Part shown: one piece after another, positions 1-59,749 of the stretch
Layout of the letters: every line of letters starts with the position of its first letter
How positions within the stretch are numbered: the stretch's first letter is position 1
Virus genome (UHGV): UHGV-0185078
Strand: one strand, 5' to 3'
DNA length: 59,749 nt
DNA from: a virus
Made by a program: the position numbers and the translations under genes
The notes under the pieces: model-generated
Databases searched by the model: none
Told to the model about the DNA's origin: nothing
Seen by the model: only the letters and a program-made list of their open reading frames with translations

Positions 1-71
1 GTATGGTTCGTATTAACGTAGCGAAGCTTCCAATGTTGATACGTCAAGCTATAGCAGAAGGAAAACTATAA
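1..71 (+). CDS. 3' end of neck/tail-completion protein (HK97 gp10-like) continuing from 59413 across the window junction
   Basis: If window ends are joined, the frame opened at 59413 continues ...SQQAPN|GMVRINVAKLPMLIRQAIAEGKL to TAA at 69-71, which overlaps ATG 71 (TAATG). Confidence 0.45.
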   Translation, partial: MVRINVAKLPMLIRQAIAEGKL

Positions 72-520
72 TGCTTGGATACGATTTCATTAATGATGCA
101 TTTAATAAGATGCTACGCGAAGCAGTTGGACCGGATATTGGTATAGCGTGGAAGAATAAGAAGTTTACACCTAAAGCCAACCAGATGTGGTTAAAGGCAA
201 TTAATGCTCCCGCTTCCACTTACGCAGCAACGCTAGGCGATAACGGTCTGAATGAAATTCCAGGCTTCTACCAAATCACAGTATATAGCCCTTTAAACAC
301 TGGAACGTCTAAGCAGAATCAAATCTTGGATTCTATTCGGAAAAAGTTTAAACTGGGCTTGCGTATCCCGTGCCCGGATGACCACACGTTACGGATTGTC
401 AGTTTAGACTTTTCGCAAGGTGGACAAACTTCGCTGAATGATTTTACCAAAGGCGGGGTTGAAGATAACTGGGACGTTAACTTTATCACAATCTATTGGT
501 CGGCTCGTGAGCCGAGGTAA
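71..520 (+). CDS. putative tail terminator / tail completion protein
   Basis: 149 aa ORF, start overlaps upstream stop; sits between neck genes and major tail protein gene. Confidence 0.45.
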   Translation: MLGYDFINDAFNKMLREAVGPDIGIAWKNKKFTPKANQMWLKAINAPASTYAATLGDNGLNEIPGFYQITVYSPLNTGTSKQNQILDSIRKKFKLGLRIPCPDDHTLRIVSLDFSQGGQTSLNDFTKGGVEDNWDVNFITIYWSAREPR

Positions 521-534
521 GAGAGGATCTAAAT

Positions 535-1458
535 ATGGCTACAGGTTCACGTTATTCGTGTTACTACGTCAAAGAAGATGTAAGCAACACTACGCCAGCG
601 AGCGCGAAGTTTACCCCGTTCCGTGTGACCAGTTCCGGTCTGGACATTAATATTGCAACGCTGGAATCTGAAGAACTGCGCGATGACGCTGAAACTGCGG
701 ACTTCCGCCTCGGCGCTCGCAGTGTTGAAGGTACAGTAACGGGCGAAATGTCCTTTGGCACCTTCGATGATCTTATTGCTGCTGCACTTCGTGGGGAGTG
801 GCAAGATAACGTCCTTAAAGGCGGTATCATCCGTCAGTCCTTCACTTTCGTAGACTATAACGCAGATCTACCTTCAGGTAAATATACAATTTATCGTGGT
901 TGCGAAGTTAATAGCATGACTTTCTCATTGTCTGCGGAAAACATGACCACAGTGGAATTCGGTATTGTTGGTCGCTCGATGGAGATTGCAGAATCTCTCC
1001 CATCTGGTGCAACTATCAAAGACCGTACAACTACTTCACCGATGGATGGTTTCTCCGGTCGCTTGCTGGAAAACGACGAAGAGATCAGCGTTATTACGGA
1101 AATCGGTCTTACCGTTGAAAACGATATTGCGCCGCGCTTTGTTGTTGGTTCTAAGTTCTCCATTGAACCGTCTGCTGGTCGTCGTGCTGTAACTGGTACA
1201 GCCAACGTGTACTTCCTGGACAACAAGCTTCGTACGAAGTATCTGGATGAAGTCGAAACGTCAATCAAGTTTGACCTGATCGACCCAAGCAATCCGGAAC
1301 AAAAATACACTGTGGAAATCCCTCGCGTGAAATTCACTGAAGCTCCGCGTCCTATTGACGGCGAAGGGGATATCATGCTTAATATGGGCTATCGCGGATT
1401 GCTGGACCCAACAACCGCAAGTTCCATCAAAATTACCCGCGTTCTAGCGGCAGCATAA
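535..1458 (+). CDS. major tail (tube) protein
   Basis: 307 aa; GAGAGGA RBS upstream of ATG; immediately precedes chaperone pair and tape measure gene, the canonical siphovirus order. Confidence 0.6.
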   Translation: MATGSRYSCYYVKEDVSNTTPASAKFTPFRVTSSGLDINIATLESEELRDDAETADFRLGARSVEGTVTGEMSFGTFDDLIAAALRGEWQDNVLKGGIIRQSFTFVDYNADLPSGKYTIYRGCEVNSMTFSLSAENMTTVEFGIVGRSMEIAESLPSGATIKDRTTTSPMDGFSGRLLENDEEISVITEIGLTVENDIAPRFVVGSKFSIEPSAGRRAVTGTANVYFLDNKLRTKYLDEVETSIKFDLIDPSNPEQKYTVEIPRVKFTEAPRPIDGEGDIMLNMGYRGLLDPTTASSIKITRVLAAA

Positions 1459-1467
1459 GGATAAGAA

Positions 1468-1875
1468 ATGACCGACACCAAAAAAGCCAAAGTTGCAGTA
1501 GCTAAAAGCTTTCGTGATTTTAAAACTGTGAGCCGGGCAAACGACCCGGCAAACACTAAGCCAATGAATGTGGTTATTCCTGGTGTAGGCGACACTGGCG
1601 AAAAACTCTACATTCGTAGCCGTTACTGCACAGAGTACCGTGATGCTGAACTGAAAGCACAGCGTCAACTGTTGGCGCTTATGCAGGGTAACGACGGTGA
1701 AGTAACGGATGCTATGAAGGAAGATATCCTTACCCGTTCACTGTGTAACCTTGTAGCAGGTTGGACTTTTGACGAGCCACCAACTGTTGACAACGTGTTT
1801 GAGTTCTTAACGGAGAACCCAACTGTTCGAGAAGATCTTAACGTATTTGCCGCCAAAGATAGTAATTTTTTCTAA
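1468..1875 (+). CDS. tail assembly chaperone (lambda G-like)
   Basis: 135 aa ORF between major tail and tape measure genes; ends ...AAT TTT TTC TAA with a T6C slippery run at 1866-1872. Confidence 0.55.
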   Translation: MTDTKKAKVAVAKSFRDFKTVSRANDPANTKPMNVVIPGVGDTGEKLYIRSRYCTEYRDAELKAQRQLLALMQGNDGEVTDAMKEDILTRSLCNLVAGWTFDEPPTVDNVFEFLTENPTVREDLNVFAAKDSNFF

Positions 1876-2273
1876 AAGCGCGCAGACAGTTAATTGATAA
1901 GAAGATCCTCCAATGGGAACTAAATAGCAAAGTCCCCGGCGGGGGATCTTCTTTATTATCGCAACTGCAAAAGGTTGAGGAACAGTCTGGTAAGACGCCA
2001 CCTAAGCTTAAAGAATATCGGGAAAAGGAAATACCGATTTGCTTTGAATACCTGTCTACTTTATTTGATGACATTTACACTGGAGGGGATTTTAGCTATA
2101 CAGAATTGCACAGCTATCAGGTAACAATGGGCTTACATCTTCAACCGTACGAATGCGAAATACTGCGACAGCTATGGCTTGAAAAGCGCGTGTCTGAAGC
2201 TGAACAAAATGCTAAACTCATGGAAAGTCAAATGCAAAATCAGAATAAAGGTAGAAGGAAAAGGAGAAGGTAA
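1866..2273 (+). CDS. -1 frameshift extension producing GT-like tail assembly chaperone fusion
   Basis: The -1 frame is open from the slippery T_TTT_TTC (1866-1872) to TAA 2271-2273 (about 134 codons, ...LWLEKRVSEAEQNAKLMESQMQNQNKGRRKRRR) with no in-frame ATG or RBS of its own until 2127; stop overlaps tape measure ATG. Confidence 0.45.
   Translation, partial: FFLKARRQLIDKKILQWELNSKVPGGGSSLLSQLQKVEEQSGKTPPKLKEYREKEIPICFEYLSTLFDDIYTGGDFSYTELHSYQVTMGLHLQPYECEILRQLWLEKRVSEAEQNAKLMESQMQNQNKGRRKRRR
1932..1957 (+). terminator. weak hairpin plus U-rich tract inside the GT extension
   Basis: tcccc-ggcg-gggga stem-loop followed by tcttctttatt; may attenuate transcription into the tape measure gene. 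Confidence 0.3.
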
Positions 2274-5200
2274 TGGCCGAAACTGCTTCGCTAGTAATCA
2301 GGGTTGACGCGAAAGGGATTAGCACAGCGGACTCCATGCTGCGTAACCTTGCGCGTACAGGTGACACAGCGGAGCGTTCCGCTCAACGTGTCACATCCAG
2401 CTATAAAACATTGTCTAACACATCTAACGAACTTGCAACTGTCACAAGTCGTTTAGATGCTGCAATTGTAGGAATGATCAGCGTTGACACCATTAACCGT
2501 GTTATTTCGCTATCGGACTCCTGGACTATCCTCACCAACAAACTTGAACTGGCTCGTACGGGTAATGAAACCGTTGCGGATGCACAGCAACGCGTGTTTG
2601 ATATTGCCCAGCGGTCACGTACAAGCTTGGAAGCAACTGCAACTCTATATTCCCGTCTCCAGCGTGCAATGAAGAATACTGGTATGACGGGTATGGAGCT
2701 TGGACGTATCACTGAAACAATCAACAAAGCGATGATTGTTTCCGGTGCAACATCACATGAAGCAAGCGCTGCCCTTATTCAGTTTTCGCAAGCAATGGCA
2801 TCCGGTGTTCTGCGAGGGGATGAATTCCGTTCTGTTGCAGAACAAGCCCCGCGCTTAACGCAAATTATGTCCGATGCGTTAGGTGTTACCATTGGACAAT
2901 TGCGTGAAATGGCCTACAGTGGCAAGTTAACCGCCGATGTGGTTATCAAATCGTTGTCTGGTGCTGCGGATACAATTGATAAAGAATTTAGCCGCACTAT
3001 GCCAACGTTCAACCAGCAATGGACGGTCGCAACAAATAACCTGACTAAGTTTATGGGCGAATCCCAAAAGACTCAGGGTGCGGTTGCTGCATTGGGACAG
3101 ACGTTTGTTGCATTATCCGGAAACTTAGGAACGGTTGTAACGGTTGGTTCAGCTTTAGCCACAGTAATTACCGCCCGTATCATCACCGCAATGCTTGCTA
3201 AGACTAAAGCGTCTATAGCTGCTGCAAAAGCATCTCAGATGGAAGCTGCACAGACTGCGGCAACTACTGCGGTAATGCAAAGCTCTATTGGCGTTACTGC
3301 ACAGAAAGCGGCTGCGGATCGTGCTGCTTCGCTTGCGGCGTTACAGGTTGCTCGCGGGTCATTAGCGGTTGCTAAAGGTACGGCAGCGGAAGCAGGTGCA
3401 CGTCTTGCGCTTATTAACGCTACTCGTGCGCATTCTGCGGCAATTATGGCGGACGTACAAGCGCGGCAAGCGCTCAATGCTGCTCTTAATGCAACTGTAC
3501 CAGCGGCAAGCCGAGCCGCTACAGCAATGAGCGTGCTGCGCGGTGCTATGGGGTTAATTGGCGGTCCTGTTGGTGTAGCAATGCTGGCAGCGGGTGCAAT
3601 TTACTCCTATAAAGCGTCGCTGGAAGCTGGTCGTGCGGAAAACAATCAGTTTGCGGATAGTGTTGATACTGTACGCGATAAACTGATGCAGATGACAGAA
3701 GCTCAGTTAGCTGCTAACGCAGTTAAAGCTCGCGCAATTCTCCCCGAACTTGAAGAGCAAATGAAGCGGGAGCAAACTGCTCTTAAATCTGCAACGGAAA
3801 CGCAGAAGTTCTATGAAGCGCAATTAAAACGTCGTGCTGCGTCCGGTCGTGATACAGCCAGTGCTGAAAAGAATTTACAAATTGCAACGGATAACGTCAA
3901 GCTTGCTGCTGAACGTGCTGAAGAAGCTCAACGTCGTTACAACAATGTCTTAGAAATGACAAGCCCTGCTATCGAGAAGATAATCCCGTTAGCTCGTCAG
4001 CTTGCAGCGGATATGAAAGCAGTGCTTAATATCAAATCCGGTCCGCTTATTGACGAGAAAGTGCTTGATCGTTTTAAAGGTCAGTTAGGTGACGTTAACC
4101 GTGAGATTGACGTCAACACGGTTAAAGGTGCTGGTAACGCTCGCCAGGCTGCAATCCTTAGTGGGCTGTATCAAACTCTGGGCAAAGATGCAGACACCTA
4201 CGGAAGTCTTATTCGCAAAGTAGCTATGGGTCAGGACGTTAGCTCAGAGGCAACAAGCGAATCTGCTAAAGAGCTTGTTAAATATGCTCAAGATTTAGCC
4301 CAAGCTCTTGGCAAAAACTACGATCTTGAAGAAGCAGAGAGAAACCGGACTAAAGCTACAAAAGACGCTATTAAGGCGCATCAACAAAACGCTAAGGTTA
4401 TTGACGATTTACGAAACAAGCTTAACGAAGTAACCACAGGGGTTAAGGAAAACGCCAAAGCGAAAGCGCAAGCGGTGGCACTTAATAAGCTCAATGCGTC
4501 TGCAACGGCTGCGGAAAAAGAGGAAGTTGTTAGACTTGCTGCTGCAATCTACGATGCAGAAGAAGCTCAAAAGAAACTGGACGAGCGTAAGAAGAACCGT
4601 AAGTTTGCTCAGGGTCTGTTAGATGAAGGTATGACAGACTATGAAAAAATCGCGTACGAGCAAAATACAAAGATTGCAGAGCTTAATGCAAAACAGCGAG
4701 CTGATGATTTAGCTTACTATCAGCTTTACGAAGATGCTAAAACCCAAGTCCTGAAGAAAGCAAGCATGGAAAGGGAAAATCTGGATAAAGTTCTTATGAA
4801 CCGAATGATATCCTTTTCTCAGGAATCCTTAGGCATTATAATGGATGGACTGTCACAGGCTGTAAGCCAGCAGAACTTCTTTTATAAAGCTATGTTTGCA
4901 GCACAGAAAGCAATGCAAATCCCGTCAATCCTTGCTAACACGGAAACGGCAGCATCCGCGGCGCTTGCATGGGGTACACAGCAAGGCGGTGCTACAATGG
5001 GCGCAACAATGGCAGCTATAGTGAAAACTATGGGCTATGCGTCAGCAGCTACTGTGGGTGGCTTAGCAATTGCTGGTATGGCTCACGACGGTATTGATAA
5101 CGTTCCGCGTGAAGGTACATGGTTGCTGGATAAGGGCGAACGTGTACTTAATGCTCCGTCTAATGACAAGTTAAATCGCTTCCTGGATAGCCAAGCTTCA

Positions 5201-5389
5201 CAACAAGGTGGCGTGAATATGTCCGGTGGTGTTAGCATTGTTCAGTATATCACGGTGCAAGGAAATGGCGATGCAGCACTCACACAAGCCATGCAAAAAG
5301 CAGCCCGTGATGGCGCTGAGCAGGGATATAATAAAGTTCTTAATGACTTTGCATCCCGAGGAACAATTCGTAGAACTGCAATGGGGTAA
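2273..5389 (+). CDS. tail tape measure protein
   Basis: 1038 aa, Ala/Gln/Lys-rich predicted coiled coil, hydrophobic Gly/Ala segment near C-terminus; follows chaperone pair. Confidence 0.85.
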   Translation: MAETASLVIRVDAKGISTADSMLRNLARTGDTAERSAQRVTSSYKTLSNTSNELATVTSRLDAAIVGMISVDTINRVISLSDSWTILTNKLELARTGNETVADAQQRVFDIAQRSRTSLEATATLYSRLQRAMKNTGMTGMELGRITETINKAMIVSGATSHEASAALIQFSQAMASGVLRGDEFRSVAEQAPRLTQIMSDALGVTIGQLREMAYSGKLTADVVIKSLSGAADTIDKEFSRTMPTFNQQWTVATNNLTKFMGESQKTQGAVAALGQTFVALSGNLGTVVTVGSALATVITARIITAMLAKTKASIAAAKASQMEAAQTAATTAVMQSSIGVTAQKAAADRAASLAALQVARGSLAVAKGTAAEAGARLALINATRAHSAAIMADVQARQALNAALNATVPAASRAATAMSVLRGAMGLIGGPVGVAMLAAGAIYSYKASLEAGRAENNQFADSVDTVRDKLMQMTEAQLAANAVKARAILPELEEQMKREQTALKSATETQKFYEAQLKRRAASGRDTASAEKNLQIATDNVKLAAERAEEAQRRYNNVLEMTSPAIEKIIPLARQLAADMKAVLNIKSGPLIDEKVLDRFKGQLGDVNREIDVNTVKGAGNARQAAILSGLYQTLGKDADTYGSLIRKVAMGQDVSSEATSESAKELVKYAQDLAQALGKNYDLEEAERNRTKATKDAIKAHQQNAKVIDDLRNKLNEVTTGVKENAKAKAQAVALNKLNASATAAEKEEVVRLAAAIYDAEEAQKKLDERKKNRKFAQGLLDEGMTDYEKIAYEQNTKIAELNAKQRADDLAYYQLYEDAKTQVLKKASMERENLDKVLMNRMISFSQESLGIIMDGLSQAVSQQNFFYKAMFAAQKAMQIPSILANTETAASAALAWGTQQGGATMGATMAAIVKTMGYASAATVGGLAIAGMAHDGIDNVPREGTWLLDKGERVLNAPSNDKLNRFLDSQASQQGGVNMSGGVSIVQYITVQGNGDAALTQAMQKAARDGAEQGYNKVLNDFASRGTIRRTAMG

Positions 5390-5392
5390 TAT

Positions 5393-5977
5393 ATGCTCAC
5401 TTGGCCCGAAGAAATTAGACCTTCCGAGATGGAATGGTATCTTGTTTCAAACTCTGTTGAATTTACAAGCCCCTTTAATGGGGCTTCACAAACTGTGTCC
5501 TATCCTGGGTCACGATGGGAAGCAACATTAACGTTCAGCAATTTAAATGACTGGCAATCCAGAAAGCTTGAATCAACGTTAGCTAAGCTTGACGGTAAAG
5601 CTGGTCGTATTATGCTTCAGGATTTTGGTCGCTGGGGTCGTGCACCGATTGGATCACCTGTGGTTAATGGCGCAAACAATACAGGGACAACTTTATCAAC
5701 CAAAGGTTGGACTCCTAACAGAAAGGTTCTATGGGAAGGGGATTACATCGCAGTAAATAATGAATTAAAATTAATAACCGAAGATGCTTGGAGCGATTCT
5801 TCTGGTAACGTGATTTTAAATATTGCCCCAATGCTGAGGACTATTCCACCAAATGGGGCTAAAATCGAAACTCAAAAACCACAAGGGGCTTTCCGTTTAG
5901 CAGAAAACACTAACGGGGTTAAGCGTCAACCAGCTTTTAATAATTCATTTACTTTAAAATTCTCGGAGGCGTTCTAA
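5393..5977 (+). CDS. minor tail protein (lambda M-like position)
   Basis: 194 aa ORF directly after tape measure; function from synteny only. Confidence 0.45.
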   Translation: MLTWPEEIRPSEMEWYLVSNSVEFTSPFNGASQTVSYPGSRWEATLTFSNLNDWQSRKLESTLAKLDGKAGRIMLQDFGRWGRAPIGSPVVNGANNTGTTLSTKGWTPNRKVLWEGDYIAVNNELKLITEDAWSDSSGNVILNIAPMLRTIPPNGAKIETQKPQGAFRLAENTNGVKRQPAFNNSFTLKFSEAF

Positions 5978-6561
5978 TGCTATTCAGCCCTTTCAGTGAT
6001 ACGCTTCTTAATGCAATGGAGCAGCCAAACGTTAGTTTGGTCCTTGCTGCGGAAATTGACTTTCCTTCTGGTGTAACGCGTGTACATACTGGGACAGGTG
6101 TTGTTGTTATTAACGGTCAAACGTTCCTGGGCGTTGGTACGCTTGGAGACGTAGGATCTGTAACAGAAGAAAACAGCACAAGCTCCAGCACAATGTCCAT
6201 GGCGCTAAGCGGTCTGGATATGAGTCTTGTTGGGGAGACGTTAAACGAAGAAGTTATCGGACGTAATGTTGTTTGCTATATTGCAGTGATGAACGATCAA
6301 GGTAACGTCATTGCTGCTAATATTTTGTTTGAAGGTTTCATTACAGACACCGCATTACAAGCAGGTCAACAGAATGCATTGAGTTATGTTATTTCCAACG
6401 TGTTTGAGCGTTGGTCACAAGGTTTACCAGATCGCTATACAGATGAAAGTCAACAGCGTTTATATCCGGGCGACCGTTTCTTTAGATATATTGCACAAAT
6501 GGCTGAACGTTCAATCTTTTGGGGGAGTAAAAAAGATGCGCCAGGGTTCTCCTATGAGTAA
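5977..6561 (+). CDS. minor tail protein (lambda L-like position)
   Basis: 194 aa ORF, ATG overlaps upstream stop; synteny only. Confidence 0.45.
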   Translation: MLFSPFSDTLLNAMEQPNVSLVLAAEIDFPSGVTRVHTGTGVVVINGQTFLGVGTLGDVGSVTEENSTSSSTMSMALSGLDMSLVGETLNEEVIGRNVVCYIAVMNDQGNVIAANILFEGFITDTALQAGQQNALSYVISNVFERWSQGLPDRYTDESQQRLYPGDRFFRYIAQMAERSIFWGSKKDAPGFSYE

Positions 6562-6970
6562 GTTGCCAGGCTGGCAGACACGTTTATTAACCACAGTAAA
6601 GGAGTTGTCATCGACTCCTTTTTCTTGGGGTGAAAATGATTGCTGCACCTTCGCGGCAAAATGTGTTGATGCGCAATACGGAACAAATATCTACGAACAA
6701 GTCGCTGGAAAATATAGTACAGAGCTTGGAAGTAAAAAGTTCACTATTGAAAGAGTTGGAACCGCTTACCTTCCATTGTTATTGGATACATATCTGAGCG
6801 AACGCGTTAACAAGAACTATGCGCAAAGAGGCGATGTGGTTACATTTGAGGGAGCATTGGGCTTAACTGCTGGCATATTATGGACTGGATATGTATGGGC
6901 TATGGGTCCGAACGGTGTGGAAACATTCCCGCTTAATAAGATCAAAATTACGGATATTTGGAGGGTCTAA
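6536..6970 (+). CDS. tail assembly protein (lambda K-like position), possible NlpC/P60-type Cys motif
   Basis: Start chosen at ATG 6536 preceded by GGGGGAG RBS (track ORF from 6386 would overlap upstream gene by 175 nt); contains ENDCCTF motif; stop overlaps next ATG (TAATG). Confidence 0.4.
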   Translation: MRQGSPMSKLPGWQTRLLTTVKELSSTPFSWGENDCCTFAAKCVDAQYGTNIYEQVAGKYSTELGSKKFTIERVGTAYLPLLLDTYLSERVNKNYAQRGDVVTFEGALGLTAGILWTGYVWAMGPNGVETFPLNKIKITDIWRV

Positions 6971-9900
6971 TGCCACCAGCAATAATTGGAGCAGCGATAG
7001 CTTTAGGTGCGTCGGCTGCTGCTGCGGCTAGTATTATTTCGGCTACTACCGCTCTCGTTATCGGTATTGCTGCAACTGCGGCAGGTGCTCTTTTAACTAA
7101 GACACCAAATATGAACTTTGATGCTTACAAGGGGCAGCAAGAGCGTAAACAGGTTCTGCGTGCGGCTACAGCGTCACGCTCTGTTGTATATGGCACGACC
7201 GTAGCGTCCGGACTATTAGCATTTGCGGAGGAAGAAGCTGGAGAACAAGATGAAGGTGAATGGATGCATCTTGTTGTTGTTCTTGCTAGTCATAAATTGG
7301 AAGGTATTGAAACAATTTGGTTGGGTGATGACGGAATTGATTGGTTTGGTGAAAACGCTACTTGGGAGTTTCATAACGACCGTCAGACTGTTGACCCATT
7401 CATGTTAAGACATTGTCCTTCCTGGAAGGAGGATATGATTGGCAAGGGTATTGCATGGCTACGTTTAAGCTTAAAGTTTGATGCTGAAAAATTCCCATCA
7501 GGTTTGCCAAACGTCAAGGTGTTGAAAAAGGGACGTAGAGTCTATGACCCACGTTCCGGTCAAACTGTCTTTAGCGATAATGCTGCTCTTGTTATTCTTG
7601 ATTATTTCCGCACGTATTTAAAGCGCAAGGACGAGAATATCAACTGGGACCAATTCAAGGAAGCTGCTAACATCTGCGATGAGTTTGTTACTAACGCAGA
7701 TAACACTACGGAAAGACGTTACCGCATTAACGGTGAGTTTGAAGTGGATGAAGCACCTGCCAAAATCCTTGATGCTATGCTTGAAGCTTGCGGCGGGGAG
7801 CTTACCTATATTGGTGGTAAACACGGTCTGTTAGTTGGTGCTTATTACGGTCCAGCTACCATGACTCTGGATGAAAGCTGCATTGCTGGGGACATTAAGA
7901 TTATCCCTGAGACATCTTATAAAGAACGCACCAATACCATTACAGGTACATTTGTTGACCCGAAGCAAACATACGCTGAAGCAGATTTTCCTCCAGTTGT
8001 GGTTAAGGAATGGGTGGAAAAAGATGGCGGCGAAATAACGCAAGACATGGATTTCCGCTTCGTTACAAGTGAATATCAAGCGCAACGGCTCGCTAATATT
8101 ATTTTACGTCGTAAGCGTGTTGGTCGAACAATTGAAGTGCCATGTAACATGAAGGGGTATAAATTCCGCCCGGGCATGTATGTTAACGTAACAATTTCAA
8201 ATATTGGAATGAAAAATGTTGAGATGCGCGTTACTAAATGGTCATTCGATCCTAAAGGTGGGATTAATCTTGTCCTTCGTCAAGACTTCCTGGAAATGTG
8301 GGACGACGCTATTGGTAAACCAATGGAGCGCCCGGATCTGGTAGACCTCCCGTCTGGTGCTATTGCTCAACCGCAAAACCTTCAGTATCAGGCATTGCAG
8401 ATTAGCGATGTTGTGCAGGGTGTTTTAACGTGGAGCAATATTGGACAGGTAGCGTATAACCGCGTAGCCGTGCGACAGGGAGGTACAACGGTTTGGACCG
8501 CACAAGTCCCTGGCCAAAACGTTCGCGTTACTGGGTTGCTGCGGGGCGCGTATACAGCACATGTTCAAGCGGTAGCCTATAGTGGGGCGGTATCACCGGA
8601 AGCGTATCTGGAATTTAATATTCAAGCTCCACCTCCTCCAACGTCTATTGAAGTGCAACAAGGTTACTTTGCAATAAGTCTAATCCCTAAATCCGCGGAT
8701 ATTGCAAACGTTAGCACGCAATATGATTTCTGGACGTCCGGTGAAACAAGATTGTCTTCCGTGTCTACAGATATTGTGGAACGCGAAGCGACTCGTAAAG
8801 GTATGGGTACAACATGGACTTCAGAAGGTTTGAAGAATGGCCACACTTACTACTGGTATGTTCGCACTATTAACGCTTTTGGATCGTCTGCATTTGTAGA
8901 GGTTGCTGCATTGTGTTTCACAACAGCTACAGACTTAATGCCACAGATTGATTCTGAGTTCAAGAAGACGGAGACTTATAAAGAGCTTACTGCTGAAATT
9001 ACAGGTGTTAAAGACGGTGTTACACAACTCAGTCAAACTGTAGTAGACACAGAAAAGCGTTTAAGTCAAAGTGTTAGCAACGTTCAGCAAAGCGTTATTA
9101 CTTTGGACGGCGTTGTTCAAGATCAGGGTGTTACCATCAACGAACAGGGGCAACTCATTGATGCACAGGGTCGATTAATTGATACGCAAGGTAAAACTAT
9201 TCAGCAAGTCAGCGCCACTGTACAGGAAACAAGTAAAGCAGTCGTAGATCTGGAAGGTAATGTTAACGCGCAATGGGGTGCTAAGGTACAGGTTGACAGT
9301 AAAGGGCAAAAATACGTTGCTGGTATCCAGTTGGGTATGGAAGGTTCAGGCGGTGCTGTACAATCTTACTTCATGGTGAGCGCTAACAACTTTGCTATCT
9401 ATAACCCGACAAACAGCGTAGCAGAATTGGCATTTGCTGTTAAGAACGGTCAAGTGTTCATGAAGGCTGCATTTATTGAAAATGGTACAATTGACAGCGC
9501 TAAAATTTCAAACCAGATTCAGTCAACAAACTACGCTAGCAATAGCGCGGGTTGGATGATCAACAAGAACGGTAGCGCTCAGTTTAACAACGTGACGGTA
9601 CGGGGTACGGTATACGCTAACAACGGATCTTTCACAGGAACAGTGAACGCAACAAGCGGTAAATTCAAGGGTACTGTGGAAGCTACCAGTTTTGTGGGTG
9701 ATGTCGCGAATATGTGTGTCATTGCTGAGTCTGCAATACCAAACACACAAACTACAAGTTCAAGAACCTGGACAAAAACTTTCAAAGACTCATCTGGTTC
9801 AACATTATCTAAAGACTTTGTGTTGTTATTAAGTTATAGTTTAACCGCATATACATCAAATCAGGCAAGTCGTATAATTGTGACTGCTAACATAGGTGGA

Positions 9901-10092
9901 ACATCAATAACAAGGAGGATTGAGCGAGCTGCCAATGGGCCTGCTATGGATGTAACCATACCTTTAGCAGTGAAAGGAAAGACAGCGTCGAGGGTAACAA
10001 TAAGCGTTAAGGAGGAATATACGAATGTCTATGGGAGTTACTTGCGTCCGTCTGTAATATTAATGACTCGCGGAACTGGTAGTTGGTCGTAA
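6970..10092 (+). CDS. tail tip / host specificity protein (lambda I+J-like)
   Basis: 1040 aa from ATG 6970 (GGAGGG RBS 4 nt upstream); hydrophobic Ala/Gly-rich N-terminus, large central body; position after M/L/K-like genes. Confidence 0.75.
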   Translation: MPPAIIGAAIALGASAAAAASIISATTALVIGIAATAAGALLTKTPNMNFDAYKGQQERKQVLRAATASRSVVYGTTVASGLLAFAEEEAGEQDEGEWMHLVVVLASHKLEGIETIWLGDDGIDWFGENATWEFHNDRQTVDPFMLRHCPSWKEDMIGKGIAWLRLSLKFDAEKFPSGLPNVKVLKKGRRVYDPRSGQTVFSDNAALVILDYFRTYLKRKDENINWDQFKEAANICDEFVTNADNTTERRYRINGEFEVDEAPAKILDAMLEACGGELTYIGGKHGLLVGAYYGPATMTLDESCIAGDIKIIPETSYKERTNTITGTFVDPKQTYAEADFPPVVVKEWVEKDGGEITQDMDFRFVTSEYQAQRLANIILRRKRVGRTIEVPCNMKGYKFRPGMYVNVTISNIGMKNVEMRVTKWSFDPKGGINLVLRQDFLEMWDDAIGKPMERPDLVDLPSGAIAQPQNLQYQALQISDVVQGVLTWSNIGQVAYNRVAVRQGGTTVWTAQVPGQNVRVTGLLRGAYTAHVQAVAYSGAVSPEAYLEFNIQAPPPPTSIEVQQGYFAISLIPKSADIANVSTQYDFWTSGETRLSSVSTDIVEREATRKGMGTTWTSEGLKNGHTYYWYVRTINAFGSSAFVEVAALCFTTATDLMPQIDSEFKKTETYKELTAEITGVKDGVTQLSQTVVDTEKRLSQSVSNVQQSVITLDGVVQDQGVTINEQGQLIDAQGRLIDTQGKTIQQVSATVQETSKAVVDLEGNVNAQWGAKVQVDSKGQKYVAGIQLGMEGSGGAVQSYFMVSANNFAIYNPTNSVAELAFAVKNGQVFMKAAFIENGTIDSAKISNQIQSTNYASNSAGWMINKNGSAQFNNVTVRGTVYANNGSFTGTVNATSGKFKGTVEATSFVGDVANMCVIAESAIPNTQTTSSRTWTKTFKDSSGSTLSKDFVLLLSYSLTAYTSNQASRIIVTANIGGTSITRRIERAANGPAMDVTIPLAVKGKTASRVTISVKEEYTNVYGSYLRPSVILMTRGTGSWS

Positions 10093-10098
10093 TAAATA

Positions 10099-10127
10099 AT
10101 TAACCCCTCGTTTGAGGGGTTAATTTT
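10099..10127. terminator. bidirectional rho-independent terminator between J-like gene and lipoprotein gene
   Basis: Perfect inverted repeat attaacccctc-gttt-gaggggttaat flanked by A/T runs on both sides. Confidence 0.7.
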
Positions 10128-10360
10128 CAATAATCAATTACACAGTTTGAAGGTGAACCAATTCGTCGGTATTCATGATCAATCTCATGGCACCATTGTC
10201 CAGTCATTGGAAGCTTTTCGGTATCATAAATTAAAGAACCGTTACCATCACGATCTAACGGTTTTGGAATTACGCCGGAATTAGGTTTACCAGTATTTAA
10301 ACCGTTACCACATGCAGTGAGGGATAAAGTTAATGCCAGCATAATTAAAGCGCGTTTCAT
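10127..10360 (-). CDS. small lipoprotein, candidate superinfection-exclusion protein (Cor/Llp-like)
   Basis: 77 aa, MKRALIMLALTLSLTAC signal peptide with lipobox L-T-A-C; GGAG RBS; antisense to flanking tail genes and bracketed by terminator and intergenic promoter region. Confidence 0.6.
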   Translation of the reverse strand: MKRALIMLALTLSLTACGNGLNTGKPNSGVIPKPLDRDGNGSLIYDTEKLPMTGQWCHEIDHEYRRIGSPSNCVIDY

Positions 10361-10442
10361 TGGGACTCCTTTGTGTTGTTGTCAAGGTTCAATTCTAATA
10401 TACTTGTTGTGTTGAGTAAGTCAAATAAATGTGGGAGATATT

Positions 10443-13400
10443 ATGGCAACTCGTTTACGTGGTACTTTAGTTGATGGTTTAAATAAACCAATTGTCAACG
10501 CTACAGTTGCGCTTTTAGCGAAAGGGAATAGCTTATTGGTATTGTCCGGTAGTGAAGCTATCTTTAAAACAAGCGCAACCGGAACATATGATATTACAGT
10601 CCAAACAGGCTATTACAAGGTTATTATCGGTCCGCAAGGTAGCGAGCCTTATAAAGCTGGTGAAATTGCTATTTACGCGGACAGTAAAGAAGGTACGCTG
10701 AATAACTATTTAACTTCCTGGGCACCGGAAGAGTTAACTCCGGAAGTTATTGCACAGGTTAAAGATTTAGTTTCACAAGCTGAGACAGCTAAGAATGCTT
10801 CTGCTGCATCTGCAACTAAATCCGAGCAAGAACGCGTTAAAGCAGAAGCTGCGGCACAGAATGCTGTAAACACCGCTAACGGTATGAAGGCATCTATTGG
10901 TCTGACTACCGCGCCTAGACATGTTGCAGATATTACAGTCAATCCGTCATCATTCTTGGGTTTTATACGGATTTTACGGTCTAGTACAGTAGGTTATCCG
11001 GATATCGCGTCCTCAGAAAACGCATTGGCCGGTTTTGTCTCCGCTATGGATGGAACCCCTGGATTTATAGGTGTTTTTGTTGGAGACATGACCGGGACTA
11101 TATATAGCTATAGATGGATTAAGGACGTTGGTGTTACATGGTGGAAGCAAGTTAACTATTCTACTGTCAACAGATATACCCAGCTAAACGCAGAAACTAA
11201 TTTTACAAACCAATTAGGCAATGCAAAACTCCTCATAGATAATAATAAAGTTTGGGGAGCATATGATAATGAAAATAAACGCTTCATACCTCTAGCAATA
11301 GCTCAAGGTGGTACAGGAGGAACTACTGACGCGGATGCTCGTACAAACTTAAGACTTGGTTCTAACGATACACCTCAATTCAGAAACCTTAATCTTGTTA
11401 CAGTAGCAGACTCCGCACAAGCGCCTTCCGGCATTGTGAGCGGTTATTTAAATAATAGCTCTGGAGTTCAAAGATGCCGCTACCGCATATATTCTGAAAT
11501 AAGAGGTGACAATAAAGCGTGGTTAACCTTACACCTTCAATCAGACACAGCAACAAATAAATATGCTGGTCTAAGCGTTGATGGTAATTTTCAAATCAAT
11601 GGAAATTTTATTGGTAATGCTTTGCAGTTGTCAGACGCTCCAAATTCCAGGATTAATCTACAGTTAGATCGTTTTTATCAAAGTGCTAACGAAACGGTTA
11701 TTTATACTCCGTCTCGTCAAGCATATATGACAATTTCTAATAACAAGACTTGGGGTGCTTATGACGCGGAAGCTCAAAACTTCATCCCTTTACCTATTAA
11801 TAGGGGAGGGACTGGTGCTTTAACAATATCCGACGCTAAGACTAATCTTCAAATTCCGTCTGTAGGTGGGGGTGATTGGTTAACTTATAACGCTCCTCCT
11901 GGCGTGGAAGCTGGAAAGTATTATCCAGTTATCATCGATATGGCATACAGCTCTTTATATGCTTCTGGTGCTTTTATAGATATAAAGACACGTTCTGCCG
12001 CTGGTGACGATCCAATGAACTGTTGCACTTTTAACGGATTTATTAGATGTGGTGGTTGGAGCGACCGAAAAGACGGCGGTTATGGTTACTTTAACAACTA
12101 TGCAAGAAATGAAATTGCTATGAAATGTATTCTTTCTTCATCTAAAGATGCGGAAAGATACGTTGCAATATATGTTGAAGGTCGTGGTTTCCCTCTTCAA
12201 TTGCGTGTCCCTGCATTCTGTGAAGTAACAGTACCAACATCAAACTTTACTTATAAAAATACAACCTATGCGTGGGGTACAGCTAACCCTGCAACGGATT
12301 CTGTAGCTATAAACACCTTATTTGATTTTTCATTAAACCGCGTTGGTTTTTACCAGGCCACGACAGAAGGTAATTATTATATCGGAAATGGGGAACGTAT
12401 TGTTTTATCTAACGGAATGTCTGTGGGTGAAGAGTTAAGTCTAACCACACCTAAAGTGTCTTTCAGTGGAACCATTGCGGCTGGTAACGGTGTCATTGCA
12501 GATGGAACATCTGTATCCAACGCTACTTTTTATAGCCGTTATCGTGTTGGTGACGTAATATATGGCAGCGAGTTTCGCGCAAGTGAAAATGCTGGTCAAA
12601 TTATAGTCCGCGATCCAACGGGTGGGACTGCGCATCAATTCTTTAACTTCAATCTCAACGGGACATTCAGCGCCCCCGCTGGTTTGCTATCTTCTACTGG
12701 AGTAGATTGGAACGGTCAGATTAATACCGTCAATAAATTCTATGGGATTGCTGGACAAGTTAACACACCAGAAAACAATGTGGTTTATGGTGGTATACAT
12801 GTTGGATTCAGCGGCAACTATGCTTTCCAGATATGCGGAAGGAAAGGTAAATCCTTCTTCCGCACATTTGAAGCAGGAGTAGAAGGACAATGGCAACAAT
12901 TAGTAACTAAAGGGAACTACGGAGTTGGTCTAATTGGAACTTTTAAACCGGAAGATGGTTCAAGTGGTTTTTACACTGATTCCGATGGGGCAAATACTTG
13001 GTCGCCCGCTAACGGAGGGGGTTTTCAATCTTCGTATACTCAGCAGCGAATATTCCAATTTTGGATGACATCAAGCTCGCAGGGGTTTATTCGTTTTAAC
13101 AATAGCGGTAACGCGCAAGCGTCTAAGACAGATAGACCTTGGACAACGCTTCAAGCTGCTGGTACATCTGATATTAACTTCAAACGTGTTCACGGTGAAA
13201 TGGACACAGATGTTGCGTTAGATAATATTAGCAAGCTTGAATTTGTTTATTTCAACTACTTGTCCGACGGTCCGGAGCGTGAAATCCGTAGGGGTATTAT
13301 TGCTCAACAGGCCCAGGAAGTTGATCCTGAATATGTACATAGTGCTGAAACATCCGGAAAAATGACTTTGGATTCTAACCCATTGTTATTGGATGCATTA

Positions 13401-13529
13401 GCTGCAATACAATCCCTCAAGAAAAAGGATCAAGATAATAAAGACCGCATTAGCAAGCTTGAAACTGAAGTTGAGGAACTCAAAAAGCTAGTTGCTACGC
13501 TTGTTAATAAAGATCAACCATTACCATAA
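10443..13529 (+). CDS. tail fiber protein with C-terminal intramolecular chaperone (peptidase S74-like) domain
   Basis: ATG 10443 after GGGAGA RBS; repeated GGTG..A.TNL fiber motifs; C-terminus SDINFKRV...GIIAQQAQEVDPEYV...LLLDALAAIQSLKK matches the endosialidase-chaperone pattern. Confidence 0.8.
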   Translation: MATRLRGTLVDGLNKPIVNATVALLAKGNSLLVLSGSEAIFKTSATGTYDITVQTGYYKVIIGPQGSEPYKAGEIAIYADSKEGTLNNYLTSWAPEELTPEVIAQVKDLVSQAETAKNASAASATKSEQERVKAEAAAQNAVNTANGMKASIGLTTAPRHVADITVNPSSFLGFIRILRSSTVGYPDIASSENALAGFVSAMDGTPGFIGVFVGDMTGTIYSYRWIKDVGVTWWKQVNYSTVNRYTQLNAETNFTNQLGNAKLLIDNNKVWGAYDNENKRFIPLAIAQGGTGGTTDADARTNLRLGSNDTPQFRNLNLVTVADSAQAPSGIVSGYLNNSSGVQRCRYRIYSEIRGDNKAWLTLHLQSDTATNKYAGLSVDGNFQINGNFIGNALQLSDAPNSRINLQLDRFYQSANETVIYTPSRQAYMTISNNKTWGAYDAEAQNFIPLPINRGGTGALTISDAKTNLQIPSVGGGDWLTYNAPPGVEAGKYYPVIIDMAYSSLYASGAFIDIKTRSAAGDDPMNCCTFNGFIRCGGWSDRKDGGYGYFNNYARNEIAMKCILSSSKDAERYVAIYVEGRGFPLQLRVPAFCEVTVPTSNFTYKNTTYAWGTANPATDSVAINTLFDFSLNRVGFYQATTEGNYYIGNGERIVLSNGMSVGEELSLTTPKVSFSGTIAAGNGVIADGTSVSNATFYSRYRVGDVIYGSEFRASENAGQIIVRDPTGGTAHQFFNFNLNGTFSAPAGLLSSTGVDWNGQINTVNKFYGIAGQVNTPENNVVYGGIHVGFSGNYAFQICGRKGKSFFRTFEAGVEGQWQQLVTKGNYGVGLIGTFKPEDGSSGFYTDSDGANTWSPANGGGFQSSYTQQRIFQFWMTSSSQGFIRFNNSGNAQASKTDRPWTTLQAAGTSDINFKRVHGEMDTDVALDNISKLEFVYFNYLSDGPEREIRRGIIAQQAQEVDPEYVHSAETSGKMTLDSNPLLLDALAAIQSLKKKDQDNKDRISKLETEVEELKKLVATLVNKDQPLP

Positions 13530-13546
13530 CCACATCTAACTTCAAC

Positions 13547-13571
13547 AGCGCGTCTTCGGGCGCGCTTTTTA
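13547..13571 (+). terminator. rho-independent terminator after tail fiber gene
   Basis: agcgcgtcttcgggcgcgct hairpin followed by ttttt. Confidence 0.7.
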
Positions 13572-13700
13572 TTGGCTGTCAATCCTGATTTACAAAATCT
13601 TTACATATGGATCATTGTAAAAAGCATGTTAAGGGGTATGCTTTACTTCGTAACCAGTTGGTTACATCCGCTTAACAAATCCATATATGGAGATTTTCCT

Positions 13701-14408
13701 ATGTCTGACATGACTCTTTTACCTACTAATCTCGGTGGCGACGGTTTCGGCGGTGAAGCTGGTGCGGCTGGTATCGGTGGCGCGATCGGTGGCTTAATTG
13801 GTTCCTGGATCGGTAATGGTTGGGGTGGCAATGGTGGTTGGGGTGGTCGCGGTAACTTCGCTGGCCCGGTGGAAGTGCAAGCTTCTGTTGACACCAACGC
13901 AATTCTGCAAGCTATCAACAACGGTACTCTTCAGACCATTCAGGGGCAGAACGGTACTAACCTGACTGTTGAGCGCTCCGCTGCTTCTACCTATAACGGC
14001 ATCACTCAGCAGAACACTCAGAACATGCTGGCTTCCGTTCAGGGCTTTGCTGGTCTGAACACGCAAATTCAGGGTGGCACCAGCCAAGTGCTCGCGGCTC
14101 TGTGTAGCAACGAAGCGGCTAACATTACCCGTTCTTTCCAGGCCCAGTTAGCAGCCGAGAAGTGTTGCTGCGAAACCAACCTGAACATCGAGCGTCAAGC
14201 TGAAGCTACCCGTGCGCTAATCCGTGACCAGCACGCACAGGCGCAAGCAGTTCTGATCTGTGACCTGAAATCTCAGTTGCAGGAAGCTCGCTTTGCAAAC
14301 TCTCAGTTGGCACAAACGGCTGGTCTTACTTGTAAGATCAATCAGGTTGAGCAGTTAGTTAACTTTAAACTGCCAACTCCTCCAACTCCTCCGACTGGCT
14401 GCTGCTAA
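13701..14408 (+). CDS. glycine-zipper / Cys-cluster protein of unknown function (possible fiber-associated adhesin)
   Basis: ATG 13701 after GGAGA RBS; N-terminal GGDGFGGEAGAAGIGGAIGGLIGSWIGNGWGGNGGWGG, Gln/Asn/Thr-rich middle, CCC motif and C-terminal PTPPTPPTGCC. Confidence 0.55.
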   Translation: MSDMTLLPTNLGGDGFGGEAGAAGIGGAIGGLIGSWIGNGWGGNGGWGGRGNFAGPVEVQASVDTNAILQAINNGTLQTIQGQNGTNLTVERSAASTYNGITQQNTQNMLASVQGFAGLNTQIQGGTSQVLAALCSNEAANITRSFQAQLAAEKCCCETNLNIERQAEATRALIRDQHAQAQAVLICDLKSQLQEARFANSQLAQTAGLTCKINQVEQLVNFKLPTPPTPPTGCC

Positions 14409-14429
14409 TCGTTGAAGTGTGGTTAAACT

Positions 14430-14464
14430 AAAGCGCCTTTCGCTCCTCCGCTTGGGGCGCTTTT
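14430..14464 (+). terminator. candidate terminator after Gly-rich protein gene
   Basis: aagcgcc...ggcgctt inverted repeat (long loop) followed by ttt. Confidence 0.35.
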
Positions 14465-14479
14465 AACAGAGGTACTATC

Positions 14480-14848
14480 ATGAGCCACATTAAAATCGCA
14501 ACGATGGGAATGCCACGGGTCAAATTGCCTAAGGTTGCTTTACCTCGCATTAGCGTAGGCGAGCACCACCATGAACATGAGAAAGAGGAATATAAACATG
14601 CTCACTCTTATGCTCGAGATCATGAACATATGGCAGCTATGTCAAATGTTCTTGACCGGATGGAAGAACCTCCGCATACGTGGGCGGCGTACCACGACAA
14701 GCCCGGCGGTATGATGTCCATCGTTGAAATGGAATACCGCGAATTAATGGAGTGTAAGAAAGAAGGCGACCGCGCAGGGATCATGAAAGAGTTGACTGAT
14801 CTTGCCGCAGCTTGTACTTGCGCTCTTCAAAAAATGAAAGATATGTAA
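14480..14848 (+). CDS. His-rich protein, possible MazG-like nucleotide pyrophosphohydrolase domain
   Basis: 122 aa; HHHEHEKEEYKHAHSYARDHEH stretch; C-terminal EYRELMEC...KELTDLAAA resembles ExxE...ExxD of all-alpha NTP pyrophosphatases. Confidence 0.35.
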   Translation: MSHIKIATMGMPRVKLPKVALPRISVGEHHHEHEKEEYKHAHSYARDHEHMAAMSNVLDRMEEPPHTWAAYHDKPGGMMSIVEMEYRELMECKKEGDRAGIMKELTDLAAACTCALQKMKDM

Positions 14849-14863
14849 GAATAGGAAGCCGAC

Positions 14864-15394
14864 ATGCAAAACGTAAACGCAGGAATGGGCGTAACCCAGT
14901 TCAACGGGATGAAACCGAAAAACTCCATCAACATGGGCGGTGTTGATTGGACGTTACGTCGGGACGCTACCGATTCAACTACCATGTTCCCACACCAGAA
15001 GGTGAGCTGGCTTAATGCAGGCTGTGAACCTATGGGTGATGGAAGGGTTCATTACTGTTGGATTATGGGGGTGATACCGCCTACGCCGGGCACTATCGAA
15101 CGACCCGTGAATGTGATGTATGTCGGCTTCCACCAGTTTAAAATCACGATCGCTCCAAACTCCATTAGTCAGTCTGATCTTGATCGTATGCACGTTTACG
15201 TCAGCGATGGTACAGACTTTGCAGGGGATTTTATTAATAAGTTTCTTGGTATGCAACCTGAGCAGCCTGTAGAAGCACGCGAGCATATTAGCCCGTGGCC
15301 ACCCATGATTGATCAGGAAGTGCTGCAACCAAAGACCGCTCAAACGGTCCCTCAGAAACCGGAGCAGAAGGTGAAACCAAATGACGAAGAATGA
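14864..15394 (+). CDS. hypothetical protein
   Basis: 176 aa ORF with AGGAAG RBS. Confidence 0.45.
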   Translation: MQNVNAGMGVTQFNGMKPKNSINMGGVDWTLRRDATDSTTMFPHQKVSWLNAGCEPMGDGRVHYCWIMGVIPPTPGTIERPVNVMYVGFHQFKITIAPNSISQSDLDRMHVYVSDGTDFAGDFINKFLGMQPEQPVEAREHISPWPPMIDQEVLQPKTAQTVPQKPEQKVKPNDEE

Positions 15395-15665
15395 AGGTAT
15401 TGATAAAGTTGTTGAAGGACTTTCTATTCGTGCTCATGTTATAGCCGATGAAGGTCATGATCAACTTACTATTATGAAATCCGCATTCAGCGATTTCAAG
15501 TCGCTTGGAAACTTAAGCGGGTTAATGACAGTAGTGTCGACCGGAAAATTAACGCAGCAGCAAATCAGTCTAGCTCAACGTATTGCTGTTAAAGTTATTG
15601 CGGTACTTGGGATGATTGAAGCTGAAAAGCCCAGTTCCAAGCAGGATAACGAAAGCGACCTTTAA
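15381..15665 (+). CDS. hypothetical protein
   Basis: 94 aa ORF, GGTGA RBS, overlaps upstream gene end. Confidence 0.45.
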   Translation: MTKNEGIDKVVEGLSIRAHVIADEGHDQLTIMKSAFSDFKSLGNLSGLMTVVSTGKLTQQQISLAQRIAVKVIAVLGMIEAEKPSSKQDNESDL

Positions 15666-15676
15666 GGAGGTCTACG

Positions 15677-15880
15677 ATGTGTGGTAATACTAACCGTTGC
15701 TGTCTAGGCAGTCCTGCAACACAAGCAGGTATACTTCAGGGGCAATTGGCTCAAGCGGCGTGTAATTGCAAAACTTTTCAACCAGTAGCCCCAACTCCTG
15801 TTTTTGTGAATGCTTTTGCACCGCCTGTTTTCAATACTTTTGGCGTATACCCATACGGTGCTTTCTTTCGTATATTCTAA
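15677..15880 (+). CDS. small Cys-rich hypothetical protein
   Basis: 67 aa, AGGAGG RBS; MCGNTNRCC...ACNC; last gene of the rightward unit before a bidirectional terminator. Confidence 0.45.
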   Translation: MCGNTNRCCLGSPATQAGILQGQLAQAACNCKTFQPVAPTPVFVNAFAPPVFNTFGVYPYGAFFRIF

Positions 15881-15887
15881 GAAGAGA

Positions 15888-15913
15888 AAAGGGGGCAAAC
15901 GCCCCCTTTCTTT
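15888..15913. terminator. bidirectional terminator at the convergence of rightward and leftward units
   Basis: aaagggggc-aaac-gcccccttt perfect hairpin with A-run upstream and T-run downstream. Confidence 0.65.
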
Positions 15914-16193
15914 AACGCTTATGAAAAGCTGACAGGATTGCAAGTGTTACAGCACCCAATCCAACGACGGTAGCATAAGTGAGTTGATGTTGAACTTTAA
16001 CAAAACCGTAATGGGTGCTAGGGATCTCCACAACCCCAAACGCCATAGCAAAACTTGTCCCAAGCAGTGCAACAGCAAGGGCGCGTAATAACGCCCTGCT
16101 CATTGCTGTAAAGCCCTTCTCATTACTATCTCCGGTCATTATAACAACAATGATTAGAAATAGCGCAACGACAACTAATAGATATTCCATCAT
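15912..16193 (-). CDS. small membrane protein
   Basis: 93 aa with 2-3 predicted hydrophobic helices. Confidence 0.45.
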   Translation of the reverse strand: MMEYLLVVVALFLIIVVIMTGDSNEKGFTAMSRALLRALAVALLGTSFAMAFGVVEIPSTHYGFVKVQHQLTYATVVGLGAVTLAILSAFHKR

Positions 16194-16396
16194 TTGCGTT
16201 TCCTGTACATGTATTGATCATATGCAGTCGCAATAATAGTGACTGGCCAGCAAGCAAGTATACATAGAAGACTCACAAGCTTCTCCCAACGTTTCTTATG
16301 GGCTATCGCATAACCATAGTTATCCCAACAAAAGAAATAAGTCATTGCCGCAATAACTGCGCCGATTACAAAATACATAACTACATATTCATTCAT
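16190..16396 (-). CDS. small membrane protein
   Basis: 68 aa, two hydrophobic segments; ATG overlaps upstream stop (ATGA); GGAG RBS. Confidence 0.45.
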   Translation of the reverse strand: MNEYVVMYFVIGAVIAAMTYFFCWDNYGYAIAHKKRWEKLVSLLCILACWPVTIIATAYDQYMYRKRK

Positions 16397-16584
16397 TTAG
16401 CAAACTCCCAAATTAGATTATAATTATTGCCCACTGGTACATAACGCCCTGGACGTGAGTCGAAGCTTTTCACTGAAAATTCCAGCGTTCCAGCGCTATA
16501 TAATTGCACCTTCTGCCCGTCCCACGGTCCACCTATCAATTTAAAAGTCTGTCGATAACCTTTTGCTGCTCTAGCCATATTCAC
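16393..16584 (-). CDS. hypothetical protein
   Basis: 63 aa ORF with GGAG RBS. Confidence 0.4.
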   Translation of the reverse strand: MNMARAAKGYRQTFKLIGGPWDGQKVQLYSAGTLEFSVKSFDSRPGRYVPVGNNYNLIWEFAK

Positions 16585-16592
16585 TCCTTAAA

Positions 16593-16614
16593 ATACCCGC
16601 GCGAACGCGGGTAT
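16593..16614 (-). terminator. hairpin terminator within the small-protein operon
   Basis: atacccgcg-cgaa-cgcgggtat perfect palindrome; U-rich on the minus-strand 3' side. Confidence 0.5.
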
Positions 16615-16621
16615 TATTTTA

Positions 16622-16828
16622 TTACGCTTCCGGTGATTCCGGAGTTGGCTCATTTGGAACAACAATAACGTCCGCTAAAACTTTTAACGCTTCTTGCTGC
16701 TCCGCGGTCATATTATTCCAGTAATAGACGTGAATGTAAACTACTGGTTTGTCACCATGTTGCCACGGTTCGCGACTTACTACATCCGCAGCTAAATCGC
16801 TTGCTACGCTCTTTTCTTTACCAGCCAT
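16622..16828 (-). CDS. hypothetical acidic protein
   Basis: 68 aa ORF followed by a terminator hairpin. Confidence 0.4.
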   Translation of the reverse strand: MAGKEKSVASDLAADVVSREPWQHGDKPVVYIHVYYWNNMTAEQQEALKVLADVIVVPNEPTPESPEA

Positions 16829-16860
16829 GCTAATATACCCCTTTAAGGTTTTACACGCGG

Positions 16861-17154
16861 CTAGCCCCCAAAAGCACCCCTATGATCAAGGGTTCTAATG
16901 CGCTGCTCCAGCCAACGTGCGTTCTTTTCAAAATGTTTATTGGTACGCGCTGCTTTGCACGCATCAATAATACCTAACTCACATCCAAGCTGCGTTTGTC
17001 CCATCACGTAAGAATGGGTTAACATGCTGGATACAAGATCTTCACATTGTAACTTAATAGGATGGTCTTGGCATAGTTTCTTTGCTGCATCTTTTAAATC
17101 CACAGCTTGGACACCAGGCGCTATCAGCAAAGTTACGAGTAATAAACGTTTCAT
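16861..17154 (-). CDS. small secreted protein (signal peptide, 4 Cys)
   Basis: 97 aa, MKRLLLVTLLIAPGVQA signal-peptide-like N-terminus. Confidence 0.45.
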   Translation of the reverse strand: MKRLLLVTLLIAPGVQAVDLKDAAKKLCQDHPIKLQCEDLVSSMLTHSYVMGQTQLGCELGIIDACKAARTNKHFEKNARWLEQRIRTLDHRGAFGG

Positions 17155-17438
17155 TATGCTTTCCCTTTACGGCATAAGGCTTGAAGTTCCAGAAGCGCAT
17201 CAATGTCTTCCTGTGGAGTTACACCAACGTGAATTGGATATTTAGCACGGCATTCGTAGCCAACGTCAACAGTGTGGTTAATGTAGCCGTAAACACATCC
17301 ACCAATAACAGTGAAGATAAGCGCAACAATCATTGTAAGGTATTTACCTTGTTTGCGTTCTTCATTTTGTTTATTAAGCTGACGGTTAAGTTCCACCGCG
17401 TCAATTTTACCTTTATTGTAATCGTCTACTAAGCTCAT
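17154..17438 (-). CDS. membrane-anchored hypothetical protein
   Basis: Start set to ATG 17438 (AGGAGA RBS 7 nt upstream) rather than the TTG at 17510; one central hydrophobic helix. Confidence 0.45.
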   Translation of the reverse strand: MSLVDDYNKGKIDAVELNRQLNKQNEERKQGKYLTMIVALIFTVIGGCVYGYINHTVDVGYECRAKYPIHVGVTPQEDIDALLELQALCRKGKA

Positions 17439-17502
17439 TTTGCATCTCCTCTTGTTGTATGCATATATTAAAACAGACCAGCGAATGGTCTGCAAGTAGA
17501 AT

Positions 17503-19488
17503 TTAGGCATATCCCATGTCTTCGAGATACTTCTCTGCTTTAGCTATATAAGCATCATAATCTATGTCGTCCGGTATTTTATCCGGTAGCGTCATGATTG
17601 GGACACCTCCCGCGCTACCAGCTACACGGTTGCCCGAGTTAGCATAAATTATTTCGGGAGTTTCTTCATTGGTGCTTAAATACCAGCGTACAACCTTACC
17701 CAAAAATTCGCCATTCCATACCGCGCCACCTTTCACCGCACGTAGGATAATGAATTTTCTAATATCGTTGCAATTGCGTATAGTACGAGAAACAGGCGTA
17801 CCGTGGGCCAGGCATTCGCATACAGCTTCCATGATAATTTCACCAGTACAGTTCTTTTGAAGTCCTGTCTTAGCAAACCAGCCTTTACGTTTAACTTCAA
17901 TGTTACCTTCTGCATCAGGTTCTTTGACAGCTACATAGTTGTTAACGTTCGCACTATATAGCTTGTCATAATAAGTGGATTCCATTTCAAAACCTGTGAC
18001 GGATTCCCACCACTTGATCATGTTATCAACGAAGTCTTGCATGTGGTCAGGATACTTAACCACAATACCATCGGTATTTGCTGAAATTACTTTAACACCG
18101 TTCAGCTCAAATGCTTCAATAAGCATTAACAGTGATAGTTGCCCTGTGATAGTTACCTGTATCAATAATTGCGGCGCGTACAGTACGGACCACATGGACC
18201 CTAACTTACCGAACGATCCGTTGATTACGATCTTCAGCGTGTTGGCTGTGTTCTTGTCCCCTGAGTGCTTAGCTGCAATACGGCGATCTACAATACTTTT
18301 ATAAACACGAAGGAACGCTGGTCCCAACTGCTCAGGGTATAATCCCTGATTAAGAATAATTGAAGGGTAATAGGACGTTACGTCAATGTCCCGCTTCTTA
18401 ATACCGGGCTCTTTACCGTGACCAGCACACTCTTCGGAGCTGTGCAAACCGCCAATACCCATACGGTAGACACCGTCCGCAATCTTGATTTCAAGACCTG
18501 TTAACGCTGGAGGCAGGCTAACGCCACCGTTATCGCTAACAATAAAGCGGCAGTCCCGAACAATATCCAAAACACTGTTCATCAGAGGTGTTTGAAAACG
18601 AATAAAGTCCGGTATGTTATACGCATACTTTGTTCCAGGATAAACTTGTGGACGCTGCGGACGCACACCAGTTAACGCTTGAATTTCGTGTTTAATTACG
18701 TCTTCTGCAATCTGTGCATCAGACCGTGAACGCAGATCCACACCGTATTCTTTCGACATAATTTCACGAAGGTGCAAAGGCTCTTGCAATGCAATAAAAC
18801 ATTCTTCCGTCTGTACAAGGTCGTTAATACAGTACCAGCGTACAATTAACATCTGGTCCTGCGTCAACATTGTATTTGGCTTGAACGGTAAATCCTGCAT
18901 ACGGCGAGTATGTACACGTCCGCCATATTGTTTCAAACCACCGGACCCAGGCAGCACTTCCATGATATCAATGTGGTTAACGTTCTGCATACGCTTGAGA
19001 CGGTAACTCTTCAATACATCAGAAGGACGCCAGTCTTCAACGATTATTTTATCGGTCGCGTCTTTAAGCTGCGCATTAGAACAGCCGTTAAGCGCAAGCG
19101 TAGCAATGGGCATATCGTACCCGTTACCGTTAAAACTCACGATAAGGAAGTTTGTCATTACCCAGTTAAGTAGCAAGCAATTCAAACTACAACCGTGATA
19201 CATTTCGAAGTAGACAACTTTCTTAGTTCGTACTCCGCGAAATGCAATTAAGAAATAGTTTGGATAACATTCGATATCGTATACAAGCGGTTCGCGGTTA
19301 ATCCATGCTTGAATAAGTTCATCCTGCGTATACAGGTTGTATTGGAAGTTCCGCGCTTCCTCAAGGTTAGGTAGATAATCCGGGCGCTCCCAAGTGCGCT
19401 CCGGCGGTAAACGTTTAACCTTTTCTTTCTTCACTTTTGGCTCAGGCGGTAAGTCCTGCCAAAAGAAACCAATAGCATCTGTCCGCAT
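17503..19488 (-). CDS. DNA polymerase, family B (with 3'-5' exonuclease domain)
   Basis: Exo I YDIE, Exo II NGNGYDMP, Exo III YCINDLV; pol motif A DVTSYYPSII, motif B KIVINGSFGKLG, motif C NTDGIVV; ATG 19488 overlaps upstream stop (TAATG). Confidence 0.85.
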   Translation of the reverse strand: MRTDAIGFFWQDLPPEPKVKKEKVKRLPPERTWERPDYLPNLEEARNFQYNLYTQDELIQAWINREPLVYDIECYPNYFLIAFRGVRTKKVVYFEMYHGCSLNCLLLNWVMTNFLIVSFNGNGYDMPIATLALNGCSNAQLKDATDKIIVEDWRPSDVLKSYRLKRMQNVNHIDIMEVLPGSGGLKQYGGRVHTRRMQDLPFKPNTMLTQDQMLIVRWYCINDLVQTEECFIALQEPLHLREIMSKEYGVDLRSRSDAQIAEDVIKHEIQALTGVRPQRPQVYPGTKYAYNIPDFIRFQTPLMNSVLDIVRDCRFIVSDNGGVSLPPALTGLEIKIADGVYRMGIGGLHSSEECAGHGKEPGIKKRDIDVTSYYPSIILNQGLYPEQLGPAFLRVYKSIVDRRIAAKHSGDKNTANTLKIVINGSFGKLGSMWSVLYAPQLLIQVTITGQLSLLMLIEAFELNGVKVISANTDGIVVKYPDHMQDFVDNMIKWWESVTGFEMESTYYDKLYSANVNNYVAVKEPDAEGNIEVKRKGWFAKTGLQKNCTGEIIMEAVCECLAHGTPVSRTIRNCNDIRKFIILRAVKGGAVWNGEFLGKVVRWYLSTNEETPEIIYANSGNRVAGSAGGVPIMTLPDKIPDDIDYDAYIAKAEKYLEDMGYA

Positions 19489-20441
19489 TAGACACGTTCT
19501 CCAATTAATACACCGCGAAGATTTTCCCCAAAGAATGCGCAAGGTTGCGGATACAAACTAAAGTCCGCAGTCTTAACCACATTTTCGAGCAATAGCAGGA
19601 TGTCAATATTGTACACTCCCGTTATTGTACGGTCCTGTAATACAAAGCTTGCACCTTCCGCATCATCATAGTGAGTACGGGCTAGACCGTTTTCAATATA
19701 TACACGCGGTCGGTCTTCTGCGAACGGTTTAATTTTATGCAAGCCTTCAAAAAGACCTGGATCAACAGGATGTGCATTGCATTGAACATTTAAAATACGA
19801 CGTATATCGGGCCACTCTGCATCAATAAGCTGTGTGCGCAACCAGCGACCTTCCGGATAATGAAACGTCACATTATTCTTGCTAACCTGAATATGTGTCG
19901 GGTTAGCCTTAATGCGCAGTATTTCTTTAATTGCAACGGAAGGTATTATGCAATCGATAGGGAACTGATTACCAAACCAGTATTCCGCAATAGTGACGTT
20001 ATTTGTAGCAAACAGGCTACCGTTATTAATCAGGATACCGCAAGCCCACGGACGGGAAGCATCGGAGCCTACAAACGGAGCAACGGACTTTACACCATGC
20101 ACGAAGCGAGCACCGTCTATTTCGTACAAATCACCTTCAGGGAATACGTGCGGCGTTTCTTTATCGATGCAGCGTATAGCAACACGAAACGGACCGGACT
20201 TGATATTAAGTTTACCGTTAGCCATCATTGTTAGCTGCACCGTTTCATCGCAGTTTGAAATAGCTTTAATCATAGGTCCAGCTTCGGGCTTGCAATCAAT
20301 ATCCAGCTCAATAGGGCTACCCAGTGCAATAACACCGTTAAAGCCCTGTACTTGTCCATCACGAATAAGAAAACTGGTAAGCCCTTCTACCAGTTCCTTT
20401 TTAGCGACGGAGCCTTGAACAAATTTAAGAGCGTCTAACAT
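19488..20441 (-). CDS. DNA polymerase sliding clamp (DnaN/beta-clamp-like)
   Basis: 317 aa; RWLRTQLIDAEWPDIRRIL resembles DnaN KLVDGRFPDYRRVLP; translationally coupled to the polymerase gene. Confidence 0.55.
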   Translation of the reverse strand: MLDALKFVQGSVAKKELVEGLTSFLIRDGQVQGFNGVIALGSPIELDIDCKPEAGPMIKAISNCDETVQLTMMANGKLNIKSGPFRVAIRCIDKETPHVFPEGDLYEIDGARFVHGVKSVAPFVGSDASRPWACGILINNGSLFATNNVTIAEYWFGNQFPIDCIIPSVAIKEILRIKANPTHIQVSKNNVTFHYPEGRWLRTQLIDAEWPDIRRILNVQCNAHPVDPGLFEGLHKIKPFAEDRPRVYIENGLARTHYDDAEGASFVLQDRTITGVYNIDILLLLENVVKTADFSLYPQPCAFFGENLRGVLIGERV

Positions 20442-20668
20442 TAGCGATCCTCGATTGCTCTAATTGTGGTTAAATCTAATTCACAGGTTGGAGGTAATCC
20501 ATAAAGCCCCATTTGTCTTCCTTGCGCATTAAACCATGTACCTGACGGATCCTGCCACTGCTTAGGTGTCTTGTGGAGAAATACTACTCTGTTTTCACCG
20601 TAATAATTAATTCTTACACCTGTGTGAGTATATTTACGTTTACCTTTTGGTCTTCTTAAGTTAGCCAT
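20441..20668 (-). CDS. hypothetical basic protein
   Basis: 75 aa ORF, start and stop overlap neighbours. Confidence 0.4.
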   Translation of the reverse strand: MANLRRPKGKRKYTHTGVRINYYGENRVVFLHKTPKQWQDPSGTWFNAQGRQMGLYGLPPTCELDLTTIRAIEDR

Positions 20669-21588
20669 CAGAACAACTCCATTACACGATCACGGAATGT
20701 GCCATCATGGGTAGCGTTAATGTTTGCAGCAATTACACCATACGCCCATAAGTTGAAGGCAGCACGTGATTCATAGATTGTTGATAAACGTTCGTAAGTG
20801 AAACCGTTTTGCTCAAGGTATTTAAGGACAGCGTCTTGTTCAATTTCAGTTAATGTTGAAACATGCTTACCAAAATGATGGCGGTCCGGTGACTTATCTG
20901 ATACGCGCATTGGCCCCCACGGAGGAGTAACCACACTTCCAAACGCTGCCGCTTGAATCCAGGAGGATGAGTCACAACTATACCACGGATAACGTTCCAT
21001 AATGGTTGTTGACGTAATACCAAACGCATGAAGTTTAATCTTAGCACGTCCGCTACCATCGCAAATATATTTGTCCCACATGCGGTCAAGCCAAGTCTTA
21101 AGCGTGTCCGTTGAACGTCCTACCATGCCCCCGATGGTGATATATTCGTAGTTCTTCATGTAGTATTCAAGATAGCGGAAGTCCTCCCCAAAGTGAAAGC
21201 ACGGTAACGGTTTAGCACCGCGTGCTTCCATTTCAAGCTGGTTACGGTAGGTCTGCAACGGATCACCGATACCATCGAGCACTGACGCCATTACAGCACC
21301 ATCTTCTACCCGCAAAATGTCTTTATTGCGCTTGATGTACTCGCAGTATTCAACAATATCAATGTGAGCACCCAAAGAGTGAGCGGAGAATGCACCAGAG
21401 TCGAGAAACACTTTAGCCCCATCCGCACGCATTTGATCAACATACTTCTGACGCCCAACGTAGTGGTACGATTCCAAAATATGGGGCAGGTTGCGAGTGA
21501 TATTTTTCTCATGCTCGGATAGCTTTTCGTAACGCTGCTGTCCAGGCATATATCCGTTAGTATACACAGCCGCCATGAATACATTCAT
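20668..21588 (-). CDS. dpdA: DpdA, tRNA-guanine transglycosylase-like DNA 7-deazaguanine transglycosylase
   Basis: 306 aa; TGT-like VFLDSGAFS motif; clustered with folE, queD, queC, queE. Confidence 0.75.
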   Translation of the reverse strand: MNVFMAAVYTNGYMPGQQRYEKLSEHEKNITRNLPHILESYHYVGRQKYVDQMRADGAKVFLDSGAFSAHSLGAHIDIVEYCEYIKRNKDILRVEDGAVMASVLDGIGDPLQTYRNQLEMEARGAKPLPCFHFGEDFRYLEYYMKNYEYITIGGMVGRSTDTLKTWLDRMWDKYICDGSGRAKIKLHAFGITSTTIMERYPWYSCDSSSWIQAAAFGSVVTPPWGPMRVSDKSPDRHHFGKHVSTLTEIEQDAVLKYLEQNGFTYERLSTIYESRAAFNLWAYGVIAANINATHDGTFRDRVMELF

Positions 21589-21612
21589 ATCTTAAATATA
21601 CCTCCAATGACT

Positions 21613-21648
21613 AAAAAGCCCATACCAGTATTATGACCGATATGGGCT
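21613..21648 (-). terminator. rho-independent terminator between folE and dpdA
   Basis: Minus strand reads agcccata...tatgggct hairpin followed by ttttt. Confidence 0.55.
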
Positions 21649-21667
21649 TGATCTGTAAAGCTATCTA

Positions 21668-22270
21668 TTATTTACAAGCTTCAAGGAACTCCCGGCGCCA
21701 AATTTGCCCCATCTCGGTACATTGATCCGTTTCCCCGCGAAACGCCTTAGTGATGGTAGAGCTTCCGCACACTTGCTTAACGCCGCGCGACTCCATGCAC
21801 ATATGCTTGGCGTCAATATAAACACATACAGCTTTCGGGTTTAAATTCTCTTCAATAGCGTCTGCAATCTGGTTAGTAAGACGTTCCTGAACTTGCAGTC
21901 GACGACTAAAAGCATCCACCACGCGAGACAGCTTACTAAGCCCAACGATCTTCCCATTGGGGACATAACCCACAACAGCATGACCGATAATAGGAGCCAT
22001 GTGATGCTCACAATGGCTGTATACAGGGATATCACGGACAATGACCATTTCATTGGTGTTTTCCGCCCCATCCTCAAAGGTCTTAAACAGCCCAGCAATA
22101 TCTACATCGTAACCGCCGAACCATGTAGCATAGGCTTTAGCGACACGATATGGAGTCTCTTCCAAACCTGGACGTAATTCAGTGCGATTTTCAATTCGAG
22201 TTAGTAAAGCGCGCACCGCGCGAGTAATTTCAAATTGAATACTTTCGTCATTAATAGTAAATTTTGACAT
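21668..22270 (-). CDS. folE: GTP cyclohydrolase I
   Basis: 200 aa; conserved CEHHMAPI...GHAVVGYVPNGKIVGLSKLSRVVD signature. Confidence 0.9.
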   Translation of the reverse strand: MSKFTINDESIQFEITRAVRALLTRIENRTELRPGLEETPYRVAKAYATWFGGYDVDIAGLFKTFEDGAENTNEMVIVRDIPVYSHCEHHMAPIIGHAVVGYVPNGKIVGLSKLSRVVDAFSRRLQVQERLTNQIADAIEENLNPKAVCVYIDAKHMCMESRGVKQVCGSSTITKAFRGETDQCTEMGQIWRREFLEACK

Positions 22271-22305
22271 GGTTTGCAGTTTCCTTGTTTGTTAATGTGG
22301 TCATA

Positions 22306-22839
22306 TTACAGGCTATAGTTTACGTGACATTTCGAAGTTTCTTCGATGGTGCATTCTACAAGTTGAACACCATGTTCGTCAAGCAGTTGCGGCCCAATTA
22401 CGTTTACCATGTATGCAGCTAAGTTTTCCGCAGTAGGGTTGAACGGTAAAGATACCAGCGAGTCAAAGAAATGGTATCCGTCCTCTTGCTCTACCACGTC
22501 ATACCCTATAGCAGCGTCGTGACGTAAAAGAGCATCGAGTCCTTTAATGAGAGGATCATTTTCCCAATGCAGGAATTTATGATCCCAGTTATCTTCCAGC
22601 CATTGGCAGAGCGTAGTTTTAACCACACTAAAATCAATAACGCGCCCAACATCGTCCAGTTTACCTTCAACGGAGAAACCTTTCGCACCCGGGATGTAGT
22701 TTTCGCTTTCTACGCGCTTCGGTGCAACCTTAAAGTGAAACTTATAGTTGTGACCGTGAAGGTGGCGACATTTGCTTTCATGACCCACAACACGATGTCC
22801 GGCGCAAATTTCATGTGAACGAATTACTGTATAGCTCAT
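22306..22839 (-). CDS. queD: 6-carboxy-5,6,7,8-tetrahydropterin synthase
   Basis: 177 aa; CAGHRVVGHESKCRHLHGHNY zinc-binding signature. Confidence 0.85.
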   Translation of the reverse strand: MSYTVIRSHEICAGHRVVGHESKCRHLHGHNYKFHFKVAPKRVESENYIPGAKGFSVEGKLDDVGRVIDFSVVKTTLCQWLEDNWDHKFLHWENDPLIKGLDALLRHDAAIGYDVVEQEDGYHFFDSLVSLPFNPTAENLAAYMVNVIGPQLLDEHGVQLVECTIEETSKCHVNYSL

Positions 22840-23168
22840 TAGAACTTCTCCGCGTGTTTTTCGTATGCTTTATTAATGACAGTGAGAAAGCACTGGTCCC
22901 ACTCACTCCACAGGACTTTACCCATACTTACCGCTTCAATGTAAAAAGTATGAGTGGCATCATCTTGGAACAATTTAATAGTGACGTCCGAACCATTTTG
23001 GATATAACCCATCAACGCGCGTATTTTATCACCTACATCCATGTATGGATTAAACTGAGGAACTGCTTCTTCAACCGCATCAATTAAATCATAAGCTTGC
23101 TGAGGGATGGGATTTCCGAAGGCCTTATGGGCAACACCTATTCTTGCTAGATTGCTCAGCTTATTCAT
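22839..23168 (-). CDS. hypothetical protein inside deazaguanine cluster
   Basis: 109 aa ORF, start/stop overlaps with neighbours imply co-translation in the cluster. Confidence 0.45.
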   Translation of the reverse strand: MNKLSNLARIGVAHKAFGNPIPQQAYDLIDAVEEAVPQFNPYMDVGDKIRALMGYIQNGSDVTIKLFQDDATHTFYIEAVSMGKVLWSEWDQCFLTVINKAYEKHAEKF

Positions 23169-23755
23169 TTTAATACCTCTTTAGATTGTTCGATTTCTAA
23201 CGCACGCTGTGCAGACGCAATAATGTCTTTCAAATCTTCTACCAGACTTTTATGACCGCGTTCGCCCGGCTGCAACGCCTTTTTAATTAAATGTTGTAAA
23301 GCTGGGTTAGTTGTTTTCCAAGCTTCCAAGACATCATACACGTCCACGATGCATTTTACAACATTGCCGTTTTGATCTTTACCATGAATAATTCTCTGAT
23401 ATTTATTCATAGGGATTTTAGACGGTTCGTATTTCGTAAAAACTGCACCATTAAATGTATTACTTATGCTTATTTCACTAGAAGGTTGATGATACACTCC
23501 GGAGCGAGTATTTTCCCGGGCTTGTTTGACGTAATCATCCGCAACGATATATCTCCAGGCTATAATATCTTGAATTTTATAAGGGCTATCCTCATCCATA
23601 GCTGAACGCCCGTCTATAGCCCAATCCCATCCATGTAATAGATTCTTAACGTGTGTGCCGTTGCGCAAACGAACTTCAAACTTTTCATTGCGAAGAAAGA
23701 TTGGCATTCCTTTCCCATCGTGCTGGTGCCAAATTTTATTAAGATTATCTTTCAT
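23165..23755 (-). CDS. hypothetical protein inside deazaguanine cluster
   Basis: Start set to ATG 23755 (track start at 23794 is TTG); 196 aa; no recognised motif. Confidence 0.45.
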   Translation of the reverse strand: MKDNLNKIWHQHDGKGMPIFLRNEKFEVRLRNGTHVKNLLHGWDWAIDGRSAMDEDSPYKIQDIIAWRYIVADDYVKQARENTRSGVYHQPSSEISISNTFNGAVFTKYEPSKIPMNKYQRIIHGKDQNGNVVKCIVDVYDVLEAWKTTNPALQHLIKKALQPGERGHKSLVEDLKDIIASAQRALEIEQSKEVLK

Positions 23756-23756
23756 T

Positions 23757-24239
23757 CTACGCTCTTGCTGTACTTGAATGAACTTCGTAAACAATCCAAA
23801 GGATAGCGGATGCTGTGAACTTACTTAAGCTCATTGCCACCATTGATCCAGGATTAACAATACCTATAATACTTAAGAACACAATGGAGTCAATCGGTAC
23901 AGCTACCAAAGAGCTAATAAATACACGTTGATGAAACGGCTTCTTAGTAATCGTGTATACCGCATAGTCCGCAAACTCACTAAGCGCAAAAGACGCAACG
24001 GATGCAACTACAACAGCAGGATCCCCAAATACCCAGCTAAGGATGCAACCCACAATCATTGCAGGGATAACGCCTTTGCCAGCGTTACGCTGTGCGTAGT
24101 CACGCAACACAAAGATAATACCTACAAAGAAAGCCATCATTGGGACTACACCGAGTGGTGTATTAAGCATTGGAAGGTAGGAAAAGCCCAGGTTTACGAA
24201 TGTAATTGCAGCCAGATAAGCAACGATAAATTTCATACT
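23757..24239 (-). CDS. integral membrane protein, possible YhhQ/QueT-like 7-deazaguanine precursor transporter
   Basis: Start set to ATG 24239 (GGAG RBS 9 nt upstream); 160 aa with 4-5 hydrophobic helices; weak resemblance to the YhhQ family; lies between queD and queC. Confidence 0.4.
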   Translation of the reverse strand, partial: SMKFIVAYLAAITFVNLGFSYLPMLNTPLGVVPMMAFFVGIIFVLRDYAQRNAGKGVIPAMIVGCILSWVFGDPAVVVASVASFALSEFADYAVYTITKKPFHQRVFISSLVAVPIDSIVFLSIIGIVNPGSMVAMSLSKFTASAILWIVYEVHSSTARA

Positions 24240-24356
24240 TTTGTTCTCCAGTTTTAACAGCGTTATTCGCTGGTTGTTGGGTTTAAAAGCTTTAGTAGTA
24301 TAGTTGGGTTCCCGCACCCTAAACAATGCGCTAGCGGTGCGGTTTTCGCGGTAAGA

Positions 24357-25064
24357 TCAAGCTTTGCTAATAAATTCGCTGTACCCTTTAGCACGCAGTT
24401 TGCACGCAGGACATTCACCGCAACCATAGCCCCAGTCATGCAGAGTGCGACGGATACCATTATAGCAGGTATGGGACTGTTCAATTACTGTGGTTAAGAA
24501 ACCAACCTTATCCGCCAGTTCAAACGTTTCCGCTTTGTTTAAACGCATAAGAGGGGTAACAAAATGAATATCTGTTTCATATCCAACGTTTAACGTAGCT
24601 TCAAGGAGATCAACAAACTGCTGGCGACAATCCGGATAACCGCTATAGTCTGTTTCACAAACGCCTGTAACCACATATCGAGCGCCAACTTTCTGTGCGT
24701 AGGCGTGAGCGGTAGTCAGGAAAAGAGCATTACGGTTTGGCACAAAGCTTGCTGGAAGGTTGTTGTGCTGTTCGTGATGTTCGTTAACATCACCTTCGTT
24801 CCCGATTAAAGCGCTATTGCCAATCTGTTTTAAAGCAGGTAATTCAAAGACAACAAATGGGACATCGTGCTCTTTACAAATTTGATTAGCACAAGCCAGC
24901 TCAATGTTATGACGTTGACCGTATGCAAAACCAATAGCGTAGACCTTATCATAGTTATTAAGTGCAAGGCCCAAACAGGTTACGCTGTCCTGGCCGCCAG
25001 ACAGGACGACAACGGCGGAGTTATGATTTTTTACAGGGAATACCAGTTTATCTAATTTATTCAT
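24357..25064 (-). CDS. queC: 7-cyano-7-deazaguanine synthase
   Basis: 235 aa; PP-loop VVVLSGGQDS; C-terminal Zn-Cys cluster CYNG...CGECPAC. Confidence 0.9.
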   Translation of the reverse strand: MNKLDKLVFPVKNHNSAVVVLSGGQDSVTCLGLALNNYDKVYAIGFAYGQRHNIELACANQICKEHDVPFVVFELPALKQIGNSALIGNEGDVNEHHEQHNNLPASFVPNRNALFLTTAHAYAQKVGARYVVTGVCETDYSGYPDCRQQFVDLLEATLNVGYETDIHFVTPLMRLNKAETFELADKVGFLTTVIEQSHTCYNGIRRTLHDWGYGCGECPACKLRAKGYSEFISKA

Positions 25065-25269
25065 TTACTTCACCTTTAATATCACAAGGATTGATTGTTA
25101 CGTTTGACATCACAATTGGATGATTGCGTGCCCCAATTGTACTAACGTAATTAATATCTAATTCTACATGCACGCCCTGCATAGTAGCGTGAGCAATTGC
25201 AGAATTAAGTTTTTCCACCAGCTCAGTGATCATTTCCTGATGCTGTTTCGCTTCTTCCAAAGTGATCAT
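25057..25269 (-). CDS. hypothetical protein inside deazaguanine cluster
   Basis: 70 aa; ATG 25269 with GAAGGTGA RBS; overlaps the upstream ORF. Confidence 0.4.
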   Translation of the reverse strand: MITLEEAKQHQEMITELVEKLNSAIAHATMQGVHVELDINYVSTIGARNHPIVMSNVTINPCDIKGEVNE

Positions 25270-25522
25270 TTCTTTTCACCTTCACTAATGTTTGTTTATA
25301 ATCCATACCTTCAAGGTCAACTTCTGCCATTTCACAAAAGTTATTATCTTCCCAGTATGGTGTCCATTCAGTTTCACCATCCCTCAATGTTGGCTCATAC
25401 TCGAATCCGTAAACTGTACCGTCTTGATCCGTAGCCATCCACCGTACCCATTCAGGGACATCAATCTTATTGCCAAAGTATTCAACTTCTTTAGTATGCA
25501 CAACCTGACTTAACACACGCAT
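25223..25522 (-). CDS. hypothetical acidic protein inside deazaguanine cluster
   Basis: 99 aa ORF, start overlaps queE stop. Confidence 0.4.
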   Translation of the reverse strand: MRVLSQVVHTKEVEYFGNKIDVPEWVRWMATDQDGTVYGFEYEPTLRDGETEWTPYWEDNNFCEMAEVDLEGMDYKQTLVKVKRNDHFGRSETASGNDH

Positions 25523-26229
25523 TATTCCACCCCGATATATTTGTGAACCTGAAGCTGCAACGTGTACCCGTGTTTCATACAGCTTTGGACAACCGCTTGG
25601 ATGTTACTGTGGTTAAGATCTTCATCCTGCTCGTCCATTGGCTGTAAATATATCTTACCCTTGAACCCCTTCGGAGGTCTAGCGATAAATGGCGTAGCTT
25701 GATGATCTAATGCTTGAAGAGGTAAACCATCTTCCACGTTTACACAGCACGCTTTAAGTACATATTTAAATGCATTAGCGCGGTAAAGCACAGAAGGATG
25801 AATCTTTGAGGTCTTGGGACTACATACAATCACAGGCAACTGGGAAAAGTTCTTAGGTAAAGGCATAGACCCATTAGTTTCGATTTGCACCAAATAGCCC
25901 CGCGATAACAGTTGTTCAATAAACGGGTTAATTTGCTGACGGAACGGTTCACCCCCAGTAATAACCACAAGTGAGGTGCTATTGCCTGATTCCAGCTTAC
26001 GGCTTTCGATTAAACGCATGATATCAACAATGTGGTAAAGAGAACGACCAACAGTATAATCCGTGTCGCAGCCCGGGCATTGTAGGTTACATCCAGCAAG
26101 ACGCACAAATACAGCAGGTTGGCCGCAGAATGGCCCTTCACCCTGAATGGTAGAGAATACCGAATGCACGTCTAAATACATATCGTTTTCTTTAGAACGA
26201 GACTCGGGAGCTTGTTGATTAATATTCAT
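25522..26229 (-). CDS. queE: 7-carboxy-7-deazaguanine synthase (radical SAM)
   Basis: 235 aa; radical-SAM Cys triad CNLQCPGCDT; AGAGGA RBS. Confidence 0.9.
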   Translation of the reverse strand: MNINQQAPESRSKENDMYLDVHSVFSTIQGEGPFCGQPAVFVRLAGCNLQCPGCDTDYTVGRSLYHIVDIMRLIESRKLESGNSTSLVVITGGEPFRQQINPFIEQLLSRGYLVQIETNGSMPLPKNFSQLPVIVCSPKTSKIHPSVLYRANAFKYVLKACCVNVEDGLPLQALDHQATPFIARPPKGFKGKIYLQPMDEQDEDLNHSNIQAVVQSCMKHGYTLQLQVHKYIGVE

Positions 26230-26245
26230 CTTAAATCCTCTAGTG

Positions 26246-26274
26246 AAAAAGAAGGCGCCCCATTGGGCGCCTTC
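26246..26274 (-). terminator. rho-independent terminator upstream of queE
   Basis: 10-bp perfect stem gaaggcgccc/gggcgccttc, 4-nt loop, then ttttt on the minus strand. Confidence 0.7.
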
Positions 26275-26298
26275 ATTATAACGTGATATGTTTTGATA

Positions 26299-27102
26299 TT
26301 ACAAGCCGTTCAGGGCTTCCGGTACTGGTACAGGTACGCGACCAGTCACACCATTAAATTTCTTCCAGCGTGCATACTGGGTTTTAACAGTATCTTCGTT
26401 CAGACCGTGACGACCAGCCAGGTTCAGAACATAAGAGATCGGAGCAGGCTGGCCCAGCGTAGCGCTAATCTGGTCCATCAGAGCCCAGGCACGACCGCAG
26501 GAAGTTTCCGGTTGCGGACGGCGAACACCGTTCTGTTCCGGCATACGATTAGCTTCTTTTTCTTTCTCGCGGAGCTCTTTAGCGCGCGCTTTTTCCGCTT
26601 CTTTTTCTGCCTGTTTTGCAGCACGGATCTTGTCTTTGAAGCCTTTAATAGTAGATTCCAGTTCGTCGACCATGCTCTGAGCAGCAGTCACTGCACCGGA
26701 CAGATCTTCACCTTTGGATTTTTTAACAACTGCTTTCAGATCTTTCAGAGCATTCTTTAAATGCTTCAGCTGTTCAGAACCCTTAGATTCTGCTTCCGTA
26801 ATCTGTTCAACAGTGCTTTCATCGGTAATACCGGATAAAGCAAACTTCACGGTTTCAACTGCCTGGGAAAGAGCGGTAAATTTGTTTTCCGCTTCAGCGC
26901 GGATTTCAGCTTGTTTCTTTTCAGCGGCAGCTTTTTTCTCTGCTTCTTTTTTCTCTTTTGCTACGCGTGCAGCTTCAGCAGCAGCGGCTTTCTTAGCTTC
27001 TGCGTCATTCACAGTAGCTTCTTTCTTTGCAGGTTTAGCAGATTTTGCGGCGGCAGCGGCAGCGGCTGCGGCAGCAGCTTTTTTGTCTTCAATGTTGCTC
27101 AT
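26299..27102 (-). CDS. Lys/Ala-rich histone H1-like protein with conserved C-terminal domain
   Basis: ATG 27102 with GGAG RBS; poly-Ala run and KKAAAE repeats; C-terminal WALMDQISATLGQPAP...YARWKKFNG paralogous to C-terminus of ORF 43605-44219. Confidence 0.55.
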   Translation of the reverse strand: MSNIEDKKAAAAAAAAAAAKSAKPAKKEATVNDAEAKKAAAAEAARVAKEKKEAEKKAAAEKKQAEIRAEAENKFTALSQAVETVKFALSGITDESTVEQITEAESKGSEQLKHLKNALKDLKAVVKKSKGEDLSGAVTAAQSMVDELESTIKGFKDKIRAAKQAEKEAEKARAKELREKEKEANRMPEQNGVRRPQPETSCGRAWALMDQISATLGQPAPISYVLNLAGRHGLNEDTVKTQYARWKKFNGVTGRVPVPVPEALNGL

Positions 27103-27229
27103 TCTCTTCACTCCGAATTGTTATGGGTTCGTTTGTTACCAACGGGGTTAAATGTACCAAAGGATTTTGTGACACGCAACCCCTTATCTGAACATTTTTA
27201 AAAATATTTTTGATCAAGCTTAGAACTTA

Positions 27230-27724
27230 CTAGCTCTTTGCCCCTCTGCCCGGCGTCCATGCAGCTTGCAATGCGGGTTGCTCACAAACAACCCTGGCAC
27301 CGGAAATAATACCACCCTCCCGTTCAGCATCGTATTTGACACGGGCAGGTTTCCAAAGTCCTTCATCCATTGACGGAACGTATTGCCCAATTTGAGGTGA
27401 GCAAAAGCCTTGGATATCGTATTCCACACAGAATTCAGCTTGTGCGCTGATTTGGGCGTGATCCAGGATTGTTTCTGGAAGTTGCGTAAAGTAATCAAAC
27501 AAAATGCGCTCAACGATTTCCCGTTCATAAGGTGCAGCTCCTAAATTTTCTGTCAAGTTAATATAAAGCATTTGAAGATCAACATCTTCAAGATCGTGTA
27601 AATCGTCCACTGGTGTTACCAGTGTTGACTCCGGACAACAAATAATTCCAAGTTGGTGTAGTGTCAGCCAATTGGGATGCTTTGCCAAGAGCTCAAATTT
27701 ATCTGTATCAATTAGGACGTACAT
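27230..27724 (-). CDS. hypothetical acidic protein
   Basis: 164 aa; AGGGGA RBS 5 nt upstream of ATG. Confidence 0.45.
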   Translation of the reverse strand: MYVLIDTDKFELLAKHPNWLTLHQLGIICCPESTLVTPVDDLHDLEDVDLQMLYINLTENLGAAPYEREIVERILFDYFTQLPETILDHAQISAQAEFCVEYDIQGFCSPQIGQYVPSMDEGLWKPARVKYDAEREGGIISGARVVCEQPALQAAWTPGRGAKS

Positions 27725-27745
27725 TGCAATCCCCTGTAAATAAGT

Positions 27746-27768
27746 AATGCCCCAATAGTAGGGGCATT
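27746..27768 (-). terminator. candidate terminator after helicase gene
   Basis: aatgcccc-tactatt-ggggcatt hairpin followed by a U-rich stretch on the minus strand. Confidence 0.4.
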
Positions 27769-27783
27769 AGATGTTGAAGTCAA

Positions 27784-29763
27784 TTAGAACGGAACGTAAT
27801 CCGGATCATCTACTTGCACAGGATTAACCACATTGTTCACCGTTATGCCTTGCGTATTCTGTGAAACAATATCATCCCAGCTCACATCATCATTGTTATA
27901 GCTCGGACCTTCTGTTGTTCCATCCTGCCCGTATACTTTAACCTGAATAGCTTCGTCGTCCTGTGGTGCTTCAAACTTACCGAAACACGTACCATCATAA
28001 TCATAGTTCAATATCTCAGGCCATTTCTTATTGGTATGAACTTTGATGTATTTCGGTGTTTTAAGCATTGCAGCAACATCAAGGGCTTCTTCAATAGTTT
28101 GTGGTAAAGGAAGATGCGTCCTTTTCTTCCACCATGCAACCGCTTTACGACCTGCCCAGTCACCATGAAGCAGAGCTACCCATTCGCTGAATATTTTACT
28201 ACCGCAATAATAAGTCACCTTCATTGTTGGAGGTTTGGAGCTGTCATTGCGTTTAGTGTGCTTCGCATAAGTGACATGCGTAACTTTAAAGTCTTCAACT
28301 ACCGGAATGTCTTGCTTGATTAAAGCTTCGGTACTTGCTGCCTTTTTAAGTTTTGTCTGGAACTTAAACTCATGACCGCAAAATCCTTCTTTAACATAAT
28401 CCGTTCCACGTAGTCTGAATCCCTTCAAATACAATTGTTGAACTTGTTCCTGTGTAACGCTGTCCATAGGAATTGGTGCAAAGCCACCGCAATAGCGAGC
28501 AGATGCATGATTATACGACCCGCACACATCGCATTCTTTAACCGGAGCAGTACCAGCACCTTTTTCGCCCGGGCGCTTGGGTTTAACAGGGTCGTTAATA
28601 GGGCCCAAACGACGCGTATTACCGCTGAAATCCAGTACAAGGCAGTTCTGCTTAGGGCTTGCTGCAATAGCTTGCAAGCGACCTTCCTGCGTGGAAAGAT
28701 CAAAGCCCTCCGCATATACCGGACGCGTACCGCGACCCAACATCTGAACCCATAGCACTGCCGAGGCAGTGGGGCGAAGCATAATAATTAGATCAAGCAT
28801 CGGATGGTCGAACCCTGTGGTTAAGACGTTGTTGTTCGTCAGCGCTCGAAACTCTCCACGCTTGAATTTTTCAATAATTTCATCACGCTCTTTTGCATCA
28901 AGCTTTGAGTGAATACATCCGCAACTAATACCCATATCGTTCAGCATATCACACGCATCTTTAGCGTGTTCAATACCAGAACAAAATATAAGCCAGCTTT
29001 GACGGTCTTCACCACATTCAATGGCTTCCTCAAGTGCGCGGAGTGTTGCGTCGTCGCGGTTCACTGCACTTTGCAGCTCACTCTGAATAAACTCACCGCC
29101 GCGTTTACCTACCCCGTTGAGGTCCAGTTCCATCTTTGTACGCTTTGGCACAACCGGAAGCAAATAACCTTGCTCCAGGAACCAGTTAAAGGCTTCAGGA
29201 GTAGTCGCATCAAACGTTACTTTATCAAATAAAGCATCATCGTCTTCGTTTTCCTTAACAATTGAGCCGTAACCCAGTCGATAAGGTGTAGCGGTAAGAC
29301 CGATAATTTTTAAATACGGGTTAACTTCACGCAATGCTGCAAAGAACTTCTTATACATTGTTGCATCACGCGGACTAATAAGGTGCGCTTCATCCACAAA
29401 GATTAGATCAACCTTGCCGAACTTTTTAGGATGCTTAGCAACGGATGCAATCCCCGCAAATGTGATAAGATTATAAACTTCTTTACGCTTCAAACCTGCA
29501 CTGTAAATACCTGCTGGCGCTTCAGGCCAGACTTTCATTAATTTATCATAGTTTTGCGCGATCAACTCTTTGACGTGAGTTAACATCATTACGCGCTGGT
29601 TTGGATACCATTTATAAAGCAGATCGAGGAACCCCGCGATAACGAGCGATTTTCCTGTCCCTGTTGGTAACAGGATCAAAGGGTTCCCCGCGTTACCCTT
29701 TTCAGCATCAAAATAGCGGAATACGCTATAAACTGCTTCCTGTTGATAATCGCGGAGCTGCAT
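27784..29763 (-). CDS. SF2 DEAD/DEAH-box DNA helicase
   Basis: Motif I LLPTGTGKS, motif II FVDEAH, motif III LTATP, motif VI QMLGRGTR; start taken at ATG 29763 (track start is TTG). Confidence 0.85.
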   Translation of the reverse strand: MQLRDYQQEAVYSVFRYFDAEKGNAGNPLILLPTGTGKSLVIAGFLDLLYKWYPNQRVMMLTHVKELIAQNYDKLMKVWPEAPAGIYSAGLKRKEVYNLITFAGIASVAKHPKKFGKVDLIFVDEAHLISPRDATMYKKFFAALREVNPYLKIIGLTATPYRLGYGSIVKENEDDDALFDKVTFDATTPEAFNWFLEQGYLLPVVPKRTKMELDLNGVGKRGGEFIQSELQSAVNRDDATLRALEEAIECGEDRQSWLIFCSGIEHAKDACDMLNDMGISCGCIHSKLDAKERDEIIEKFKRGEFRALTNNNVLTTGFDHPMLDLIIMLRPTASAVLWVQMLGRGTRPVYAEGFDLSTQEGRLQAIAASPKQNCLVLDFSGNTRRLGPINDPVKPKRPGEKGAGTAPVKECDVCGSYNHASARYCGGFAPIPMDSVTQEQVQQLYLKGFRLRGTDYVKEGFCGHEFKFQTKLKKAASTEALIKQDIPVVEDFKVTHVTYAKHTKRNDSSKPPTMKVTYYCGSKIFSEWVALLHGDWAGRKAVAWWKKRTHLPLPQTIEEALDVAAMLKTPKYIKVHTNKKWPEILNYDYDGTCFGKFEAPQDDEAIQVKVYGQDGTTEGPSYNNDDVSWDDIVSQNTQGITVNNVVNPVQVDDPDYVPF

Positions 29764-29765
29764 AA

Positions 29766-30674
29766 TCAATCTTTCCCGTAATAGTTAGCTACTTGATAGT
29801 TTTGACAACCAACTTTTTGACCCTGAGTATCTACTGCAACGGAATGGAAATTGCAATACCATGTTCCATCATCTTTTGGCTCAAGAAATTGACATGTGCG
29901 ACAGTTTACTTCCGGCATAGTTTTACGCCAGCACAATGAGGAGTGGTCGCACCATTTGCATTCGAAGAAGGTAGAGTCTTTGAATGCACGGTCAGGAATA
30001 TCCGTAGCAATAGCAATCTGCACACCACGATCAATATACATGTCCGCAGTGACCGGATCAAATGGAATAATTTCTGCGTAAACTTCATCATCGTTCTTGT
30101 TTACAGCAAGATATAACGCTGCGCCAAGTCCAAGCTTTCGCATGTACACGTTCATTTGCACATAGTGCTCAGGTTTAGCTTCTTTGACACCTTTAGCTTT
30201 CAGCTTCTTGAAAGACTTATCGTTGTGGGTCTTCATTTCAGTAAGCACAGGCATCCCAGGCTGAACGTCCGGACAACCTATAACCACACCATCGCAGGAA
30301 CCTCCAAAGTGTCCACCCGCTTCACTGATACGGAACTGGTGTCCGTTTTCATCCTGCTGGTAGACCTGCATACCTGCCGCAAGAAGCATAGCAATGAAAC
30401 GCGCTTCTTCCAGATGTCCGCGGTTAAATAGGCGGAGCTGGCGTCCATCAAATTCTTTACGAGTAGCCCAGCGATACCCGTAGAACAGCTTGCGAGCACA
30501 TTGTTGTCCAATAAGGGAAGCACCTAAGTGACTGCGATTCCCGCTTTCAGGACGATATGCGTCTTCAATTGTGGGAATAACTACGCCGAGATATTTACGG
30601 TAAGTCCCACCCTGATCTTTTTGCACACCGTCATTGATCGCTTGAAGTGTTTTTTCTGCAATATAAATAGCCAT
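29766..30674 (-). CDS. PD-(D/E)XK exonuclease with C-terminal Cys cluster (RecB/Cas4-like)
   Basis: GSCDGVV...LTEMKT D/ExK core; CKWCDHSSLC...CRTCQF...WYC cysteine cluster. Confidence 0.6.
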   Translation of the reverse strand: MAIYIAEKTLQAINDGVQKDQGGTYRKYLGVVIPTIEDAYRPESGNRSHLGASLIGQQCARKLFYGYRWATRKEFDGRQLRLFNRGHLEEARFIAMLLAAGMQVYQQDENGHQFRISEAGGHFGGSCDGVVIGCPDVQPGMPVLTEMKTHNDKSFKKLKAKGVKEAKPEHYVQMNVYMRKLGLGAALYLAVNKNDDEVYAEIIPFDPVTADMYIDRGVQIAIATDIPDRAFKDSTFFECKWCDHSSLCWRKTMPEVNCRTCQFLEPKDDGTWYCNFHSVAVDTQGQKVGCQNYQVANYYGKD

Positions 30675-30739
30675 TGGAGCACCTTAGAAAAATAAGCCGT
30701 CTTTCGACGGCTTAGGGACACTACAGAGGGAGGGTTAAC

Positions 30740-31624
30740 TTACTGCTGCCACGGCGGGACTGCTGCTTGTGCCGGATGGGGTTCAGCTTGCTGCTGTGGC
30801 TGCGCTTGCTGCTGCGGTGCTGCTGCCTGGCCCGGCTGCGCTACCTGTTGCGCCCACGGTTGCTGAGCTGCTTCCGGCGCTACTGGTTGTTGTACCGGAG
30901 CTTGCTGAACTGGCTGCTGTGGCGCTGCGTTTTGAGCAGGGTTATCCCACGGCTGCGGTGCAGCATTCTGCCACGGTTGAGCTGCTGCGCCCTGCTGCGG
31001 TGCTGGTTGCTGCTGCACAGGCTGCTGAACTGGCTGCTGTTGCTGTACCGGAGCTTGCTGCTGTACAGGCGCTTGCTGTTGCTGAGCAAACGGGTTAGCT
31101 GCTGACTGCTGTGGCGCTGCGCCTGGGAAAGTCGGTTGCTGTGCTGGCGCACCTGCACCAAACGGGTTAGCTACTGCTGGAGCACCCATTGATGGAGCCT
31201 CTGCTGCTTTTTCTGCATATTTAACCGGATCGTTGATGTTAGCGTAACCGTTAGGCTCGTTGCTGTCTTCATAACCTTCCTGAGAACGAACTTTCAGACG
31301 CAGGTTCAGCGGAATGTTATGCAGTTGCGCAGGAGTATCCCAGCGAATTACACCAACTGCATGAGACAGAGCGCCCAGTTGCTCGTAAGCGATACGCACA
31401 GTATCTTCGTTGTCATTGATGACGTTATAACGAGCAAAGATTTTACGCCCTTTAGCAAAACCGTCAATGATGCTAAACGTTGCCTGGATCGCCATACCGC
31501 CATTTTTGGTCGGTTTAAATTCAGATGCTTCAATTACTGCTTTATACCAACCTTTCGGCAATGCGCCGTAAGAAGGTGCTTGATAGCTGCTCGCGTCAAA
31601 GTGGAAATTAGTTGGCATAGTCAT
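30740..31624 (-). CDS. putative ssDNA-binding protein with long Gln/Pro/Ala-rich C-terminal tail
   Basis: 294 aa; N-terminal globular part then about 160 aa of A/P/Q low complexity with PWQ/PWD repeats ending PPWQQ; adjacent to Sak4-like ATPase. Confidence 0.45.
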   Translation of the reverse strand: MTMPTNFHFDASSYQAPSYGALPKGWYKAVIEASEFKPTKNGGMAIQATFSIIDGFAKGRKIFARYNVINDNEDTVRIAYEQLGALSHAVGVIRWDTPAQLHNIPLNLRLKVRSQEGYEDSNEPNGYANINDPVKYAEKAAEAPSMGAPAVANPFGAGAPAQQPTFPGAAPQQSAANPFAQQQQAPVQQQAPVQQQQPVQQPVQQQPAPQQGAAAQPWQNAAPQPWDNPAQNAAPQQPVQQAPVQQPVAPEAAQQPWAQQVAQPGQAAAPQQQAQPQQQAEPHPAQAAVPPWQQ

Positions 31625-32352
31625 TAGTTGATACCTTTCATTTTGTTGATAACAGAACCTAAGTGTGGGACTTCAACCGCATCTAAACGTCCCGAACGAT
31701 CCTTAGCGATTGTATTAAAGTCCGGTTGAGTTTGCAAGTAACGATATGAGTTACCTTGCTGATCCTTATTTACATTCAGACGAAACACTTCGTCGAAGAA
31801 GTAAGGGAGCATTTGCCCCAATTTGGACCCAGGCATAGATGGAGCATACGCGGTAACACCGGAGACTTCATCTTTGTCTTTGCCCATTTTAGCAGACATA
31901 TAAACATGTTTGCCAGGAATATCGCGAAATTTACGGATCAGATCTTGCATCTTTTCAAGCAAAGTACCATAAGCTTGACGAGGATCTTTTGTTCCTTTTT
32001 TCGCATTGTTTAAACATTGTTCAGCAATTTCGCTCAAGCTGTCAAGCGCAATAGAATCGAAATACTGCTGGTTAGCTGGAGTTACACACCACTGATAAGC
32101 AGCTTCAACGTCCTCCAGACATTTAACTTCGATAACAGGAATATCATAAACGATCGGCAATCCCATGTTACCATAAACGCGATTAAGGTTTTCCGCTGCA
32201 ATAGATAACAGACCGGACTCTGCGCTGATCAAAATTGGTTTAGGTAGTGTGGCTACAAGGCTGGTTTTACCCATACCCGCTTCACCGTAAACCAGAATTT
32301 TAACGCCTGTGTCTTGCACTACTTGTGAAGACATTTTAATTTCAATGGCCAT
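31624..32352 (-). CDS. RecA-fold ATPase (Sak4-like)
   Basis: Walker A LVYGEAGMGKTS; hydrophobic-Asp Walker B IALDSLSE; 242 aa. Confidence 0.65.
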   Translation of the reverse strand: MAIEIKMSSQVVQDTGVKILVYGEAGMGKTSLVATLPKPILISAESGLLSIAAENLNRVYGNMGLPIVYDIPVIEVKCLEDVEAAYQWCVTPANQQYFDSIALDSLSEIAEQCLNNAKKGTKDPRQAYGTLLEKMQDLIRKFRDIPGKHVYMSAKMGKDKDEVSGVTAYAPSMPGSKLGQMLPYFFDEVFRLNVNKDQQGNSYRYLQTQPDFNTIAKDRSGRLDAVEVPHLGSVINKMKGIN

Positions 32353-32417
32353 TTAACGCCTCTCTTTTAAGTTCGTGCTCATTGTAACGTAATATACTTT
32401 GAACCCTCAATTACTTT

Positions 32418-33344
32418 TTAATCTAAAGCCTGATCAGTTTCATCGCGGAAATGCATAAAGTTAGCAAAACGCGGTTTATCTTTAACACCATGAGGGAAGT
32501 GTTTATATGAAATAGTCCGACCTTTAATCTTGTCAGGGTTATTCCAATAATAAATCTTATCCTCTTGTGTTAGTTTACCAGGACTAACGTTGATTGTATT
32601 ACCAGTCTTAACGTCTTTACAAACAAGCGTCCCAATCATACCGTTAGGAACTTTATTTTCCTGATGTGAAGATCGTGTAGTCCTTCCCAGCTCGTTAACG
32701 GTAGCTTCATTAAGATTAGTTTCACCCTCAATAATATCGAGGACAATAGCGTCTTCCTGAATAAAGCGTTTAATACGAAGATATCCACCTTCGCGAACTG
32801 TACCTCGCCCATGCTTATAAGGCTTTTCAGGATCGCGGATAATAATACCTTCATAACCCATATCAAGCCAGATGTTTTCCCAGTAGAGCAGCTCTTGCAA
32901 AGACTTAACCACATACATTGGCACAACTTGCAGATCGAGCAATTCGCCTTTAGCGTGCTGTGTGGTTATAAAGTCTTTCATCATGTTGTAGCGTGCTTCA
33001 TAGCCCAGCTCTGCAACACTTTCCGCGCACAGATCAAAGATGTGCCATTTCAGGAATGGTTCACCTTCAATTGTGTTTACCGCACTGGTTGTTTTACGGC
33101 ACAGATCCGGGTCCGTTTCAACTCCTGCCGCAAGCTCACCGTCATAGCCCATGTATTGAGGACCGCTGAAAATTGCGCTTGTATGGCGGTTTTTAAACAG
33201 CTTTAAGCTGCGCCCTACTATTTGCCCATCCGGATTTAAACCGCGCACACCGTCGATTTTAGGCAGTATACAGCACGGAAACTTAATCTTTTCTTCAACA
33301 GCGTCAGTCGCTAAATGTGGTTTGAATGCCATTGTTAACCTCAT
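32418..33344 (-). CDS. ATP-dependent DNA ligase
   Basis: Adenylation motif I KIDGVRG, downstream YDGEL and EGIIIRD motifs; 308 aa. Confidence 0.8.
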   Translation of the reverse strand: MRLTMAFKPHLATDAVEEKIKFPCCILPKIDGVRGLNPDGQIVGRSLKLFKNRHTSAIFSGPQYMGYDGELAAGVETDPDLCRKTTSAVNTIEGEPFLKWHIFDLCAESVAELGYEARYNMMKDFITTQHAKGELLDLQVVPMYVVKSLQELLYWENIWLDMGYEGIIIRDPEKPYKHGRGTVREGGYLRIKRFIQEDAIVLDIIEGETNLNEATVNELGRTTRSSHQENKVPNGMIGTLVCKDVKTGNTINVSPGKLTQEDKIYYWNNPDKIKGRTISYKHFPHGVKDKPRFANFMHFRDETDQALD

Positions 33345-33964
33345 TCATAATAATCATGTTGATGGGAACTGCTGCGTATACCGCAACGTTCTAAAAGTAT
33401 TGCAGCTTTTTGAGCTTTCTCTTTCATACGGGTATTACGGCGTAAATGTCCGCTACCCTTTTTAGGTCTATTTTCCTTTTTCTTTGCTTCGGAAATAAGC
33501 TCTTTGCATTCCTGCAAACGGATCTTGCTTCTTTCCAACCGCATAGCAGAACGCGCACGTTCATCGCAGAATCTTTGAGCTTTGCTACGCTGGTCCTGAT
33601 TACTTGTATGACCTTTAACGTGGCGAAACTCAATAGTAAGGTTATATTTACGAAGTTGATCGTTCAACCATTTGAAAGCTGTACCTTCCTGTTCGCTTTT
33701 CCAGCTTGCCTCTTTATACACTTTAATAGCTGTTGAACAATCTGTTTGCACAATTAAATGATCACCCGATTGAATTAAATTAGCTTTCAATCCTTCCCAA
33801 ATGACATTACAAATTGCCATTGTTTCAGCTGCATTGTTATCCGGAGCGCCGCGTAATGGACCACCATTAGCATTATTTCCACGGTTACAGACTACCCATC
33901 CACCATATCCCGCGGCTTTTGTATTTGGGCAAAAACTTGCATCAGAAATAATTGTTACTCTCAT
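33341..33964 (-). CDS. RNase H-like nuclease
   Basis: 207 aa; IISDASF, AAETMAI, QTDCS, KGHTSNQD arrangement consistent with RNase HI catalytic residues; basic C-terminal tail. Confidence 0.6.
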   Translation of the reverse strand: MRVTIISDASFCPNTKAAGYGGWVVCNRGNNANGGPLRGAPDNNAAETMAICNVIWEGLKANLIQSGDHLIVQTDCSTAIKVYKEASWKSEQEGTAFKWLNDQLRKYNLTIEFRHVKGHTSNQDQRSKAQRFCDERARSAMRLERSKIRLQECKELISEAKKKENRPKKGSGHLRRNTRMKEKAQKAAILLERCGIRSSSHQHDYYE

Positions 33965-34008
33965 TGTTTTTCCTTAATAAAAAGGGGGTCGAAAGACCCC
34001 CTTGTAAG

Positions 34009-34239
34009 TTATGCAGGAATAGATTCTTCCGGTTCTTCAGGGATCACAATTTCAATCTCTTCTTCATTTTGGAAGGTTAGACGGAAACCATCTCCTGGGC
34101 GCCCGAAAGCAAAGGTAAGGGCTATCGTATTATCCTGCTCGTAATGACAGATACTTTCTACTTTCATTTCGTTACCGTAAAAGTCACGGTAAATCATTCC
34201 AGGAAGCGCATCGGTCGCTTTGATCTTTCTTACAGCCAT
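34009..34239 (-). CDS. hypothetical protein
   Basis: 76 aa ORF. Confidence 0.35.
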   Translation of the reverse strand: MAVRKIKATDALPGMIYRDFYGNEMKVESICHYEQDNTIALTFAFGRPGDGFRLTFQNEEEIEIVIPEEPEESIPA

Positions 34240-34250
34240 TATTCCCCCGT

Positions 34251-35042
34251 TTACAGTTTGTCTTTGAACTCTTCGATATATTGCTCGATCGGATACTGCT
34301 TGCGCTTGAAACGATCAAACAAGATTTTAGCAGATTCTACGTCTTCGTCGCTCTCTTTACTTGCGCCCGGTGCCATAAAATCACGCCATGTAAAACCGTT
34401 CAGATTATGCATCTTAGCGATGTGTTTATTGTAACGACTTTCCCAGTCCACACGCGGGCCTTCCATCTTGCGTAAACCGCGCCCAAGCACCTGTACATAT
34501 AAATCTTTCTGACGTTGTACAGCTTCGCCATTATAAGGTCCGGTTTTAAACTCAACAACACTACCGTTAAGATCTGCACCATCCGCAAAGTTGTGTAGCA
34601 TAGTTTCAATAACGTCATTCAATGTTGGAACCGTCACTTTGCCCTGGGCAATACCTGCCAAATAACCAACATTTTCTTCACCGTACAACTCGATCAGTTC
34701 TTTCTTGGTCGCTTCTGCTTCTTTATTTGCAAACAGAGCTAACATCTGTTGTTCGAACATGTGTTCCTGTTCCAGGAAGTGGGCATAGCGTTCTTCGTCC
34801 ACTTTGCACACAATCCATTTATATTCAACATCCTTGCTGAAGTCCGGATACTGATCCACTTCTACTACTTCCGTAGTAAAGAACTTGCCGTTATATTGAA
34901 TAACAACAGTATCGCCCGGTTGTAGTTCGTCGCTTTCCAGGGCACGGTAGGTATAAAGACGACCACCTGCTTCAAACTTAACTTTGACAGTTACAACACC
35001 TTTTAACAGGGCATGATAAGCTTTCTGAAATTCTTTACGCAT
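34251..35042 (-). CDS. hypothetical protein
   Basis: 263 aa ORF in replication module, no recognised motif. Confidence 0.45.
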   Translation of the reverse strand: MRKEFQKAYHALLKGVVTVKVKFEAGGRLYTYRALESDELQPGDTVVIQYNGKFFTTEVVEVDQYPDFSKDVEYKWIVCKVDEERYAHFLEQEHMFEQQMLALFANKEAEATKKELIELYGEENVGYLAGIAQGKVTVPTLNDVIETMLHNFADGADLNGSVVEFKTGPYNGEAVQRQKDLYVQVLGRGLRKMEGPRVDWESRYNKHIAKMHNLNGFTWRDFMAPGASKESDEDVESAKILFDRFKRKQYPIEQYIEEFKDKL

Positions 35043-35083
35043 TTTAGTTTCCTCTTGGGCGGATTGACCGCCCGTTAATGTGG

Positions 35084-35494
35084 TTAAGCTTTATTTGGAA
35101 CGATTTCCAGTGATGCAGATCCAACTTTAGATTCAACACACTGGTTGAAGACTGCGGCTTGCTCCGCTGTAAGTTTACGCCAAGCCGCAACTTTCAATAC
35201 AGGTTTATTTTCCACAAGCTGATCAACGTTAACACCAACTTTAATCAGATCGCCCAGGATTCCGTTAAGACTTGGAAGATCAATCTTACGATCAATCTTG
35301 TGGGTCATTTTCATAACCCCGCCAGTAATTTCAACTTTATTAGTCCCCTCAGACGGCGCTGGGAAATAGGACTTAATAATCTTATCACGGAGTGCTCGCT
35401 CACGAGCTTGCAGCTTCTGCAATTCCGCTTTAGTTTTATACCACTCAATTACATCTGCTTCTGTTGCTTGTACTGCTTTATCTGCGTCGAACAT
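35084..35494 (-). CDS. hypothetical protein
   Basis: Start set to ATG 35494 (GAGGA RBS 7 nt upstream); 136 aa. Confidence 0.45.
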   Translation of the reverse strand: MFDADKAVQATEADVIEWYKTKAELQKLQARERALRDKIIKSYFPAPSEGTNKVEITGGVMKMTHKIDRKIDLPSLNGILGDLIKVGVNVDQLVENKPVLKVAAWRKLTAEQAAVFNQCVESKVGSASLEIVPNKA

Positions 35495-35558
35495 TTTTTC
35501 TGTCCTCTGTTGTGTTTCGATGTATGTATAGTAGCACATCCATGTGCTTAGGCAAGAC

Positions 35559-36152
35559 TTATTTTTTATCTAAATGACGTGAAGTCATGATCGGATGCGT
35601 AGCAGCTTCTTCCTCTGCTGTAACCACATTGGCAGATGTACCAGTGGACCCGAAACCATTAGCACCGCGCTCAGTAATTTTGAGCTCGTCTACTTCTACC
35701 AGTTGCACGCAAGGGACCTTAATAAGCATAGCTTGCGCAATACGATCACCATGACTAACGGTAAAACTACCATCATGATCAATAGTGAGCTTAACCTTAA
35801 CTTCCCCAGTGTAATCGCTGTCAATAACACCCACGCAGTTTGCCAGACGCACGTCATTTTTGAATCCGTGCCCACTACGGGAATAGACCATAAGCGCATA
35901 CCCTTTAGGGATATCAAACGCTAACCCTGTGCGGAATATGTGCTCGTAAGAGAAAATGATTTGTTCACAACCGTCTTCACTTTTGAGATCCGCGTGCAGG
36001 TCAAAGCAAGCTGCCCCGGCAGTAGCGAACGCTGGCAAGATGGCGCTGTCTGTTAAGCGTTTCACACCGACCGGAATTGTGCTTAATGATGCAGCAAGTT
36101 TTTCAACATCAATTGCAAAAGAATTTTTTGTGATATTTAATACGTCAGTCAT
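35559..36152 (-). CDS. dut: dUTP pyrophosphatase (trimeric dUTPase)
   Basis: AGAACFDLHA, YSRSG and GVIDSDYTGEV motifs. Confidence 0.85.
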   Translation of the reverse strand: MTDVLNITKNSFAIDVEKLAASLSTIPVGVKRLTDSAILPAFATAGAACFDLHADLKSEDGCEQIIFSYEHIFRTGLAFDIPKGYALMVYSRSGHGFKNDVRLANCVGVIDSDYTGEVKVKLTIDHDGSFTVSHGDRIAQAMLIKVPCVQLVEVDELKITERGANGFGSTGTSANVVTAEEEAATHPIMTSRHLDKK

Positions 36153-36164
36153 AATTTCACCTTA

Positions 36165-36629
36165 TTAAGAGTATGTACCTGTTTGAACAATGTGATTAAT
36201 AGCATGTGCTCTGAAGATTTCCCTAAAATCTTCAAGTTCTATTGTAGCACGAATTGGTTCCTTTTTAATATAATGATTGAACTCATTAATATCAAAGACG
36301 GAAGGGTTCATACATATAACAACTTTCCAACCTGCTCTAGGAATCTTATACATTAAGACTGGGATTTTATTACATTCCTGTGCAGACTTAACAGTTTGCT
36401 TCCACCATGTGTTAACAGCAAGAGTTGCATGGTTTTTGATCTCTACACAATATTGGCAAGTATTATCAATATCCGCACCACCTACAGCCGATTGATTTTG
36501 TCGCCTTTGTGCAATAGGTTTAGGTGGTAACGGTTTACCAATAAGCTTATGCACTTCCGCATAGATATCGTTGAAAAAATCGCAAGCTTCCCTTTCAGCT
36601 CTCTGACCTTTTTGCCGTATGTTGACCAT
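36165..36629 (-). CDS. PD-(D/E)XK-type nuclease-like protein
   Basis: GGADID...CVEIK motif; start placed at ATG 36629 (AAGGA RBS); 5' end overlaps HNH gene by 35 nt. Confidence 0.45.
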   Translation of the reverse strand: MVNIRQKGQRAEREACDFFNDIYAEVHKLIGKPLPPKPIAQRRQNQSAVGGADIDNTCQYCVEIKNHATLAVNTWWKQTVKSAQECNKIPVLMYKIPRAGWKVVICMNPSVFDINEFNHYIKKEPIRATIELEDFREIFRAHAINHIVQTGTYS

Positions 36630-37107
36630 GATTTGCAAATTCCTTATGTAATTCCAATCTTTTAGTTCTAACCCAAGCTTTAGCAGCTTGTAAACCTTCA
36701 GGTGTAAGTTCAAAATATTTTGATACCAAAACACCTTTTACATGTAAGTTTGCATAATAGACTTGAATGCCATTATGTTTTGTAATAGTTACGCACTTAA
36801 CACCAGTCTTTGAGTCTTTACGAATAACCATATTATAATTGTTCTGTGAACGATCAGCCAGTCTAAGATTTTCTATTCTGTTATCATCTCGAACTCCGTT
36901 AATATGATCAATTATCTTGTCTTCAGGAATATCACCATTGAAGTATTGCCATATTAACCTGTGAGCGAAATAAAATCTCTTATCAATTTTACCTTGAATG
37001 TAACCATCCTGACGTTTTGTACCAAATGGTCTTTTATTATAACCGTTTTTATTTCTTTGAAATAATTTGCCATCTATATAAATAAAGCGATCGTTTACAT
37101 TGATCAT
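36595..37107 (-). CDS. HNH homing endonuclease
   Basis: HRLIWQYFNGDIPEDKIIDHINGVRDDNRIENLRL HNH motif; start taken at ATG 37107. Confidence 0.75.
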   Translation of the reverse strand: MINVNDRFIYIDGKLFQRNKNGYNKRPFGTKRQDGYIQGKIDKRFYFAHRLIWQYFNGDIPEDKIIDHINGVRDDNRIENLRLADRSQNNYNMVIRKDSKTGVKCVTITKHNGIQVYYANLHVKGVLVSKYFELTPEGLQAAKAWVRTKRLELHKEFANHGQHTAKRSES

Positions 37108-37153
37108 GTTTACCTCCTTTATATGTATTTTAATATGAAGTAAAATCAATCTC

Positions 37154-37185
37154 AATAAAAAAGCGCAACGTTTTCACGCTGCGCT
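37154..37185 (-). terminator. rho-independent terminator closing the structured non-coding island
   Basis: Minus strand agcgcagcg-tgaaaa-cgttgcgct hairpin followed by tttttt. Confidence 0.6.
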
Positions 37186-37491
37186 TAGTTTAAATAAGGT
37201 ACTTGACTATTCAGCTTCCCTTATTTCCGGTAAATTGTACAGCCTCGCCAAAGGCTGGTGACGGTTTGGTACATCTGGCGCCGTCGCGTTAAACATCGTT
37301 TACATCGTTCAGTAAGTTGCGGGTTTACCCTGTCCGCTCCAGGAAGCCCAGCGAAAGTAGTTGCTGTAAGGAGGTACAGCTACCGCTTTCAAGGGCTTGA
37401 GTTAAGCATCGTTCACTAAGTTAATGTTGTTAAATTGTTAAACCTCGTTAACTGTGGTTATCTTAAAGGATGCAGTCTTGAATGGCAAGCT
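37186..37491 (-). other. GC-rich structured non-coding island (candidate ncRNA or cis element) between the HNH genes
   Basis: No ORF on either strand; multiple short perfect stems (cagcct-cgccaa-aggctg, gctgta-aggagg-tacagc, gggt-tt-accc); closed by terminator 37154-37185 on the minus strand. Confidence 0.4.
37294..37423. repeat. direct repeats catcgttca(g/c)taagtt within the structured island
   Basis: Copies at 37303-37318 and 37408-37423 (15/16 identical) plus partial copy catcgtt at 37294-37300. Confidence 0.5.
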
Positions 37492-37806
37492 TCAATTTTG
37501 CGCGGTTCCCTTTGCCGCTTTTGGTGCTAAAGTACCATCATTTAACATCAACTCAAAACCTGTTACTTGATCGGTTGGAACAATAGGGTAATTCATAATA
37601 GCCATGTGGATACGATGCCCTCCCTCACACTCGTCGATGTATTCATTACCCCAATAGTATAAATGCCCATCTCTTCGAATATCCATTGCCGTCGGGAAAT
37701 CTACAAGAATTCTTTTAATTTCTTTTCGTCCTTCTTTATGCAGATTAGTTTCAATACGGATAAGCTCCGCATAAATTGCTTCACAGATAGTATTTACAAT
37801 ACTCAT
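37492..37806 (-). CDS. hypothetical protein
   Basis: 104 aa ORF followed by about 300 bp non-coding structured DNA. Confidence 0.4.
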   Translation of the reverse strand: MSIVNTICEAIYAELIRIETNLHKEGRKEIKRILVDFPTAMDIRRDGHLYYWGNEYIDECEGGHRIHMAIMNYPIVPTDQVTGFELMLNDGTLAPKAAKGTAQN

Positions 37807-37831
37807 TTTTCGTTCCTCACAGAATGTACAA

Positions 37832-38386
37832 TTAAGATTCTTTTCCGTGTCTAAGACTATACCCTAATTCATACTCTTTGGCAAATCTTACTTCAATAGC
37901 TTCATCTTTTGTAGGATAACTACCAAGATGCGTCCATTTTCCGTCAATACTTATAGCAGCTTGCCAAAGTCCTGTAGCAGGATTAAATTTTACGCCCGTA
38001 CATCCGGACGTGTTGTTAATGTTCATGCGTCTATTCTTTTGGTTATCTTGTCGTGAACTATTTTTTAAGTTCCATGGACGGTTATTCAACCCATTCCCGT
38101 CATCATGATCAATTTCTTCAGGTTCTTCATTATAGAGCATCTTCCAGATTATACGATGTGCCAGATAATGAAGACCGTCTAGACCAACAAGAATATAAAC
38201 GTTTCGGTCTTTAACAACAGCGCGACCAGCTTCTTTTCCTGCGAACTGAGAGTTGAATTTGGAACAAGCTCTTTGTGTTTTAAAGAACTTTAAAGGCGCT
38301 TTCTTCCATCTTAAAATGCCAGTCTCTTCATTATACTCAAAACGATCATGCAAATAGTCAAATGAAGGTAAAGGTCTAAATCTCAT
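37832..38386 (-). CDS. HNH homing endonuclease with AP2-like C-terminal domain
   Basis: HRIIWKMLYNEEPEEIDHDDGNGLNNRPWNLK HNH motif; C-terminal GVKFNPATGLWQAAISIDGKWTHLGSYPTKDEA AP2-like; start taken at ATG 38386. Confidence 0.75.
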   Translation of the reverse strand: MRFRPLPSFDYLHDRFEYNEETGILRWKKAPLKFFKTQRACSKFNSQFAGKEAGRAVVKDRNVYILVGLDGLHYLAHRIIWKMLYNEEPEEIDHDDGNGLNNRPWNLKNSSRQDNQKNRRMNINNTSGCTGVKFNPATGLWQAAISIDGKWTHLGSYPTKDEAIEVRFAKEYELGYSLRHGKES

Positions 38387-38627
38387 ATTATTACCTATAA
38401 CCAATATGTAAACCAGAAATAACCAGCTACGAAAATAGCACCCGCAAATAATTTTAAAAGCTCGAACATTGTCCCCTCCGTTAACTTTATGCTGTAAGTA
38501 TAGCAGGACTTGCGATGTATGCAACAACTTTAGACTTGAAATGCATCTATAAAATAGCACGATTTGCCTTTACCTCTGATCCGTCTAGCTGTACTATTAA
38601 CCCATAAACAGAGCGGAGGATTACAAA

Positions 38628-38852
38628 ATGGTCATGCTGAATAAAGTATATAGCACAATGGGCGCGGATTATAAAGTTGTACGTCACCCGCGTACTGGTA
38701 AATTTGAAGCATACATCCGTCCAATGGGTGAAGGTTGGATGTATTACGGTACTTATGACGACGCTGAGAAAGCTTATAAAGAAGCGGAAAGTACAGCGGA
38801 AGCATCCGAAATTATGGCAAGGTACGACGTCGATGATTACTACCTTAACTAA
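38628..38852 (+). CDS. small hypothetical protein encoded antisense to the replication module
   Basis: 74 aa; GGAGGA RBS 7 nt upstream of ATG; followed by a perfect hairpin terminator. Confidence 0.5.
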   Translation: MVMLNKVYSTMGADYKVVRHPRTGKFEAYIRPMGEGWMYYGTYDDAEKAYKEAESTAEASEIMARYDVDDYYLN

Positions 38853-38857
38853 CAATA

Positions 38858-38883
38858 AAGGGCCTTTCGGCCCTTTATTTATT
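38858..38883. terminator. bidirectional terminator between small + gene and primase gene
   Basis: aaagggcc-tttc-ggcccttt perfect hairpin flanked by A and T runs. Confidence 0.7.
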
Positions 38884-41221
38884 CCTCTTCACCTAAGTTT
38901 GCCATAATTCCTTCAACATCTTGCGTAATGCGCCAAGCTGCCCCAGTAAATCCCAGTTTAATAGTCTCCTCCCGTGTTACCGGAACAAGGGCCCCCATAG
39001 CAACCATTTCCTTGATCGTAGACTCGATCGCTGCGGACAATCCGTGGTGATAGTTTTTAAACGCGGACTTACTTGCAAGACGCGTAGTAATATCCCCCCG
39101 CGTGATAATACCTTCTTTACGTAGATCTACACGTTTAACTTTCACCCAATCTTTAGTTAGATAATTCACACAAACCTGGCACATAGTACGGATACGAGCT
39201 TCGTCATTAGTACCAATACCCCCGCTATGCCATTCCTTCATAATGATATCCTGTCCATGGCGCACAAAGTCCAAGGCCCATTGAACATGATAGGTCTGCA
39301 CAACTGGATTGATCCAATTTTCTCCCACAGCTAACAGGGCGGATAGACGTAATACCTTCAGGTGTGCACGGTTCCATGGCTGACGGATTGCTTCATCTTT
39401 GGTTGCGTTAATATTACGGTCGCATTCATCGTTAAACTGATCACATAATGCTTCAGCATCCGGACTAAACTGCACTTCAATACTTTGATGCTTTGCCATT
39501 GCGACTAAGGTGTGGTTAACAAGATGGCACACCATATCCCGCAAATGCTGATCCATTGTAGTCTGCTGGTTCTTGTTTAAAGGCGGTCGATCCCCTTCAT
39601 AGCGGACAACATGGAAACGGGATAAGAAACCATCCTCCATCATTTCACGGGTTAATGCTTCAAAGAACGTATCCGGTGTCGTTTCGCCCATGATGCTATA
39701 TGCCACACCTTGTTGAGCTTCCGTATTATTAGCCTTATCAGAATAAGACATACCACCAACAATAGACATCTGACCGGACTTTTGATAAACATCGGTAAGG
39801 TCATTCTTGAAGCTTTGCATTGGTGAACCTGCTGGTGCCGTAGCCATTGCTTTAATAATCTTACCAAACTCACCGTTCAAGTTGATAAAAGATTGTTTGT
39901 CCGCAAAAGATTTACGCAGTGCGGAGCCGGAAGCGCATCGGTCAAAAGATACAAAGCTATGAATCTGCGGGAACGGTTCCTGAAGCTGGCTAACTATATT
40001 AGATAGCCCACTGTTCAACGTTTCTTTACCAACACCAGAACGAGCAATAAGGACGAAATATCCATTAAGACCAGATTGCGGAATCTGCCAGACCTTCCCG
40101 CATACCCCAGCCATAAAGCCTAGCGCTGTCACAATAGAAATTTCTTTCACTGGTCGGACGGATGCTTTGTAGATGTACTTCGCAAGCTCCCCAGCAAGCC
40201 CCGGCGGCCAGTCAATAGCGGTTGCATCAATAGATGTACTTTCTGCAACTACGGTCTGCCCCTGAGTTGTTTCAACAGTTACGGGCATTTCCGCTACCTG
40301 CTGCATTGCACTGTGTGCAGCTTGCATACGGGCAGCATAATCCCGCGCCAGCGCAGCTACGTTTTCCTGGGCAATGCGCTCACGCTCCATGCGTCCGCGA
40401 CACATACGCAAGCAACGGTCAATATGAACATTGTTCTTATTAGCCTTCTCACGTTTGCCCAGTGCACTGTAACGGAACAGACGACGGCATTGCTCATTAC
40501 TTTCCGTGTAAAATGCATACATAGAAATAAGGGCAAGGTCTGCTTCAGACTGGGAAGGGAAACCCATTTCAACCCATTCACCATTGAATAACCGTGAATA
40601 CTTATCGCCGTTATCTGCTTCAAGTGCGCGCTGATGAATAGTTGCATCATCTTCTACCGGATCTTTTTCTACCAGTTCAATTTCATATGTCTTGCGCTGA
40701 AGATCAATTTCATTCACAAGCATAGTAAGGTAATGATCACGTTCGGCAACTGATTTATTGTAGACAGGATTGCCCGTGCAGATAATAAAACGCTCCTGAC
40801 TATAAACCTCGACACCATCACGTCGACGACCTTTACCGATGTTACCTCTTAACCACAGGTGAACACCTAAGCCTGAGCGACTTACTTCGGTGTAAGTATC
40901 GAACGCAGTCATGATCTGTTCGAAGCGGCGCAACTGTTCCGGCGTCGTGTGCTTCTTGGGATCCGGTTCATTGGTTGCGTTCTTCACATCCAGGTCGATG
41001 CAGGTGAACGGGTCTTGTGCAGTAAGCACGAATCCAATATAAGGTTTATTGAAATGAGCGGCGCAACCTTTGGCAGCTTCAAACGTCATAAGCATATCCG
41101 GATCGGTAACGTCCGCCGCCATCAAACGTCCAATATCGCTATCCCATACCAACGGCTTTTTATCCGCATCGGCGACCGCCCATTGTGGGAAAGCTTTAAT
41201 TTCAGCGGGAAACAGTTCCAT
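38879..41221 (-). CDS. DNA primase (AEP/prim-pol-like N-terminus) fused to P-loop helicase domain
   Basis: 780 aa; N-terminal GLGVHLWLRG-type primase signature; Walker A-like ARSGVGKET in the second half. Confidence 0.6.
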   Translation of the reverse strand: MELFPAEIKAFPQWAVADADKKPLVWDSDIGRLMAADVTDPDMLMTFEAAKGCAAHFNKPYIGFVLTAQDPFTCIDLDVKNATNEPDPKKHTTPEQLRRFEQIMTAFDTYTEVSRSGLGVHLWLRGNIGKGRRRDGVEVYSQERFIICTGNPVYNKSVAERDHYLTMLVNEIDLQRKTYEIELVEKDPVEDDATIHQRALEADNGDKYSRLFNGEWVEMGFPSQSEADLALISMYAFYTESNEQCRRLFRYSALGKREKANKNNVHIDRCLRMCRGRMERERIAQENVAALARDYAARMQAAHSAMQQVAEMPVTVETTQGQTVVAESTSIDATAIDWPPGLAGELAKYIYKASVRPVKEISIVTALGFMAGVCGKVWQIPQSGLNGYFVLIARSGVGKETLNSGLSNIVSQLQEPFPQIHSFVSFDRCASGSALRKSFADKQSFINLNGEFGKIIKAMATAPAGSPMQSFKNDLTDVYQKSGQMSIVGGMSYSDKANNTEAQQGVAYSIMGETTPDTFFEALTREMMEDGFLSRFHVVRYEGDRPPLNKNQQTTMDQHLRDMVCHLVNHTLVAMAKHQSIEVQFSPDAEALCDQFNDECDRNINATKDEAIRQPWNRAHLKVLRLSALLAVGENWINPVVQTYHVQWALDFVRHGQDIIMKEWHSGGIGTNDEARIRTMCQVCVNYLTKDWVKVKRVDLRKEGIITRGDITTRLASKSAFKNYHHGLSAAIESTIKEMVAMGALVPVTREETIKLGFTGAAWRITQDVEGIMANLGEEE

Positions 41222-41232
41222 GATTTATCCTT

Positions 41233-41448
41233 TTACTGAGAACTAACCATTGCACAACCGATAGCAGCAAATAAGTGCTTCTTAGTCTCATTGATCACTT
41301 TCTCTGCATCCAGATAGCTCTCATAATGTCCAAGGTAAACAATAGTCCCTACAACCATAATATAAGCTGTGCGGTAATGCATGTAATGACCAATGAACCA
41401 TCCCTGCTCCCGAAGCTTATTTTGTCCAACTTCACTAAGTACCATCAT
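41233..41448 (-). CDS. hypothetical small protein
   Basis: 71 aa ORF with one hydrophobic segment. Confidence 0.35.
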   Translation of the reverse strand: MMVLSEVGQNKLREQGWFIGHYMHYRTAYIMVVGTIVYLGHYESYLDAEKVINETKKHLFAAIGCAMVSSQ

Positions 41449-41648
41449 GACCTCCGACGCTTATCGCCTTGCATCTTTTCCAGGGCGGGTACTGCTAAGG
41501 AACGTTTGTAGATGTACTGGTTAGCAATTCTAATAGCGCCCGGGATGCTGTCACGTATGCGCGACATCTTAAACTTAGATATACCGTAACGGTCTTCAAT
41601 TTCCGCCGCCGTTATGTAGTTCAAATCAAATTCCGATTCGTGATCCAT
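41445..41648 (-). CDS. small DNA-binding protein (helix-turn-helix-like)
   Basis: Start set to ATG 41648 (GGAGG RBS 6 nt upstream); ITAAEIEDRYGISKFKMSRIRDS resembles an HTH. Confidence 0.4.
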   Translation of the reverse strand: MDHESEFDLNYITAAEIEDRYGISKFKMSRIRDSIPGAIRIANQYIYKRSLAVPALEKMQGDKRRRS

Positions 41649-41673
41649 AATACCCTCCGTTACAACCGTCCAC

Positions 41674-41702
41674 ACAATACACAGTAAAGTCTTACTTTGC
41701 AA
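41674..41702 (-). promoter_or_regulatory. candidate sigma70-like promoter upstream of HTH gene, with palindrome in the spacer
   Basis: Minus strand TTGCAA-17-TATTGT; spacer contains agtaagactttact palindrome. Confidence 0.35.
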
Positions 41703-41713
41703 CTATTTTTGCA

Positions 41714-42442
41714 TTATTGCGGAGTTGTGATAATATGGTTACCAACTTCTAACATAACGTCCTGTGGCTCCCTTCCCTGTCTTAAGCTAATGAGCCAATT
41801 ATCAATATTGGGAAGAATATTTTTAGCCTGCTCAGAATCCCTGTATAGTGCAAGGTCTACCCATTGAGCCCCAAGCTTCACACGTATAGCGGTAGCGGTT
41901 TCGTAATGGTGCAGGGAACAGGTAGGCCAGCGACCGCGATTATCCCAATCCTGGATATCGCCGCTCCGGCGCATCCTGTACCAACGATGTGTCAATTTAT
42001 CCGCTTCCTTATCTGTCAGAGGATCCCCTTTAAGCAAAGCTTGGCGCTGTATCCAGGCCTTAAGTTCGGCGTTCTCCTTGCGCCCTGTTTTACCCTTATC
42101 CACTTTTACCTTCAGTGCTTCTTCATATGGGTCGTTACCCTTGCCCATGTGGTAATTGAATTTGCCCGTATAGCTGCGAAGCTCTTTGGCGTCCATCTCA
42201 TGCCCCAGCTTATCGCTAACCCATGCAAGGAAAGCCGCCCGCTCTGCATCCAGCTTACCTGCTTTTTGTCTTACCGCTTTTTTAACTGGTTGCTCCACAT
42301 CTTCGTTGAAGTAATCCTCCACCATAGCAAGCGCCTGAGCCTTAGTGGGCGCGCCCCGTAACCGCGAGCACGCTTGCACGACCCAGGCGGCAAAGCACAA
42401 ATCCTTAACCACAGTTTTAGATGTAATAGTTTCTTCGCTCAT
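41714..42442 (-). CDS. hypothetical protein, first gene downstream of the iteron region (candidate replication initiator or regulator)
   Basis: 242 aa; AGGAGG RBS; transcribed from a promoter that overlaps an iteron. Confidence 0.5.
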   Translation of the reverse strand: MSEETITSKTVVKDLCFAAWVVQACSRLRGAPTKAQALAMVEDYFNEDVEQPVKKAVRQKAGKLDAERAAFLAWVSDKLGHEMDAKELRSYTGKFNYHMGKGNDPYEEALKVKVDKGKTGRKENAELKAWIQRQALLKGDPLTDKEADKLTHRWYRMRRSGDIQDWDNRGRWPTCSLHHYETATAIRVKLGAQWVDLALYRDSEQAKNILPNIDNWLISLRQGREPQDVMLEVGNHIITTPQ

Positions 42443-42463
42443 AAATCCTCCTAGTGAACTGGT

Positions 42464-42740
42464 AATGCCACTATAAAACAGCTATTAGCTATTTGCAAGA
42501 ATTGTTTTAATATAGTGCTTAGTGGCGTACATAGTGGGCAAAACGTGTATAGTACGTCGTTACTGGCTTTGTAAAAGTTTGCCACTATAAACCACTATCC
42601 CACTATCCACTAATTTTTTATTTTTACACAGAGCAAAGTTTATAAGTTTACGGTTTCCCCCTTATTACCCCGTTTTCAAACAAAGAATTAGTAGTAGTAG
42701 TGAAAACGTGTAAATGCCACTATCACTACTATACTATTAA
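42464..42740. repeat. iteron cluster, repeated (G)CCACTAT motif in both orientations
   Basis: gccactataaa (42467), inverted atagtgc/tagtggc/atagtggg (42512-42538), tandem gccactataaa-ccactatcc-cactatcc-actaa (42581-42613), gccactatcactactatactatt (42716-42738). Confidence 0.55.
42470..42498 (-). promoter_or_regulatory. candidate sigma70-like promoter for gene 41714-42442, overlapping an iteron
   Basis: Minus strand TTGCAA-17-TATAGT, then AGGAGG RBS and ATG; the -10 is the reverse complement of the CCACTAT iteron. Confidence 0.45.
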
Positions 42741-42769
42741 TTATCTGAAAAAAGTTGGGAGTATACCCC

Positions 42770-42935
42770 TATAAACTTATAAACTTTCAGTCAACTAACT
42801 AAAATAAACCAAATTAAACTAATATTAATAATAACTATAAATATATATAAAATAAGGATTTATTATTATTGTATATAGTACCTATTGGTATTATGTGATG
42901 AGTTTATAGTCACTAAATAAACTCTATAAATTTTA
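42770..42935. other. strongly AT-rich tract with ATAAAC repeats (candidate DNA unwinding element)
   Basis: About 165 bp of mostly A/T with repeated ataaac/ataaat motifs immediately beside the iteron cluster. Confidence 0.5.
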
Positions 42936-43110
42936 ATAAACCTGAACGGATGCAGATCAAAAACGAGAAGTCAAGTGCTTTTGAGGGAAATTTATTGAAC
43001 TATTGTGATCGAAAGGTATATCAAGCTATAATGCGCTTAATCGCGGAGTATTGGAGGAGGACTTTATTGCGCGGTTAACCGGACCAGTTGGAGGGCTGAC
43101 CCGGTTGGAG

Positions 43111-43440
43111 TTAAAGTTCGGTGATTTGGTAAAGGCTAATAGTGTCGTTGGACATTACGCCGGACAGGATGCCGTTCGTCCAGTTTATGCAGTAAGGCGA
43201 ATGTAACGTGTTATGCATGAAGTAAAGGTCGTTATTGATAATGCTTCGCATCGGCTGTACTGCAATAAGGTTGTCTTCTAAAACGTGCTTTACATAGTCG
43301 TCATTAGGAATAGTAAAGCTGTCTTTAAACTTGCCGAACATTGGCGTTAATTTTACAAGGCGACCTTTTTGTTCAACCTTGTATACGTTCTTGCGGAAGA
43401 ACTGACCGTGTTCAATATAGCTGCGTACGAAACTAGTCAT
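43111..43440 (-). CDS. hypothetical protein
   Basis: 109 aa ORF. Confidence 0.4.
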   Translation of the reverse strand: MTSFVRSYIEHGQFFRKNVYKVEQKGRLVKLTPMFGKFKDSFTIPNDDYVKHVLEDNLIAVQPMRSIINNDLYFMHNTLHSPYCINWTNGILSGVMSNDTISLYQITEL

Positions 43441-43551
43441 TTATTCGTCCTCCATCAAAGCGCGTTTCATGTCACCGTTGCATACAACGGCAATTCCCAT
43501 TTCATAAAGTGCTTCAAGTTGCTCGATAGTAATTGTTTCATAGTAAGACAT
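43441..43551 (-). CDS. small hypothetical protein
   Basis: 36 aa from ATG 43551 (GAGGA RBS); longer track ORF starts at a non-ATG codon and overlaps the upstream gene. Confidence 0.3.
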   Translation of the reverse strand: MSYYETITIEQLEALYEMGIAVVCNGDMKRALMEDE

Positions 43552-43604
43552 GTTTGTATCCTCAGGTTGTTGAGGGCTCCCGCAGAAGCCGATGTGGTTA
43601 TCGA

Positions 43605-44219
43605 TTAAGCGTCCAGGCCGTTGTACTTGCGCCATGCGTAGAACTGGATTGCTACTGTTGTGCCGTTGTAAGAAGGCATTGCAGCTTTCATTTCTTTCAG
43701 CTCAGGTGTACGTCCCAGCTCAGCGAGCAGCTTGTCACCCATTGCCCAAACTTCAGCAGTTTTACCTTTCAGCGGCTTGCGAGCGCCATTTTTAAAATCA
43801 CAGCGAGCAGCTTTTGCATCTTGTTTTGGCGCGGCAGCTTTTGGCTCTTCAATTTTGATTTCAGAAACCTGCGTGGCAGCTTTTGCGTGTTTCATATCTT
43901 TCTCTTCCTCCTGCTCCAGAGCTTCGAGGCAGCTTTTGACGATTTCCGGATTTACCATCGGGCGCAGTACCGAGACGCTAGCAGCAGGCGCGGCGGTCGG
44001 TGCCGGGACTTTCTGCCCCGGCTGTTGCGCTTTTTTATGGTCGCGCAGTACCTGAAGCACTTCCTTCTCGACGATATAAAAACCGATTTCGTCCTGATGG
44101 ATAAGCTGTTCGTGTGCATCGCGTGCAACCTGGCCCCAGCGGGTCTTAAGGGCACGGCGTGCATTCGTTTTCATGGTGTAACGCATTTTGTCCTGTTCGC
44201 GGTGAGTTACTTTAGACAT
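43605..44219 (-). CDS. Lys/Ala/Glu-rich protein with conserved C-terminal domain (paralog of 26299-27102)
   Basis: 204 aa; C-terminal VWAMGDKLLAELGRTPELKEMKAAM...FYAWRKYNG aligns with the C-terminus of ORF 26299-27102. Confidence 0.45.
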   Translation of the reverse strand: MSKVTHREQDKMRYTMKTNARRALKTRWGQVARDAHEQLIHQDEIGFYIVEKEVLQVLRDHKKAQQPGQKVPAPTAAPAASVSVLRPMVNPEIVKSCLEALEQEEEKDMKHAKAATQVSEIKIEEPKAAAPKQDAKAARCDFKNGARKPLKGKTAEVWAMGDKLLAELGRTPELKEMKAAMPSYNGTTVAIQFYAWRKYNGLDA

Positions 44220-44308
44220 GGTATGTTCCTTCTGTTAGATTGTTTAGTTGTCTTGCTAAGTTGACTTATTATTGCCCACCGTGTTGAAATGGGCAAGATA
44301 TAAATCAC

Positions 44309-44458
44309 TTAATTTGTAATTTTATCTACACAGTAGTCAGCATCAAATTCCGCCGGGCTAATACCCAATTGGGCAATTGCAGCCGCTTCAGCTTCAACGA
44401 AATTGTTGGCTTCAATGAACGCGACGATAACACCGTATTTATTAATGACTTCGTACAT
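44309..44458 (-). CDS. small hypothetical protein (first leftward gene)
   Basis: 49 aa ORF MYEVINKYGVIVAFIEANNFVEAEAAAIAQLGISPAEFDADYCVDKITN, translated by hand; below the track size cutoff. Confidence 0.3.
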   Translation of the reverse strand: MYEVINKYGVIVAFIEANNFVEAEAAAIAQLGISPAEFDADYCVDKITN

Positions 44459-44795
44459 GGTCTAACCCTTAATGTGGTTAAGCAGTATTGCTTTGTTGAA
44501 GTAATAATAGCCTTGCATCGTGATATTGAATAGGCCAAAAGTGCTATTTTAGATCACTATTACATCTACAGCTTTGCAGTAACGCTACGCTAAAAATGCA
44601 AAGTTTTACGTTTGCTAAACATGTAGATTTTGTGCTCATCCCTCTTAGTACGTATAACGTCTATTATGTTAAATAGCTAAGTTATTGATTTATGGTAAAT
44701 CTTGTATCAATTTGGACGTTATAGGCGTCTAACGTATTGATTTATAAGGGTGTAAAATTTTGCTGTTTGTAGCGCATAAAAAGGAACAAACCGGG

Positions 44796-44824
44796 ATGTC
44801 ATAAAATGACATGTGTTTTGTCAT
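44796..44824. promoter_or_regulatory. operator-like overlapping inverted repeats in the divergent control region
   Basis: atgtcat-aaa-atgacat perfect palindrome overlapping atgaca-N7-tgtcat; three TGTCAT-type half sites just upstream of the putative rightward promoter. Confidence 0.4.
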
Positions 44825-44844
44825 TATAAATGCCACGTTTGGCC

Positions 44845-44873
44845 TAGACATAGATCAAGTCATGGCGTACTAT
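44845..44873 (+). promoter_or_regulatory. candidate rightward early promoter
   Basis: TAGACA-17-TACTAT about 45 nt upstream of the first rightward ORF and its GGAGG RBS. Confidence 0.35.
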
Positions 44874-44916
44874 ATAGTCAAAGGAAAGATAAAGCCGAAA
44901 GGCGGAGGAAAATAAA

Positions 44917-45066
44917 ATGAGAAAGTTTAAAGTCATGTACTACGGTAACTACATTGGAGACGTTAAAGCTCCGAATCGTGCAGATGCAGAAGGTTTCGTT
45001 CGCGCAGAGATGCAGATTGGAATCGCCGATTTTGCAGCCATTATCGAACTGGTAGAGGTATTTTAA
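44917..45066 (+). CDS. small hypothetical early protein
   Basis: 49 aa ORF, GGAGG RBS 9 nt upstream of ATG, directly downstream of the putative rightward promoter; hand-translated. Confidence 0.4.
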   Translation: MRKFKVMYYGNYIGDVKAPNRADAEGFVRAEMQIGIADFAAIIELVEVF

Positions 45067-45067
45067 T

Positions 45068-45208
45068 ATGTCACGCAAATACACGCTTACACGCGCACAG
45101 CACGCGTTATTAATTGCAGCAATGCACGCAGAATATGCAGTTCATGGCTGGCATAGTGCCATGATGCGCGGTAAAAGCATATATGCGGACATGCGCTCGC
45201 AAGGATAA
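45068..45208 (+). CDS. small hypothetical early protein
   Basis: 46 aa ORF starting 1 nt after the previous stop; hand-translated. Confidence 0.3.
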   Translation: MSRKYTLTRAQHALLIAAMHAEYAVHGWHSAMMRGKSIYADMRSQG

Positions 45209-45244
45209 CGCACACAGCGCCACGCTAGCGAGCTAATGTACATA

Positions 45245-45264
45245 GGTAATGGTAATGCATTACC
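45245..45264. repeat. ggtaat direct repeat followed by 14-bp perfect palindrome ggtaatgcattacc
   Basis: Read directly from the sequence in the 45209-45774 non-coding region. Confidence 0.5.
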
Positions 45265-45475
45265 AACACACAACGAGCGCGCTGTACCCCACAAAGCGGC
45301 GCTAATTTCAATACTCACAGGCTGTACGTTAACGCGTACGGCCTGCTCTTCTATATGCACGCCATGTATATAGCCAGCTCACGATGCACATCAATATAAT
45401 TACGAATGAAATGGATTCGTTTTGGAAGAATAACGATTCTTACCGTCGCAGACCGGTCCGATGAGCCAACTCATA

Positions 45476-45600
45476 GACCCCACCTAGGATCATCAGGGTA
45501 CTAATAATCACCCAAGGGCGCCTTATCCATCCTGATAGTAAGTGCTTGTCTAAATCTCACCCATCACATAGCCTATCCACCTACATCCATGACCCCACCT
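45476..45600. repeat. direct repeats gaccccacct (45476-45485 and 45591-45600) with tatccac-like motifs between
   Basis: Two 10-bp identical copies 115 bp apart; intervening ccatcc / ctatccacc motifs. Confidence 0.45.
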
Positions 45601-45774
45601 ACCTTCTTTTTGAATATATTGCGCTCATCCTTTCTAAATATATGGATTTTGGTAGTAAATTCTAAGTCGTCAACGTATAATTCGTCTTGTAGCTGCTCCA
45701 TAGCTACCATCTTTAAGCGGATGCAACCAATTTCTATCAATTCACACCTGTTTTTAGAGCATCAAGGAGGTATT

Positions 45775-46026
45775 ATGTGCGACTCCAGTGCAAGCGCTAC
45801 ACCCAGCACCTCCAGCAATGTGGTTACAGAGGTAAATGCAATGCGATTAGGTCCATATCGCGGCTATTATGGTCGTGCTGCATGGAATGACGCTACTCAA
45901 CGTTTTGAAGGCTGGATTATCTGCCCGGAACGTGTTAAATTTCACTCCGTAAAAGAGAAAAATATCGTTCTTAATTTTCAAAAATGTGTCACTAAATATG
46001 TAGAGGAGCAAGAAGAATGCGTGTAG
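45775..46026 (+). CDS. hypothetical protein
   Basis: 83 aa from ATG 45775 with AGGAGG RBS. Confidence 0.45.
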   Translation: MCDSSASATPSTSSNVVTEVNAMRLGPYRGYYGRAAWNDATQRFEGWIICPERVKFHSVKEKNIVLNFQKCVTKYVEEQEECV

Positions 46027-46307
46027 AAGAGATTGTTGAAGGTAAAGAGTATCGTTTACTGACCGATATTGGCGGTGTTGGGTATACTCCGGATGGTGCA
46101 GCTTGTTTTAACGTCCTTCCGCAAGCTGCTATCGTGACAGTTAACAAGGTTGTTACAGATTTATACAGCGTTCATGACGGCAACTGGCCACATGCAGTTA
46201 TTGTCACCTTCGGTAAAGATGGGTATGTGGATCTTGACGGTGAAGATGACACTTACGAAGTTGCTTATACAGGTCTTGTAAGCCCCAATTTCCTGGAAGA
46301 AGTATAA
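46017..46307 (+). CDS. hypothetical protein
   Basis: 96 aa, GAGGAG RBS, start overlaps upstream stop. Confidence 0.45.
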   Translation: MRVEEIVEGKEYRLLTDIGGVGYTPDGAACFNVLPQAAIVTVNKVVTDLYSVHDGNWPHAVIVTFGKDGYVDLDGEDDTYEVAYTGLVSPNFLEEV

Positions 46308-46358
46308 TTATCATTCTATAATGGGCTCTACGGAGCCCTTAATTATCTGGAGGTTGTT

Positions 46359-46661
46359 ATGCTGTATTTAGGAATGGACGAAACTGGACACGCAATTCCT
46401 TCTGTCAACAAGAAGACGCAAGTATTTACAGACTATTACGGGTCTGCTATCCCTGTAGAGGCTTGGGCTAACTTTATCGCTGTAGATGCAGACGGTAAAG
46501 TTCATTGTTATGACGCCAAACCTTCTTGCTATGAATCTGGTAAGCAATGGATGCTTGGCGTATACGGTTTGCATGTTCGCTACTGCGGCGAAGTTGACAT
46601 TGAAGGTGTGGACTGGCGCGATACGCTAATGGAAATTAAAGAATATAGGCTTAACCAATGA
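46359..46661 (+). CDS. hypothetical protein
   Basis: 100 aa, GGAGG RBS. Confidence 0.45.
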   Translation: MLYLGMDETGHAIPSVNKKTQVFTDYYGSAIPVEAWANFIAVDADGKVHCYDAKPSCYESGKQWMLGVYGLHVRYCGEVDIEGVDWRDTLMEIKEYRLNQ

Positions 46662-46882
46662 AAATATTCATGATACTAGGCGTTATAATTGCCGCTTTCG
46701 TTGTATTTGCAATTGTAGACTCTAAAGAAATGGAGCGGCAAAACTGCCAACGTACTGGTAACAGCCGGGATGATATCATTTGGCAATATATTTATGATGC
46801 AAAAGGTAATGTTATGTCAATGTATCCTCAAGTCATTACTGAGTATGAATATAAATGTGATGACCGTAACAGGTGGAGATAA
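46658..46882 (+). CDS. small membrane protein
   Basis: 74 aa, N-terminal hydrophobic helix. Confidence 0.45.
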   Translation: MKIFMILGVIIAAFVVFAIVDSKEMERQNCQRTGNSRDDIIWQYIYDAKGNVMSMYPQVITEYEYKCDDRNRWR

Positions 46883-46884
46883 TA

Positions 46885-47424
46885 ATGAGCTGTCAAAAAT
46901 GTAACGGAACGGGAATGGTTGATAGTGGTGGAGTTCAACCGTGGGGTGAGTCTATTCTGGTGGAGTGTGATTGTTTATATCGTGATCGCGACGCTTGGGA
47001 ACTGGATCAAGCTGGAGGTTATTACTCCCGTCATGTTATGGCAATGACATCCGAAGGTTTGCACAGCAAAGGTGATATTGCTGCGGAGCTGGGCTATCGT
47101 GATATGCGGATTGACCAGTTAGAAGCAGAATGGCGTGCTCAGGAAGAACGTGCCGAAAATGCTGAAACTAACCTTGTCGACATGCGTGCTGCTGAGCACG
47201 CTCTATCCGATTCTTATATTCGTTTGCGTCAAATTGTTGGTGCAATGAATCCGCCGGGTGTGACCAGCGAAGAGGTGTGGGCGCATACCGAGAAGAAGGC
47301 TCAAGAGTTGCGTGATCGCTGCGAAGCTCTGGAAGCTGTAGCAAAGGACTTCCTGCGTCGTAACGCTAACGGTCCTTTGTTCTATCGTGATCTGTATAAC
47401 CGTTTTAAGGAGATTGTAAAATGA
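46885..47424 (+). CDS. zinc-ribbon protein (DnaJ-type CxxCxGxG motif) with coiled-coil C-terminus
   Basis: ATG 46885 after GGTGGAG RBS; N-terminal CQKCNGTGMV...CDC. Confidence 0.45.
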   Translation: MSCQKCNGTGMVDSGGVQPWGESILVECDCLYRDRDAWELDQAGGYYSRHVMAMTSEGLHSKGDIAAELGYRDMRIDQLEAEWRAQEERAENAETNLVDMRAAEHALSDSYIRLRQIVGAMNPPGVTSEEVWAHTEKKAQELRDRCEALEAVAKDFLRRNANGPLFYRDLYNRFKEIVK

Positions 47425-47690
47425 TTACTGCTCAAGAAGCTCGTGAATTAAGCGATAAGCTGGATATTAGCGAAGATATTGAATTTATCAGTGACAGCAT
47501 TCGCGTAGCTGCTACAAAGGGATACAATAAAGTATCACTGGTAACCAAATACGGAGCTGTTGGCAATCCTGACACTCAAGACCCGACCACTATGAAGATT
47601 GCTAAATGGTTAGCCGATTCTGGTTTTACGGTGCTATATTATCCTTCCATGGACCAACGTGATAACGAGCGTACTGAGGTGGCATGGTGA
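47421..47690 (+). CDS. hypothetical protein
   Basis: 89 aa, GGAG RBS. Confidence 0.45.
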   Translation: MITAQEARELSDKLDISEDIEFISDSIRVAATKGYNKVSLVTKYGAVGNPDTQDPTTMKIAKWLADSGFTVLYYPSMDQRDNERTEVAW

Positions 47691-47757
47691 TTGAAGAAAA
47701 TATCAAATATTGGAAAGGCTTTATTGACGAAATGTTGAAACCATTGGAGAAGAAATA

Positions 47758-48150
47758 ATGCTATTAGTCGTCACCGGAGGTCGAGATTTTAAGCATGTGG
47801 AGTATATTTACGCTCAATTGGATAAGCTGCATATGCAAAGAAGGATAACCACACTTCGCCACGGTGACGCTGACGGTGTTGACCGGATTTGCGCACATTG
47901 GTCAGAGCGCAACGGTATTAAGACAGAAGCGTTCCCTGCCCCGTGGGACAATCTTTCGCTTCCAAATACTAAGATACGGTATAACGCCAGAGGTGCTTAT
48001 AATGCCCAAGCGGGCGCTTACCGTAATCAATTAATGCTGGATACTGATCCTAAACCAGATCACGCTATTGTGTTTCCGGGCGGAGCTGGTACTATGGACA
48101 TGTACAGACGGATTAAAGCATCCGGTATTCCTTACACATTAGCGGAGTAA
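47758..48150 (+). CDS. SLOG/DUF2493-like Rossmann-fold protein
   Basis: LLVVTGGRDF...RHGDADGVDRICAHW...FPAPWD...GAYRNQLML...AIVFPGGAGTMDMY pattern typical of the SMF/DprA-LOG superfamily. Confidence 0.4.
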   Translation: MLLVVTGGRDFKHVEYIYAQLDKLHMQRRITTLRHGDADGVDRICAHWSERNGIKTEAFPAPWDNLSLPNTKIRYNARGAYNAQAGAYRNQLMLDTDPKPDHAIVFPGGAGTMDMYRRIKASGIPYTLAE

Positions 48151-48153
48151 ATA

Positions 48154-48624
48154 ATGGCTGACGTTAAAACTATTGTTGATGCAATGGACGAATCCAAAGA
48201 CTGCCAACTGAAGAAGTCGTTTGAAGTAAAACAGGTTACAGAGACTCAGTTAATAGCAAGATTCGCACGTCGTTGCGGCTTGGGGCGCGGGAAAGACTGG
48301 AACGGGCTTATTGTTATGCCCACATCACAGATCCTTGTCTATGTCCGTAATGTTGTAGAAGATCTTTTACGTCTTCAAATAGATATTGGTGACGTAGAAA
48401 TTAACATGACCGCGAGCACTACTATTGTGGTTAAATGGCAGTCGGGCGAGACACTGCGTTTGGAAGCGTGCCATTGTGCTAAAAGCTTGCACCACCTGCG
48501 CGGTTGTTACTACCAGTTTGTTGGGTTTGTGCATCCGCAAGGGTTAAGCGAGCGTACGGCGCTGGTAGCGCGTTTGCTGCTGCGTCCTTATAATAACGAG
48601 CCGGAAGTCATATACGAGGCATAA
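48154..48624 (+). CDS. hypothetical protein
   Basis: 156 aa, GGAG RBS. Confidence 0.45.
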   Translation: MADVKTIVDAMDESKDCQLKKSFEVKQVTETQLIARFARRCGLGRGKDWNGLIVMPTSQILVYVRNVVEDLLRLQIDIGDVEINMTASTTIVVKWQSGETLRLEACHCAKSLHHLRGCYYQFVGFVHPQGLSERTALVARLLLRPYNNEPEVIYEA

Positions 48625-48626
48625 AA

Positions 48627-49052
48627 ATGTCAGTAAATTTTGTCAAACAGCCAACTTTAAATACATGCGTTTCTGCGTGTTTGGCAATGATCCTTAATAA
48701 ACCTGTTGAGAAGGTGATTGAGGAATTTCATAGTCGTTATTATAACAACTGGGAAATCACTATCAGCGAATATTTGACTAAAAACGGCGTCCAGCATCAT
48801 TGTTCAGAAGGTGGTGGGCGCGAAACTTTGCATATGGGGGGTTTGTTCCTGTGCACGGTGCCAAGTCTTAATATTCCGGGCGCATTGCACCAGATTGTGA
48901 TTGATATGACAGATCACAAGTTTATTGTGCATGATCCAATTAAAGGATGGGAAGGTAAAAAGTTCTATGTTGGTCCGGATCAAGATCCTGAAGAGCCAGG
49001 AGCTTTTATCATTCATACTTGGGTCAAAGACGTTGAAATCCTGCCTTATTAA
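48627..49052 (+). CDS. papain-like cysteine peptidase (C39-like)
   Basis: N-terminal QPTLNTCVSACLAMILNK resembles the C39 catalytic Cys region; later HQIVIDMTDHKFIVHD supplies candidate His/Asp. Confidence 0.45.
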   Translation: MSVNFVKQPTLNTCVSACLAMILNKPVEKVIEEFHSRYYNNWEITISEYLTKNGVQHHCSEGGGRETLHMGGLFLCTVPSLNIPGALHQIVIDMTDHKFIVHDPIKGWEGKKFYVGPDQDPEEPGAFIIHTWVKDVEILPY

Positions 49053-49114
49053 TTTTCTTGCTATCACATAACCCTTCATTGTATTGTGTACCCATCGAAT
49101 AAGAGGGGTACACA

Positions 49115-49300
49115 ATGACCAAACTATACGCCGGATTGTTTTTATTTGCGACGTTAATGTTCGCTGGGCTTTATACCTATACAGTAGTCGAACAACCTTC
49201 CACGGTTATCCGAATCTTTGCAAGTACAGGGCTTTGTATCTGTCTTATTCTATTTGTTTTATGCATTGTTATTATCCAAGACCAAAGGAAAATTAAATGA
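49115..49300 (+). CDS. small two-helix membrane protein
   Basis: 61 aa, AGAGGGG RBS, two hydrophobic helices. Confidence 0.4.
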   Translation: MTKLYAGLFLFATLMFAGLYTYTVVEQPSTVIRIFASTGLCICLILFVLCIVIIQDQRKIK

Positions 49301-49761
49301 CCACAATTGCGTTTGATGGAAAAGTATTAGCTGCGGACCGTGGAGTTATGCGCGGGGAAGCTGTGACTGCTTATAAGAAAGTTCATAGCGTAAATGGACA
49401 TCGTGGACGGTTTTTACTGGGCTTGTGCGGCCTTACAGCATTTACCGATCAGGTGTTGCGTTATTTTAATAGCGCGGAACCTGTTAAGTTCCCTGATATT
49501 AAACTTTACAGCAAAGATGATGATTACGGGCAAACTTGCGGTCTTGCGGTTACTCCGGAAGGTACTTGCCATTTTATTTATAATGATGGTACTTTGAGCG
49601 AACCCATGCTGGATGGATGGGGATCTGAGGGTAGCGGTTGTGTGTTTGCTGCTGGCGCGTTAGCTGCTGGTGCAAGTGCGAGCGAAGCTATTGAGTTAGC
49701 AATTAAACACACCACATGCGCATTCCTGGGAGTTGATACAATATCATTTGAGGGTTTTTAA
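49297..49761 (+). CDS. HslV/proteasome beta-subunit-like Ntn hydrolase
   Basis: N-terminus MTTIAFDGKVLAADR parallels HslV MTTIVSV...IAGDG (Thr nucleophile after Met); GSEGSGCVFAAGALAAG parallels the HslV GSGG...A motif. Confidence 0.55.
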   Translation: MTTIAFDGKVLAADRGVMRGEAVTAYKKVHSVNGHRGRFLLGLCGLTAFTDQVLRYFNSAEPVKFPDIKLYSKDDDYGQTCGLAVTPEGTCHFIYNDGTLSEPMLDGWGSEGSGCVFAAGALAAGASASEAIELAIKHTTCAFLGVDTISFEGF

Positions 49762-50022
49762 ATGACTACATTCAGTCACCTGATCCCACCTGCTTATCAT
49801 AGTAAGGTAGTTGACCACGGGACGCATGTTGTAATTGGTGGCGAAATCTTTATCACAGATAACGAGGAAATCGCCATTGCAATTATTGACAGCACTCAGC
49901 ATGACTTTATGGTTATCCTGCAACACGAACCAGATAACTTCACTTTTTACTCCAACTACGGGGTCGATAAAGGTGGAAAAGGTCTTGTTAGCTGGTACAT
50001 TAACGACTGGTTTGACGGGTAA
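49762..50022 (+). CDS. hypothetical protein
   Basis: 86 aa, GAGGG RBS. Confidence 0.4.
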   Translation: MTTFSHLIPPAYHSKVVDHGTHVVIGGEIFITDNEEIAIAIIDSTQHDFMVILQHEPDNFTFYSNYGVDKGGKGLVSWYINDWFDG

Positions 50023-50104
50023 TCTCCTTAGATCAATTCTCCTTGCGCCGTATCAAGTTTCTCTGTTACCCTTGAGTGGTTCATGTCAAGCGGAGGAACT
50101 CGAT

Positions 50105-50542
50105 ATGGCACTTCAACCTCGTGGTATTCGTAATAACAATCCAGGTAATATTCGCTGGGGTGACAATTGGCAGGGCTTAGTTCCTGCTGATAAGCGAACC
50201 GATAAATCTTTTGCTCAATTCACGCAACCGATTTACGGCATTCGTGCACTAGCGAAAATCCTGACAAACTACACCAAACGTGAAGGCTTACCCAATGTGG
50301 GTAAGAAAAACATCGACACTGTACGTGAAATCATCACTCGCTGGGCACCGCCTAACGAAAACGATACGGAAGCGTATATTCGCTCTGTTGCCAAAGCAAT
50401 TGGTGTTCAACCTAACGATCCAATTAATGTCTTTGACAAGGCAATTATGTCAGGATTGGTGAAAGCAATCATTCGTCATGAAAATGGCATGATGCCCTAT
50501 ACCGACGACGTAATTAACCGCGCTATTGCAATGGTAATTTAA
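50105..50542 (+). CDS. putative endolysin (peptidoglycan hydrolase)
   Basis: ATG 50105 with GGAGG RBS; 145 aa soluble protein immediately upstream of holin and spanin genes; fold class not assigned. Confidence 0.5.
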   Translation: MALQPRGIRNNNPGNIRWGDNWQGLVPADKRTDKSFAQFTQPIYGIRALAKILTNYTKREGLPNVGKKNIDTVREIITRWAPPNENDTEAYIRSVAKAIGVQPNDPINVFDKAIMSGLVKAIIRHENGMMPYTDDVINRAIAMVI

Positions 50543-50547
50543 CTGAC

Positions 50548-50569
50548 GGGGCGTTAGCCCCTTTTATTT
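50548..50569 (+). terminator. candidate attenuator/terminator between endolysin and holin
   Basis: ggggc-gtta-gcccc hairpin followed by ttttattt. Confidence 0.4.
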
Positions 50570-50578
50570 GGAGGGAAC

Positions 50579-50923
50579 ATGTTCAATTCACCCAACGAAC
50601 ATTGGGCAGTTCTAGCGGGGTTTGCGTTTATCTCCCTTATTGGGGGAGCTCTCGGTTATGTTATGCGTACAATAGACGCTGGTAAGAAAGTACGGGCAAG
50701 CATTGCATTTCTTGAAGGCTTATCCGCCGCTTTCTTTGGCGTTATAATGTATGCGATCTACAGGGAGTTTAACATCAGCCTTTGGTTCGCTTTTGGCCTT
50801 GCTGGCCTATTTGCTTGGGCAGGTTCACGTGCTACGCTAAAAGCCCTAACGTCGCTTATAGCTTCACGGACAGGGATCAAACTCGATTCAGGGGACTGCA
50901 AACATGAAAACGATTCTAAATAA
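50579..50923 (+). CDS. holin (three transmembrane helices)
   Basis: 114 aa, three hydrophobic helices, charged C-terminus; GGAGGG RBS. Confidence 0.6.
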   Translation: MFNSPNEHWAVLAGFAFISLIGGALGYVMRTIDAGKKVRASIAFLEGLSAAFFGVIMYAIYREFNISLWFAFGLAGLFAWAGSRATLKALTSLIASRTGIKLDSGDCKHENDSK

Positions 50924-51380
50924 CTTCTTCGGTTTTATAAAAACTAAACCGCGTCTGTTTATCGAGTATTTGATGATCGGCGCGGTTGTGTTTTTATGCG
51001 GGGTGGCTGCTTACTTGTGGTCACAGAACGAGCTCAGCAAAACTAATTTAAATCATGCTGAGCAAAGACTAACCGTTGTAGAACGGGACAATGCAAAGCT
51101 GGGCGAAGCTGTTGTATTTCTTGCATCCCAACGGGAGAAGGATACTGAATCCTATCGAAAATTGGCTTCAGCAATTGAAAGTGAGCAACATAACCACAGG
51201 TTGCTTCAGGACAAATTAAAAGCACTGGAGAAAAGCAATGCCGACGTCAAAGCTTATCTTAATGAGCGTGTTCCTGATGATTTGCGCAGGCTGCTCGACG
51301 GAGATACAACCTCCACCACCGCCACAGATAGTGAAGATAAAACTTCCGGCTCATCTGTTGGTAGAATGTCGGGAAGTTGA
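50904..51380 (+). CDS. i-spanin (Rz-like)
   Basis: N-terminal transmembrane helix, coiled-coil periplasmic domain; contains the o-spanin gene in another frame. Confidence 0.55.
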   Translation: MKTILNNFFGFIKTKPRLFIEYLMIGAVVFLCGVAAYLWSQNELSKTNLNHAEQRLTVVERDNAKLGEAVVFLASQREKDTESYRKLASAIESEQHNHRLLQDKLKALEKSNADVKAYLNERVPDDLRRLLDGDTTSTTATDSEDKTSGSSVGRMSGS

Positions 51381-51543
51381 TAAATATCCTTTGGTTTATA
51401 CAAGGGACATTATCCAACGTTTGCAGGATACAGAAACAGCTCTGACTGAATGTAAACTGAGGGTTAAGGAAATCATACGCTATGAAGCTGAAAATGTTTC
51501 GCTTGATTTTGTAGGATCAAGCAATTATATTCAGCCTAAATAG
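51238..51543 (+). CDS. o-spanin (Rz1-like lipoprotein)
   Basis: LMICAGCS lipobox then PPPPP tract; starts inside the i-spanin gene and extends past it. Confidence 0.55.
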   Translation: MPTSKLILMSVFLMICAGCSTEIQPPPPPQIVKIKLPAHLLVECREVDKYPLVYTRDIIQRLQDTETALTECKLRVKEIIRYEAENVSLDFVGSSNYIQPK

Positions 51544-51566
51544 CAATAAGAAAAGGGGGGGCTTCC

Positions 51567-52124
51567 ATGAACGGGGCAAGTCAAGAGCAATATGATCGTG
51601 ACTGGACGAATTACATCCAGTATGCAAATAGCTTGTCCGCTGAAGAGATGGCAATACGTGACAAAGTTGTTGCTGAGTACATGTTCGACTACAATTGGAC
51701 TAACGCTTGCATGAGATGCGGGTTCAATGCTATGTTTGCACAGGAGCTTGGCCAACGCTTTGCCACGGACTGTTATGTTCGATGGAAGCTCAAGGAGATT
51801 GAAAGATCCCGTGTTCAACGTACTTCTGAGCAAGCTAACATTGAAGCAGACCTTGAGCGTCAGCATATCATTGAAGCATTAAAACGTGAAGCTCATTATA
51901 CAGGACCGGGGTCTTCTCAAGCTGCTAGAGTCGCTGCATTGGGCAAGCTTGCACAAATTTATGATTTGGATGCTCCCAAGAAGGCTAAGATTGATGTTAC
52001 TAACAGAGGCGGCGTAATGATAGTCCCTGCTGTAGCAAATATTGACGAATGGGAAAAAACTGCATCCGAGTCTCAACAACGACTAGTTAAAGAGACTGAA
52101 GATGGAGCTAAACCGACAACCTGA
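51567..52124 (+). CDS. terminase small subunit
   Basis: 185 aa ORF directly upstream of, and overlapping, the large terminase gene. Confidence 0.55.
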   Translation: MNGASQEQYDRDWTNYIQYANSLSAEEMAIRDKVVAEYMFDYNWTNACMRCGFNAMFAQELGQRFATDCYVRWKLKEIERSRVQRTSEQANIEADLERQHIIEALKREAHYTGPGSSQAARVAALGKLAQIYDLDAPKKAKIDVTNRGGVMIVPAVANIDEWEKTASESQQRLVKETEDGAKPTT

Positions 52125-53661
52125 TAACATGCCGCGAGTAGTCTGGAAGCCACATCCAGGTTCACAGACGCTCGCTTTATCCTGTCCTGCTGATATCATT
52201 TTATACCACGGTACTCGCGGTCCTGGAAAGACGGACTGTCAGCTTATGCGTTTCCGTAAGAATGTTGGCGTAGGGTACGGTAAATTCTGGAAGGGTATTA
52301 TATTCGACCGTGAATATAAAAACCTTGATGACCTTGTAACTAAGTCACAGCGTTGGTTTCCTGAATTTAAAGACGGTGCTAAATTCCTTAGTTCCAAGTC
52401 TGATTATAAATGGGTTTGGCCTACTGGGGAAGAATTGCTGTTCCGTGTTGCTTGCAAAGAAAAGGATTATTGGTCTTATCATGGTCACGAATACCCGTTT
52501 ATCGGATGGAACGAATTAACAAAGTATCCGGACGGGCGTTTGTTTGAAGCAATGATGTCCTGTAACCGTTCATCATTCCTACCCGAAGATAATCCAATCA
52601 TCAATCCGGACGGTACTGTCACATATTTACCAGACATTCCTCTGGAAGTGTTTGCCACCAGTAACCCGTTTGGCGCGGGGCATAACTGGGTTAAGAAACG
52701 CTTCATTGACGCTGCACCGATGGGTAAAATACTCAGGAAAACTACGCGAGTGTTTAACCCGCGGACGCAGAAAGAGGAAGATGTGGTTACGACGCAATGC
52801 CATATCTTCGGATCTTACCGTGAGAACAAAAACCTGAGCCCGAAATATATTGCAGAGCTTATGTCCATCACAGACCCGAACAAACGAGCTGCATGGTTAG
52901 GCGGTAGCTGGGATATCACCTCCGGCGGTATGTTCGATGATCTGTGGCGTAGCACTGTTCATAAAATACGCCCATTCCCAATCCCATCAAGCTGGAAGAT
53001 TACACGTTCTTTCGACTGGGGTTCTTCAAAACCATTCTCCGTTGGCTGGTGGGCTATTAGTGACGGTTCGGATGTTATACGTGAAGATGGTACTACATTC
53101 TCTACTGTTCGCGGTGACTTATTCCGTATTAACGAGTGGTACGGCACTAATGGTAAAACAAACGAAGGTCTACATTTGCTGGACTCAGAGATTGCAAGCG
53201 GTATACTGGAGCGGGAATTGGCCTGGGGTATACACGACCGTGTAGTTCCCGGACCTGCGGATAACTCTATTTGGGATCTGGAGAACAATAACTCTACCGC
53301 CGCAACAATGGCGAAGAAAATCCGTCTTAACGGCAAGCTGTATAACGGTATTCATTGGAAGAGAAGTGATAAATCTGCTGGGTCGCGTAAACGCGGATGG
53401 CAGAAAATGCGTGAGTTTCTTAAAGCTGCATTGCGGGAAGATGCAAACGGTAAACCTTTGCCGGGACCACGTGAAAATCCAGCAATGTATGTTTTTGATA
53501 ACTGCAATTATTTCTTTGAACTTGTTCCAAGTCTTCCGCGCGATGAAGTAGATCAGGACGACGTTGATACGGAATGTGAAGACCATATGGGCGATGAAGT
53601 ACGTTATATGGTTCTGGATCAAGCTGTTTATACAGGTGTCGGTAAAACTATCGGTATTTAA
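52102..53661 (+). CDS. terminase large subunit
   Basis: 519 aa; P-loop YHGTRGPGKTD; acidic nuclease-domain motifs in C-terminal half; followed by portal gene. Confidence 0.85.
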   Translation: MELNRQPDNMPRVVWKPHPGSQTLALSCPADIILYHGTRGPGKTDCQLMRFRKNVGVGYGKFWKGIIFDREYKNLDDLVTKSQRWFPEFKDGAKFLSSKSDYKWVWPTGEELLFRVACKEKDYWSYHGHEYPFIGWNELTKYPDGRLFEAMMSCNRSSFLPEDNPIINPDGTVTYLPDIPLEVFATSNPFGAGHNWVKKRFIDAAPMGKILRKTTRVFNPRTQKEEDVVTTQCHIFGSYRENKNLSPKYIAELMSITDPNKRAAWLGGSWDITSGGMFDDLWRSTVHKIRPFPIPSSWKITRSFDWGSSKPFSVGWWAISDGSDVIREDGTTFSTVRGDLFRINEWYGTNGKTNEGLHLLDSEIASGILERELAWGIHDRVVPGPADNSIWDLENNNSTAATMAKKIRLNGKLYNGIHWKRSDKSAGSRKRGWQKMREFLKAALREDANGKPLPGPRENPAMYVFDNCNYFFELVPSLPRDEVDQDDVDTECEDHMGDEVRYMVLDQAVYTGVGKTIGI

Positions 53662-53672
53662 CTGGAGGGTAT

Positions 53673-55169
53673 ATGGGTATTGATGCAACTCACCCGCTAT
53701 ATGACAAGTGGAAGGATGCATGGGTTAAGTGCAACGACTGCTATGAGGGTGAAGATAAAATTAAGGAAGAAGGTGTTAAATATCTGCCACCTTTAGCTTC
53801 CATGCTTATTGATGGGATGAATAATCCTAATGATTTGGGCTTTCAACGTTGGCTCGCTTATCGTCTGCGTGCTAACTTCCCTGACGATTATTCAAGTGCT
53901 GTCACAAACAATTTAGGTCTGTTGCACCAGAAGCCTCCTACAATCCAGCTTCCTCCTGAAATGGAGTACATGCGGGAGCTGTGTACTGCGGACGGTGAAG
54001 ACATTATTGCTCTGCTACGTCGCATCAACGAAATGCAGTTAAAAAATGGACGTTTGGGCCTGCTGCTGGACTTGCCGAAAGGTGAGGATGTAAATAACAG
54101 ACCTTATATTAGCGTTTATGATGCTTTATCCATTATCAACTGGGATGATGGTAAAGATGAACTGGGTAATATCAACTTGAACATGGTTGTACTGGATGAA
54201 AGCGGTCCTGTACGTGTCAATCAGTTTGACTGGAAAGAAGAGAAGCGTTATCGCGTTCTGCAATTAGGTCCAATGGACACAGATGAAGTTGCAGGTGGGG
54301 CAGTTTACTCCCAGCATTTATTTATTAACAATACCAATTATGATGAAGGGCAAATGATTGCTCCTTATTATAAAGGTAACACGCTGGACGAAATACCTTT
54401 CCAGTTTGTCAATACAACAGATATTACCCCAGCACCGGAAGCGCCTCCATTGTTAGGTCTTGCTAACATTTGTCTAAGCATGTACCGAAGTGACGCGGAT
54501 TACCGCCAAAGCTTGCATATGCAGGGGCAGGACACTTTAGTCGTTGTTGGCGGTACTGGGGAGAATGGAGATAAAGCCCCTCAGCGCATCGGTCCTGGAG
54601 CGGTCATTAACGTTGCTATTGGTGGTGACGCTAAATATGTAGGCGTTAGCGGTGACGGTTTGTCCGAGCAACGCCTCGCATTAGCAGCGGATAAGCAAGA
54701 AGCTCAGATTAAAGCCGGGCAGATGGTAAACAACACCAAGAGCACGCAGGAATCGGGCGAAGCTATGAAAACGCGTATTGCTGCGCGTACCGCTAGCCTG
54801 ATTCGAATTGCGTATACTGGTGCGGCAGGTTTGGAAAACTTGCTGAAGGTTTGTGCTAAATGGATGGGTGCTGATCCAGAGAAGGTTGTGGTTAAGCCTA
54901 ATCTTGAATTTACCAAGAGTATGTTTAACGGTCAGGACTTTGTTCAAATTATTACTGCACGCAACCTTAAGGCTCCGATCAGCTTGCAGTCTATTCATGG
55001 CTGGCTTGTTGATCAGGGCTTAACCACACTAAGCTTTGAAGAAGAAATGGCAATTCTTGAAGAAGAGCTTAAGAAGTGGCCTCTGCCCGATGATGCTAAA
55101 GCTGATTTAAACGCAGAGCAGCAAGTAAACAAAGATCCTAAGGAAGACGACGCTTCCGATAAAGAATAG
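53673..55169 (+). CDS. portal protein
   Basis: 498 aa with acidic C-terminus, between terminase and scaffold/capsid genes. Confidence 0.7.
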   Translation: MGIDATHPLYDKWKDAWVKCNDCYEGEDKIKEEGVKYLPPLASMLIDGMNNPNDLGFQRWLAYRLRANFPDDYSSAVTNNLGLLHQKPPTIQLPPEMEYMRELCTADGEDIIALLRRINEMQLKNGRLGLLLDLPKGEDVNNRPYISVYDALSIINWDDGKDELGNINLNMVVLDESGPVRVNQFDWKEEKRYRVLQLGPMDTDEVAGGAVYSQHLFINNTNYDEGQMIAPYYKGNTLDEIPFQFVNTTDITPAPEAPPLLGLANICLSMYRSDADYRQSLHMQGQDTLVVVGGTGENGDKAPQRIGPGAVINVAIGGDAKYVGVSGDGLSEQRLALAADKQEAQIKAGQMVNNTKSTQESGEAMKTRIAARTASLIRIAYTGAAGLENLLKVCAKWMGADPEKVVVKPNLEFTKSMFNGQDFVQIITARNLKAPISLQSIHGWLVDQGLTTLSFEEEMAILEEELKKWPLPDDAKADLNAEQQVNKDPKEDDASDKE

Positions 55170-55264
55170 TTGCAACTTCCAAATTGATTGGTTTATATTA
55201 ACGAACACGGGGCTGGGACGGCTCAGCCCCAAAAACGTCACACGGGTGACAACGGAGATAAGAA

Positions 55265-56137
55265 ATGAAAAAGAGTTCTGTAGCTATTAATGTTGGTATG
55301 GCTTTAATTAATCCACGCGCTCGCGGTGAAGGTGATGTGGAACTGGAATACGAATATGCATCTGCGGAAGAGATTCCGGCAGAGTTTGCTGCTCTTTACG
55401 CAGAGCAGGGCGGTAAATACGTTCTTGCAAAAGTTAAAGGTGTAGCCCCTGCTGATAGCGTTCGTCGTCTGGAAAGTGCGTTAGCTAAAGAACGTAACGA
55501 CCATCGTCAGGTGAAGCAACAGATTAGCGCACTTGGGCGTCCGGTTGAAGAAGTCCTTGCGGACCTTGATCGTATCCCTCAACTGGAAGCTGCCGCTAAC
55601 GGTAAAGGTACTCCGGAAGACATCGAAAAGATGGTTAAAGCCCGTCTTGCTCCACTCGAGCGTCAATTGCAAACTGTAGCAGCTGAACGCGATTCCGTTA
55701 AACAGGAAATTGAAGGCTACCGCACTCGCGAAACTAAAGCGAAGATTAAAGATGCAGTTATTGCCGCTGCTTCTGGTGCTAAATTGCGTCCATCCGCTAT
55801 CGAAGACGCTGTAACTTATGCACAGTTGCAGATGACCGTCGACGAGAACGGCAATGTGGTTACGAAAGATGGGGCTGGTGTAACTCCTTACCTGACTCCG
55901 GCTGACTGGCTGAACGAAATCCTTCCGAAACGTCCGCACTGGGTTGAAGGATCTGCTGGTGGTGGTGCATCTGGTCCGGGCGCTGGTGGCCATCACGGTG
56001 AAGATCCATACAGTCACGACGGTTGGAACATCTCTAAGCAGATGAACCTCTGGAAAACTAACCAATCTTTAGCTAAACGTTTAGCTGAAAAGAATGGCGT
56101 AGACCCGCTGAAGCCTGTACGTCCTGCTAAGAAATAA
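55265..56137 (+). CDS. scaffolding protein
   Basis: 290 aa, Ala/Glu/Lys-rich predicted coiled coil, directly upstream of the major capsid gene. Confidence 0.5.
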   Translation: MKKSSVAINVGMALINPRARGEGDVELEYEYASAEEIPAEFAALYAEQGGKYVLAKVKGVAPADSVRRLESALAKERNDHRQVKQQISALGRPVEEVLADLDRIPQLEAAANGKGTPEDIEKMVKARLAPLERQLQTVAAERDSVKQEIEGYRTRETKAKIKDAVIAAASGAKLRPSAIEDAVTYAQLQMTVDENGNVVTKDGAGVTPYLTPADWLNEILPKRPHWVEGSAGGGASGPGAGGHHGEDPYSHDGWNISKQMNLWKTNQSLAKRLAEKNGVDPLKPVRPAKK

Positions 56138-56138
56138 G

Positions 56139-56184
56139 TTGACATCCCGACGTCCCTGATGTTAAGTTTCAACACATCAGGGAC
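56139..56184 (+). promoter_or_regulatory. candidate promoter with overlapping 11-bp inverted repeat upstream of capsid gene
   Basis: TTGACA-18-TAAGTT; inverted repeat gtccctgatgt...acatcagggac spans the -10 region. Confidence 0.3.
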
Positions 56185-56259
56185 ACGGGTTCCTAAACAG
56201 CCTTCCACGGGGAAAGGCTACCAACAGTAAACAAATCAATCCTTTTCCTGGAGACAAGT

Positions 56260-57321
56260 ATGTCTAAATCTAAAATTATTCTACCATTTGGTCGTGGTGA
56301 AACTGACCTGACTCGTTTGAAGGATGTCATTGTCCCTGAAATCTTCACTGGTTATGTGCAGACGCAGACCGCTGAACTTTCTGCTCTGATTCAATCCGGT
56401 GCAGTTGTAATGGACGAGCGTTTATCTGCTAACCTTGCTGGTGCAGGTTTGACTTTTAACGAGCCGTTCTATAACGACCTGAAAGATGAAGACGAAGATA
56501 TCGCGGTTGATAAAGGTAATCCGTCCAAACCGTCAAACATCACTACCGGATCTGAAGTTCAGGTTCGTATGAGTCGTTCAAAATCCTGGGGTTCTGCGGA
56601 TCTGGTATCTGCTTTGATTGGTAACGACCCAATGACCGCTATCGGCAACCGCGTGTCTGCGTGGTGGGTTCGCCGTCTGCAAGCTGCATACATCGCAACC
56701 TGGAAAGGTGTATTTGCTAATGCGAAGAAATCCCATAACGACGATTTGACTTTCGATATTTCCGGTTCTTCGTTTGTAAACAACCAGACCAACTTTACCG
56801 CGTCTAACTTCATCAACGCAACTGCAACGATGGGTGATGCTGCTCGCGGTCTGACCATGATTATGGTACACTCTACCGTTCGTAACCGTATGCGTCAGTT
56901 GAACCTGATCGACTTCATTCCAGATGCTCGCGGTGAAACTCAGTTTGAGTATTATCAGGGTCTGCGTATTATTGAAGACGACTCCATGCCGCACGATCCG
57001 TCTACTGGTGTCTTCGAAAGCTGGCTGTTCGGTCCGGGCGCCACTGCAATGGGTGCTGGTTCACCAAAAGTTCCGACCGCTGTGGTTCGTGACGAAGCTG
57101 CTAACAATGGCGCTGGTGAAGAAGTTCTTCACAACCGTGTTGAATGGATTCTGCATCCGGTCGGTCATGCTTGGGCCGCTGCCCAAACTGCTAAAGGTGG
57201 TCCGTCTAACGCTGCTACCACTAACAACCTGGCCCATGAAGATTCCTGGCGTCGTGCGTTCCCTGAGCGCAAGCAGCTTAAAGTCGCACGCCTGATCACT
57301 CGTGAGTATCAGGGTTCCTAA
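56260..57321 (+). CDS. major capsid protein
   Basis: 353 aa; GGAG RBS; followed by a strong terminator; position after portal and scaffold. Confidence 0.7.
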   Translation: MSKSKIILPFGRGETDLTRLKDVIVPEIFTGYVQTQTAELSALIQSGAVVMDERLSANLAGAGLTFNEPFYNDLKDEDEDIAVDKGNPSKPSNITTGSEVQVRMSRSKSWGSADLVSALIGNDPMTAIGNRVSAWWVRRLQAAYIATWKGVFANAKKSHNDDLTFDISGSSFVNNQTNFTASNFINATATMGDAARGLTMIMVHSTVRNRMRQLNLIDFIPDARGETQFEYYQGLRIIEDDSMPHDPSTGVFESWLFGPGATAMGAGSPKVPTAVVRDEAANNGAGEEVLHNRVEWILHPVGHAWAAAQTAKGGPSNAATTNNLAHEDSWRRAFPERKQLKVARLITREYQGS

Positions 57322-57352
57322 GGCTTCACTCAACGCCGCGCTGTAGTATTTT

Positions 57353-57378
57353 GGGGACATTTATGTCCCCTCTTTTTT
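57353..57378 (+). terminator. rho-independent terminator after major capsid gene
   Basis: ggggacat-tt-atgtcccc hairpin followed by tctttttt. Confidence 0.75.
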
Positions 57379-57390
57379 AGGAGAACAACC

Positions 57391-57714
57391 ATGCGTTATC
57401 AACGTTATGAACGACATGACTTGATGGAAAAATCGTTGCAGGTGGAGCCAATTTCGATTACTCTTGATCCTGCTAAGATTGACACCACAACTTCAGAAGT
57501 AAAGACGGTTACTGTTAAAATAAACTTTGTCCCAGGCGGAACTACAAACAAAGCGTATAGCGCGTCAGTTGACGGTTCCTCTGCTACAATTAAAGACAAC
57601 GGGGACGGTACAATTACCGTGACCACAACCGCAAGCAGTGGTACTTCAAACTTGACAGTAACGTCCAAGGCAAAGGATAGTGTTACTGGTACATGTGTTA
57701 TTAATGTGACCTAA
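57391..57714 (+). CDS. Ig-like (Big_2-type) domain protein, possible capsid decoration protein
   Basis: 107 aa, Thr/Ser/Val-rich beta-strand pattern typical of bacterial Ig-like domains. Confidence 0.55.
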   Translation: MRYQRYERHDLMEKSLQVEPISITLDPAKIDTTTSEVKTVTVKINFVPGGTTNKAYSASVDGSSATIKDNGDGTITVTTTASSGTSNLTVTSKAKDSVTGTCVINVT

Positions 57715-57730
57715 AAATAAGGATTAAACA

Positions 57731-58384
57731 ATGAAGACATTAATTGAAGCATTGTTAGAACTTGATCCGGATAACCCGAATCATTGGACTAGCGACGGTC
57801 TACCTAAAGTTGACGCTCTGCGTTTCGCTACTGCTAACCCGTCTTTAACCCGCGACGATATTACAACTGCTGCTCCGCTGTTTACTCGCGATAACCGCGT
57901 GCTGGAAGAGCCAGAGCCAGTGGAACCTGTTAAATCTGCTGATCCAGTTTTACATGAAGCTGTCAAACAGGAGAAAGCTCATGAAGAACAAAAGAAAGTC
58001 GCGGTTGCAACGATGCAAATCGAAGTTAAGATTAGCGAAGCACTGCGTGCTCTTCTGGAGCCGGAAAAAATCGGTGACACTTCCAGCCTAAGCGATGAAG
58101 AGCTAAAAGCGAAGCGTGAAAAGCTTAGCAATGTGGTTAAAGAGATTGCCCACACTAAGCACGCGCTGGAGCTTGCTATTACCGACGTTCAAGCGGATCT
58201 GGATAAGATTATCGTTGAGCAGGAAAGTCGTCGTCCTAAGTCCGGTCTTACTGCAACTCAGATGTATCTCGAGGCGCAGAAAAAACGTAAACCTGAAGAC
58301 ATGCTTTCTGACCATCGCTTCCAGAACCCTATTGACGATCCGGTTGCCCGTATGGTTGCACGTAATATGATGCGTCGAGGTTAA
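57731..58384 (+). CDS. hypothetical structural-module protein
   Basis: 217 aa, acidic coiled-coil-rich. Confidence 0.4.
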   Translation: MKTLIEALLELDPDNPNHWTSDGLPKVDALRFATANPSLTRDDITTAAPLFTRDNRVLEEPEPVEPVKSADPVLHEAVKQEKAHEEQKKVAVATMQIEVKISEALRALLEPEKIGDTSSLSDEELKAKREKLSNVVKEIAHTKHALELAITDVQADLDKIIVEQESRRPKSGLTATQMYLEAQKKRKPEDMLSDHRFQNPIDDPVARMVARNMMRRG

Positions 58385-58522
58385 TCATGGAAATGAGCCA
58401 TAGACAATATGTGTTGTGGCTCCTCCGACGTAATAGAAAACGGCGTCAAGAAGACGCCGTTTCTGTTCCTGAAGAAGAGCTCCCGCCACTTATCCCTACA
58501 ACCATCGCAATGAGGAAGAAAG

Positions 58523-59029
58523 ATGGAGATTCCACTGATAGTTGAAGATGGTACTGGTGTACCGGACGCCAACAGTTATGTGACCATTGAACAAGTCCGC
58601 ATGTATGCAGCAATGCGAGGTATTGTACTTCCAAGTGAAGATGAAGATCTAAAGACAAAGATCTTTGACGCTATGGATTTTGTGGAAGGGTACAGCCAAC
58701 GCTTTAAAGGTTATAAAATTGACCCACAGCAACCGCTAAATTGGCCACGCTACGGGGTGTTTGTGGACGGGTTCGAGCTACCCCAAAGCCCCTTACCAAA
58801 GGCGCTTATAAACGCTGTTTGCCAGCTTACAGCGGACTCATCTACTGGCGGTCCTCTTAATGGGAAAACTACTGCATACGCAGTCAAAAGAACTAAAGTA
58901 GAAGGTCTTGAGATTGAATATGCAACTGGTAGCACCGCACAGTCCGGTCCAGCAAAAACATATGATAAAGCTATGACGTTTTTATCACCTTTGCTGGGTT
59001 ATCAAATGGGTAATAGATTGATACGGTGA
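58523..59029 (+). CDS. head-tail connector protein (gp6-like)
   Basis: 168 aa; position between capsid and tail genes. Confidence 0.45.
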   Translation: MEIPLIVEDGTGVPDANSYVTIEQVRMYAAMRGIVLPSEDEDLKTKIFDAMDFVEGYSQRFKGYKIDPQQPLNWPRYGVFVDGFELPQSPLPKALINAVCQLTADSSTGGPLNGKTTAYAVKRTKVEGLEIEYATGSTAQSGPAKTYDKAMTFLSPLLGYQMGNRLIR

Positions 59030-59032
59030 TTT

Positions 59033-59413
59033 ATGAGCTTTCCTTACGAGCAGCTAGTTGAAGCCGCAAAGCAAATGATCAACGATGCTGGTGTTAACTG
59101 TACCCTTGTGGTTATGGAGCAAGGGGAAGGTCAAGATGAATGGGACGATCCAAGCGTTGAAAAACGATACCCATTCATTGGAGCTTTCCTTTCACCAAAG
59201 GAAAAGATGATTGGTGGCAGCCTTGTTTCTGCTGGTGAACTGAAAGTGTTAACTTACCCAATGACACCTCCATTGACTCGCGATAAAGCAATGACTGCAC
59301 GCATTGAGCGTATGTCGCCGGATGGGGAGCTGGAAGTGTGGACCATAAATGAGTTTGTTGATACACGACCAGCTAACGTTTCTGTTCTTTACACTTTTAA
59401 GGTGACGCGATAA
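59033..59413 (+). CDS. head-tail joining (head closure) protein
   Basis: 126 aa; position in neck module. Confidence 0.45.
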   Translation: MSFPYEQLVEAAKQMINDAGVNCTLVVMEQGEGQDEWDDPSVEKRYPFIGAFLSPKEKMIGGSLVSAGELKVLTYPMTPPLTRDKAMTARIERMSPDGELEVWTINEFVDTRPANVSVLYTFKVTR

Positions 59414-59749
59414 TGGGATTCGGGGCGGATATTCGACGTGCGAGCCAGAAGGTACTTGTTCAGACAAGCGAGCAAGCCAAAAAAGTCGTTGTCAAGTTCA
59501 CAGAGAACGTGATACAGGATACTCCTGTTAAGACCGGACGTACAAAAGGTGGTTGGCGGTCATCCATTGGCGCGCCGTATGCAACGGAAACTATCCGCCT
59601 CGATCCTACTGGAGAGATGGCTAAAGCTGAAGCCCGAGTTGTTGCACGTCAACTACCTAATGATAAAGACTGGACTTTCTATTTTAGCAACCTGACACCA
59701 TATGCTGGCAAACTGGAGTTCTTAGGTTGGTCACAGCAAGCTCCGAACG
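59413..59749 (+). CDS. neck/tail-completion protein (HK97 gp10-like), 5' part, runs off window end
   Basis: ATG 59413 (GGTGA RBS) overlapping upstream stop; open to the last base of the window. Confidence 0.5.
   Translation, partial: MGFGADIRRASQKVLVQTSEQAKKVVVKFTENVIQDTPVKTGRTKGGWRSSIGAPYATETIRLDPTGEMAKAEARVVARQLPNDKDWTFYFSNLTPYAGKLEFLGWSQQAPN

What the first reader, a model, noticed from the sequence alone, without database searches (positions are those of the whole stretch)
1866..2273. Programmed -1 ribosomal frameshift joining the tail assembly chaperone to a downstream extension (lambda G/GT-type)
The chaperone ORF ends AAT TTT TTC TAA; the T_TTT_TTC heptamer at 1866-1872 is a canonical slippery site. 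The -1 frame is open for about 134 further codons up to a stop overlapping the tape measure ATG, and lacks its own start codon and RBS for most of its length. G/GT frameshifting is conserved in long-tailed phages. A GC hairpin with U-tract at 1932-1957 lies about 60 nt downstream, too far to be a classical stimulatory pseudoknot, so it may be a partial terminator instead.
Basis: partly seen in the sequence, partly recalled or inferred. Interest (0 to 1): 0.45.

Follow-up and report, generated by a model that had tools for sequence, protein, structure and literature searches.

The report
Phage tail chaperone G/GT frameshift site
This is the ordinary, already-annotated -1 ribosomal frameshift that lets a Seurat-like E. 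coli phage make a short and a long form of its tail assembly chaperone; the one less ordinary detail is an unusually well-conserved RNA stem-loop about 22 bases downstream.

Summary
ORF G (1468-1875, 135 aa) ends AAT TTT TTC TAA. The -1 frame is closed by TAG TAA at 1860-1865, then open from 1866 to a TAA (2271-2273) that overlaps the tape-measure ATG. The only G/T overlap is therefore the in-phase heptamer T_TTT_TTC (1866-1872).

The window is a Seuratvirus (Queuovirinae), 95-99% identical to phages slur01, CAjan and Seurat. The -1 extension is under purifying selection, including its first 80 codons, which contain no start codon (28 synonymous vs 7 non-synonymous changes). It carries Pfam Phage_TAC_18. 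G and T match one PHROG profile collinearly. Every one of the 44 related loci examined, down to about 25% protein identity, has T in the -1 frame with an in-phase T_TTT_TTC/A at the aligned Phe-Phe.

GenBank records for Seurat and SA80RD already annotate this join as ribosomal slippage within the same heptamer, so it is already known. It remains predicted, not demonstrated.

It is positionally conserved in enteric relatives and sits in a zone of strongly suppressed synonymous variation. Its U-tract is not conserved, so a shared terminator role is unsupported. Its function is unresolved.

The parts
535..1458 (+). Tail tube (major tail) protein gene, 307 aa; upstream neighbour that defines the G/GT position
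   Evidence: Pfam Phage_tube_2 E=6.7e-42; phrog_290
1468..1875 (+). G: tail assembly chaperone ORF in the 0 frame, 135 aa, 15.2 kDa, SD-like AAGGA at 1457-1461
   Evidence: ORF list. phrog_569 E=2.7e-26 and phrog_313 'Tail assembly chaperone' E=2.9e-11. Mass.
1860..1865 (+). Two -1-frame stop codons (TAG TAA) that close the -1 frame right up to the heptamer, so a productive shift can occur nowhere else
   Evidence: Translation of the -1 frame; overlap = 7 nt
1866..1872 (+). Slippery heptamer T_TTT_TTC (P-site TTT 1867-1869, A-site TTC 1870-1872); the 0-frame stop TAA follows at 1873-1875
   Evidence: Conserved in phase in all related loci. Seurat's GenBank record places its ribosomal slippage at the equivalent of window position 1869. 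U_UU.U_UU.C is a frameshift-prone motif in E. coli (PMC4066793).
1872..2273 (+). T extension read in the -1 frame (133 codons plus TAA 2271-2273); no start codon before TTG 2106
   Evidence: Pfam PF23812 Phage_TAC_18, 37.7 bits against cutoff 27. phrog_569 positions 129-256. Synonymous 43 vs non-synonymous 14 in this frame, against 7 vs 49 in the other frames.
1468..2273 (+). Predicted GT fusion product: codons 1468-1872 then 1872-2270, 268 aa, 30.9 kDa; junction ...AAK/DSNFFLK/AR
   Evidence: Same length as the joined CDS AIW03876.1 of phage Seurat.
1895..1958 (+). Extended RNA stem-loop: 17-bp stem with one bulge (1895-1911 pairing with 1941-1958) plus inner pairs, about -28 to -34 kcal/mol, starting 22 nt after the heptamer
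   Evidence: Fold z=-4.0 against dinucleotide shuffles. z=-3.2 against synonymous recoding. Pair list. Positionally conserved in 8 enteric lineages.
1932..1957 (+).
   Evidence: Pattern scan: 6 terminator-like sites in 6 kb against 5.5 expected. The U-tract is absent in Nonagvirus, Kpn2-P2, K4PH164 and L033 relatives.
1855..1960 (+). Zone of suppressed synonymous variation covering the heptamer, the spacer and the stem-loop
   Evidence: 15 distinct Seuratvirus sequences show 3 variable columns against 21 expected. Third codon positions are variable at 2/35 inside versus 106/233 outside, Fisher p=1.6e-6.
2261..2275 (+). SD AAGGAG (2261-2266) and the TAATG overlap of the T stop with the tape-measure start
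   Evidence: Sequence. The same stop/start overlap occurs in yong3, K4PH164, Vid5, JenK1 and PSTCR4.
2273..5389 (+). Tape measure protein gene, 1038 aa; downstream neighbour
   Evidence: Pfam TMP_3 E=3.3e-60; phrog_339 E=3.6e-181

Best explanation
Most ribosomes translating the tail assembly chaperone gene G (1468-1875) stop at TAA 1873 and release the 135-aa G protein. A minority slip back one base on U_UUU_UUC (1866-1872). The two tRNA-Phe re-pair from UUU-UUC to UUU-UUU, and reading continues at CUA 1872 in the -1 frame. This adds 133 residues and gives a 268-aa GT protein that ends at the tape-measure start.

By analogy with lambda gpG/gpGT, G and the G part of GT would coat the tape measure protein, and the T domain would recruit tail tube subunits. 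The fixed low slip rate would set the G:GT ratio.

Shown here: the geometry, coding selection in the -1 frame, the chaperone domain, and conservation of the heptamer. Inferred: that slippage is ribosomal, its efficiency, and the protein functions.

The adjacent UAA may add a second route to the same product: a peptidyl-tRNA-Phe slip from UUC to UUU while the stop codon waits in the A site.
For: 1. The frames overlap only at the heptamer. The chance of an in-phase canonical heptamer there is about 0.004.
2. The start-less part 1872-2105 evolves as -1-frame coding sequence. 24 of 29 variable columns are third positions, with 28 synonymous vs 7 non-synonymous changes; the other two frames give 3-4 vs 31-32.
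3. The T extension passes the Pfam Phage_TAC_18 gathering score over residues 37-106, which lie largely upstream of the first ATG. G and T hit positions 11-126 and 129-256 of the single profile phrog_569.
4. All 44 related loci have T in the -1 frame and an in-phase T_TTT_TTC (or T_TTT_TTA with T_TTA_AAG/C). They include Seurat-, Nonag-, Vidquinta-, Craquatro-, Amoy- and Abidjanvirus and metagenomic contigs. Protein alignments of T start at the Phe-Phe without gaps. G proteins end their conserved part at that Phe-Phe.
5. The Seurat and SA80RD GenBank records carry the joined CDS with 'ribosomal slippage' inside the same heptamer.
6. U_UU.U_UU.C is frameshift-prone and under-represented in E. 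coli genes, and is used by IS elements (PMC4066793).
7. The G-T frameshift is widely conserved in long-tailed phages (PMC5009743).
Against: - I found no protein or reporter data for any Seuratvirus or Nonagvirus.
- There is no SD-like stimulator upstream and no structure at the canonical 5-9 nt spacing, so the efficiency may be low.
- G and T show no detectable sequence similarity to lambda G or T, so the functional analogy rests on gene position and the chaperone family hits.
- Most GenBank relatives do not annotate the join.
Confidence: 0.9

Rival explanations
1. Transcriptional slippage. RNA polymerase inserts one extra U in the T run (1866-1871). A subset of mRNAs then encodes the same GT fusion by standard translation.
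For: The site is a homopolymeric T run: 6 T here and 7 T in most distant relatives. One inserted U would give an identical protein, so sequence and protein data alone cannot separate the two mechanisms.
Against: Efficient slippage by bacterial RNA polymerase is described for runs of about 9 A or T, and is not detectable on shorter mixed runs without context features (PMC5009743). Here the run is 6. The motif is kept in the X_XXY_YYZ phase in every locus. In the K4PH164 group it is accompanied by a second in-phase heptamer, T_TTA_AAG, which matters only for tRNA re-pairing.
Confidence: 0.05
2. No recoding. The downstream region encodes a separate small protein started internally (TTG 2106 or ATG 2127, 48-55 aa), as annotated in the BASEL phages, and 1876-2105 is non-coding spacer.
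For: KurtStettler, WildeMaa, SD04 and others annotate a 48-aa ORF equivalent to 2127-2273. Skure annotates a TTG-started ORF.
Against: The supposedly non-coding 1872-2105 shows 24 of 29 substitutions at -1-frame third positions and 28 synonymous vs 7 non-synonymous changes. tblastn and protein alignments with 25-55% identical relatives begin at residues 1-3 of the extension. The Phage_TAC_18 domain spans extension residues 37-106 and would be cut at residue 88 by an ATG 2127 start. The positions of the first start-like codons differ between lineages.
Confidence: 0.03
3. Same fusion product, but the main pathway is a single-tRNA 'shifty stop' slip. With UUC (1870-1872) in the P site and UAA in the A site, peptidyl-tRNA-Phe slips to UUU (1869-1871) during slow termination. 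This would replace tandem slippage of two tRNAs.
For: The 0-frame stop follows the heptamer directly in Seuratvirus, yong3, Nonagvirus and the Kpn2-P2 group. U_UU.Y tetramers are among the most shift-prone tetramers in E. coli (PMC4066793).
Against: In Vid5, K4PH164, L033, PSTCR4 and all Pseudomonas/Alteromonas relatives the stop lies 3-93 nt further on, yet the full heptamer is conserved. The full heptamer, not the stop, is therefore the conserved signal.
Confidence: 0.2
4. The hairpin at 1932-1957 is a partial intrinsic terminator that lowers transcription of T and the tape measure gene relative to the tube gene and G.
For: A 5-6 bp GC stem is followed by CTTCTTTATT. It lies just past the G stop, where few ribosomes travel. 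The region is under strong synonymous constraint in Seuratvirus.
Against: The count of terminator-like sites in the region equals the shuffle expectation (6 vs 5.5). The thermodynamically favoured fold uses the T-rich tail as the 3' arm of a 17-bp stem. Relatives keep a stem-loop at this position but have no U-tract: JenK1, Kpn2-P2, K4PH164 and L033.
Confidence: 0.15

Closest known systems
Phage lambda gpG/gpGT programmed -1 frameshift (Levin, Hendrix & Casjens 1993; Xu, Hendrix & Duda 2004, 2013, 2014, as reviewed in PMC5009743)
   Same: Two ORFs lie between the major tail gene and the tape measure gene. The second is in the -1 frame with no start of its own. An in-phase X_XXY_YYZ heptamer sits near the end of G. 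The T stop overlaps the tape-measure start. Sizes are similar: G about 135-140 aa, with about 130 aa added.
   Different: The heptamer is U_UUU_UUC, not G_GGA_AAG. The frame overlap is only 7 nt, and the stop follows the heptamer directly (in lambda the stop begins 15 nt after the heptamer). There is no detectable sequence similarity to lambda G or T (hhalign probability <1%). The stable downstream fold starts 22 nt after the heptamer rather than 7 nt.
Escherichia phage Seurat CPT_Seurat13/14 'tape measure chaperone' (KM236243.1; joined CDS AIW03876.1, note 'ribosomal slippage (10236)'), and SA80RD_14/15 (OL960575.1)
   Same: Same genus and same locus. About 95% nucleotide identity and 99% identity in the T extension. 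The heptamer and flanks are identical, and so is the 268-aa fusion length.
   Different: Nothing substantive. That annotation is also a prediction: the genome announcement only lists a tape measure chaperone (PMC4342423).
IS-element and E. coli -1 frameshift sites using U_UUU_UUC or A_AAA_AAG (IS3/IS911 families, dnaX; PMC4066793)
   Same: The same class of tandem-slippage heptamer, decoded by E. coli ribosomes.
   Different: Those sites typically have an upstream SD-like element and/or a hairpin or pseudoknot 5-9 nt downstream. Neither is present here at canonical spacing.

Membership tests
Lambda-type G/GT tail assembly chaperone frameshift module (criteria of Xu, Hendrix & Duda 2004) | Two ORFs located between the major tail (tube) gene and the tape measure gene | tested here: met
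   Tube gene 535-1458, G 1468-1875, T to 2273, tape measure gene 2273-5389
Lambda-type G/GT tail assembly chaperone frameshift module (criteria of Xu, Hendrix & Duda 2004) | Second ORF in the -1 frame relative to the first, overlapping it, without its own start codon or RBS | tested here: met
   The -1 frame is open 1866-2273. The first start-like codon is TTG 2106, with no SD.
Lambda-type G/GT tail assembly chaperone frameshift module (criteria of Xu, Hendrix & Duda 2004) | Canonical slippery heptamer X_XXY_YYZ in phase within the overlap | tested here: met
   T_TTT_TTC at 1866-1872 fills the whole 7-nt overlap. The background rate is 0.0038 per codon.
Lambda-type G/GT tail assembly chaperone frameshift module (criteria of Xu, Hendrix & Duda 2004) | The arrangement and slip site are conserved in relatives whose proteins have diverged | tested here: met
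   All 44 related loci, down to 22-28% T identity, keep the -1 relation and an in-phase T_TTT_TTC/A
Lambda-type G/GT tail assembly chaperone frameshift module (criteria of Xu, Hendrix & Duda 2004) | The extension is a real coding sequence (purifying selection in the -1 frame) | tested here: met
   43 synonymous vs 14 non-synonymous changes in the -1 frame, against 7 vs 49 in the other frames. The start-less part gives 28 vs 7.
Lambda-type G/GT tail assembly chaperone frameshift module (criteria of Xu, Hendrix & Duda 2004) | Both G and GT proteins are made at a fixed ratio and both are needed for tail assembly | not testable with these tools
   No proteomic or reporter data were found for this phage group
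Lambda gpG / gpT protein families (sequence homology) | Detectable sequence similarity to lambda G and T | tested here: not met
   hhalign of the G and T family alignments against lambda G and T gave probabilities of 0.1% and 0.3%. The locus is an analogue by position and architecture only.
Pfam PF23812 Phage_TAC_18 (phage tail assembly chaperone) | Score above the curated gathering threshold | tested here: met
   T extension residues 37-106 score 37.7 bits against cutoff 27, E=2.3e-9
PHROG 569 (profile of fused G+T proteins; labelled 'tail length tape measure protein') | G and T match consecutive halves of one profile | tested here: met
   G matches positions 11-126 (E=2.7e-26) and T matches positions 129-256 (E=6.7e-47) of 256
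Pfam PF08748 Phage_TAC_4 | Score above the gathering threshold for G | tested here: not met
   14.1 bits against cutoff 21.1
Tail assembly chaperone fold | Structural similarity of G to solved chaperone structures | tested here: inconclusive
   The single-sequence AlphaFold model of G has pLDDT 44 and is unusable. There are no PDB sequence matches.
Canonical -1 PRF 3' stimulator (hairpin or pseudoknot) | Stable structure beginning 5-9 nt after the heptamer | tested here: not met
   The stable stem starts at 1895, a 22-nt spacer. The spacer is 18-32 nt in the eight enteric lineages.
Canonical -1 PRF 5' stimulator (dnaX / IS911 type) | SD-like sequence about 10-14 nt upstream of the heptamer | tested here: not met
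   The upstream sequence GCCGCCAAAGATAGTAA has no GGAGG or AGGA-type element, and neither do the relatives
Rho-independent terminator | GC-rich stem-loop immediately followed by a U-tract, conserved in relatives | tested here: inconclusive
   The pattern is present in the window but at a frequency no higher than in shuffles. The U-tract is absent in Nonagvirus, Kpn2-P2, K4PH164 and L033 relatives that keep the stem-loop.
Transcriptional slippage site | Homopolymeric A or T run of about 9 or more | tested here: not met
   The run is 6 T here (1866-1871) and 7 T in distant relatives. The length requirement comes from PMC5009743.

The most novel reading that the evidence does not exclude
The stem-loop at 1895-1958 may be a functional cis-element of the G/GT module that acts at a non-canonical distance. 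It sits 18-32 nt after the slip site and always 9-26 nt past the G stop in eight enteric phage lineages. It is more stable than synonymous recodings, and in Seuratvirus it lies in a 106-nt zone almost free of synonymous change. Two readings remain open. It could tune frameshifting indirectly, for example by stalling an already-shifted leading ribosome so that the next ribosome queues on the heptamer. Alternatively it could mark a processing, stability or attenuation point that steps expression down between tube+G and T+tape measure.
Probability: 0.3. Interest if true: 0.45.

Novelty: already known. Interest (0 to 1): 0.17.

Why it matters
Practically, it shows how this locus should be annotated. 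The correct product is one joined 268-aa GT chaperone, not the stray 48-55-aa ORFs or the empty gap seen in many related GenBank records. It also extends the same call to Nonagvirus, Vidquintavirus, Craquatrovirus and related phages, where the join is mostly unannotated. Scientifically, the frameshift adds nothing new to a textbook mechanism. The conserved long-spacer stem-loop and its synonymous-site constraint are a modest lead on how G/GT or tail-gene stoichiometry is tuned when the stop codon abuts the slip site.

Tried and rejected
The single-sequence model of G had pLDDT 44 and was not used, so no fold search was run.
- PDB sequence searches with G and with the T-family profile gave only chance-level hits.
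- hhalign against lambda G and T found no similarity.
- Rfam returned only sub-threshold minus-strand hits, which merely reflect a hairpin.
- The hairpin core is not a repeated element in the window.
- The search for related loci with the 14-sequence T alignment failed because no stretch was conserved enough. A 6-sequence alignment worked.
- A single column-wise consensus structure across all enteric lineages does not exist. RNAalifold gives none, because the pairing registers differ by 1-5 nt between lineages. Covariation could only be counted within Nonagvirus plus Kpn2-P2, where 2 pairs show compensatory changes.
- For the Pseudomonas/Alteromonas relatives I first read small hairpins 5-7 nt after the heptamer as canonical stimulators. 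These are not significant against synonymous recoding, and the best local hairpins are inconsistently placed, so I make no claim there.
- Literature searches found no experimental work on this frameshift in Queuovirinae.
- I did not run the large protein-database searches, because the outcome would not change the verdict.

Full report
**Observation.** ORF G runs from ATG 1468 to TAA 1873-1875 (135 aa) and ends AGT AAT TTT TTC TAA. Read one base back, the frame shows TAG (1860-1862) and TAA (1863-1865). It then stays open from 1866 for 135 codons to TAA 2271-2273, whose last A is the first base of the tape-measure ATG at 2273. The two frames therefore overlap only at 1866-1872, and those seven bases are T_TTT_TTC with TTT and TTC as 0-frame codons. 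The first start-like codon in the -1 frame is TTG 2106, 80 codons in, and the first ATG is 2127. In this window's own ORFs, in-phase X_XXY_YYZ heptamers occur at 78 of 20,723 codon positions, or 0.0038. The string TTTTTTC is found 12 times against 21.5 expected. A canonical heptamer at the only usable position is therefore not a chance expectation.

**Context.** The window is a Seuratvirus (Queuovirinae), 95-99% identical over 1400-2400 to Escherichia phages slur01, KurtStettler, CAjan, Seurat and about 30 others. The gene order is tail tube protein (535-1458, Pfam Phage_tube_2, E=7e-42), G, the extension, then the tape measure protein (2273-5389, Pfam TMP_3, E=3e-60). This is the position where long-tailed phages encode the G/GT tail assembly chaperones (PMC5009743).

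**The -1 frame is translated from the slip site onward.**
- Among nine Seuratvirus sequences, the extension has 51 variable columns, 38 of them at -1-frame third positions. That gives 43 synonymous vs 14 non-synonymous changes, against 7 vs 49 in either other frame.
- In the part that precedes any start codon (1872-2105), the figures are 24 of 29 third positions and 28 vs 7.
- The extension passes the gathering score of Pfam PF23812 (Phage_TAC_18) over its residues 37-106. That domain would be truncated by an ATG 2127 start.
- G and the extension hit positions 11-126 and 129-256 of one PHROG profile, phrog_569. I infer that this profile was built from fused proteins.
- tblastn with the extension finds 86 phage records. 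In relatives with only 33-56% identity the match still begins at residues 1-3. A 14-lineage protein alignment starts, without gaps, at the Phe-Phe encoded by the heptamer.
- The G proteins end their conserved part at the same Phe-Phe. After it, their 0-frame tails are 0-31 unconserved residues.

**The slip site is conserved.** I examined 14 further GenBank loci, 22 IMG/VR loci and 8 more Seuratvirus records; some phages appear in two collections. They cover Seuratvirus (including the divergent Skure and Hafnia phage yong3), Nonagvirus, Vidquintavirus, Craquatrovirus, Amoyvirus, Abidjanvirus and unclassified Klebsiella, Enterobacter, Pseudomonas and Stenotrophomonas phages. In every one, T is in the -1 frame relative to G. 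An in-phase T_TTT_TTC lies at the aligned position, or T_TTT_TTA together with T_TTA_AAG/C in the K4PH164/EC151 group. Nucleotide identity of the flanking 127 nt falls to 31-57% between lineages, so this seven-base identity reflects selection. The distance from the heptamer to the G stop varies from 0 to 93 nt. The heptamer, not the adjacent stop, is therefore the conserved signal.

**It is already annotated.** That position maps to window position 1869, inside the heptamer. OL960575.1 (SA80RD) does the same. Other relatives annotate a separate 48-aa ORF equivalent to 2127-2273, a TTG-started ORF, or nothing. The Seurat genome announcement only lists a tape measure chaperone (PMC4342423). I found no experimental test in this phage group.

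**Mechanism.** The best-supported reading is tandem -1 slippage of two tRNA-Phe on U_UUU_UUC, giving G (15.2 kDa) and GT (30.9 kDa, junction peptide DSNFFLK).
- Sharma et al. measured all 64 heptamers in E. coli. They list U_UU.U_UU.C among the motifs that shift at more than 0.1% without any stimulator. It is under-represented in genes, is among the more efficient motifs used by IS elements, and U_UU.Y ranks second among tetramers (PMC4066793).
- There is no SD-like element upstream and no structure at 5-9 nt downstream. A low, lambda-like efficiency is therefore the sensible expectation; this is an inference.
- Because UAA follows directly, a P-site slip of peptidyl-tRNA-Phe from UUC to UUU during termination would yield the same protein and may contribute. 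It cannot be the conserved mechanism, because many relatives lack the adjacent stop.
- Transcriptional slippage would also give the same protein. However, the run is only 6 T, against about 9 needed for efficient slippage by bacterial polymerase (PMC5009743). Strict phase conservation also fits tRNA re-pairing better.

**The hairpin.**
- Folding 1873-1975 gives a larger stem-loop: 1895-1911 pairs with 1941-1958 (17 bp, one bulge), plus inner pairs. The energy is -33.7 kcal/mol, with z=-4.0 against dinucleotide shuffles. The T-rich 'tail' is the 3' arm of this stem.
- In a sliding 70-nt scan of 14 lineages from -390 to +330 around the heptamer, the mean z-score has one clear minimum, for windows starting at +15 and +30 (-2.2 and -2.9, against about -0.2 elsewhere).
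- Against synonymous recodings that keep the protein, the native sequence is more stable in 13 of 14 lineages. Examples: window z=-3.2, Vid5 -3.7, JenK1 -3.0, L034 -2.5, PSTCR4 -2.4, Kpn2-P2 -2.1.
- The stems are built from different sequences, and their pairing registers differ by a few bases, so there is no single column-wise consensus. Between Nonagvirus and the Kpn2-P2 group, which share a register, two pairs show compensatory double changes, both through synonymous codon changes.
- In the eight enteric lineages the best local hairpin starts 18-32 nt after the heptamer and 9-26 nt after the G stop.
- Only Seuratvirus has the U-rich 3' side, so intrinsic termination is not the shared function.
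- In 15 distinct Seuratvirus sequences, the stretch 1855-1960 (heptamer, spacer and stem-loop) has 3 variable columns against 21 expected. Third codon positions vary at 2/35 inside versus 106/233 outside (Fisher p=1.6e-6). The three variants lie in a loop or are absorbed by a bulge shift.

I conclude that an RNA-level (or DNA-level) constraint is real here. Its role is unresolved. At 22 nt it is too far for a classical stimulator. Lying in the stretch that most ribosomes never enter fits a stability, processing or attenuation element, or an indirect effect on ribosome traffic. Lambda's own G-T site has a stable fold starting 7 nt after its heptamer. For the Pseudomonas/Alteromonas relatives the picture is inconsistent.

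**Comparison and membership.** Functionally and architecturally this is a lambda-type G/GT module, and all sequence-testable criteria are met. It is not a detectable sequence homologue of lambda G or T (hhalign probability <1%). G falls below the Phage_TAC_4 threshold. By family, it belongs to phrog_569 and phrog_313, and its T part to Pfam Phage_TAC_18. A fold-level test failed for lack of a usable model. PDB sequence searches and Rfam gave nothing.

**Verdict.** It is a textbook mechanism already annotated at this exact site in a 95%-identical phage, so novelty is 'already known' and interest is low. The main residual value is correcting the inconsistent annotation of relatives. The secondary lead is the conserved long-spacer stem-loop and its synonymous-site constraint.

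Noticed in passing
window 1855-1960: In 15 distinct Seuratvirus sequences, this 106-nt stretch around the heptamer and stem-loop has only 3 variable columns against 21 expected. Third codon positions vary at 2/35 inside versus 106/233 outside, p=1.6e-6.
   Followed up: yes
window 2158-2277: A second zone of low variability among Seuratvirus sequences lies at the end of the T extension: 1-3 variable columns per 30 nt against 7-10 just upstream. It covers the basic tail KGRRKRRR, the SD AAGGAG (2261-2266) and the TAATG stop/start overlap with the tape measure gene. This may reflect translational coupling or another RNA element.
   Followed up: no
L040 (phage lambda NC_001416) locus 1210-1300: Lambda's own G-T slip site (GGGAAAG) is followed, after a 7-nt spacer, by a stable multi-branch fold. 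The 70-nt window at +15 gives -34.1 kcal/mol and z=-4.3; the best local hairpin is -34.8 kcal/mol.
   Followed up: partly
L011 (Aeromonas phage AP1, MT713136.1) about 1219-1470, + strand: A 254-kb Straboviridae record carries a stand-alone homologue of the T domain (34.6% identity, E=1e-11). It has no G ORF or T-run upstream and lies opposite an annotated minus-strand hypothetical CDS. Possible causes are a strand mis-call, a captured domain or an assembly chimera.
   Followed up: partly
L002, L017, L041-L046 (GenBank Seuratvirus records) and L004-L016: Annotation of this locus is inconsistent across relatives: a joined CDS in Seurat and SA80RD, separate 48-70-aa ORFs or nothing elsewhere, and the product name 'tail length tape measure protein' transferred to G and T in RefSeq/PHROG-based records. 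None of the fetched records outside Seuratvirus (Nonagvirus JenK1, Vid5, PSTCR4, R7M, Ab18 and others) annotates the join, although the signal is present.
   Followed up: partly
window 1830-1837 and 1945-1952: AGAAGATC inside G, 29 nt upstream of the heptamer, is perfectly complementary to part of the 3' arm of the stem-loop. It is therefore a possible alternative pairing partner to 1899-1909. This is probably chance (8 bp).
   Followed up: no
window 5393-10092: Downstream of the tape measure gene lie three 194-aa ORFs (5393-5977, 5977-6561, 6386-6970) and a 1044-aa ORF (6958-10092). The layout resembles lambda's M/L/K/J tail-tip genes. The in-phase TTTAAAA at 5953 merely precedes an ordinary overlapping gene start.
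   Followed up: no

Follow-up and report, generated by a model that had tools for sequence, protein, structure and literature searches.

An antisense lipoprotein gene between J and the tail fibre of a Seuratvirus: a homologue of Lpp010 and a likely LamB-directed exclusion factor

The window, by which we mean the whole stretch of viral DNA analyzed here (59,749 nucleotides; UHGV virus genome UHGV-0185078), is recognizable as an almost complete Seuratvirus genome (Queuovirinae). Behind its J-like tail gene, and on the opposite strand, lies a small lipoprotein gene, which is followed in turn by the gene for a lateral tail fibre. The part of the window from 9000 to 11500 shares 96.5% identity with Escherichia phage KS_A8 and 95% with OddieOddie, with further matches to Seurat, CAjan, slur01 and the BASEL phages WildeMaa, SeppeHuegi and GottfriedDienst; proteins 100% identical to the window lipoprotein occur in WildeMaa, KS_A8, Skure and others. 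The features of the locus are as follows:

6970..10092, plus strand: J-like central tail fibre or tail-tip gene (Pfam Phage_Tail_Tip and Ig_J_second)
9622..10089, plus strand: C-terminal extension of J, ORF residues 889-1044 (156 residues); homology to the VogelGryff J ends at residue 888
9715-10089, plus strand: putative LamB-binding domain, the last ~125 amino acids of J, by homology; aligns to the C-terminus of the mEp010 J
10098..10125, no strand assigned: hairpin terminator with a perfect 12-bp stem and a 4-nt loop, common to the convergent J and lipoprotein genes and placed between their stop codons
10127..10360, minus strand: lipoprotein gene with an ATG start, a 77-aa precursor and a 61-aa mature protein; stop codon at 10127-10129 (ORF list and sequence)
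10310..10360, minus strand: signal peptide (amino acids 1-16) and the codon of Cys17 (10310-10312); lipobox LTAC, Gly at +2
10366..10371, minus strand: Shine-Dalgarno sequence AAGGAG, 5 nt 5' of the ATG (sequence)
10397..10424, minus strand: putative sigma-70-like promoter, TTGACT-16 nt-TATATT (consensus scan, 10/12 matches)
10443..13529, plus strand: lateral tail-fibre gene, ATG at 10443 (Pfam phage_tail_N and Peptidase_S74), with a C-terminal intramolecular chaperone domain

The probable start of J is the ATG at 6970, which stands behind GGAGGG; the ORF list gives a TTG at 6958. Distal GpJ domains of the type found at its end have been assigned to LamB (preprint 10.64898/2026.04.02.716166). 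The counterpart of the tail-fibre gene is labelled as lateral tail fibre in the BASEL relatives. The antisense slot after J is kept in Seuratvirus, Nonagvirus, Dhillonvirus, a phage of the Drexlerviridae, the mEpimmI phages and an E. coli prophage.

A sequence-only reading of this DNA had described a 77-aa lipoprotein with an LTAC lipobox and Gly at +2, encoded antisense in the space that separates the J-like and tail-fibre genes. The ORF and the sequence confirm both the protein and its placement, with the gene at 10127-10360 on the minus strand, the end of J at 10092 and the start of the fibre gene at 10443. The precursor reads MKRALIMLALTLSLTAC followed by GNGLNTGKPNSGVIPKPLDRDGNGSLIYDTEKLPMTGQWCHEIDHEYRRIGSPSNCVIDY, the break falling between LTAC and the residues GNG. 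The N-terminus is basic and is succeeded by a hydrophobic core, and the lipobox L14-T15-A16-C17 satisfies the pattern [LVI][ASTVI][GAS]C. By the Lol rule, an E. coli lipoprotein without Asp at +2 is sorted to the outer membrane; the Gly at this position predicts that the protein would reside there, in the inner (periplasmic) leaflet.

Several lines of evidence establish that this antisense ORF is a real gene, beyond chance. A scan of the entire window for ORFs with a lipobox returned just two, the lipoprotein gene and one at 20167-20418 on the plus strand, against 0.03 per window in a control of 30 shuffled windows. The second of these, which begins MQRIATRNGPDLILSLPLAIIVSC..., is probably a chance ORF. 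When the window gene is compared with other Queuovirinae copies, the dN/dS of the mature part is 0.00-0.05 at a dS of 0.3-1.2, which speaks of strong purifying selection, while the signal peptide evolves faster, with a dN/dS of 0.27-0.64. A tblastn search with the lipoprotein recovered 44 phage records, in every one of which it is full length. Across 26 homologues the signal peptide is variable and the +2 residue is G, A, S or T; invariant are Cys17, PNSGV (26-30), G41, L43, T47-E48, GQWC (54-57), R66, G68 and N72-C73. Since both cysteines of the mature part (Cys57 and Cys73) belong to this invariant set, a periplasmic disulfide between them appears likely.

The gene also has candidate expression signals. 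The promoter-like site, with its 10/12 consensus matches, sits within the 82-bp divergent gap separating the lipoprotein and tail-fibre genes. AAGGAG is the same in Seurat, CAjan, KurtStettler and 9g, and the Seurat record annotates a ribosome-binding site; Seurat, CAjan and KurtStettler keep both promoter hexamers unchanged, and 9g departs in the first one. On the other side of the gene, the hairpin has a folding energy of -18.2 kcal/mol (z = -5.2), none of 200 shuffles folding equally well. It recurs at the equivalent position in 8 related loci, including those of Seurat, CAjan, KurtStettler, 9g, EP23, mEp010 and AS5, and 4 of its 8 inner base pairs show changes on both sides. The earlier description of a perfect bidirectional terminator holds for the perfect 12-bp stem and only in part for the bidirectionality: the terminator scan made its call on the minus strand alone, where the tail ATTTATTACG is T-rich, and the plus-strand tail, TTCAATAATC, is poor in T. 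The latter agrees with late transcription having to continue into the tail-fibre gene, and the promoter scan found no plus-strand promoter-like site between the hairpin and that gene. The hairpin would thus mainly terminate the lipoprotein transcript; it looks efficient on the minus strand and is probably leaky on the plus strand. Its 4-nt loop is inverted between otherwise identical hairpins (window 10110-10113 versus L001:4110-4113); on the lipoprotein strand, Seurat has GTTT where the window and CAjan have AAAC.

By profile comparison, the window lipoprotein falls into a small separate family, PHROG 12984, apart from Cor and Llp (phrog_12984 'lipoprotein', E = 2.4e-55, residues 1-77 of 77). 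Searches of Pfam, NCBIfam, PADLOC and PDB sequences produced only weak, below-threshold matches to the signal peptide, such as LptM_cons. The family is narrow, for only 4 of the 1.84 billion representative proteins searched matched its profile. One of these four, P0031, a protein of 4467 aa matched in nine stretches, was discarded as a repeat or low-complexity match. AlphaFold2 runs on the full precursor and on the mature part, with 26-28 homologues, reached a pLDDT of only 63.8 and 57.4, which makes the models unreliable, and a Foldseek search of the PDB with them returned only noise, with a best E-value of 5 and none at E <= 0.001.

The link that carries most functional information comes from the lowest-scoring tblastn matches (53.9-55.3% identity), which include the temperate phages mEp010, mEp013, mEp044 and mEp554. 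The mEp010 protein gp116 (Lpp010) shares 55% identity with the window lipoprotein overall by BLASTP (E = 4e-32) and 64% in the mature part; its gene, mEp010_116, runs antisense, flanked by the genes annotated 'host specificity protein J' and 'tail fiber protein', and its predicted 3' terminator overlaps the end of J. Negrete-Mendez et al. 2025 cloned gp116, their 'type-C lipoprotein' Lpp010, and expressed it from a plasmid (PMC11893012). Its expression excluded the LamB-dependent phages mEp010, mEp044 and mEp554 and also lambda, and mEp013 escaped this exclusion yet needs lamB; all four carriers of type-C lipoproteins, mEp010, mEp013, mEp044 and mEp554, require lamB (PMC11893012). That study scored plating and plaques, not adsorption or LamB binding (PMC11893012).

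A second line of evidence is the receptor usage of close relatives. Table S5 of the BASEL study lists LamB as the terminal receptor for Bas21 GottfriedDienst, Bas22 KurtStettler, Bas23 WildeMaa and Bas24 SeppeHuegi, and LptD for Bas25 VogelGryff and Bas20 (PMC8594841). The four LamB users have lipoproteins 97, 87, 100 and 99% identical to that of the window, respectively, and the LptD users Bas25, Bas20 and Bas19 (VogelGryff, FritzHoffmann and ChristophMerian) are not among the 44 lipoprotein-bearing tblastn records. From these relatives we infer that the receptor of the window phage is probably LamB. The J protein of VogelGryff shares 73% identity with that of the window as far as residue 888, where it ends, and a different antisense gene, of 321 aa, occupies the slot of the lipoprotein. 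As VogelGryff has neither the J extension nor the lipoprotein, the two form one exchangeable host-recognition cassette. In the same vein, when the final 125 residues of the J of the window served as a tblastn query, 32 records came up, all of which are among the 44 lipoprotein carriers. A second subtype of the J domain, seen in KurtStettler, Dru_SM1, 9g, the mEp phages and CSP1/CSP1C, is likewise always accompanied by the lipoprotein, as is a distant version in AS5.

The two elements can nonetheless be inherited separately, as is seen in HK97. Its J C-terminal domain is 92.6% identical to that of KurtStettler, and the gap between J and stf (L012:4033-4239, 207 bp) contains no lipoprotein gene. 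Tails can therefore be assembled and work without the lipoprotein; a role in assembly or as a chaperone is rejected on the strength of this case and because an exported lipoprotein cannot act in the cytoplasm. Further, the mature lipoprotein of the window is 97-98% identical to those of KurtStettler and the E. coli Nissle 1917 prophage, as against 28-31% for the J receptor-binding domains. The lipoprotein does not, then, co-evolve with the receptor-binding domain of J. Its conservation beside divergent J domains, the HK97 case and the cross-exclusion of lambda together suggest that its target is the host receptor rather than a phage protein.

Some further carriers show variation in J. Salmonella phage STP-SP5, a Seuratvirus, has a lipoprotein 78% identical to that of the window (L013, last 900 bases); its J runs across the record ends and has a C-terminus unlike the other subtypes and with a weak similarity to the lambda J receptor-binding domain (26% identity over 119 aa, pairwise E = 1e-4). 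In KS_S4 and SHIN8 the window-type J domain occurs as a variant that is 75% identical (PP627282.1 17898-18383 and PP627280.1 17899-18384) and bears an insertion, being 486 nt rather than 375 nt long; their lipoproteins are still 96-97% identical to that of the window.

Taking the homology to Lpp010 together with the perfect association with LamB-dependent relatives, the functional class proposed by the sequence-only reading, a receptor-inactivating antisense lipoprotein moron, is the most likely one. We consider it likely that the protein is a receptor-masking lipoprotein directed at LamB, working like Llp and Cor while standing outside both families. Under this proposal, host RNA polymerase would transcribe the gene from its own promoter; the precursor would be exported, lipid-modified at Cys17 and relieved of its signal peptide; Gly at +2 would send it to the periplasmic leaflet of the outer membrane; and Cys57 and Cys73 would probably form a disulfide. 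The mature 61-residue protein would then act on LamB such that J-type receptor-binding domains become unable to start infection. The gain for a virulent phage would be twofold: competitors would be excluded and progeny would be spared wasteful attachment to the debris of lysed cells, as for T5 Llp. The logic would be that of Llp on FhuA and of Rtp45 on LptD. We infer direct binding to LamB, and likewise the timing of expression and the step that is blocked, be it adsorption or a later one. The escape of mEp013 from Lpp010 suggests that LamB is altered, not removed.

The alternative that survives best, though we regard it as improbable, is that the lipoprotein excludes phages and leaves LamB binding intact, so that virions adsorb and are lost because a later step, such as channel opening or passage of DNA through the periplasm, is blocked. 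LamB is a porin without a plug domain, as is established structurally, and offers nothing to relay a periplasmic signal to the surface loops; besides, the mEp010 study scored only plaques. The main case for such a late block is E. coli Nissle 1917. This strain carries a copy (WP_021567253.1; L016:5890-6123, plus strand, equivalent to NZ_CP148105.1 2214452-2214685) that is 95% identical to the window lipoprotein and lies antisense after a J gene with a C-terminus of the HK97/9g type, in a prophage of ~43 kb between yecE and yecD (L017:2950-46431). Nissle is resistant to lambda, which nevertheless attaches to the LamB of this strain and is inactivated; that work invoked an unidentified prophage factor that would keep the DNA from entering (PMC5987069). 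As Nissle LamB still binds lambda, the block would lie after adsorption, if the prophage copy is expressed. Nissle, however, has other barriers, including a repressor gene in another prophage. The published primer sequences for this 'pr' repressor are absent from the 49-kb stretch around the lipoprotein prophage, which appears to be distinct from the 'pr' repressor prophage. Moreover, a virulent phage whose progeny still bound debris would forgo the benefit proposed for Llp and Cor, and the escape of mEp013 despite its use of LamB points to specificity for the receptor-binding domain, which an altered binding surface fits better.

In a broader and still tentative view, for which we would claim rather less than even standing, the family would stand apart, in structure and mechanism, as its own class of exclusion lipoproteins that disable a trimeric, plugless porin, either by reaching into or reshaping LamB from the periplasm or by allowing adsorption while blocking genome entry; it may also be the factor behind the lambda resistance of E. 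coli Nissle 1917. Beyond Nissle, a chromosomal homologue is present in ~50 of 5426 complete E. coli genomes, always as one copy, and only 10 of those ~50 match most of the mEp010 allele.

Receptor masking at LamB has also to be set against readings that dispense with the receptor altogether. That the gene is a moron for host fitness, for instance an envelope or virulence factor like lom or bor of lambda, is very unlikely. Lambda does hold lom in the equivalent slot between J and the side tail fibre, and a gene with its own promoter and terminator that turns up in prophages of ~50/5426 complete E. coli genomes would suit such a role; but the carriers are mainly virulent phages, which gain nothing from long-term fitness of the host, the gene tracks LamB use among relatives, and its homologue gives receptor-specific exclusion. 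A part in lysis, as the outer-membrane spanin subunit or another component, is hardly credible: the protein is a small outer-membrane lipoprotein with a weak PHROG match to an Rz-like spanin (E = 0.006, residues 1-32 only), but its gene lies 40 kb from the lysis cassette (about 50105-51543) and is swapped out in the LptD-using VogelGryff, which would be unexpected of a lysis gene, and the cassette has its own candidate pair:

50904-51380, plus strand: probable inner-membrane spanin, a homologue of CPT_Seurat88 ('hypothetical protein') with an N-terminal membrane segment and a coiled coil
51238-51543, plus strand: probable outer-membrane spanin, an overlapping lipobox ORF, MPTSKLILMSVFLMICAGC followed by STEIQPPPPPQ..., with a proline-rich mature start

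The Seurat record annotates neither of these candidates as a spanin.

The feature as such is already known: relatives have it annotated, GenBank contains identical proteins, and exclusion by a homologue has been published. The GenBank record of Seurat has both 'lipoprotein' and 'bidirectional terminator between end of gene and end of apparent moron', and the BASEL papers describe exclusion factors at the locus downstream of J. It is, therefore, an ordinary and largely described case that adds little as a discovery. Its practical interest is that genomes of small siphoviruses can be screened for the lipoprotein as a simple marker of LamB use, and that phage cocktails should not combine phages which cross-exclude one another through it. 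Since the mature protein is very highly conserved even where the receptor-binding domains diverge, it is also a good candidate for a structure of the complex with LamB.

The label 'Cor/Llp-type' given by the sequence-only reading does not stand as a family assignment, because the likeness ends at the signal peptide and the cysteine pattern differs. BLASTP against T5 Llp gave no alignment at E <= 100; against T1 Cor it aligned residues 1-19, the signal peptide, and nothing in the mature domain; and hhalign of the family profile matched only 20 signal-peptide columns with Llp and 21 with Cor. FhuA, the receptor which the analogy implied, is not borne out either, as the close relatives use LamB. 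The suggested likeness in placement to T1-, phi80- and T5-like phages holds for T1, where cor lies antisense 3' of the J locus, and loosely for T5, where llp is divergent from the receptor-binding gene oad.

A parallel in general design is T5 Llp, which has a 77-aa precursor, a residue other than Asp at +2, two cysteines in the mature part and its own promoter, and is encoded by a virulent siphovirus beside the receptor-binding gene, in opposite orientation, with a proposed role in disabling the phage's own receptor. The two differ in their cysteines: the Llp disulfide Cys11-Cys58 ties both ends of the protein together, whereas the window cysteines, C57 and C73, are 16 residues apart near the C-terminus. 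As LamB has no plug, the mechanism by which Llp acts on FhuA would not be simply transferable. Llp binds the periplasmic face of FhuA, where it jams the plug of this TonB-dependent transporter and prevents attachment of the receptor-binding protein (PMC9586334). Cor of T1, phi80, N15 and HK022, which blocks FhuA, is likewise a small outer-membrane lipoprotein encoded antisense, just 3' of the J and receptor-binding locus and behind a terminator. In T1, however, two receptor-binding genes stand between J and cor, whereas the J of the window itself bears the receptor-binding domain, and its target is FhuA, whereas that of the window lipoprotein would be LamB. Rtp45 of phage Rtp causes conformational changes in LptD that block attachment of the receptor-binding protein (PMC12685063). 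It resembles the window gene by description, rather than by sequence comparison, in belonging, as an accessory gene, to the 'receptor-binding locus downstream of gpJ' of small siphoviruses and in acting on the receptor, which in its case is LptD and not LamB.

With Lpp010 the resemblance extends to homology over the full length, including both cysteines of the mature protein and the invariant PNSGV, TE, GQWC and N-C motifs. mEp010 and the window also share the antisense gene position behind J and ahead of the tail fibre, together with a terminator hairpin; the C-terminal domains of their J proteins belong to one superfamily; and both have LamB-dependent relatives. Against this, the N-terminal linkers of the mature proteins are unlike, and the J receptor-binding domains are of different subtypes, with 26% identity. 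The carrier mEp010 is temperate, whereas the window phage is a virulent Seuratvirus; the likely benefit of the lipoprotein would here be lytic conversion and protection of progeny, not immunity of a lysogen.

Follow-up and report, generated by a model that had tools for sequence, protein, structure and literature searches.

Among the described systems with which the gene treated here can be compared are the phage morons and the superinfection-exclusion membrane proteins HK97 gp15, T4 Imm and Cor/Llp. Parts of its product recall other systems as well. A Gly/Ala/Ile zipper may be likened to the Gly-rich cores that class II microcins such as colicin V and microcin L possess, and an N-terminal membrane segment, a long helix, cysteines and a Pro-rich tail together recall the i-spanin and o-spanin of phage lambda (Rz/Rz1); spanin mutants plate normally in the laboratory. 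The window, by which we mean the whole stretch of 59,749 nucleotides that was analysed (UHGV virus genome UHGV-0185078), is a Seuratvirus genome (Queuovirinae; CAjan/SeppeHuegi group). Over positions 13400-14700 it shares 98.8% identity with Cronobacter phage CSP1 and 96-98% with CAjan, slur01 and SeppeHuegi. Its lateral tail fibre gene (10431-13529), which according to the Pfam scan has an N-terminal phage_tail_N domain and a C-terminal Peptidase_S74 chaperone domain, is followed after 171 nt by a coding sequence for a 235-aa member of phrog_9288 (13701..14408, plus strand; ATG at 13701, TAA at 14406-14408). A separate lipoprotein gene (10127-10360) adjoins the J-like tail tip gene. A preliminary description had likened the 235-aa protein to gp38-type adhesins and to membrane-active peptides and bacteriocins; according to our analysis, an accessory protein associated with a membrane is the most likely identity, and a tail-fibre adhesin is not.

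The open reading frame is a real gene under purifying selection. It is more than a chance frame because it matches phrog_9288 with E = 3.9e-130 (433.5 bits, residues 1-235 on profile positions 1-233 of 234), has relatives in at least 897 protein clusters and shows a median dN/dS of 0.17 (169 pairs), a value that the Gly-rich part alone also gives. The N-terminus MSDMTLLP is kept across genera in the alignment of relatives; a longer frame beginning at TTG-13572 was rejected as the conserved start. The sole PHROGs match of the protein, phrog_9288, is annotated as being of unknown function, and the AT-rich relatives from gut phages match phrog_16490, and phrog_9288 weakly. Since both families come without functional annotation, membership is silent on mechanism. 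The Pfam-A scan of the protein returned 0 families at E <= 0.1, NCBIfam and PADLOC held no relative of it and the PDB none beyond weak profile matches of the HA2/HR1 type, and no meaningful match came from scanning Pfam, NCBIfam and PADLOC with the protein, the four neighbouring proteins and two distant homologues. Pfam Gly-zipper_Omp was touched by two of 37 family members (E = 0.029), the window protein itself matching none of the glycine-zipper Pfam families. A profile search of 1.8 billion representative proteins yielded 122 representatives, and the clusters counted above, from a search of the 90%-identity cluster set, are all unnamed and lack Pfam domains.

Enteric siphophages are among the carriers of the family. 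Close relatives are found in Seuratvirus, Nonagvirus, Sashavirus, Drexlerviridae (Hanrivervirus, Changchunvirus), Yersinia phages and Edwardsiella phage eiAU, and the AT-rich branch takes in crAss-like phages, Clostridium perfringens phages, a Butyrivibrio phage and viruses attributed to Methanomassiliicoccales. The hosts of the family are diderm bacteria, monoderm bacteria and, by virus attribution, wall-less methanogens; host labels taken from MAGs are unreliable for the AT-rich relatives, which look like binned phage contigs. Records of crAss-like phages label relatives as 'spike protein/glycoprotein' or 'outer capsid protein/viral fiber'. Our literature search on these 'spike' annotations found nothing relevant, and neither experimental data nor an assigned function was found for any family member; the papers on eiAU and 9g contain no virion proteomics, and the comparative paper on Seuratvirus does not mention the gene. 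The sequence is already in databases as a 'hypothetical protein'. New here are the breadth of the family, its common plan, the expression signals and the natural null alleles.

Most of what the preliminary description said about the composition of the protein was borne out. The first 45 residues had been described as almost entirely Gly/Ala/Ile/Trp; counted over residues 1-56, there are 22 Gly, 5 Ala, 4 Ile, 4 Leu and 3 Trp. The Gly-rich region within this stretch (residues 12-56; 13734..13868, plus strand) has a zipper core at residues 20-38 followed by a Gly/Trp/Arg stretch, and the GxxxG spacing, read directly, places Gly at 26, 30, 34, 38, 42 and 46. The hydrophobicity of the core is borderline, with a Kyte-Doolittle mean of 1.27 and 8 Gly in its 19 residues. 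The homologous segment reaches Kyte-Doolittle values of 1.6-1.9 in distant members (e.g., GGGGLIGILLIAALFGGFG), and in the AT-rich branch (phrog_16490) the zipper position is occupied by a true hydrophobic helix of 16-20 residues (e.g., AWWIIIFLIFAFLGW). The Gln/Asn/Thr-rich region said to follow the Gly block is also present (residues 64-223; 13890..14369, plus strand). It carries the conserved motifs GQN.TN and VQGFAGLN and is predicted to be helical at low confidence, and the entire 235-aa protein contains 10% Gln, 8.5% Asn and 8.5% Thr. The CCC motif lies at residues 155-157 (14163..14171, plus strand) and does not vary in 21 relatives, the most divergent of which is 59% identical; in the distant alignment of 37 members C157 is nearly invariant and CCC is in the consensus. 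Likewise invariant in the 21 relatives is Cys187 (14259..14261, plus strand) in the motif LICDLK, which reads LCDAK in distant members. The protein ends with the Pro/Thr-rich tail LPTPPTPPTGCC (14370..14405, plus strand). Of the C-terminal PTPPTPPTGCC described before, the PTPPTPP part stands, KLPTPxTPP being conserved, but the terminal GCC does not: GCC(GC) occurs in some relatives only, and several end in -TL, -VA or -AS.

Distant members arrange these elements in a common order. They begin with a tag like M-x-D-M-x-L-x-P, a hydrophobic or Gly-zipper segment and a Gly/aromatic/Arg stretch; then come one to four QGFxGLN motifs, CCC, EG-ATR-LI, LCDAK and a tail that is rich either in Thr (and Pro) or in Cys/Gly/Tyr. 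AlphaFold2, supplied with the 21-sequence alignment, returned a poor model (mean pLDDT 54.6) with a disordered N-terminus and one helix at residues 65-220 (pLDDT 50-79). No significant heptad or hendecad periodicity was detected in the single sequence or in 28-residue windows of the family profile, and for this reason we do not call the protein a coiled coil. No signal peptide was found in the 235-aa protein, and the charges around the Gly segment are too weak for a topology call by the positive-inside rule.

The lateral tail fibre transcript is ended by an intrinsic terminator (13547..13571, plus strand) made of an 8-bp GC-rich stem, a UUCG loop and a T-run, the hairpin of which (13547-13566) is strong (-14.1 kcal/mol, z = -2.8). 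Downstream of it, a scan of our own identified a candidate sigma-70-like promoter, TTGTAA-16 nt-TATGCT (13615..13642, plus strand). A stricter promoter scan made no call at this site; relatives have better promoter-like matches at equal distance (TTGTCA-16-TAGAAT in loci L021 and L028, TTGGCA-17-TATTCT in eiAU). It is followed, in the presumed 5' UTR, by a hairpin or inverted repeat, GTAACC-AGTT-GGTTAC (13650..13665, plus strand), for which RNAalifold gives five pairs in 14 sequences from several genera, in the general form GTARC-N4-6-GYTAC. Pair 45-54 covaries, being AU in seven of the 14 sequences and GC in six. The conserved hairpin may act as an RNA 5' stabiliser or as a DNA operator, both being compatible with the data. 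The positions of the candidate promoter and of the 5' hairpin are conserved across genera. A ribosome-binding site, GGAG (13689..13692, plus strand), can be read 8 nt 5' of the ATG. Beyond the stop codon, a hairpin followed by UUUU (14431..14465, plus strand; centroid -15.6 kcal/mol, z = -0.98) is a probable weak terminator, and the record of phage SA126VB has a terminator annotated at the same place. Because it has four U only and because of its z-score, this hairpin (14431-14462) is weaker than the upstream one.

These signals agree with the earlier portrayal of the gene as an independent unit with its own ribosome-binding site. Its placement between two terminators holds well on the upstream side and less well on the downstream side, where the hairpin is weaker and the U few. 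The succession of promoter candidate, 5' hairpin, ribosome-binding site, coding sequence and terminator suggests a moron-like unit, in which the promoter-like site and flanking hairpins are conserved and null alleles occur. The gene is also apparently very highly expressed, judging from codon usage: its frequency of E. coli optimal codons (Fop), a measure that depends partly on amino-acid composition, is 0.751, the top value of the 84 ORFs in the window, with the major capsid protein at 0.734.

Several cultured phages carry natural null alleles. SeppeHuegi (Switzerland) and Skure (Denmark) have the same amber at codon 83; they are distinct phages, with 98.5% identity over 1.5 kb and different fibre ends, and their alleles show five differences, all synonymous and three of them past the stop. 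JakobBernoulli has an ochre two aligned positions upstream of the amber site, VogelGryff has lost the C-terminus together with three partner genes, and in Salmonella phage 36 the reading frame shifts within the Gly region. Decayed pseudogene remnants follow the fibre gene in three T5-like Epseptimaviruses, and fragments of the 3' end of the gene remain in other isolates. Among the IMG/VR loci, 29 of 30 are intact, the exception being Salmonella phage 36 (L026). The gene is dispensable, i.e., not needed for plaque formation. The preliminary description had listed dispensability among the results that would speak against its own proposals, and for plaque formation on K-12 this is what the null alleles in viable phages demonstrate. 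Since culturable phages offer amber, ochre and deletion alleles as well as intact ones of nearly the same sequence, the role of the gene is directly testable by comparison. When phages are isolated on E. coli K-12, loss of the gene may be tolerated or selected for, a point that matters where laboratory collections are taken to represent natural phages.

In several enteric phage groups the gene lies directly after the lateral tail fibre gene, and the same 235-aa protein follows fibres with differing distal parts. A tail-fibre gene stands upstream in only 21 of 73 distinct loci, and this neighbourhood is absent in crAss-like, Clostridium and Yersinia phages. For annotation it is a misleading cue. 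The family gene is located between terS and the capsid gene in the crAss-like cr116_1, among early genes in C. perfringens phage HMD-PC1, after TerL in L064, and next to a group of small genes with divergent transcription in Yersinia phage vB_YenM_25; in most loci it is among late or structural genes. This variable location suggests that a mobile accessory gene fits better than a fixed virion part. Wherever it resides, the gene is accompanied by lineage-specific small genes. The enteric cassette has three syntenic partners (14480..15665, plus strand) coding for proteins of 122, 176 and 94 aa, which occur downstream in 34, 38 and 27 of 73 distinct intact loci, respectively; the first of these proteins is His-rich and weakly MazG/PRA-PH-like, and the second gives a decent structure model with no known fold. 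The AT-rich cassette has two small genes upstream, and genes for a BclA_C/TNF-like, a charged and a phrog_3754 protein downstream. Comparison of the two cassettes by hhalign revealed no convincing homology among their genes (best 38-45%), and only the phrog_9288/16490 protein is common to both.

Our favoured explanation, held at low confidence and with a probability of about 0.35, is that the gene codes for a non-essential accessory protein which is abundant in the infected cell and associated with a membrane there. The gene would form a self-contained, highly expressed accessory unit at the tail-module end of a virulent Seuratvirus, and its product would consist of a short acidic N-terminal tag, one zipper or hydrophobic segment, a Gly/aromatic/Arg stretch, about 160 polar and probably helical residues with the CCC cluster and a second invariant Cys, and the Pro/Thr-rich tail. 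Produced abundantly in the infected cell, the protein would be attached to the cytoplasmic membrane, or inserted in it, by the glycine zipper, would self-associate through zipper packing and the polar helical part, and may be cross-linked or bind metal through its Cys cluster. Standing outside the adsorption apparatus, it would condition the envelope of the infected cell, either protecting the cell against superinfecting phages or stabilising the membrane until lysis. Membrane location, oligomerisation and role are all proposed here from sequence features. We favour an action at the membrane of the infected cell because distant members carry a real membrane-type helix, because the gene seems to behave as a mobile promoter-to-terminator unit in varied genome positions, and because all hosts have the cytoplasmic membrane, and no other envelope layer, in common; softer evidence comes from the CAjan record, in which small neighbours are called 'structural' and this protein is not.

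Several observations weigh against the membrane-associated accessory protein. With a Kyte-Doolittle mean of only 1.27, the zipper of the window protein is weakly hydrophobic and may not span a membrane, the signal peptide is missing and the charges are too weak for topology. Codon bias at the level of the capsid gene is unusual among known superinfection-exclusion proteins, and the lipoprotein gene at 10127-10360 may already provide exclusion at the receptor level. The structure model is poor (pLDDT 54.6) and lacks the support of coiled-coil periodicity. Finally, most loci are late or structural, and the crAss-like labels ('spike protein/glycoprotein', 'outer capsid protein/viral fiber') point elsewhere.

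The last two points lead to the virion. A dispensable fibre or decoration protein, in which the hydrophobic or Gly-rich N-terminus would fix a polar helical stalk on the virion, at the capsid or the tail, in the manner of the reovirus sigma-1 tail, and the Pro/Thr- or Cys-rich tip or the product of a neighbouring gene would face the environment (e.g., gut mucus), is in our assessment unlikely, but it is kept alive by the capsid-level codon bias and the mostly late-region position. It would also account for a function independent of the host envelope, the composition is polar and low in charge like that of fibrous phage proteins, decoration proteins are typically non-essential, which is compatible with the null alleles, and in the AT-rich branch the next gene codes for a BclA_C/TNF-like trimeric knob; 'viral fiber' was the choice of crAss annotators for relatives. 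Against this, the hydrophobic helix of 16-20 residues in distant members would drive the protein to the cell membrane, and tailed virions are lipid-free. The CAjan record lists several small anonymous proteins as 'structural protein' but this one as 'hypothetical', the gene is located among early genes in the C. perfringens phage, and it has its own sigma-70-type promoter candidate behind a strong terminator instead of lying within a late operon.

A bolder version of a membrane function, which we regard as distinctly unlikely, takes the protein as the shared core of an unrecognised accessory module, a core that would be abundant, membrane-inserting and oligomeric, with a function new for tailed phages. 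The module would have as its carriers gut viruses of Proteobacteria, Bacteroidota and Firmicutes together with viruses attributed to methanogenic archaea, and the core might, for example, remodel or seal the host cytoplasmic membrane or impose a host-independent block on genome entry. Its partners would be lineage-specific, namely the BclA_C/TNF-like knob in the AT-rich branch and the 122-, 176- and 94-aa proteins in the enteric phages.

It is highly doubtful that the protein is a membrane-acting lysis accessory (fusogen-, spanin- or holin-like), its N-terminus resembling a fusion peptide and its body being helical, that helps to disrupt the envelope late in infection. The family gene does lie within a few genes of lysis genes in cr116_1 and L059, and the family profile, searched against all PDB sequences, gave weak matches only (E = 0.03-0.15), nearly all of them to influenza HA2, where they cover the fusion peptide and the next helix, plus one coronavirus HR1 construct. 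However, hhalign against H3 HA2 gave a probability of 0.8% over 6 columns (WIGNGW with FIENGW), and heptads are missing; the HA2 likeness is compositional rather than homologous, and a class I fusion protein was rejected on these grounds. A lipobox and a C-terminal membrane helix are also lacking. The spanin version fails because endolysin, holin, i-spanin and o-spanin are already encoded in the phage group, in SeppeHuegi at the other end of the genome, and because homologues occur in phages of monoderm hosts, where spanins are needless.

A permeabilising toxin of the bacteriocin or microcin type, released at lysis and hitting neighbouring cells, is very improbable. The cysteines and the high expression suggested by codon usage would suit it, and repeated loss in laboratory isolates could reflect a cost. 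The membrane activity of the zipper, one half of the earlier suggestion, is plausible in itself, given the true hydrophobic helix at this place in distant homologues. The bacteriocin half did not survive. At 235 aa and 24 kDa the protein is far above microcin size (<12 kDa precursor), its N-terminus MSDMTLLPTNLGG shows no double-glycine leader (judged by eye), family scans of neighbouring ORFs revealed no exporter or immunity gene, and no bacteriocin family was matched in Pfam or NCBIfam. The long polar domain is as conserved as the zipper, and killing potential hosts brings no obvious gain to a virulent phage; the microcin reading was rejected on size, leader and partners.

A gp38-type adhesin capping the lateral tail fibre and setting host range, the main proposal of the preliminary description, is scarcely credible and already largely refuted. 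The Gly-rich, Trp-containing sequence and the position directly after the fibre gene in several enteric groups would suit it, but it fails every testable defining feature: no Pfam-A family was matched at E <= 0.1, and the single Gly block (residues 12-56) is conserved across genera under purifying selection (dN/dS 0.17) and has no hypervariable segments. A strong terminator stands between the gene and the fibre gene, whose product ends in an S74 chaperone of its own; a tail-fibre gene precedes only 21 of 73 distinct relatives; the distal parts of the fibres vary while the protein stays the same; and null alleles occur in phages plating on K-12.

Codon usage suggests that this is one of the most highly expressed genes of the phage, and it belongs to a family of at least 897 protein clusters with members in coliphages of the BASEL model collection, in crAss-like phages and in Clostridium phages. 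Among known systems, the T-even gp38 adhesins (T2, T6, S16) are likewise Gly-rich with aromatics and encoded after the long tail fibre gene, but in them many glycine motifs alternate with hypervariable loops, whereas the window protein has one conserved Gly block, shows no sequence match to them and is dispensable, and its family is often found away from tail genes. The spacing of Gly at 26/30/34/38/42/46 is that of textbook glycine-zipper segments (GxxxGxxxG); the difference from these and from class II microcins is a conserved domain of 180 residues beyond the zipper and the lack of secretion and immunity genes. Class I fusion proteins (HA2, S2 HR1) share a Gly-rich, Trp-bearing N-terminal segment, a polar predicted helix and a mid-protein Cys, an association that other annotators apparently made too in labelling crAss-like relatives 'spike protein/glycoprotein'; but the window protein has no heptad repeats, ends in a Pro/Thr tail in place of a C-terminal membrane helix and would have no envelope to fuse. 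Spanins (lambda Rz/Rz1) are similar in their membrane segment, helical body of periplasm length, conserved Cys, Pro-rich end and dispensability on plates, and differ in that the gene here lies outside the lysis cassette, codes for no lipobox and coexists with a canonical i-/o-spanin pair elsewhere. Compared with morons and superinfection-exclusion proteins, the window protein has no sequence relationship, its codon adaptation is much above expectation, its family is very broad and independent of receptor type, and its exclusion activity is hypothetical. What it shares with them is the probable arrangement as a promoter-gene-terminator unit at the end of the tail module, a small product that is probably membrane-associated, dispensability for lytic growth, and loss on laboratory hosts.

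Premature stop codons interrupt several alleles of the glycine-zipper gene (phrog_9288, hereafter the target) in related phages. In two distinct Seuratviruses, SeppeHuegi (positions 9302-10009 of its locus, L001) and Skure (L119, 542-1249), codon 83 is TAG, and all differences between these two alleles are synonymous, including those 3' of the stop. The allele of the Hanrivervirus JakobBernoulli (L004, 4815-5519) carries a TAA two aligned codons upstream of the TAG site. The stops of all three alleles cluster in the motif LQTIQGQN. In VogelGryff (L120, 1267-1932) the target is truncated, with residues 1-183 retained and fused to unrelated sequence, and all three partner genes that lie 3' of the target in the window are absent, indicating that target and cassette can go together. 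Decayed remnants also lie 3' of the fibre gene in the T5-like Epseptimaviruses vaffelhjerte (L003, 4760-5520), rokbiter (L117, 3250-4010) and BSP22A (L118, 3440-3780), which suggests that the target was imported with a fibre module and later lost its function.

A short inverted repeat, GTARC-N4-6-GYTAC, is located at window 13650-13665, 35-50 nt 5' of the target's start codon. It recurs at homologous positions in eleven loci of target relatives (L004, L006, L010, L013, L021, L022, L025, L028, L033, L036 and L121), and its conservation across genera is accompanied by AU/GC covariation. The repeat may serve as an mRNA 5' stabiliser or as a regulator binding site.

Among the downstream genes, the one encoding 122 aa (14480-14848, +), which contains the His-rich stretch GEHHHEHEKEEYKHAH, is annotated in BASEL as a 'putative pyrophosphatase'. 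Its C-terminal part bears a weak likeness to MazG/PRA-PH that falls below threshold (Pfam E = 0.016), and a search for sequence relatives in the PDB found none. The last gene of the cassette (phrog_25697; 15677-15880, +) encodes a Cys-rich protein of 67 aa, running from MCGNTNRCC through a Gln-rich stretch, CNC and a Pro-rich stretch to the aromatic C-terminus YPYGAFFRIF, and is followed by a bidirectional terminator (~15887-15910). With its Cys clusters and its Gln- and Pro-rich composition, this protein resembles the target in flavour.

Elsewhere in the window, two minus-strand ORFs of the replication and modification region, 26299-27111 (frequency of E. coli optimal codons 0.75) and 30740-31624 (0.71), match the capsid protein in codon adaptation. 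If TTG at 6958 is taken as the start of the J-like tail tip gene, which gives its longest ORF (6958-10092, +), the first 45 residues of the protein are hydrophobic and rich in Ala, Gly and Ile (MPPAIIGAAIALGASAAAAASIISATTALVIGIAATAAGALLTK). A 77-aa ORF (10127-10360, -), labelled only as hypothetical in the SeppeHuegi and CAjan records, lies between the tail tip gene and that of the lateral tail fibre. Its N-terminus, MKRALIMLALTLSLTACG, is a lipoprotein signal with a lipobox, and the product is probably a superinfection-exclusion lipoprotein of the Cor/Llp type.

Follow-up and report, generated by a model that had tools for sequence, protein, structure and literature searches.

What do the small genes packed behind the DNA polymerase gene of a Seurat-like coliphage do for the phage? 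The window analyzed here (UHGV-0185078, 59,749 nucleotides) is a complete Seuratvirus genome that shares about 95% identity with the phages Seurat, SeppeHuegi and DruSM1, and the question is raised by its region 15912-17438. A first-pass annotation had described six ORFs of 63-97 aa downstream of the polymerase, and these coordinates were confirmed: the block begins 65 nt past the polB stop codon (17503). The region is tiled on the minus strand by O6-O5-O4-O3-O2-O1, with the polB terminator on one side and a bidirectional terminator on the other (Table 1). The cassette is the distal part of the leftward replication operon. The tight packing with overlapping stops and starts that had been noted holds for three junctions. 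The O6 stop and the O5 start overlap in TAATG, and ATGA overlaps join the O3 stop to the O2 start and the O2 stop to the O1 start. The other gaps measure 32 nt (O5-O4) and 43 nt (O4-O3), and a GC-rich hairpin inside the latter sets apart two sub-modules, O6-O5(-O4) and O3-O2-O1. The O3 ORF can be read from a GTG, and the ATG at 16578 (16393-16578, 61 aa) is the more likely start because an AAGGAG site is located 5 nt upstream of it. No paralogues of O1-O6 were found elsewhere in the window.

Table 1. Genes, hairpins and converging late module in and around the six-gene block (aa, amino acids).
Feature	Position	Strand	Details
Terminator-like hairpin with T-run	17473-17493	-	Between the polB stop and O6; hairpin scan
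O6	17154-17438	-	94 aa
O5	16861-17154	-	97 aa
O4	16622-16828	-	68 aa
GC-rich 10-bp hairpin with short T-run	16592-16615	-	Directly before the O3 Shine-Dalgarno site
O3	16393-16584	-	63 aa, from GTG
O2	16190-16396	-	68 aa
O1	15912-16193	-	93 aa; last gene of the operon
Bidirectional intrinsic terminator	15887-15910		Common to the block and the converging late operon; hairpin scan
Late module A-E	13698-15880	+	Late strand; converges on O1, tail-to-tail

O1-O6 are genuine protein-coding genes. When ORFs of 60 aa or more on the same strand are counted, 95.5% of the region is covered, whereas 2000 shuffles gave a mean of 11% and a maximum of 64%. A Shine-Dalgarno site is present for each of the six genes. 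Comparison of 11 close genomes gave dN/dS values of 0.07-0.26, indicating that all six are under purifying selection; when the comparison with STP-SP5 was added to the close genomes, no whole-gene positive selection was observed (dN/dS at most 0.35).

Terminator-like hairpins are located one on each side of the block and one within it. The hairpin at the polB side is an annotated terminator in Seurat, SA80RD and SA126VB, and its stem is kept in yong3 and STP-SP5 through wobble or compensatory changes. In STP-SP5 an extra 63-aa ORF separates this hairpin from polB, and the hairpin is still beside O6. No promoter upstream of O6 scored above the scan threshold; the only sigma-70-like candidate is a weak, conserved promoter-like motif read by eye, TTGCAG-N17-TTTAAT (8/12), which overlaps the same hairpin. 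The internal palindrome, reported on the plus strand by the scan and annotated as a minus-strand terminator in SA80RD and SA126VB, is found in all close relatives, with an altered loop in STP-SP5, and may serve in partial termination or in RNA stability. At the distal end, terminators on both strands are annotated in Seurat, SA80RD and SA126VB.

The first-pass annotation had considered all six products to be membrane or secreted proteins with no recognizable homology. The former description applies to O6, O5, O2 and O1, while O4 and O3 have no hydrophobic segment in hydropathy analysis. As for the latter, searches of Pfam, NCBIfam and PADLOC gave no significant match to O1-O6 (the only PADLOC hit, O1 to ZorA with E 0.09 and 9.6 bits, is noise), whereas each protein belongs to a PHROG, in all cases a family of unknown function. 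Large protein searches retrieved only 3 clusters for O5 among 5.8 billion proteins, 8 for O3 in the first search and 27 for the O1 profile, all on phage contigs of about 60 kb and with no informative name. Searches of PDB sequences with the O3 and O5 profiles and with O6 found nothing. Foldseek searches of PDB and BFVD with the AlphaFold2 models of O3 (a poor model, pLDDT 54) and O5 (four helices, pLDDT only 55), which are weak tests, returned nothing below E 0.6 except a self-hit. A marginal resemblance of O5 to a valyl-tRNA-synthetase modifier (phrog_1256, E 7.7e-4; a Salmonella phage S16 protein in Foldseek, E 2.3) was provisionally put down to noise from the signal peptide. None of the six showed similarity in sequence, profile or fold to known exclusion, antiholin or anti-defense proteins, the two models being of low confidence.

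Comparison with other phages and with published deletions showed that this is a Seuratvirus-specific, individually non-essential accessory cassette. In HdK1, which belongs to the sister genus Nonagvirus, a terminator directly follows polB at the same junction, and the late genes converge from the other side; the block is absent, and tblastn found no match in this genome for any of O1-O6. The comparison with STP-SP5 gave dN values of 0.13-0.43 in the block against 0.063 in polB, and the block proteins evolve 2-15 times faster than polB. A prophage origin was discarded, as blastn of 5,426 complete E. coli genomes gave no match. In DruSM1, which is 95% identical, the equivalents of O1 to O6 are ORF30 (O1), ORF31 (O2), ORF32 (O3), ORF33 (O4), ORF34 (O5) and ORF35 (O6), and all of them can be deleted individually (Ojima et al., bioRxiv 10.1101/2024.04.14.589459, Table S1). 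That the six genes are real, accessory and dispensable is therefore a conclusion we hold with high confidence. They would confer conditional gains in fitness, and would not have roles in replication, assembly or lysis.

Dispensability also fits the idea that the block is functionless filler or a set of decaying ORFs, as do the lack of homology of any of the six to named families and the natural occurrence of nonsense and deletion alleles: O6 of SeppeHuegi has a TAA at codon 61, and VogelGryff has lost O1 and half of O2, which is truncated. Nonetheless, this explanation is highly improbable. The dN/dS values already contradict it, as every gene is under purifying selection, and the genes are kept in 34 to 36 of the 36 sequenced Seuratviruses. 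Cysteines, a signal peptide, Shine-Dalgarno sites and translational coupling are maintained, and other genera also keep O1 and O3.

The only experimental indication of a function concerns O3. The gene product is basic (pI 9.9, 9 K/R versus 4 D/E), predicted to be soluble and all-beta, and devoid of hydrophobic segments. The family to which it belongs is small and unnamed, has the motifs GGPxDG, GTLxF, GRY and WE, and comprises about 35 clusters at 50% identity in a HMMER profile search of 1.84 billion representatives; none of the 31 members tested matched Pfam. Relatives are also found in Erwinia phage AH03, in Vibrio phages and in two Klebsiella phages of about 60 kb, and residues 45-56 occur in at least three allele types. 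In the DruSM1 screen, which covered 33 defense systems in E. coli DH10B, Table S1 enters 'Brex type1' for the deletion of ORF32, for which Table S2 lists check primers, and the defense-system column is blank for the other five deletions, including those of all four envelope proteins (10.1101/2024.04.14.589459). The ORF32 result is an uncomplemented flag from a preprint screen that is absent from the text of the paper (10.1101/2024.04.14.589459). A polar effect is an unlikely cause of the phenotype, as BREX is not entered for the single deletions of the two downstream genes, O2 and O1. A part for O3 in the deazaguanine pathway is unlikely as well: AH03 carries an O3 relative and its annotated genome lists no deazaguanine genes. 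According to another preprint, Seuratviruses are still restricted by plasmid-borne BREX (10.64898/2026.05.19.726188); therefore, any effect of O3 would be at most partial. From this single uncomplemented knockout we consider a genuine relation of O3 to BREX plausible, at somewhat less than even chances. O3 would help the phage to withstand BREX type I, possibly by binding a BREX component or DNA.

These data bear on two statements of the first-pass annotation. It had proposed that such clusters often serve host takeover, superinfection exclusion or anti-defense; the dispensable accessory character of the block agrees with the proposal (absence in Nonagvirus, fast evolution, knockouts), and experimental function is limited to the O3/BREX result. 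Neither host takeover nor superinfection exclusion is backed by similarity in sequence or fold. It had also named general dispensability with no phenotype as the outcome that would speak against these functions. That outcome is partly approached, as all six genes are deletable and five have no defense entry, the exception being the BREX flag of O3.

The remaining genes form two sets. O6 is predicted from hydropathy and charge bias to have one transmembrane helix at about residues 35-53, a cytoplasmic N-terminus and a periplasmic C-terminal domain of 40 aa. Its gene is preceded by the Shine-Dalgarno sequence AGGAGA, and in relatives as distant as yong3 and STP-SP5 the N-terminal 20 residues are still conserved, as are Cys63 and Cys89 in the C-terminal domain. 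O5 carries a predicted Sec-type signal peptide with the cleavage motif VQA|VD (AXA type) and a predicted helical mature region with four invariant cysteines (C28, C37, C58 and C66). There is no lipobox; the signal peptide ends in ...APGVQA|VD and the first cysteine is residue 28. In a tblastn search of 50,697 phage records, O6 was restricted to 36 Seuratvirus records, and O5 was found in the identical set of 36 and nowhere else. O6 and O5 always co-occur and are a translationally coupled pair. O6 would be the anchor in the inner membrane, with its N-terminus in the cytoplasm and a cysteine pair in its small periplasmic domain, and O5 would be the secreted partner. O4 is acidic (pI 4.6) and predicted to be soluble. 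It was found in 35 records of Seuratvirus, among them STP-SP5 (57% identity); yong3 does not have it.

In the second set, two small multi-pass proteins of the inner membrane would be coupled to the soluble basic O3. O2 has two predicted transmembrane helices of ambiguous topology (hydropathy, charge bias) and was found by tblastn in 34 records; it is missing from STP-SP5, and its yong3 counterpart is a divergent protein of 98 aa with three helices. O1, with a dN/dS of 0.07, is better conserved than the other five. It has three predicted transmembrane helices, with the N-terminus predicted outside and the C-terminus inside according to hydropathy and the positive-inside rule, and a periplasmic loop, YGFVK[VL]QHQLTYA, that is highly conserved. 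Homologs with 43-55% identity occur in Sashavirus and Eiauvirus, and the annotators of Sasha gp11 had independently remarked '3TMDs, N out, C in'.

Small membrane and secreted proteins of this kind suggest lysis functions. The block itself is not the lysis cassette, since a complete set of endolysin, LydA-type holin (PF16083, 39.8 bits versus a cut-off of 28.4) and Rz/Rz1 sits elsewhere in the genome (50105-51543). O6 and O5, perhaps with O1 and O2, could instead modulate the LydA-type holin, either as in T4, where holin T is bound through its periplasmic domain by the periplasmic protein RI, or in the manner of other separate antiholins, and so tune lysis time or impose lysis inhibition upon superinfection. 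O6 reproduces on a small scale the topology of holin T (a single helix, with the N-terminus inside and a cysteine-bearing C-terminus outside), O5 resembles RI in being secreted, about 97 aa long and predicted helical, and O1 matches the class I holin topology with three transmembrane helices, N-out and C-in. The knockouts fit too, as loss of such regulators is normally tolerated. On the other hand, the block belongs to the replication operon, lies about 33 kb from the lysis genes and is encoded on the other strand, and no holin or antiholin family matched at E up to 1. The O1 tail consists of four residues, FHKR, and thus does not have the charged C-terminal tail typical of holins. RI and holin T were unmatched among PDB sequences or folds, which is a weak test, and the O1 homologs of Sashavirus and Eiauvirus are also not beside lysis genes. 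Control of lysis timing is, on balance, unlikely.

The BREX flag of the neighboring O3 invites another explanation, in which the envelope proteins counter membrane-associated or other host systems, such as Zorya, Kiwa, CBASS with transmembrane effectors or retrons, or exclusion by prophages. Rapid evolution and gene gain and loss are typical of arms-race genes, and the DruSM1 screen was limited to 33 systems in E. coli DH10B. However, the other five deletions did not change plating on the systems of that library, gene-wide positive selection is absent (dN/dS at most 0.35), and there is no likeness to catalogued anti-defense proteins or PADLOC models. A secreted periplasmic location would, moreover, be unusual for an inhibitor of cytoplasmic immunity. 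We regard such a role as quite unlikely. The KpAvs2 triggers Ksap1/2 were also considered and are unrelated to the block.

Superinfection exclusion by the four envelope proteins is possible though doubtful. The proteins would act at the envelope of a cell that is already infected, being made before the late genes, and their likeliest role would be to block DNA entry of later related phages at the periplasm or the inner membrane. Exclusion at the receptor step may be covered by a Cor-like lipoprotein (LTAC), which is encoded on the minus strand at 10127-10360, directly after gpJ. No match to the T4 Imm-type family was found for any of the six (hmmscan, Pfam-A, E up to 1), and a search of the literature on superinfection exclusion in Queuovirinae found no paper testing exclusion. 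O1 would be the best candidate because it moves between genera and lies on the opposite strand beside a late module, in a layout like that of receptor-binding/exclusion pairs.

This late module encodes A (236 aa, glycine-rich and cysteine-rich, with a glycine-zipper-like N-terminus), B (122 aa, weakly MazG/PRA-PH-like), C (176 aa), D (94 aa) and E (67 aa, cysteine-rich), all of them in PHROGs of unknown function. O1 is convergent with A-E in Seuratvirus, Sashavirus and Eiauvirus, and Bas82 has the same A-E/O1 order. The identities between Sasha and the window are 88% for A, 65% for B, 78% for C, 72% for D and 42% for E, and those of eiAU are 42-56% for A-D (tblastn). The module is not an established receptor-binding locus, and the BASEL authors placed that locus directly after gpJ. 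A further explanation is that O1 is the immunity partner of a membrane-active or virion-associated A-E, protecting the producing cell or excluding phages with the same module, and that the other five genes are unrelated passengers. The tail-to-tail arrangement with a common terminator in three otherwise different genera speaks for it. The unit follows the lateral tail fiber in Seuratvirus, TerL in Sashavirus and a tail protein in Eiauvirus, and the high identity of A (88%) and C (78%) between Seuratvirus and Sashavirus points to horizontal transfer of the unit. The opposite-strand arrangement recalls colicin/immunity gene pairs and T5 oad/llp. However, the parts are separable: Nonagvirus HdK1 has A-D and neither E nor O1, an IMG/VR contig has O1 without A-E, and Seurat keeps O1 while A and B are missing. 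In addition, A-E have no assigned function. DruSM1 tolerates the deletion of O1 while keeping A-E, and therefore a lethal toxin/immunity relation is unlikely. The chances that O1 alone matters in this way are, in our estimation, low. If O1 does exclude phages bearing A-E, it would belong to a mobile unit in which a late function is accompanied by the matching immunity.

The envelope proteins might also keep kin phages out, or prevent the progeny from sticking to debris, by disturbing LPS, O-antigen or another envelope pathway. There is a precedent in accessory proteins of lytic phages, 40-90 aa in size, that alter the O-antigen (Silas et al., Nat Commun 2025, PMC12373910). The O-antigen is the first receptor of Seuratviruses on wild hosts, and K-12 hosts do not have it, so that a phenotype of this kind would be invisible in the DruSM1 screen. 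Against such remodeling, relatives of the six proteins were found by tblastn of the 50,697 phage records only in the genera listed above and no Mu-like phage was named, which is an indirect test for the three phages that carry gnarl genes. Klebsiella hosts appear in the summaries of this search for O3 only, with the two phages of about 60 kb. The six N-terminal sequences are absent from the supplements of PMC12373910. Remodeling of the envelope or its surface glycans is very unlikely on this evidence. The screen reported in PMC12373910 did not include O1-O6.

Taken as a whole, the best explanation is an accessory cassette in which O3 acts against BREX and the envelope proteins act in exclusion or in remodeling of the envelope, a tentative reading to which we would give less than an even chance. 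Bolder versions of it are less probable. It is unlikely, although conceivable, that O1 represents a new kind of small inner-membrane exclusion or immunity protein, or that O3 is the founder of a widespread family of basic anti-BREX proteins of about 60 aa; the two proposals are compatible with each other. In the first, O1 and A-E would be one intergeneric siphophage cassette, an inner-membrane counterpart of pairs such as T5 Pb5/Llp, where the exclusion gene moves together with a gene for receptor binding. A set of single-gene DruSM1 knockouts exists, and the relation of O3 to BREX, the O6-O5 pair and exclusion by O1 are therefore directly testable. If O3 were confirmed, a new and fairly widespread family of small proteins would join the few known BREX countermeasures; if neither the proposal for O3 nor that for O1 holds, these would be ordinary dispensable phage genes. 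Tiny, fast-evolving gene blocks are where phages keep many of their tools against immunity and rivals, and most of them are uncharacterized.

The block can be compared with several known systems. Ocr is a strongly acidic DNA mimic. Like Ocr and other protein inhibitors of BREX, O3 is small and phage-encoded, and its loss is linked in the DruSM1 screen to lower plating on BREX type I; no homology was detected, and whereas Ocr is acidic, O3 is basic (pI 9.9) and predicted to be all-beta. The genes Gnarl1-3 and others of accessory regions are, like O1-O6, short, fast-evolving members, with folds that have no known counterpart, of variable regions of lytic phages with host-specific effects (PMC12373910), with no sequence relation found in the supplements or by tblastn.

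The T4 proteins Spackle (Sp) and RI are small secreted periplasmic phage proteins that act in exclusion and as an antiholin, respectively. O5 shares with them a size of about 97 aa, a predicted periplasmic location, an N-terminal export signal, predicted helices, cysteines and a gene position outside the late region. A PDB profile search with O5 found nothing relevant to Spackle or RI and Foldseek gave no match to them at E < 1, a weak test of the fold given the pLDDT of 55 of the O5 model. O5 differs in its four invariant cysteines and in its obligate membrane-anchored neighbor, O6. P22 SieA, HK97 gp15 and T4 Imm are superinfection-exclusion proteins that prevent the injection of DNA; they are small inner-membrane proteins of a resident phage that, like those of the block, are dispensable for growth, and gp15 and O6 are both predicted inner-membrane proteins. 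There is no sequence similarity between these three and the six, Pfam gave no hit at all for the six at E up to 1, and the phage here is strictly lytic. SieA is about 160 aa long (about 162), with three predicted transmembrane helices; its cytoplasmic C-terminal part contains the conserved motif FnRYPnEAnnFNK (PMC10461980). O1 also has three predicted helices, but it is only 93 aa long, ends in FHKR and, by inspection, does not contain the SieA motif. T5 Llp and the Cor-type lipoproteins, whose genes lie on the opposite strand beside those for receptor binding, reside in the outer membrane and have a lipobox, whereas O1 and O5 have none and O1 is predicted to be a multi-pass inner-membrane protein. 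Nonetheless, O1 resembles them in its position on the opposite strand beside a horizontally mobile late module, a layout shared by the gene of the lipoprotein next to gpJ.

The six small minus-strand genes that follow polB, designated O6 to O1 in the order of transcription, constitute a dispensable, lineage-specific and fast-evolving cassette of two coupled sub-modules, which encodes four envelope and two cytoplasmic proteins. The 2.4 kb around this block share 93-96% identity with 34 phage records, nearly all of them E. coli Seuratviruses (genus Seuratvirus, subfamily Queuovirinae), including Seurat, SeppeHuegi/Bas24, CAjan, slur01 and DruSM1. The window is organised like an entire Seuratvirus genome. 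The structural genes on the plus strand lead to gpJ and the lateral tail fibre and are followed by the long leftward replication and deazaguanine operon, and the lysis cassette, whose LydA-type holin scores above the Pfam cut-off, directly precedes the small terminase gene. The first-pass annotation had placed six ORFs at 15912-17438, and these were confirmed as real genes that fill the region on the minus strand. Same-strand ORFs cover 95.5% of it, whereas shuffled sequences (n = 2000) averaged 11% and never exceeded 64%. Each gene is preceded by a Shine-Dalgarno-like sequence, and all six are under purifying selection, with dN/dS values of 0.07-0.26 among 11 closely related genomes (polB, 0.02). 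O6 and O5 overlap through TAATG, and the O3/O2 and O2/O1 pairs through ATGA. A longer, 118-aa reading of O6 from position 17510 would cross the polB stop and the terminator hairpin, and is used by no public annotation. The counterparts in Seurat (gp24-29) and DruSM1 (NGRRMQZB_31-36) are all annotated as 'hypothetical protein'; the genes are already public as such in more than 30 genomes and have also been covered by a knockout screen.

Coordinates of the block, the converging late genes and related features in the window
Feature	Coordinates	Strand	Remarks
Lipoprotein gene	10127-10360	-	77 aa; lipobox LTAC; phrog_12984; directly after the gpJ-like tail-tip gene, on the opposite strand
A (late gene)	13698-14408	+	
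B (late gene)	14480-14848	+	
C (late gene)	14864-15394	+	
D (late gene)	15381-15665	+	
E (late gene)	15677-15880	+	
Bidirectional terminator	15887-15910	both	ends the block where the late operon converges on it
O1	15912-16193	-	93 aa
O2	16190-16396	-	68 aa
O3	16393-16578	-	61 aa from an ATG with a well-spaced AAGGAG; 63 aa from an upstream GTG
Hairpin between O4 and O3	16592-16615	-	10 bp, GC-rich
O4	16622-16828	-	68 aa
O5	16861-17154	-	97 aa
O6	17154-17438	-	94 aa
Hairpin between polB and O6	17473-17493	-	followed by a T-run
Lysis cassette	50105-51543		endolysin, LydA-type holin, Rz/Rz1 spanins

The two hairpins and the bidirectional terminator in the table were all marked as terminators by independent annotators and are kept in relatives. 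The internal hairpin and the pattern of gene overlaps divide the block into two sub-modules, O6-O5(-O4) and O3-O2-O1. In the Salmonella phage STP-SP5, an extra 63-aa ORF (comparison locus L015, 2365-2556) separates polB from the conserved hairpin in front of O6, and this hairpin with its flanking sequence remains with O6, not with polB. No convincing promoter for the block was found. The motif TTGCAG-N17-TTTAAT (17473-17500, minus strand) overlaps the hairpin behind polB, is conserved as far as the Hafnia phage yong3 and STP-SP5, and matches the sigma-70 consensus at 8 of 12 positions, which is below the scan threshold; possibly, a promoter and a terminator overlap at this site. Another promoter-like sequence, TTTACA-17-AATAAT with an extended TG (10 of 12; 16712-16740, minus strand), is situated within the coding region of O4, ahead of the internal hairpin and of O3.

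All six products had been described as membrane or secreted proteins. Topology prediction bore this out for two-thirds of them (O6, O5, O2 and O1), but O4 (pI 4.6) and O3 (pI 9.9) have no hydrophobic segment. The 20 N-terminal residues of O6 are strongly conserved, positive charges precede its single hydrophobic helix, and the two cysteines of its 40-residue C-terminal domain are kept even in the distant yong3 and STP-SP5. These charges and the conserved cysteine pair suggest that the N-terminus is inside and that a disulfide-bonded domain resides in the periplasm. O5 starts with a classical Sec signal peptide that carries an AXA-type site and no lipobox, and it contains four invariant cysteines (C-x8-C...C-x7-C); its AlphaFold2 model consists of four helices at low confidence (pLDDT 55). 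O2 contains two hydrophobic helices with an ambiguous charge distribution. O1 contains three helices, an almost invariant loop between helices 2 and 3 (YGFVK[VL]QHQLTYA) and a short, positively charged C-terminus. It is predicted to have its N-terminus outside and its C-terminus inside, the topology that the annotators of the Salmonella phage Sasha record assigned to the O1 homologue of that phage. The lack of recognisable homology reported earlier holds for named families, as none of the six proteins matched an entry in Pfam, NCBIfam or PADLOC. There was no sequence match among solved structures, and Foldseek found nothing, although the models are too poor to give this much weight. A weak PHROG match of O5 (residues 1-56) to phrog_1256, 'valyl tRNA synthetase modifier' (E 7.7e-4), probably arose as an artefact of the signal peptide; the same-named protein of Salmonella phage S16 recurs with O5 in Foldseek (E 2.3). 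The O1 homologue of Escherichia phage CSP1C (PQ202980.1) is labelled 'glutamate receptor', a label unsupported by anything found here.

Non-synonymous divergence in the block is 2-15 times that of polB, and no gene-wide positive selection was detected in it. Two divergent Seuratviruses retain only part of the block. Compared with the window, yong3 (polB 80% identical) has O6 (43%), O5 (30%), O3 (50%), O1 (56%) and a divergent three-helix O2, and lacks O4; STP-SP5 (polB 92%) has O6 (51%), O5 (67%), O4 (57%), O3 (63%) and O1 (79%), and lacks O2. None of the six genes was detectable in HdK1, a member of the sister genus Nonagvirus, where polB is directly followed by a terminator and then by the converging late genes. 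Two natural knockouts were identified. The O6 homologue of SeppeHuegi (locus L003, MZ501104.1; 25339-25620) has an in-frame TAA at codon 61, where other phages encode Tyr, Asn or Asp. The nonsense codon removes the periplasmic domain, GenBank annotates only the 60-aa remnant, and translational coupling to O5 is probably disturbed. In VogelGryff (locus L024, MZ501110.1; locus positions 1660-1780), a viable BASEL phage, a deletion fuses the 3' part of A to codon 36 of O2, so that B, C, D, E, O1 and half of O2 are gone. A search among 50,697 phage records found O6 and O5 in an identical set of 36 Seuratvirus records and nowhere else, O4 in 35 and O2 in 34; complete E. coli genomes had no trace of the block. 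O3 was found in 41 of these phage records, including Erwinia phage AH03, a Vibrio phage and Klebsiella phages, and its profile recovered about 35 clusters (50% identity) among 1.84 billion proteins, a family of basic proteins of 55-90 aa with the motifs GGPxDG, GTLxF, GRY and WE in common. Among close relatives, O3 is the most polymorphic of the six; the existence of at least three allele types at residues 45-56 and a dS of about 1 make it look as if alleles have been exchanged. In AH03 (locus L020, 2305-3355) the O3-like gene lies among genes for small membrane and secreted proteins; it is preceded by the gene for a 67-aa two-helix protein and followed by those for a 71-aa protein with a helix and a secreted protein of 101 aa. 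Klebsiella phage Kpn2-P2 has an unannotated O3-like ORF just upstream of its lysis cassette.

Ojima et al. attempted the deletion of every DruSM1 ORF and tested the plating of the mutants on E. coli DH10B with 33 defence systems (bioRxiv 10.1101/2024.04.14.589459). Matching the published primer sequences to the genome identified ORF30-35 as O1-O6. Deletion phages were obtained for all six (Table S1 of that preprint); in the column of defences changed by deletion, only that of ORF32, i.e., O3, is given an entry, 'Brex type1'. PCR check primers for this deletion are listed in Table S2, and the text neither discusses nor complements it. A polar effect is unlikely because no BREX entry is given for the deletion of O2 or of O1, which lie downstream. 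AH03 has an O3 relative and its annotated genome lists no deazaguanine genes; therefore, O3 is unlikely to act only as an aid to this pathway of DNA modification. A later preprint reported that plasmid-borne BREX still restricts Seuratviruses (10.64898/2026.05.19.726188), so any protection by O3 would be partial. That O3 would assist the phage against BREX type I is a real possibility, which we place somewhat short of probable. Table S1 also has the flag 'Brex type1' for ORF38 (76 aa), which is located between the clamp gene and dpdA. Unexpectedly for replication genes, the table lists deletions of the DNA polymerase (ORF36) and sliding clamp (ORF37) as made. The host-takeover, exclusion or anti-defence roles first proposed for the block are supported in part: its dispensability, restricted distribution and fast evolution fit an accessory cluster acting between phage and host or between phages, and of the six deletions only that of O3 has a defence entry. 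Counter-defence against systems outside the screen is a rival explanation.

The envelope proteins would act on the infected cell's own envelope. Their likeliest role would be to stop DNA entry of later-arriving related phages, a tentative proposal that we consider less likely than not; Gnarl-like envelope remodelling is a rival. The block is not the lysis system, which sits elsewhere (see table), and control of lysis timing is another competing explanation. Nor does it include the Cor-type exclusion lipoprotein: the lipoprotein gene after gpJ probably encodes that protein, as part of the receptor-binding locus described for BASEL siphoviruses.

O1, always the last gene of its operon, has homologues with 43-55% identity in Sashavirus (Sasha, 9NA, Bas82) and Eiauvirus. 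In these genera and in Seuratvirus it lies tail-to-tail with counterparts of the late genes A-E. Identities to the window are 88% (A), 65% (B), 78% (C), 72% (D) and 42% (E) in Sasha, and 42-56% for A-D in eiAU; the order in Bas82 is TerL-A-B-C-D-E, converging on O1. The module occurs in three different contexts, after the lateral tail fibre (Seuratvirus), TerL (Sashavirus, including Bas82) or a tail protein (Eiauvirus), and apparently travels with O1, but not without exception: Nonagvirus has A-D without E or O1, a Sasha-like IMG/VR contig has only O1, and A and B are missing from Seurat. The N-terminus of protein A resembles a glycine zipper (GIGGAIGGLIGSWIGNGWGG...), its body is rich in Q, N and A and contains CCC and CC motifs, and its last residues are PTPPTPPTGCC; protein E (67 aa) starts with MCGNTNRCC and is cysteine-rich. 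Neither matched a named family. O1 could instead be an immunity partner of A-E. As regards exclusion, O1 is the best candidate, because it appears to move across genera and is encoded on the opposite strand next to a mobile late module. The block is an uncharacterised example of a familiar kind of phage feature, and it would gain importance if O3 proved to be a real BREX antagonist or O1 a mobile exclusion or immunity gene. An opposite-strand layout is known from pairs of receptor-binding and exclusion genes; O1 has the same layout, which the window also shows after gpJ.
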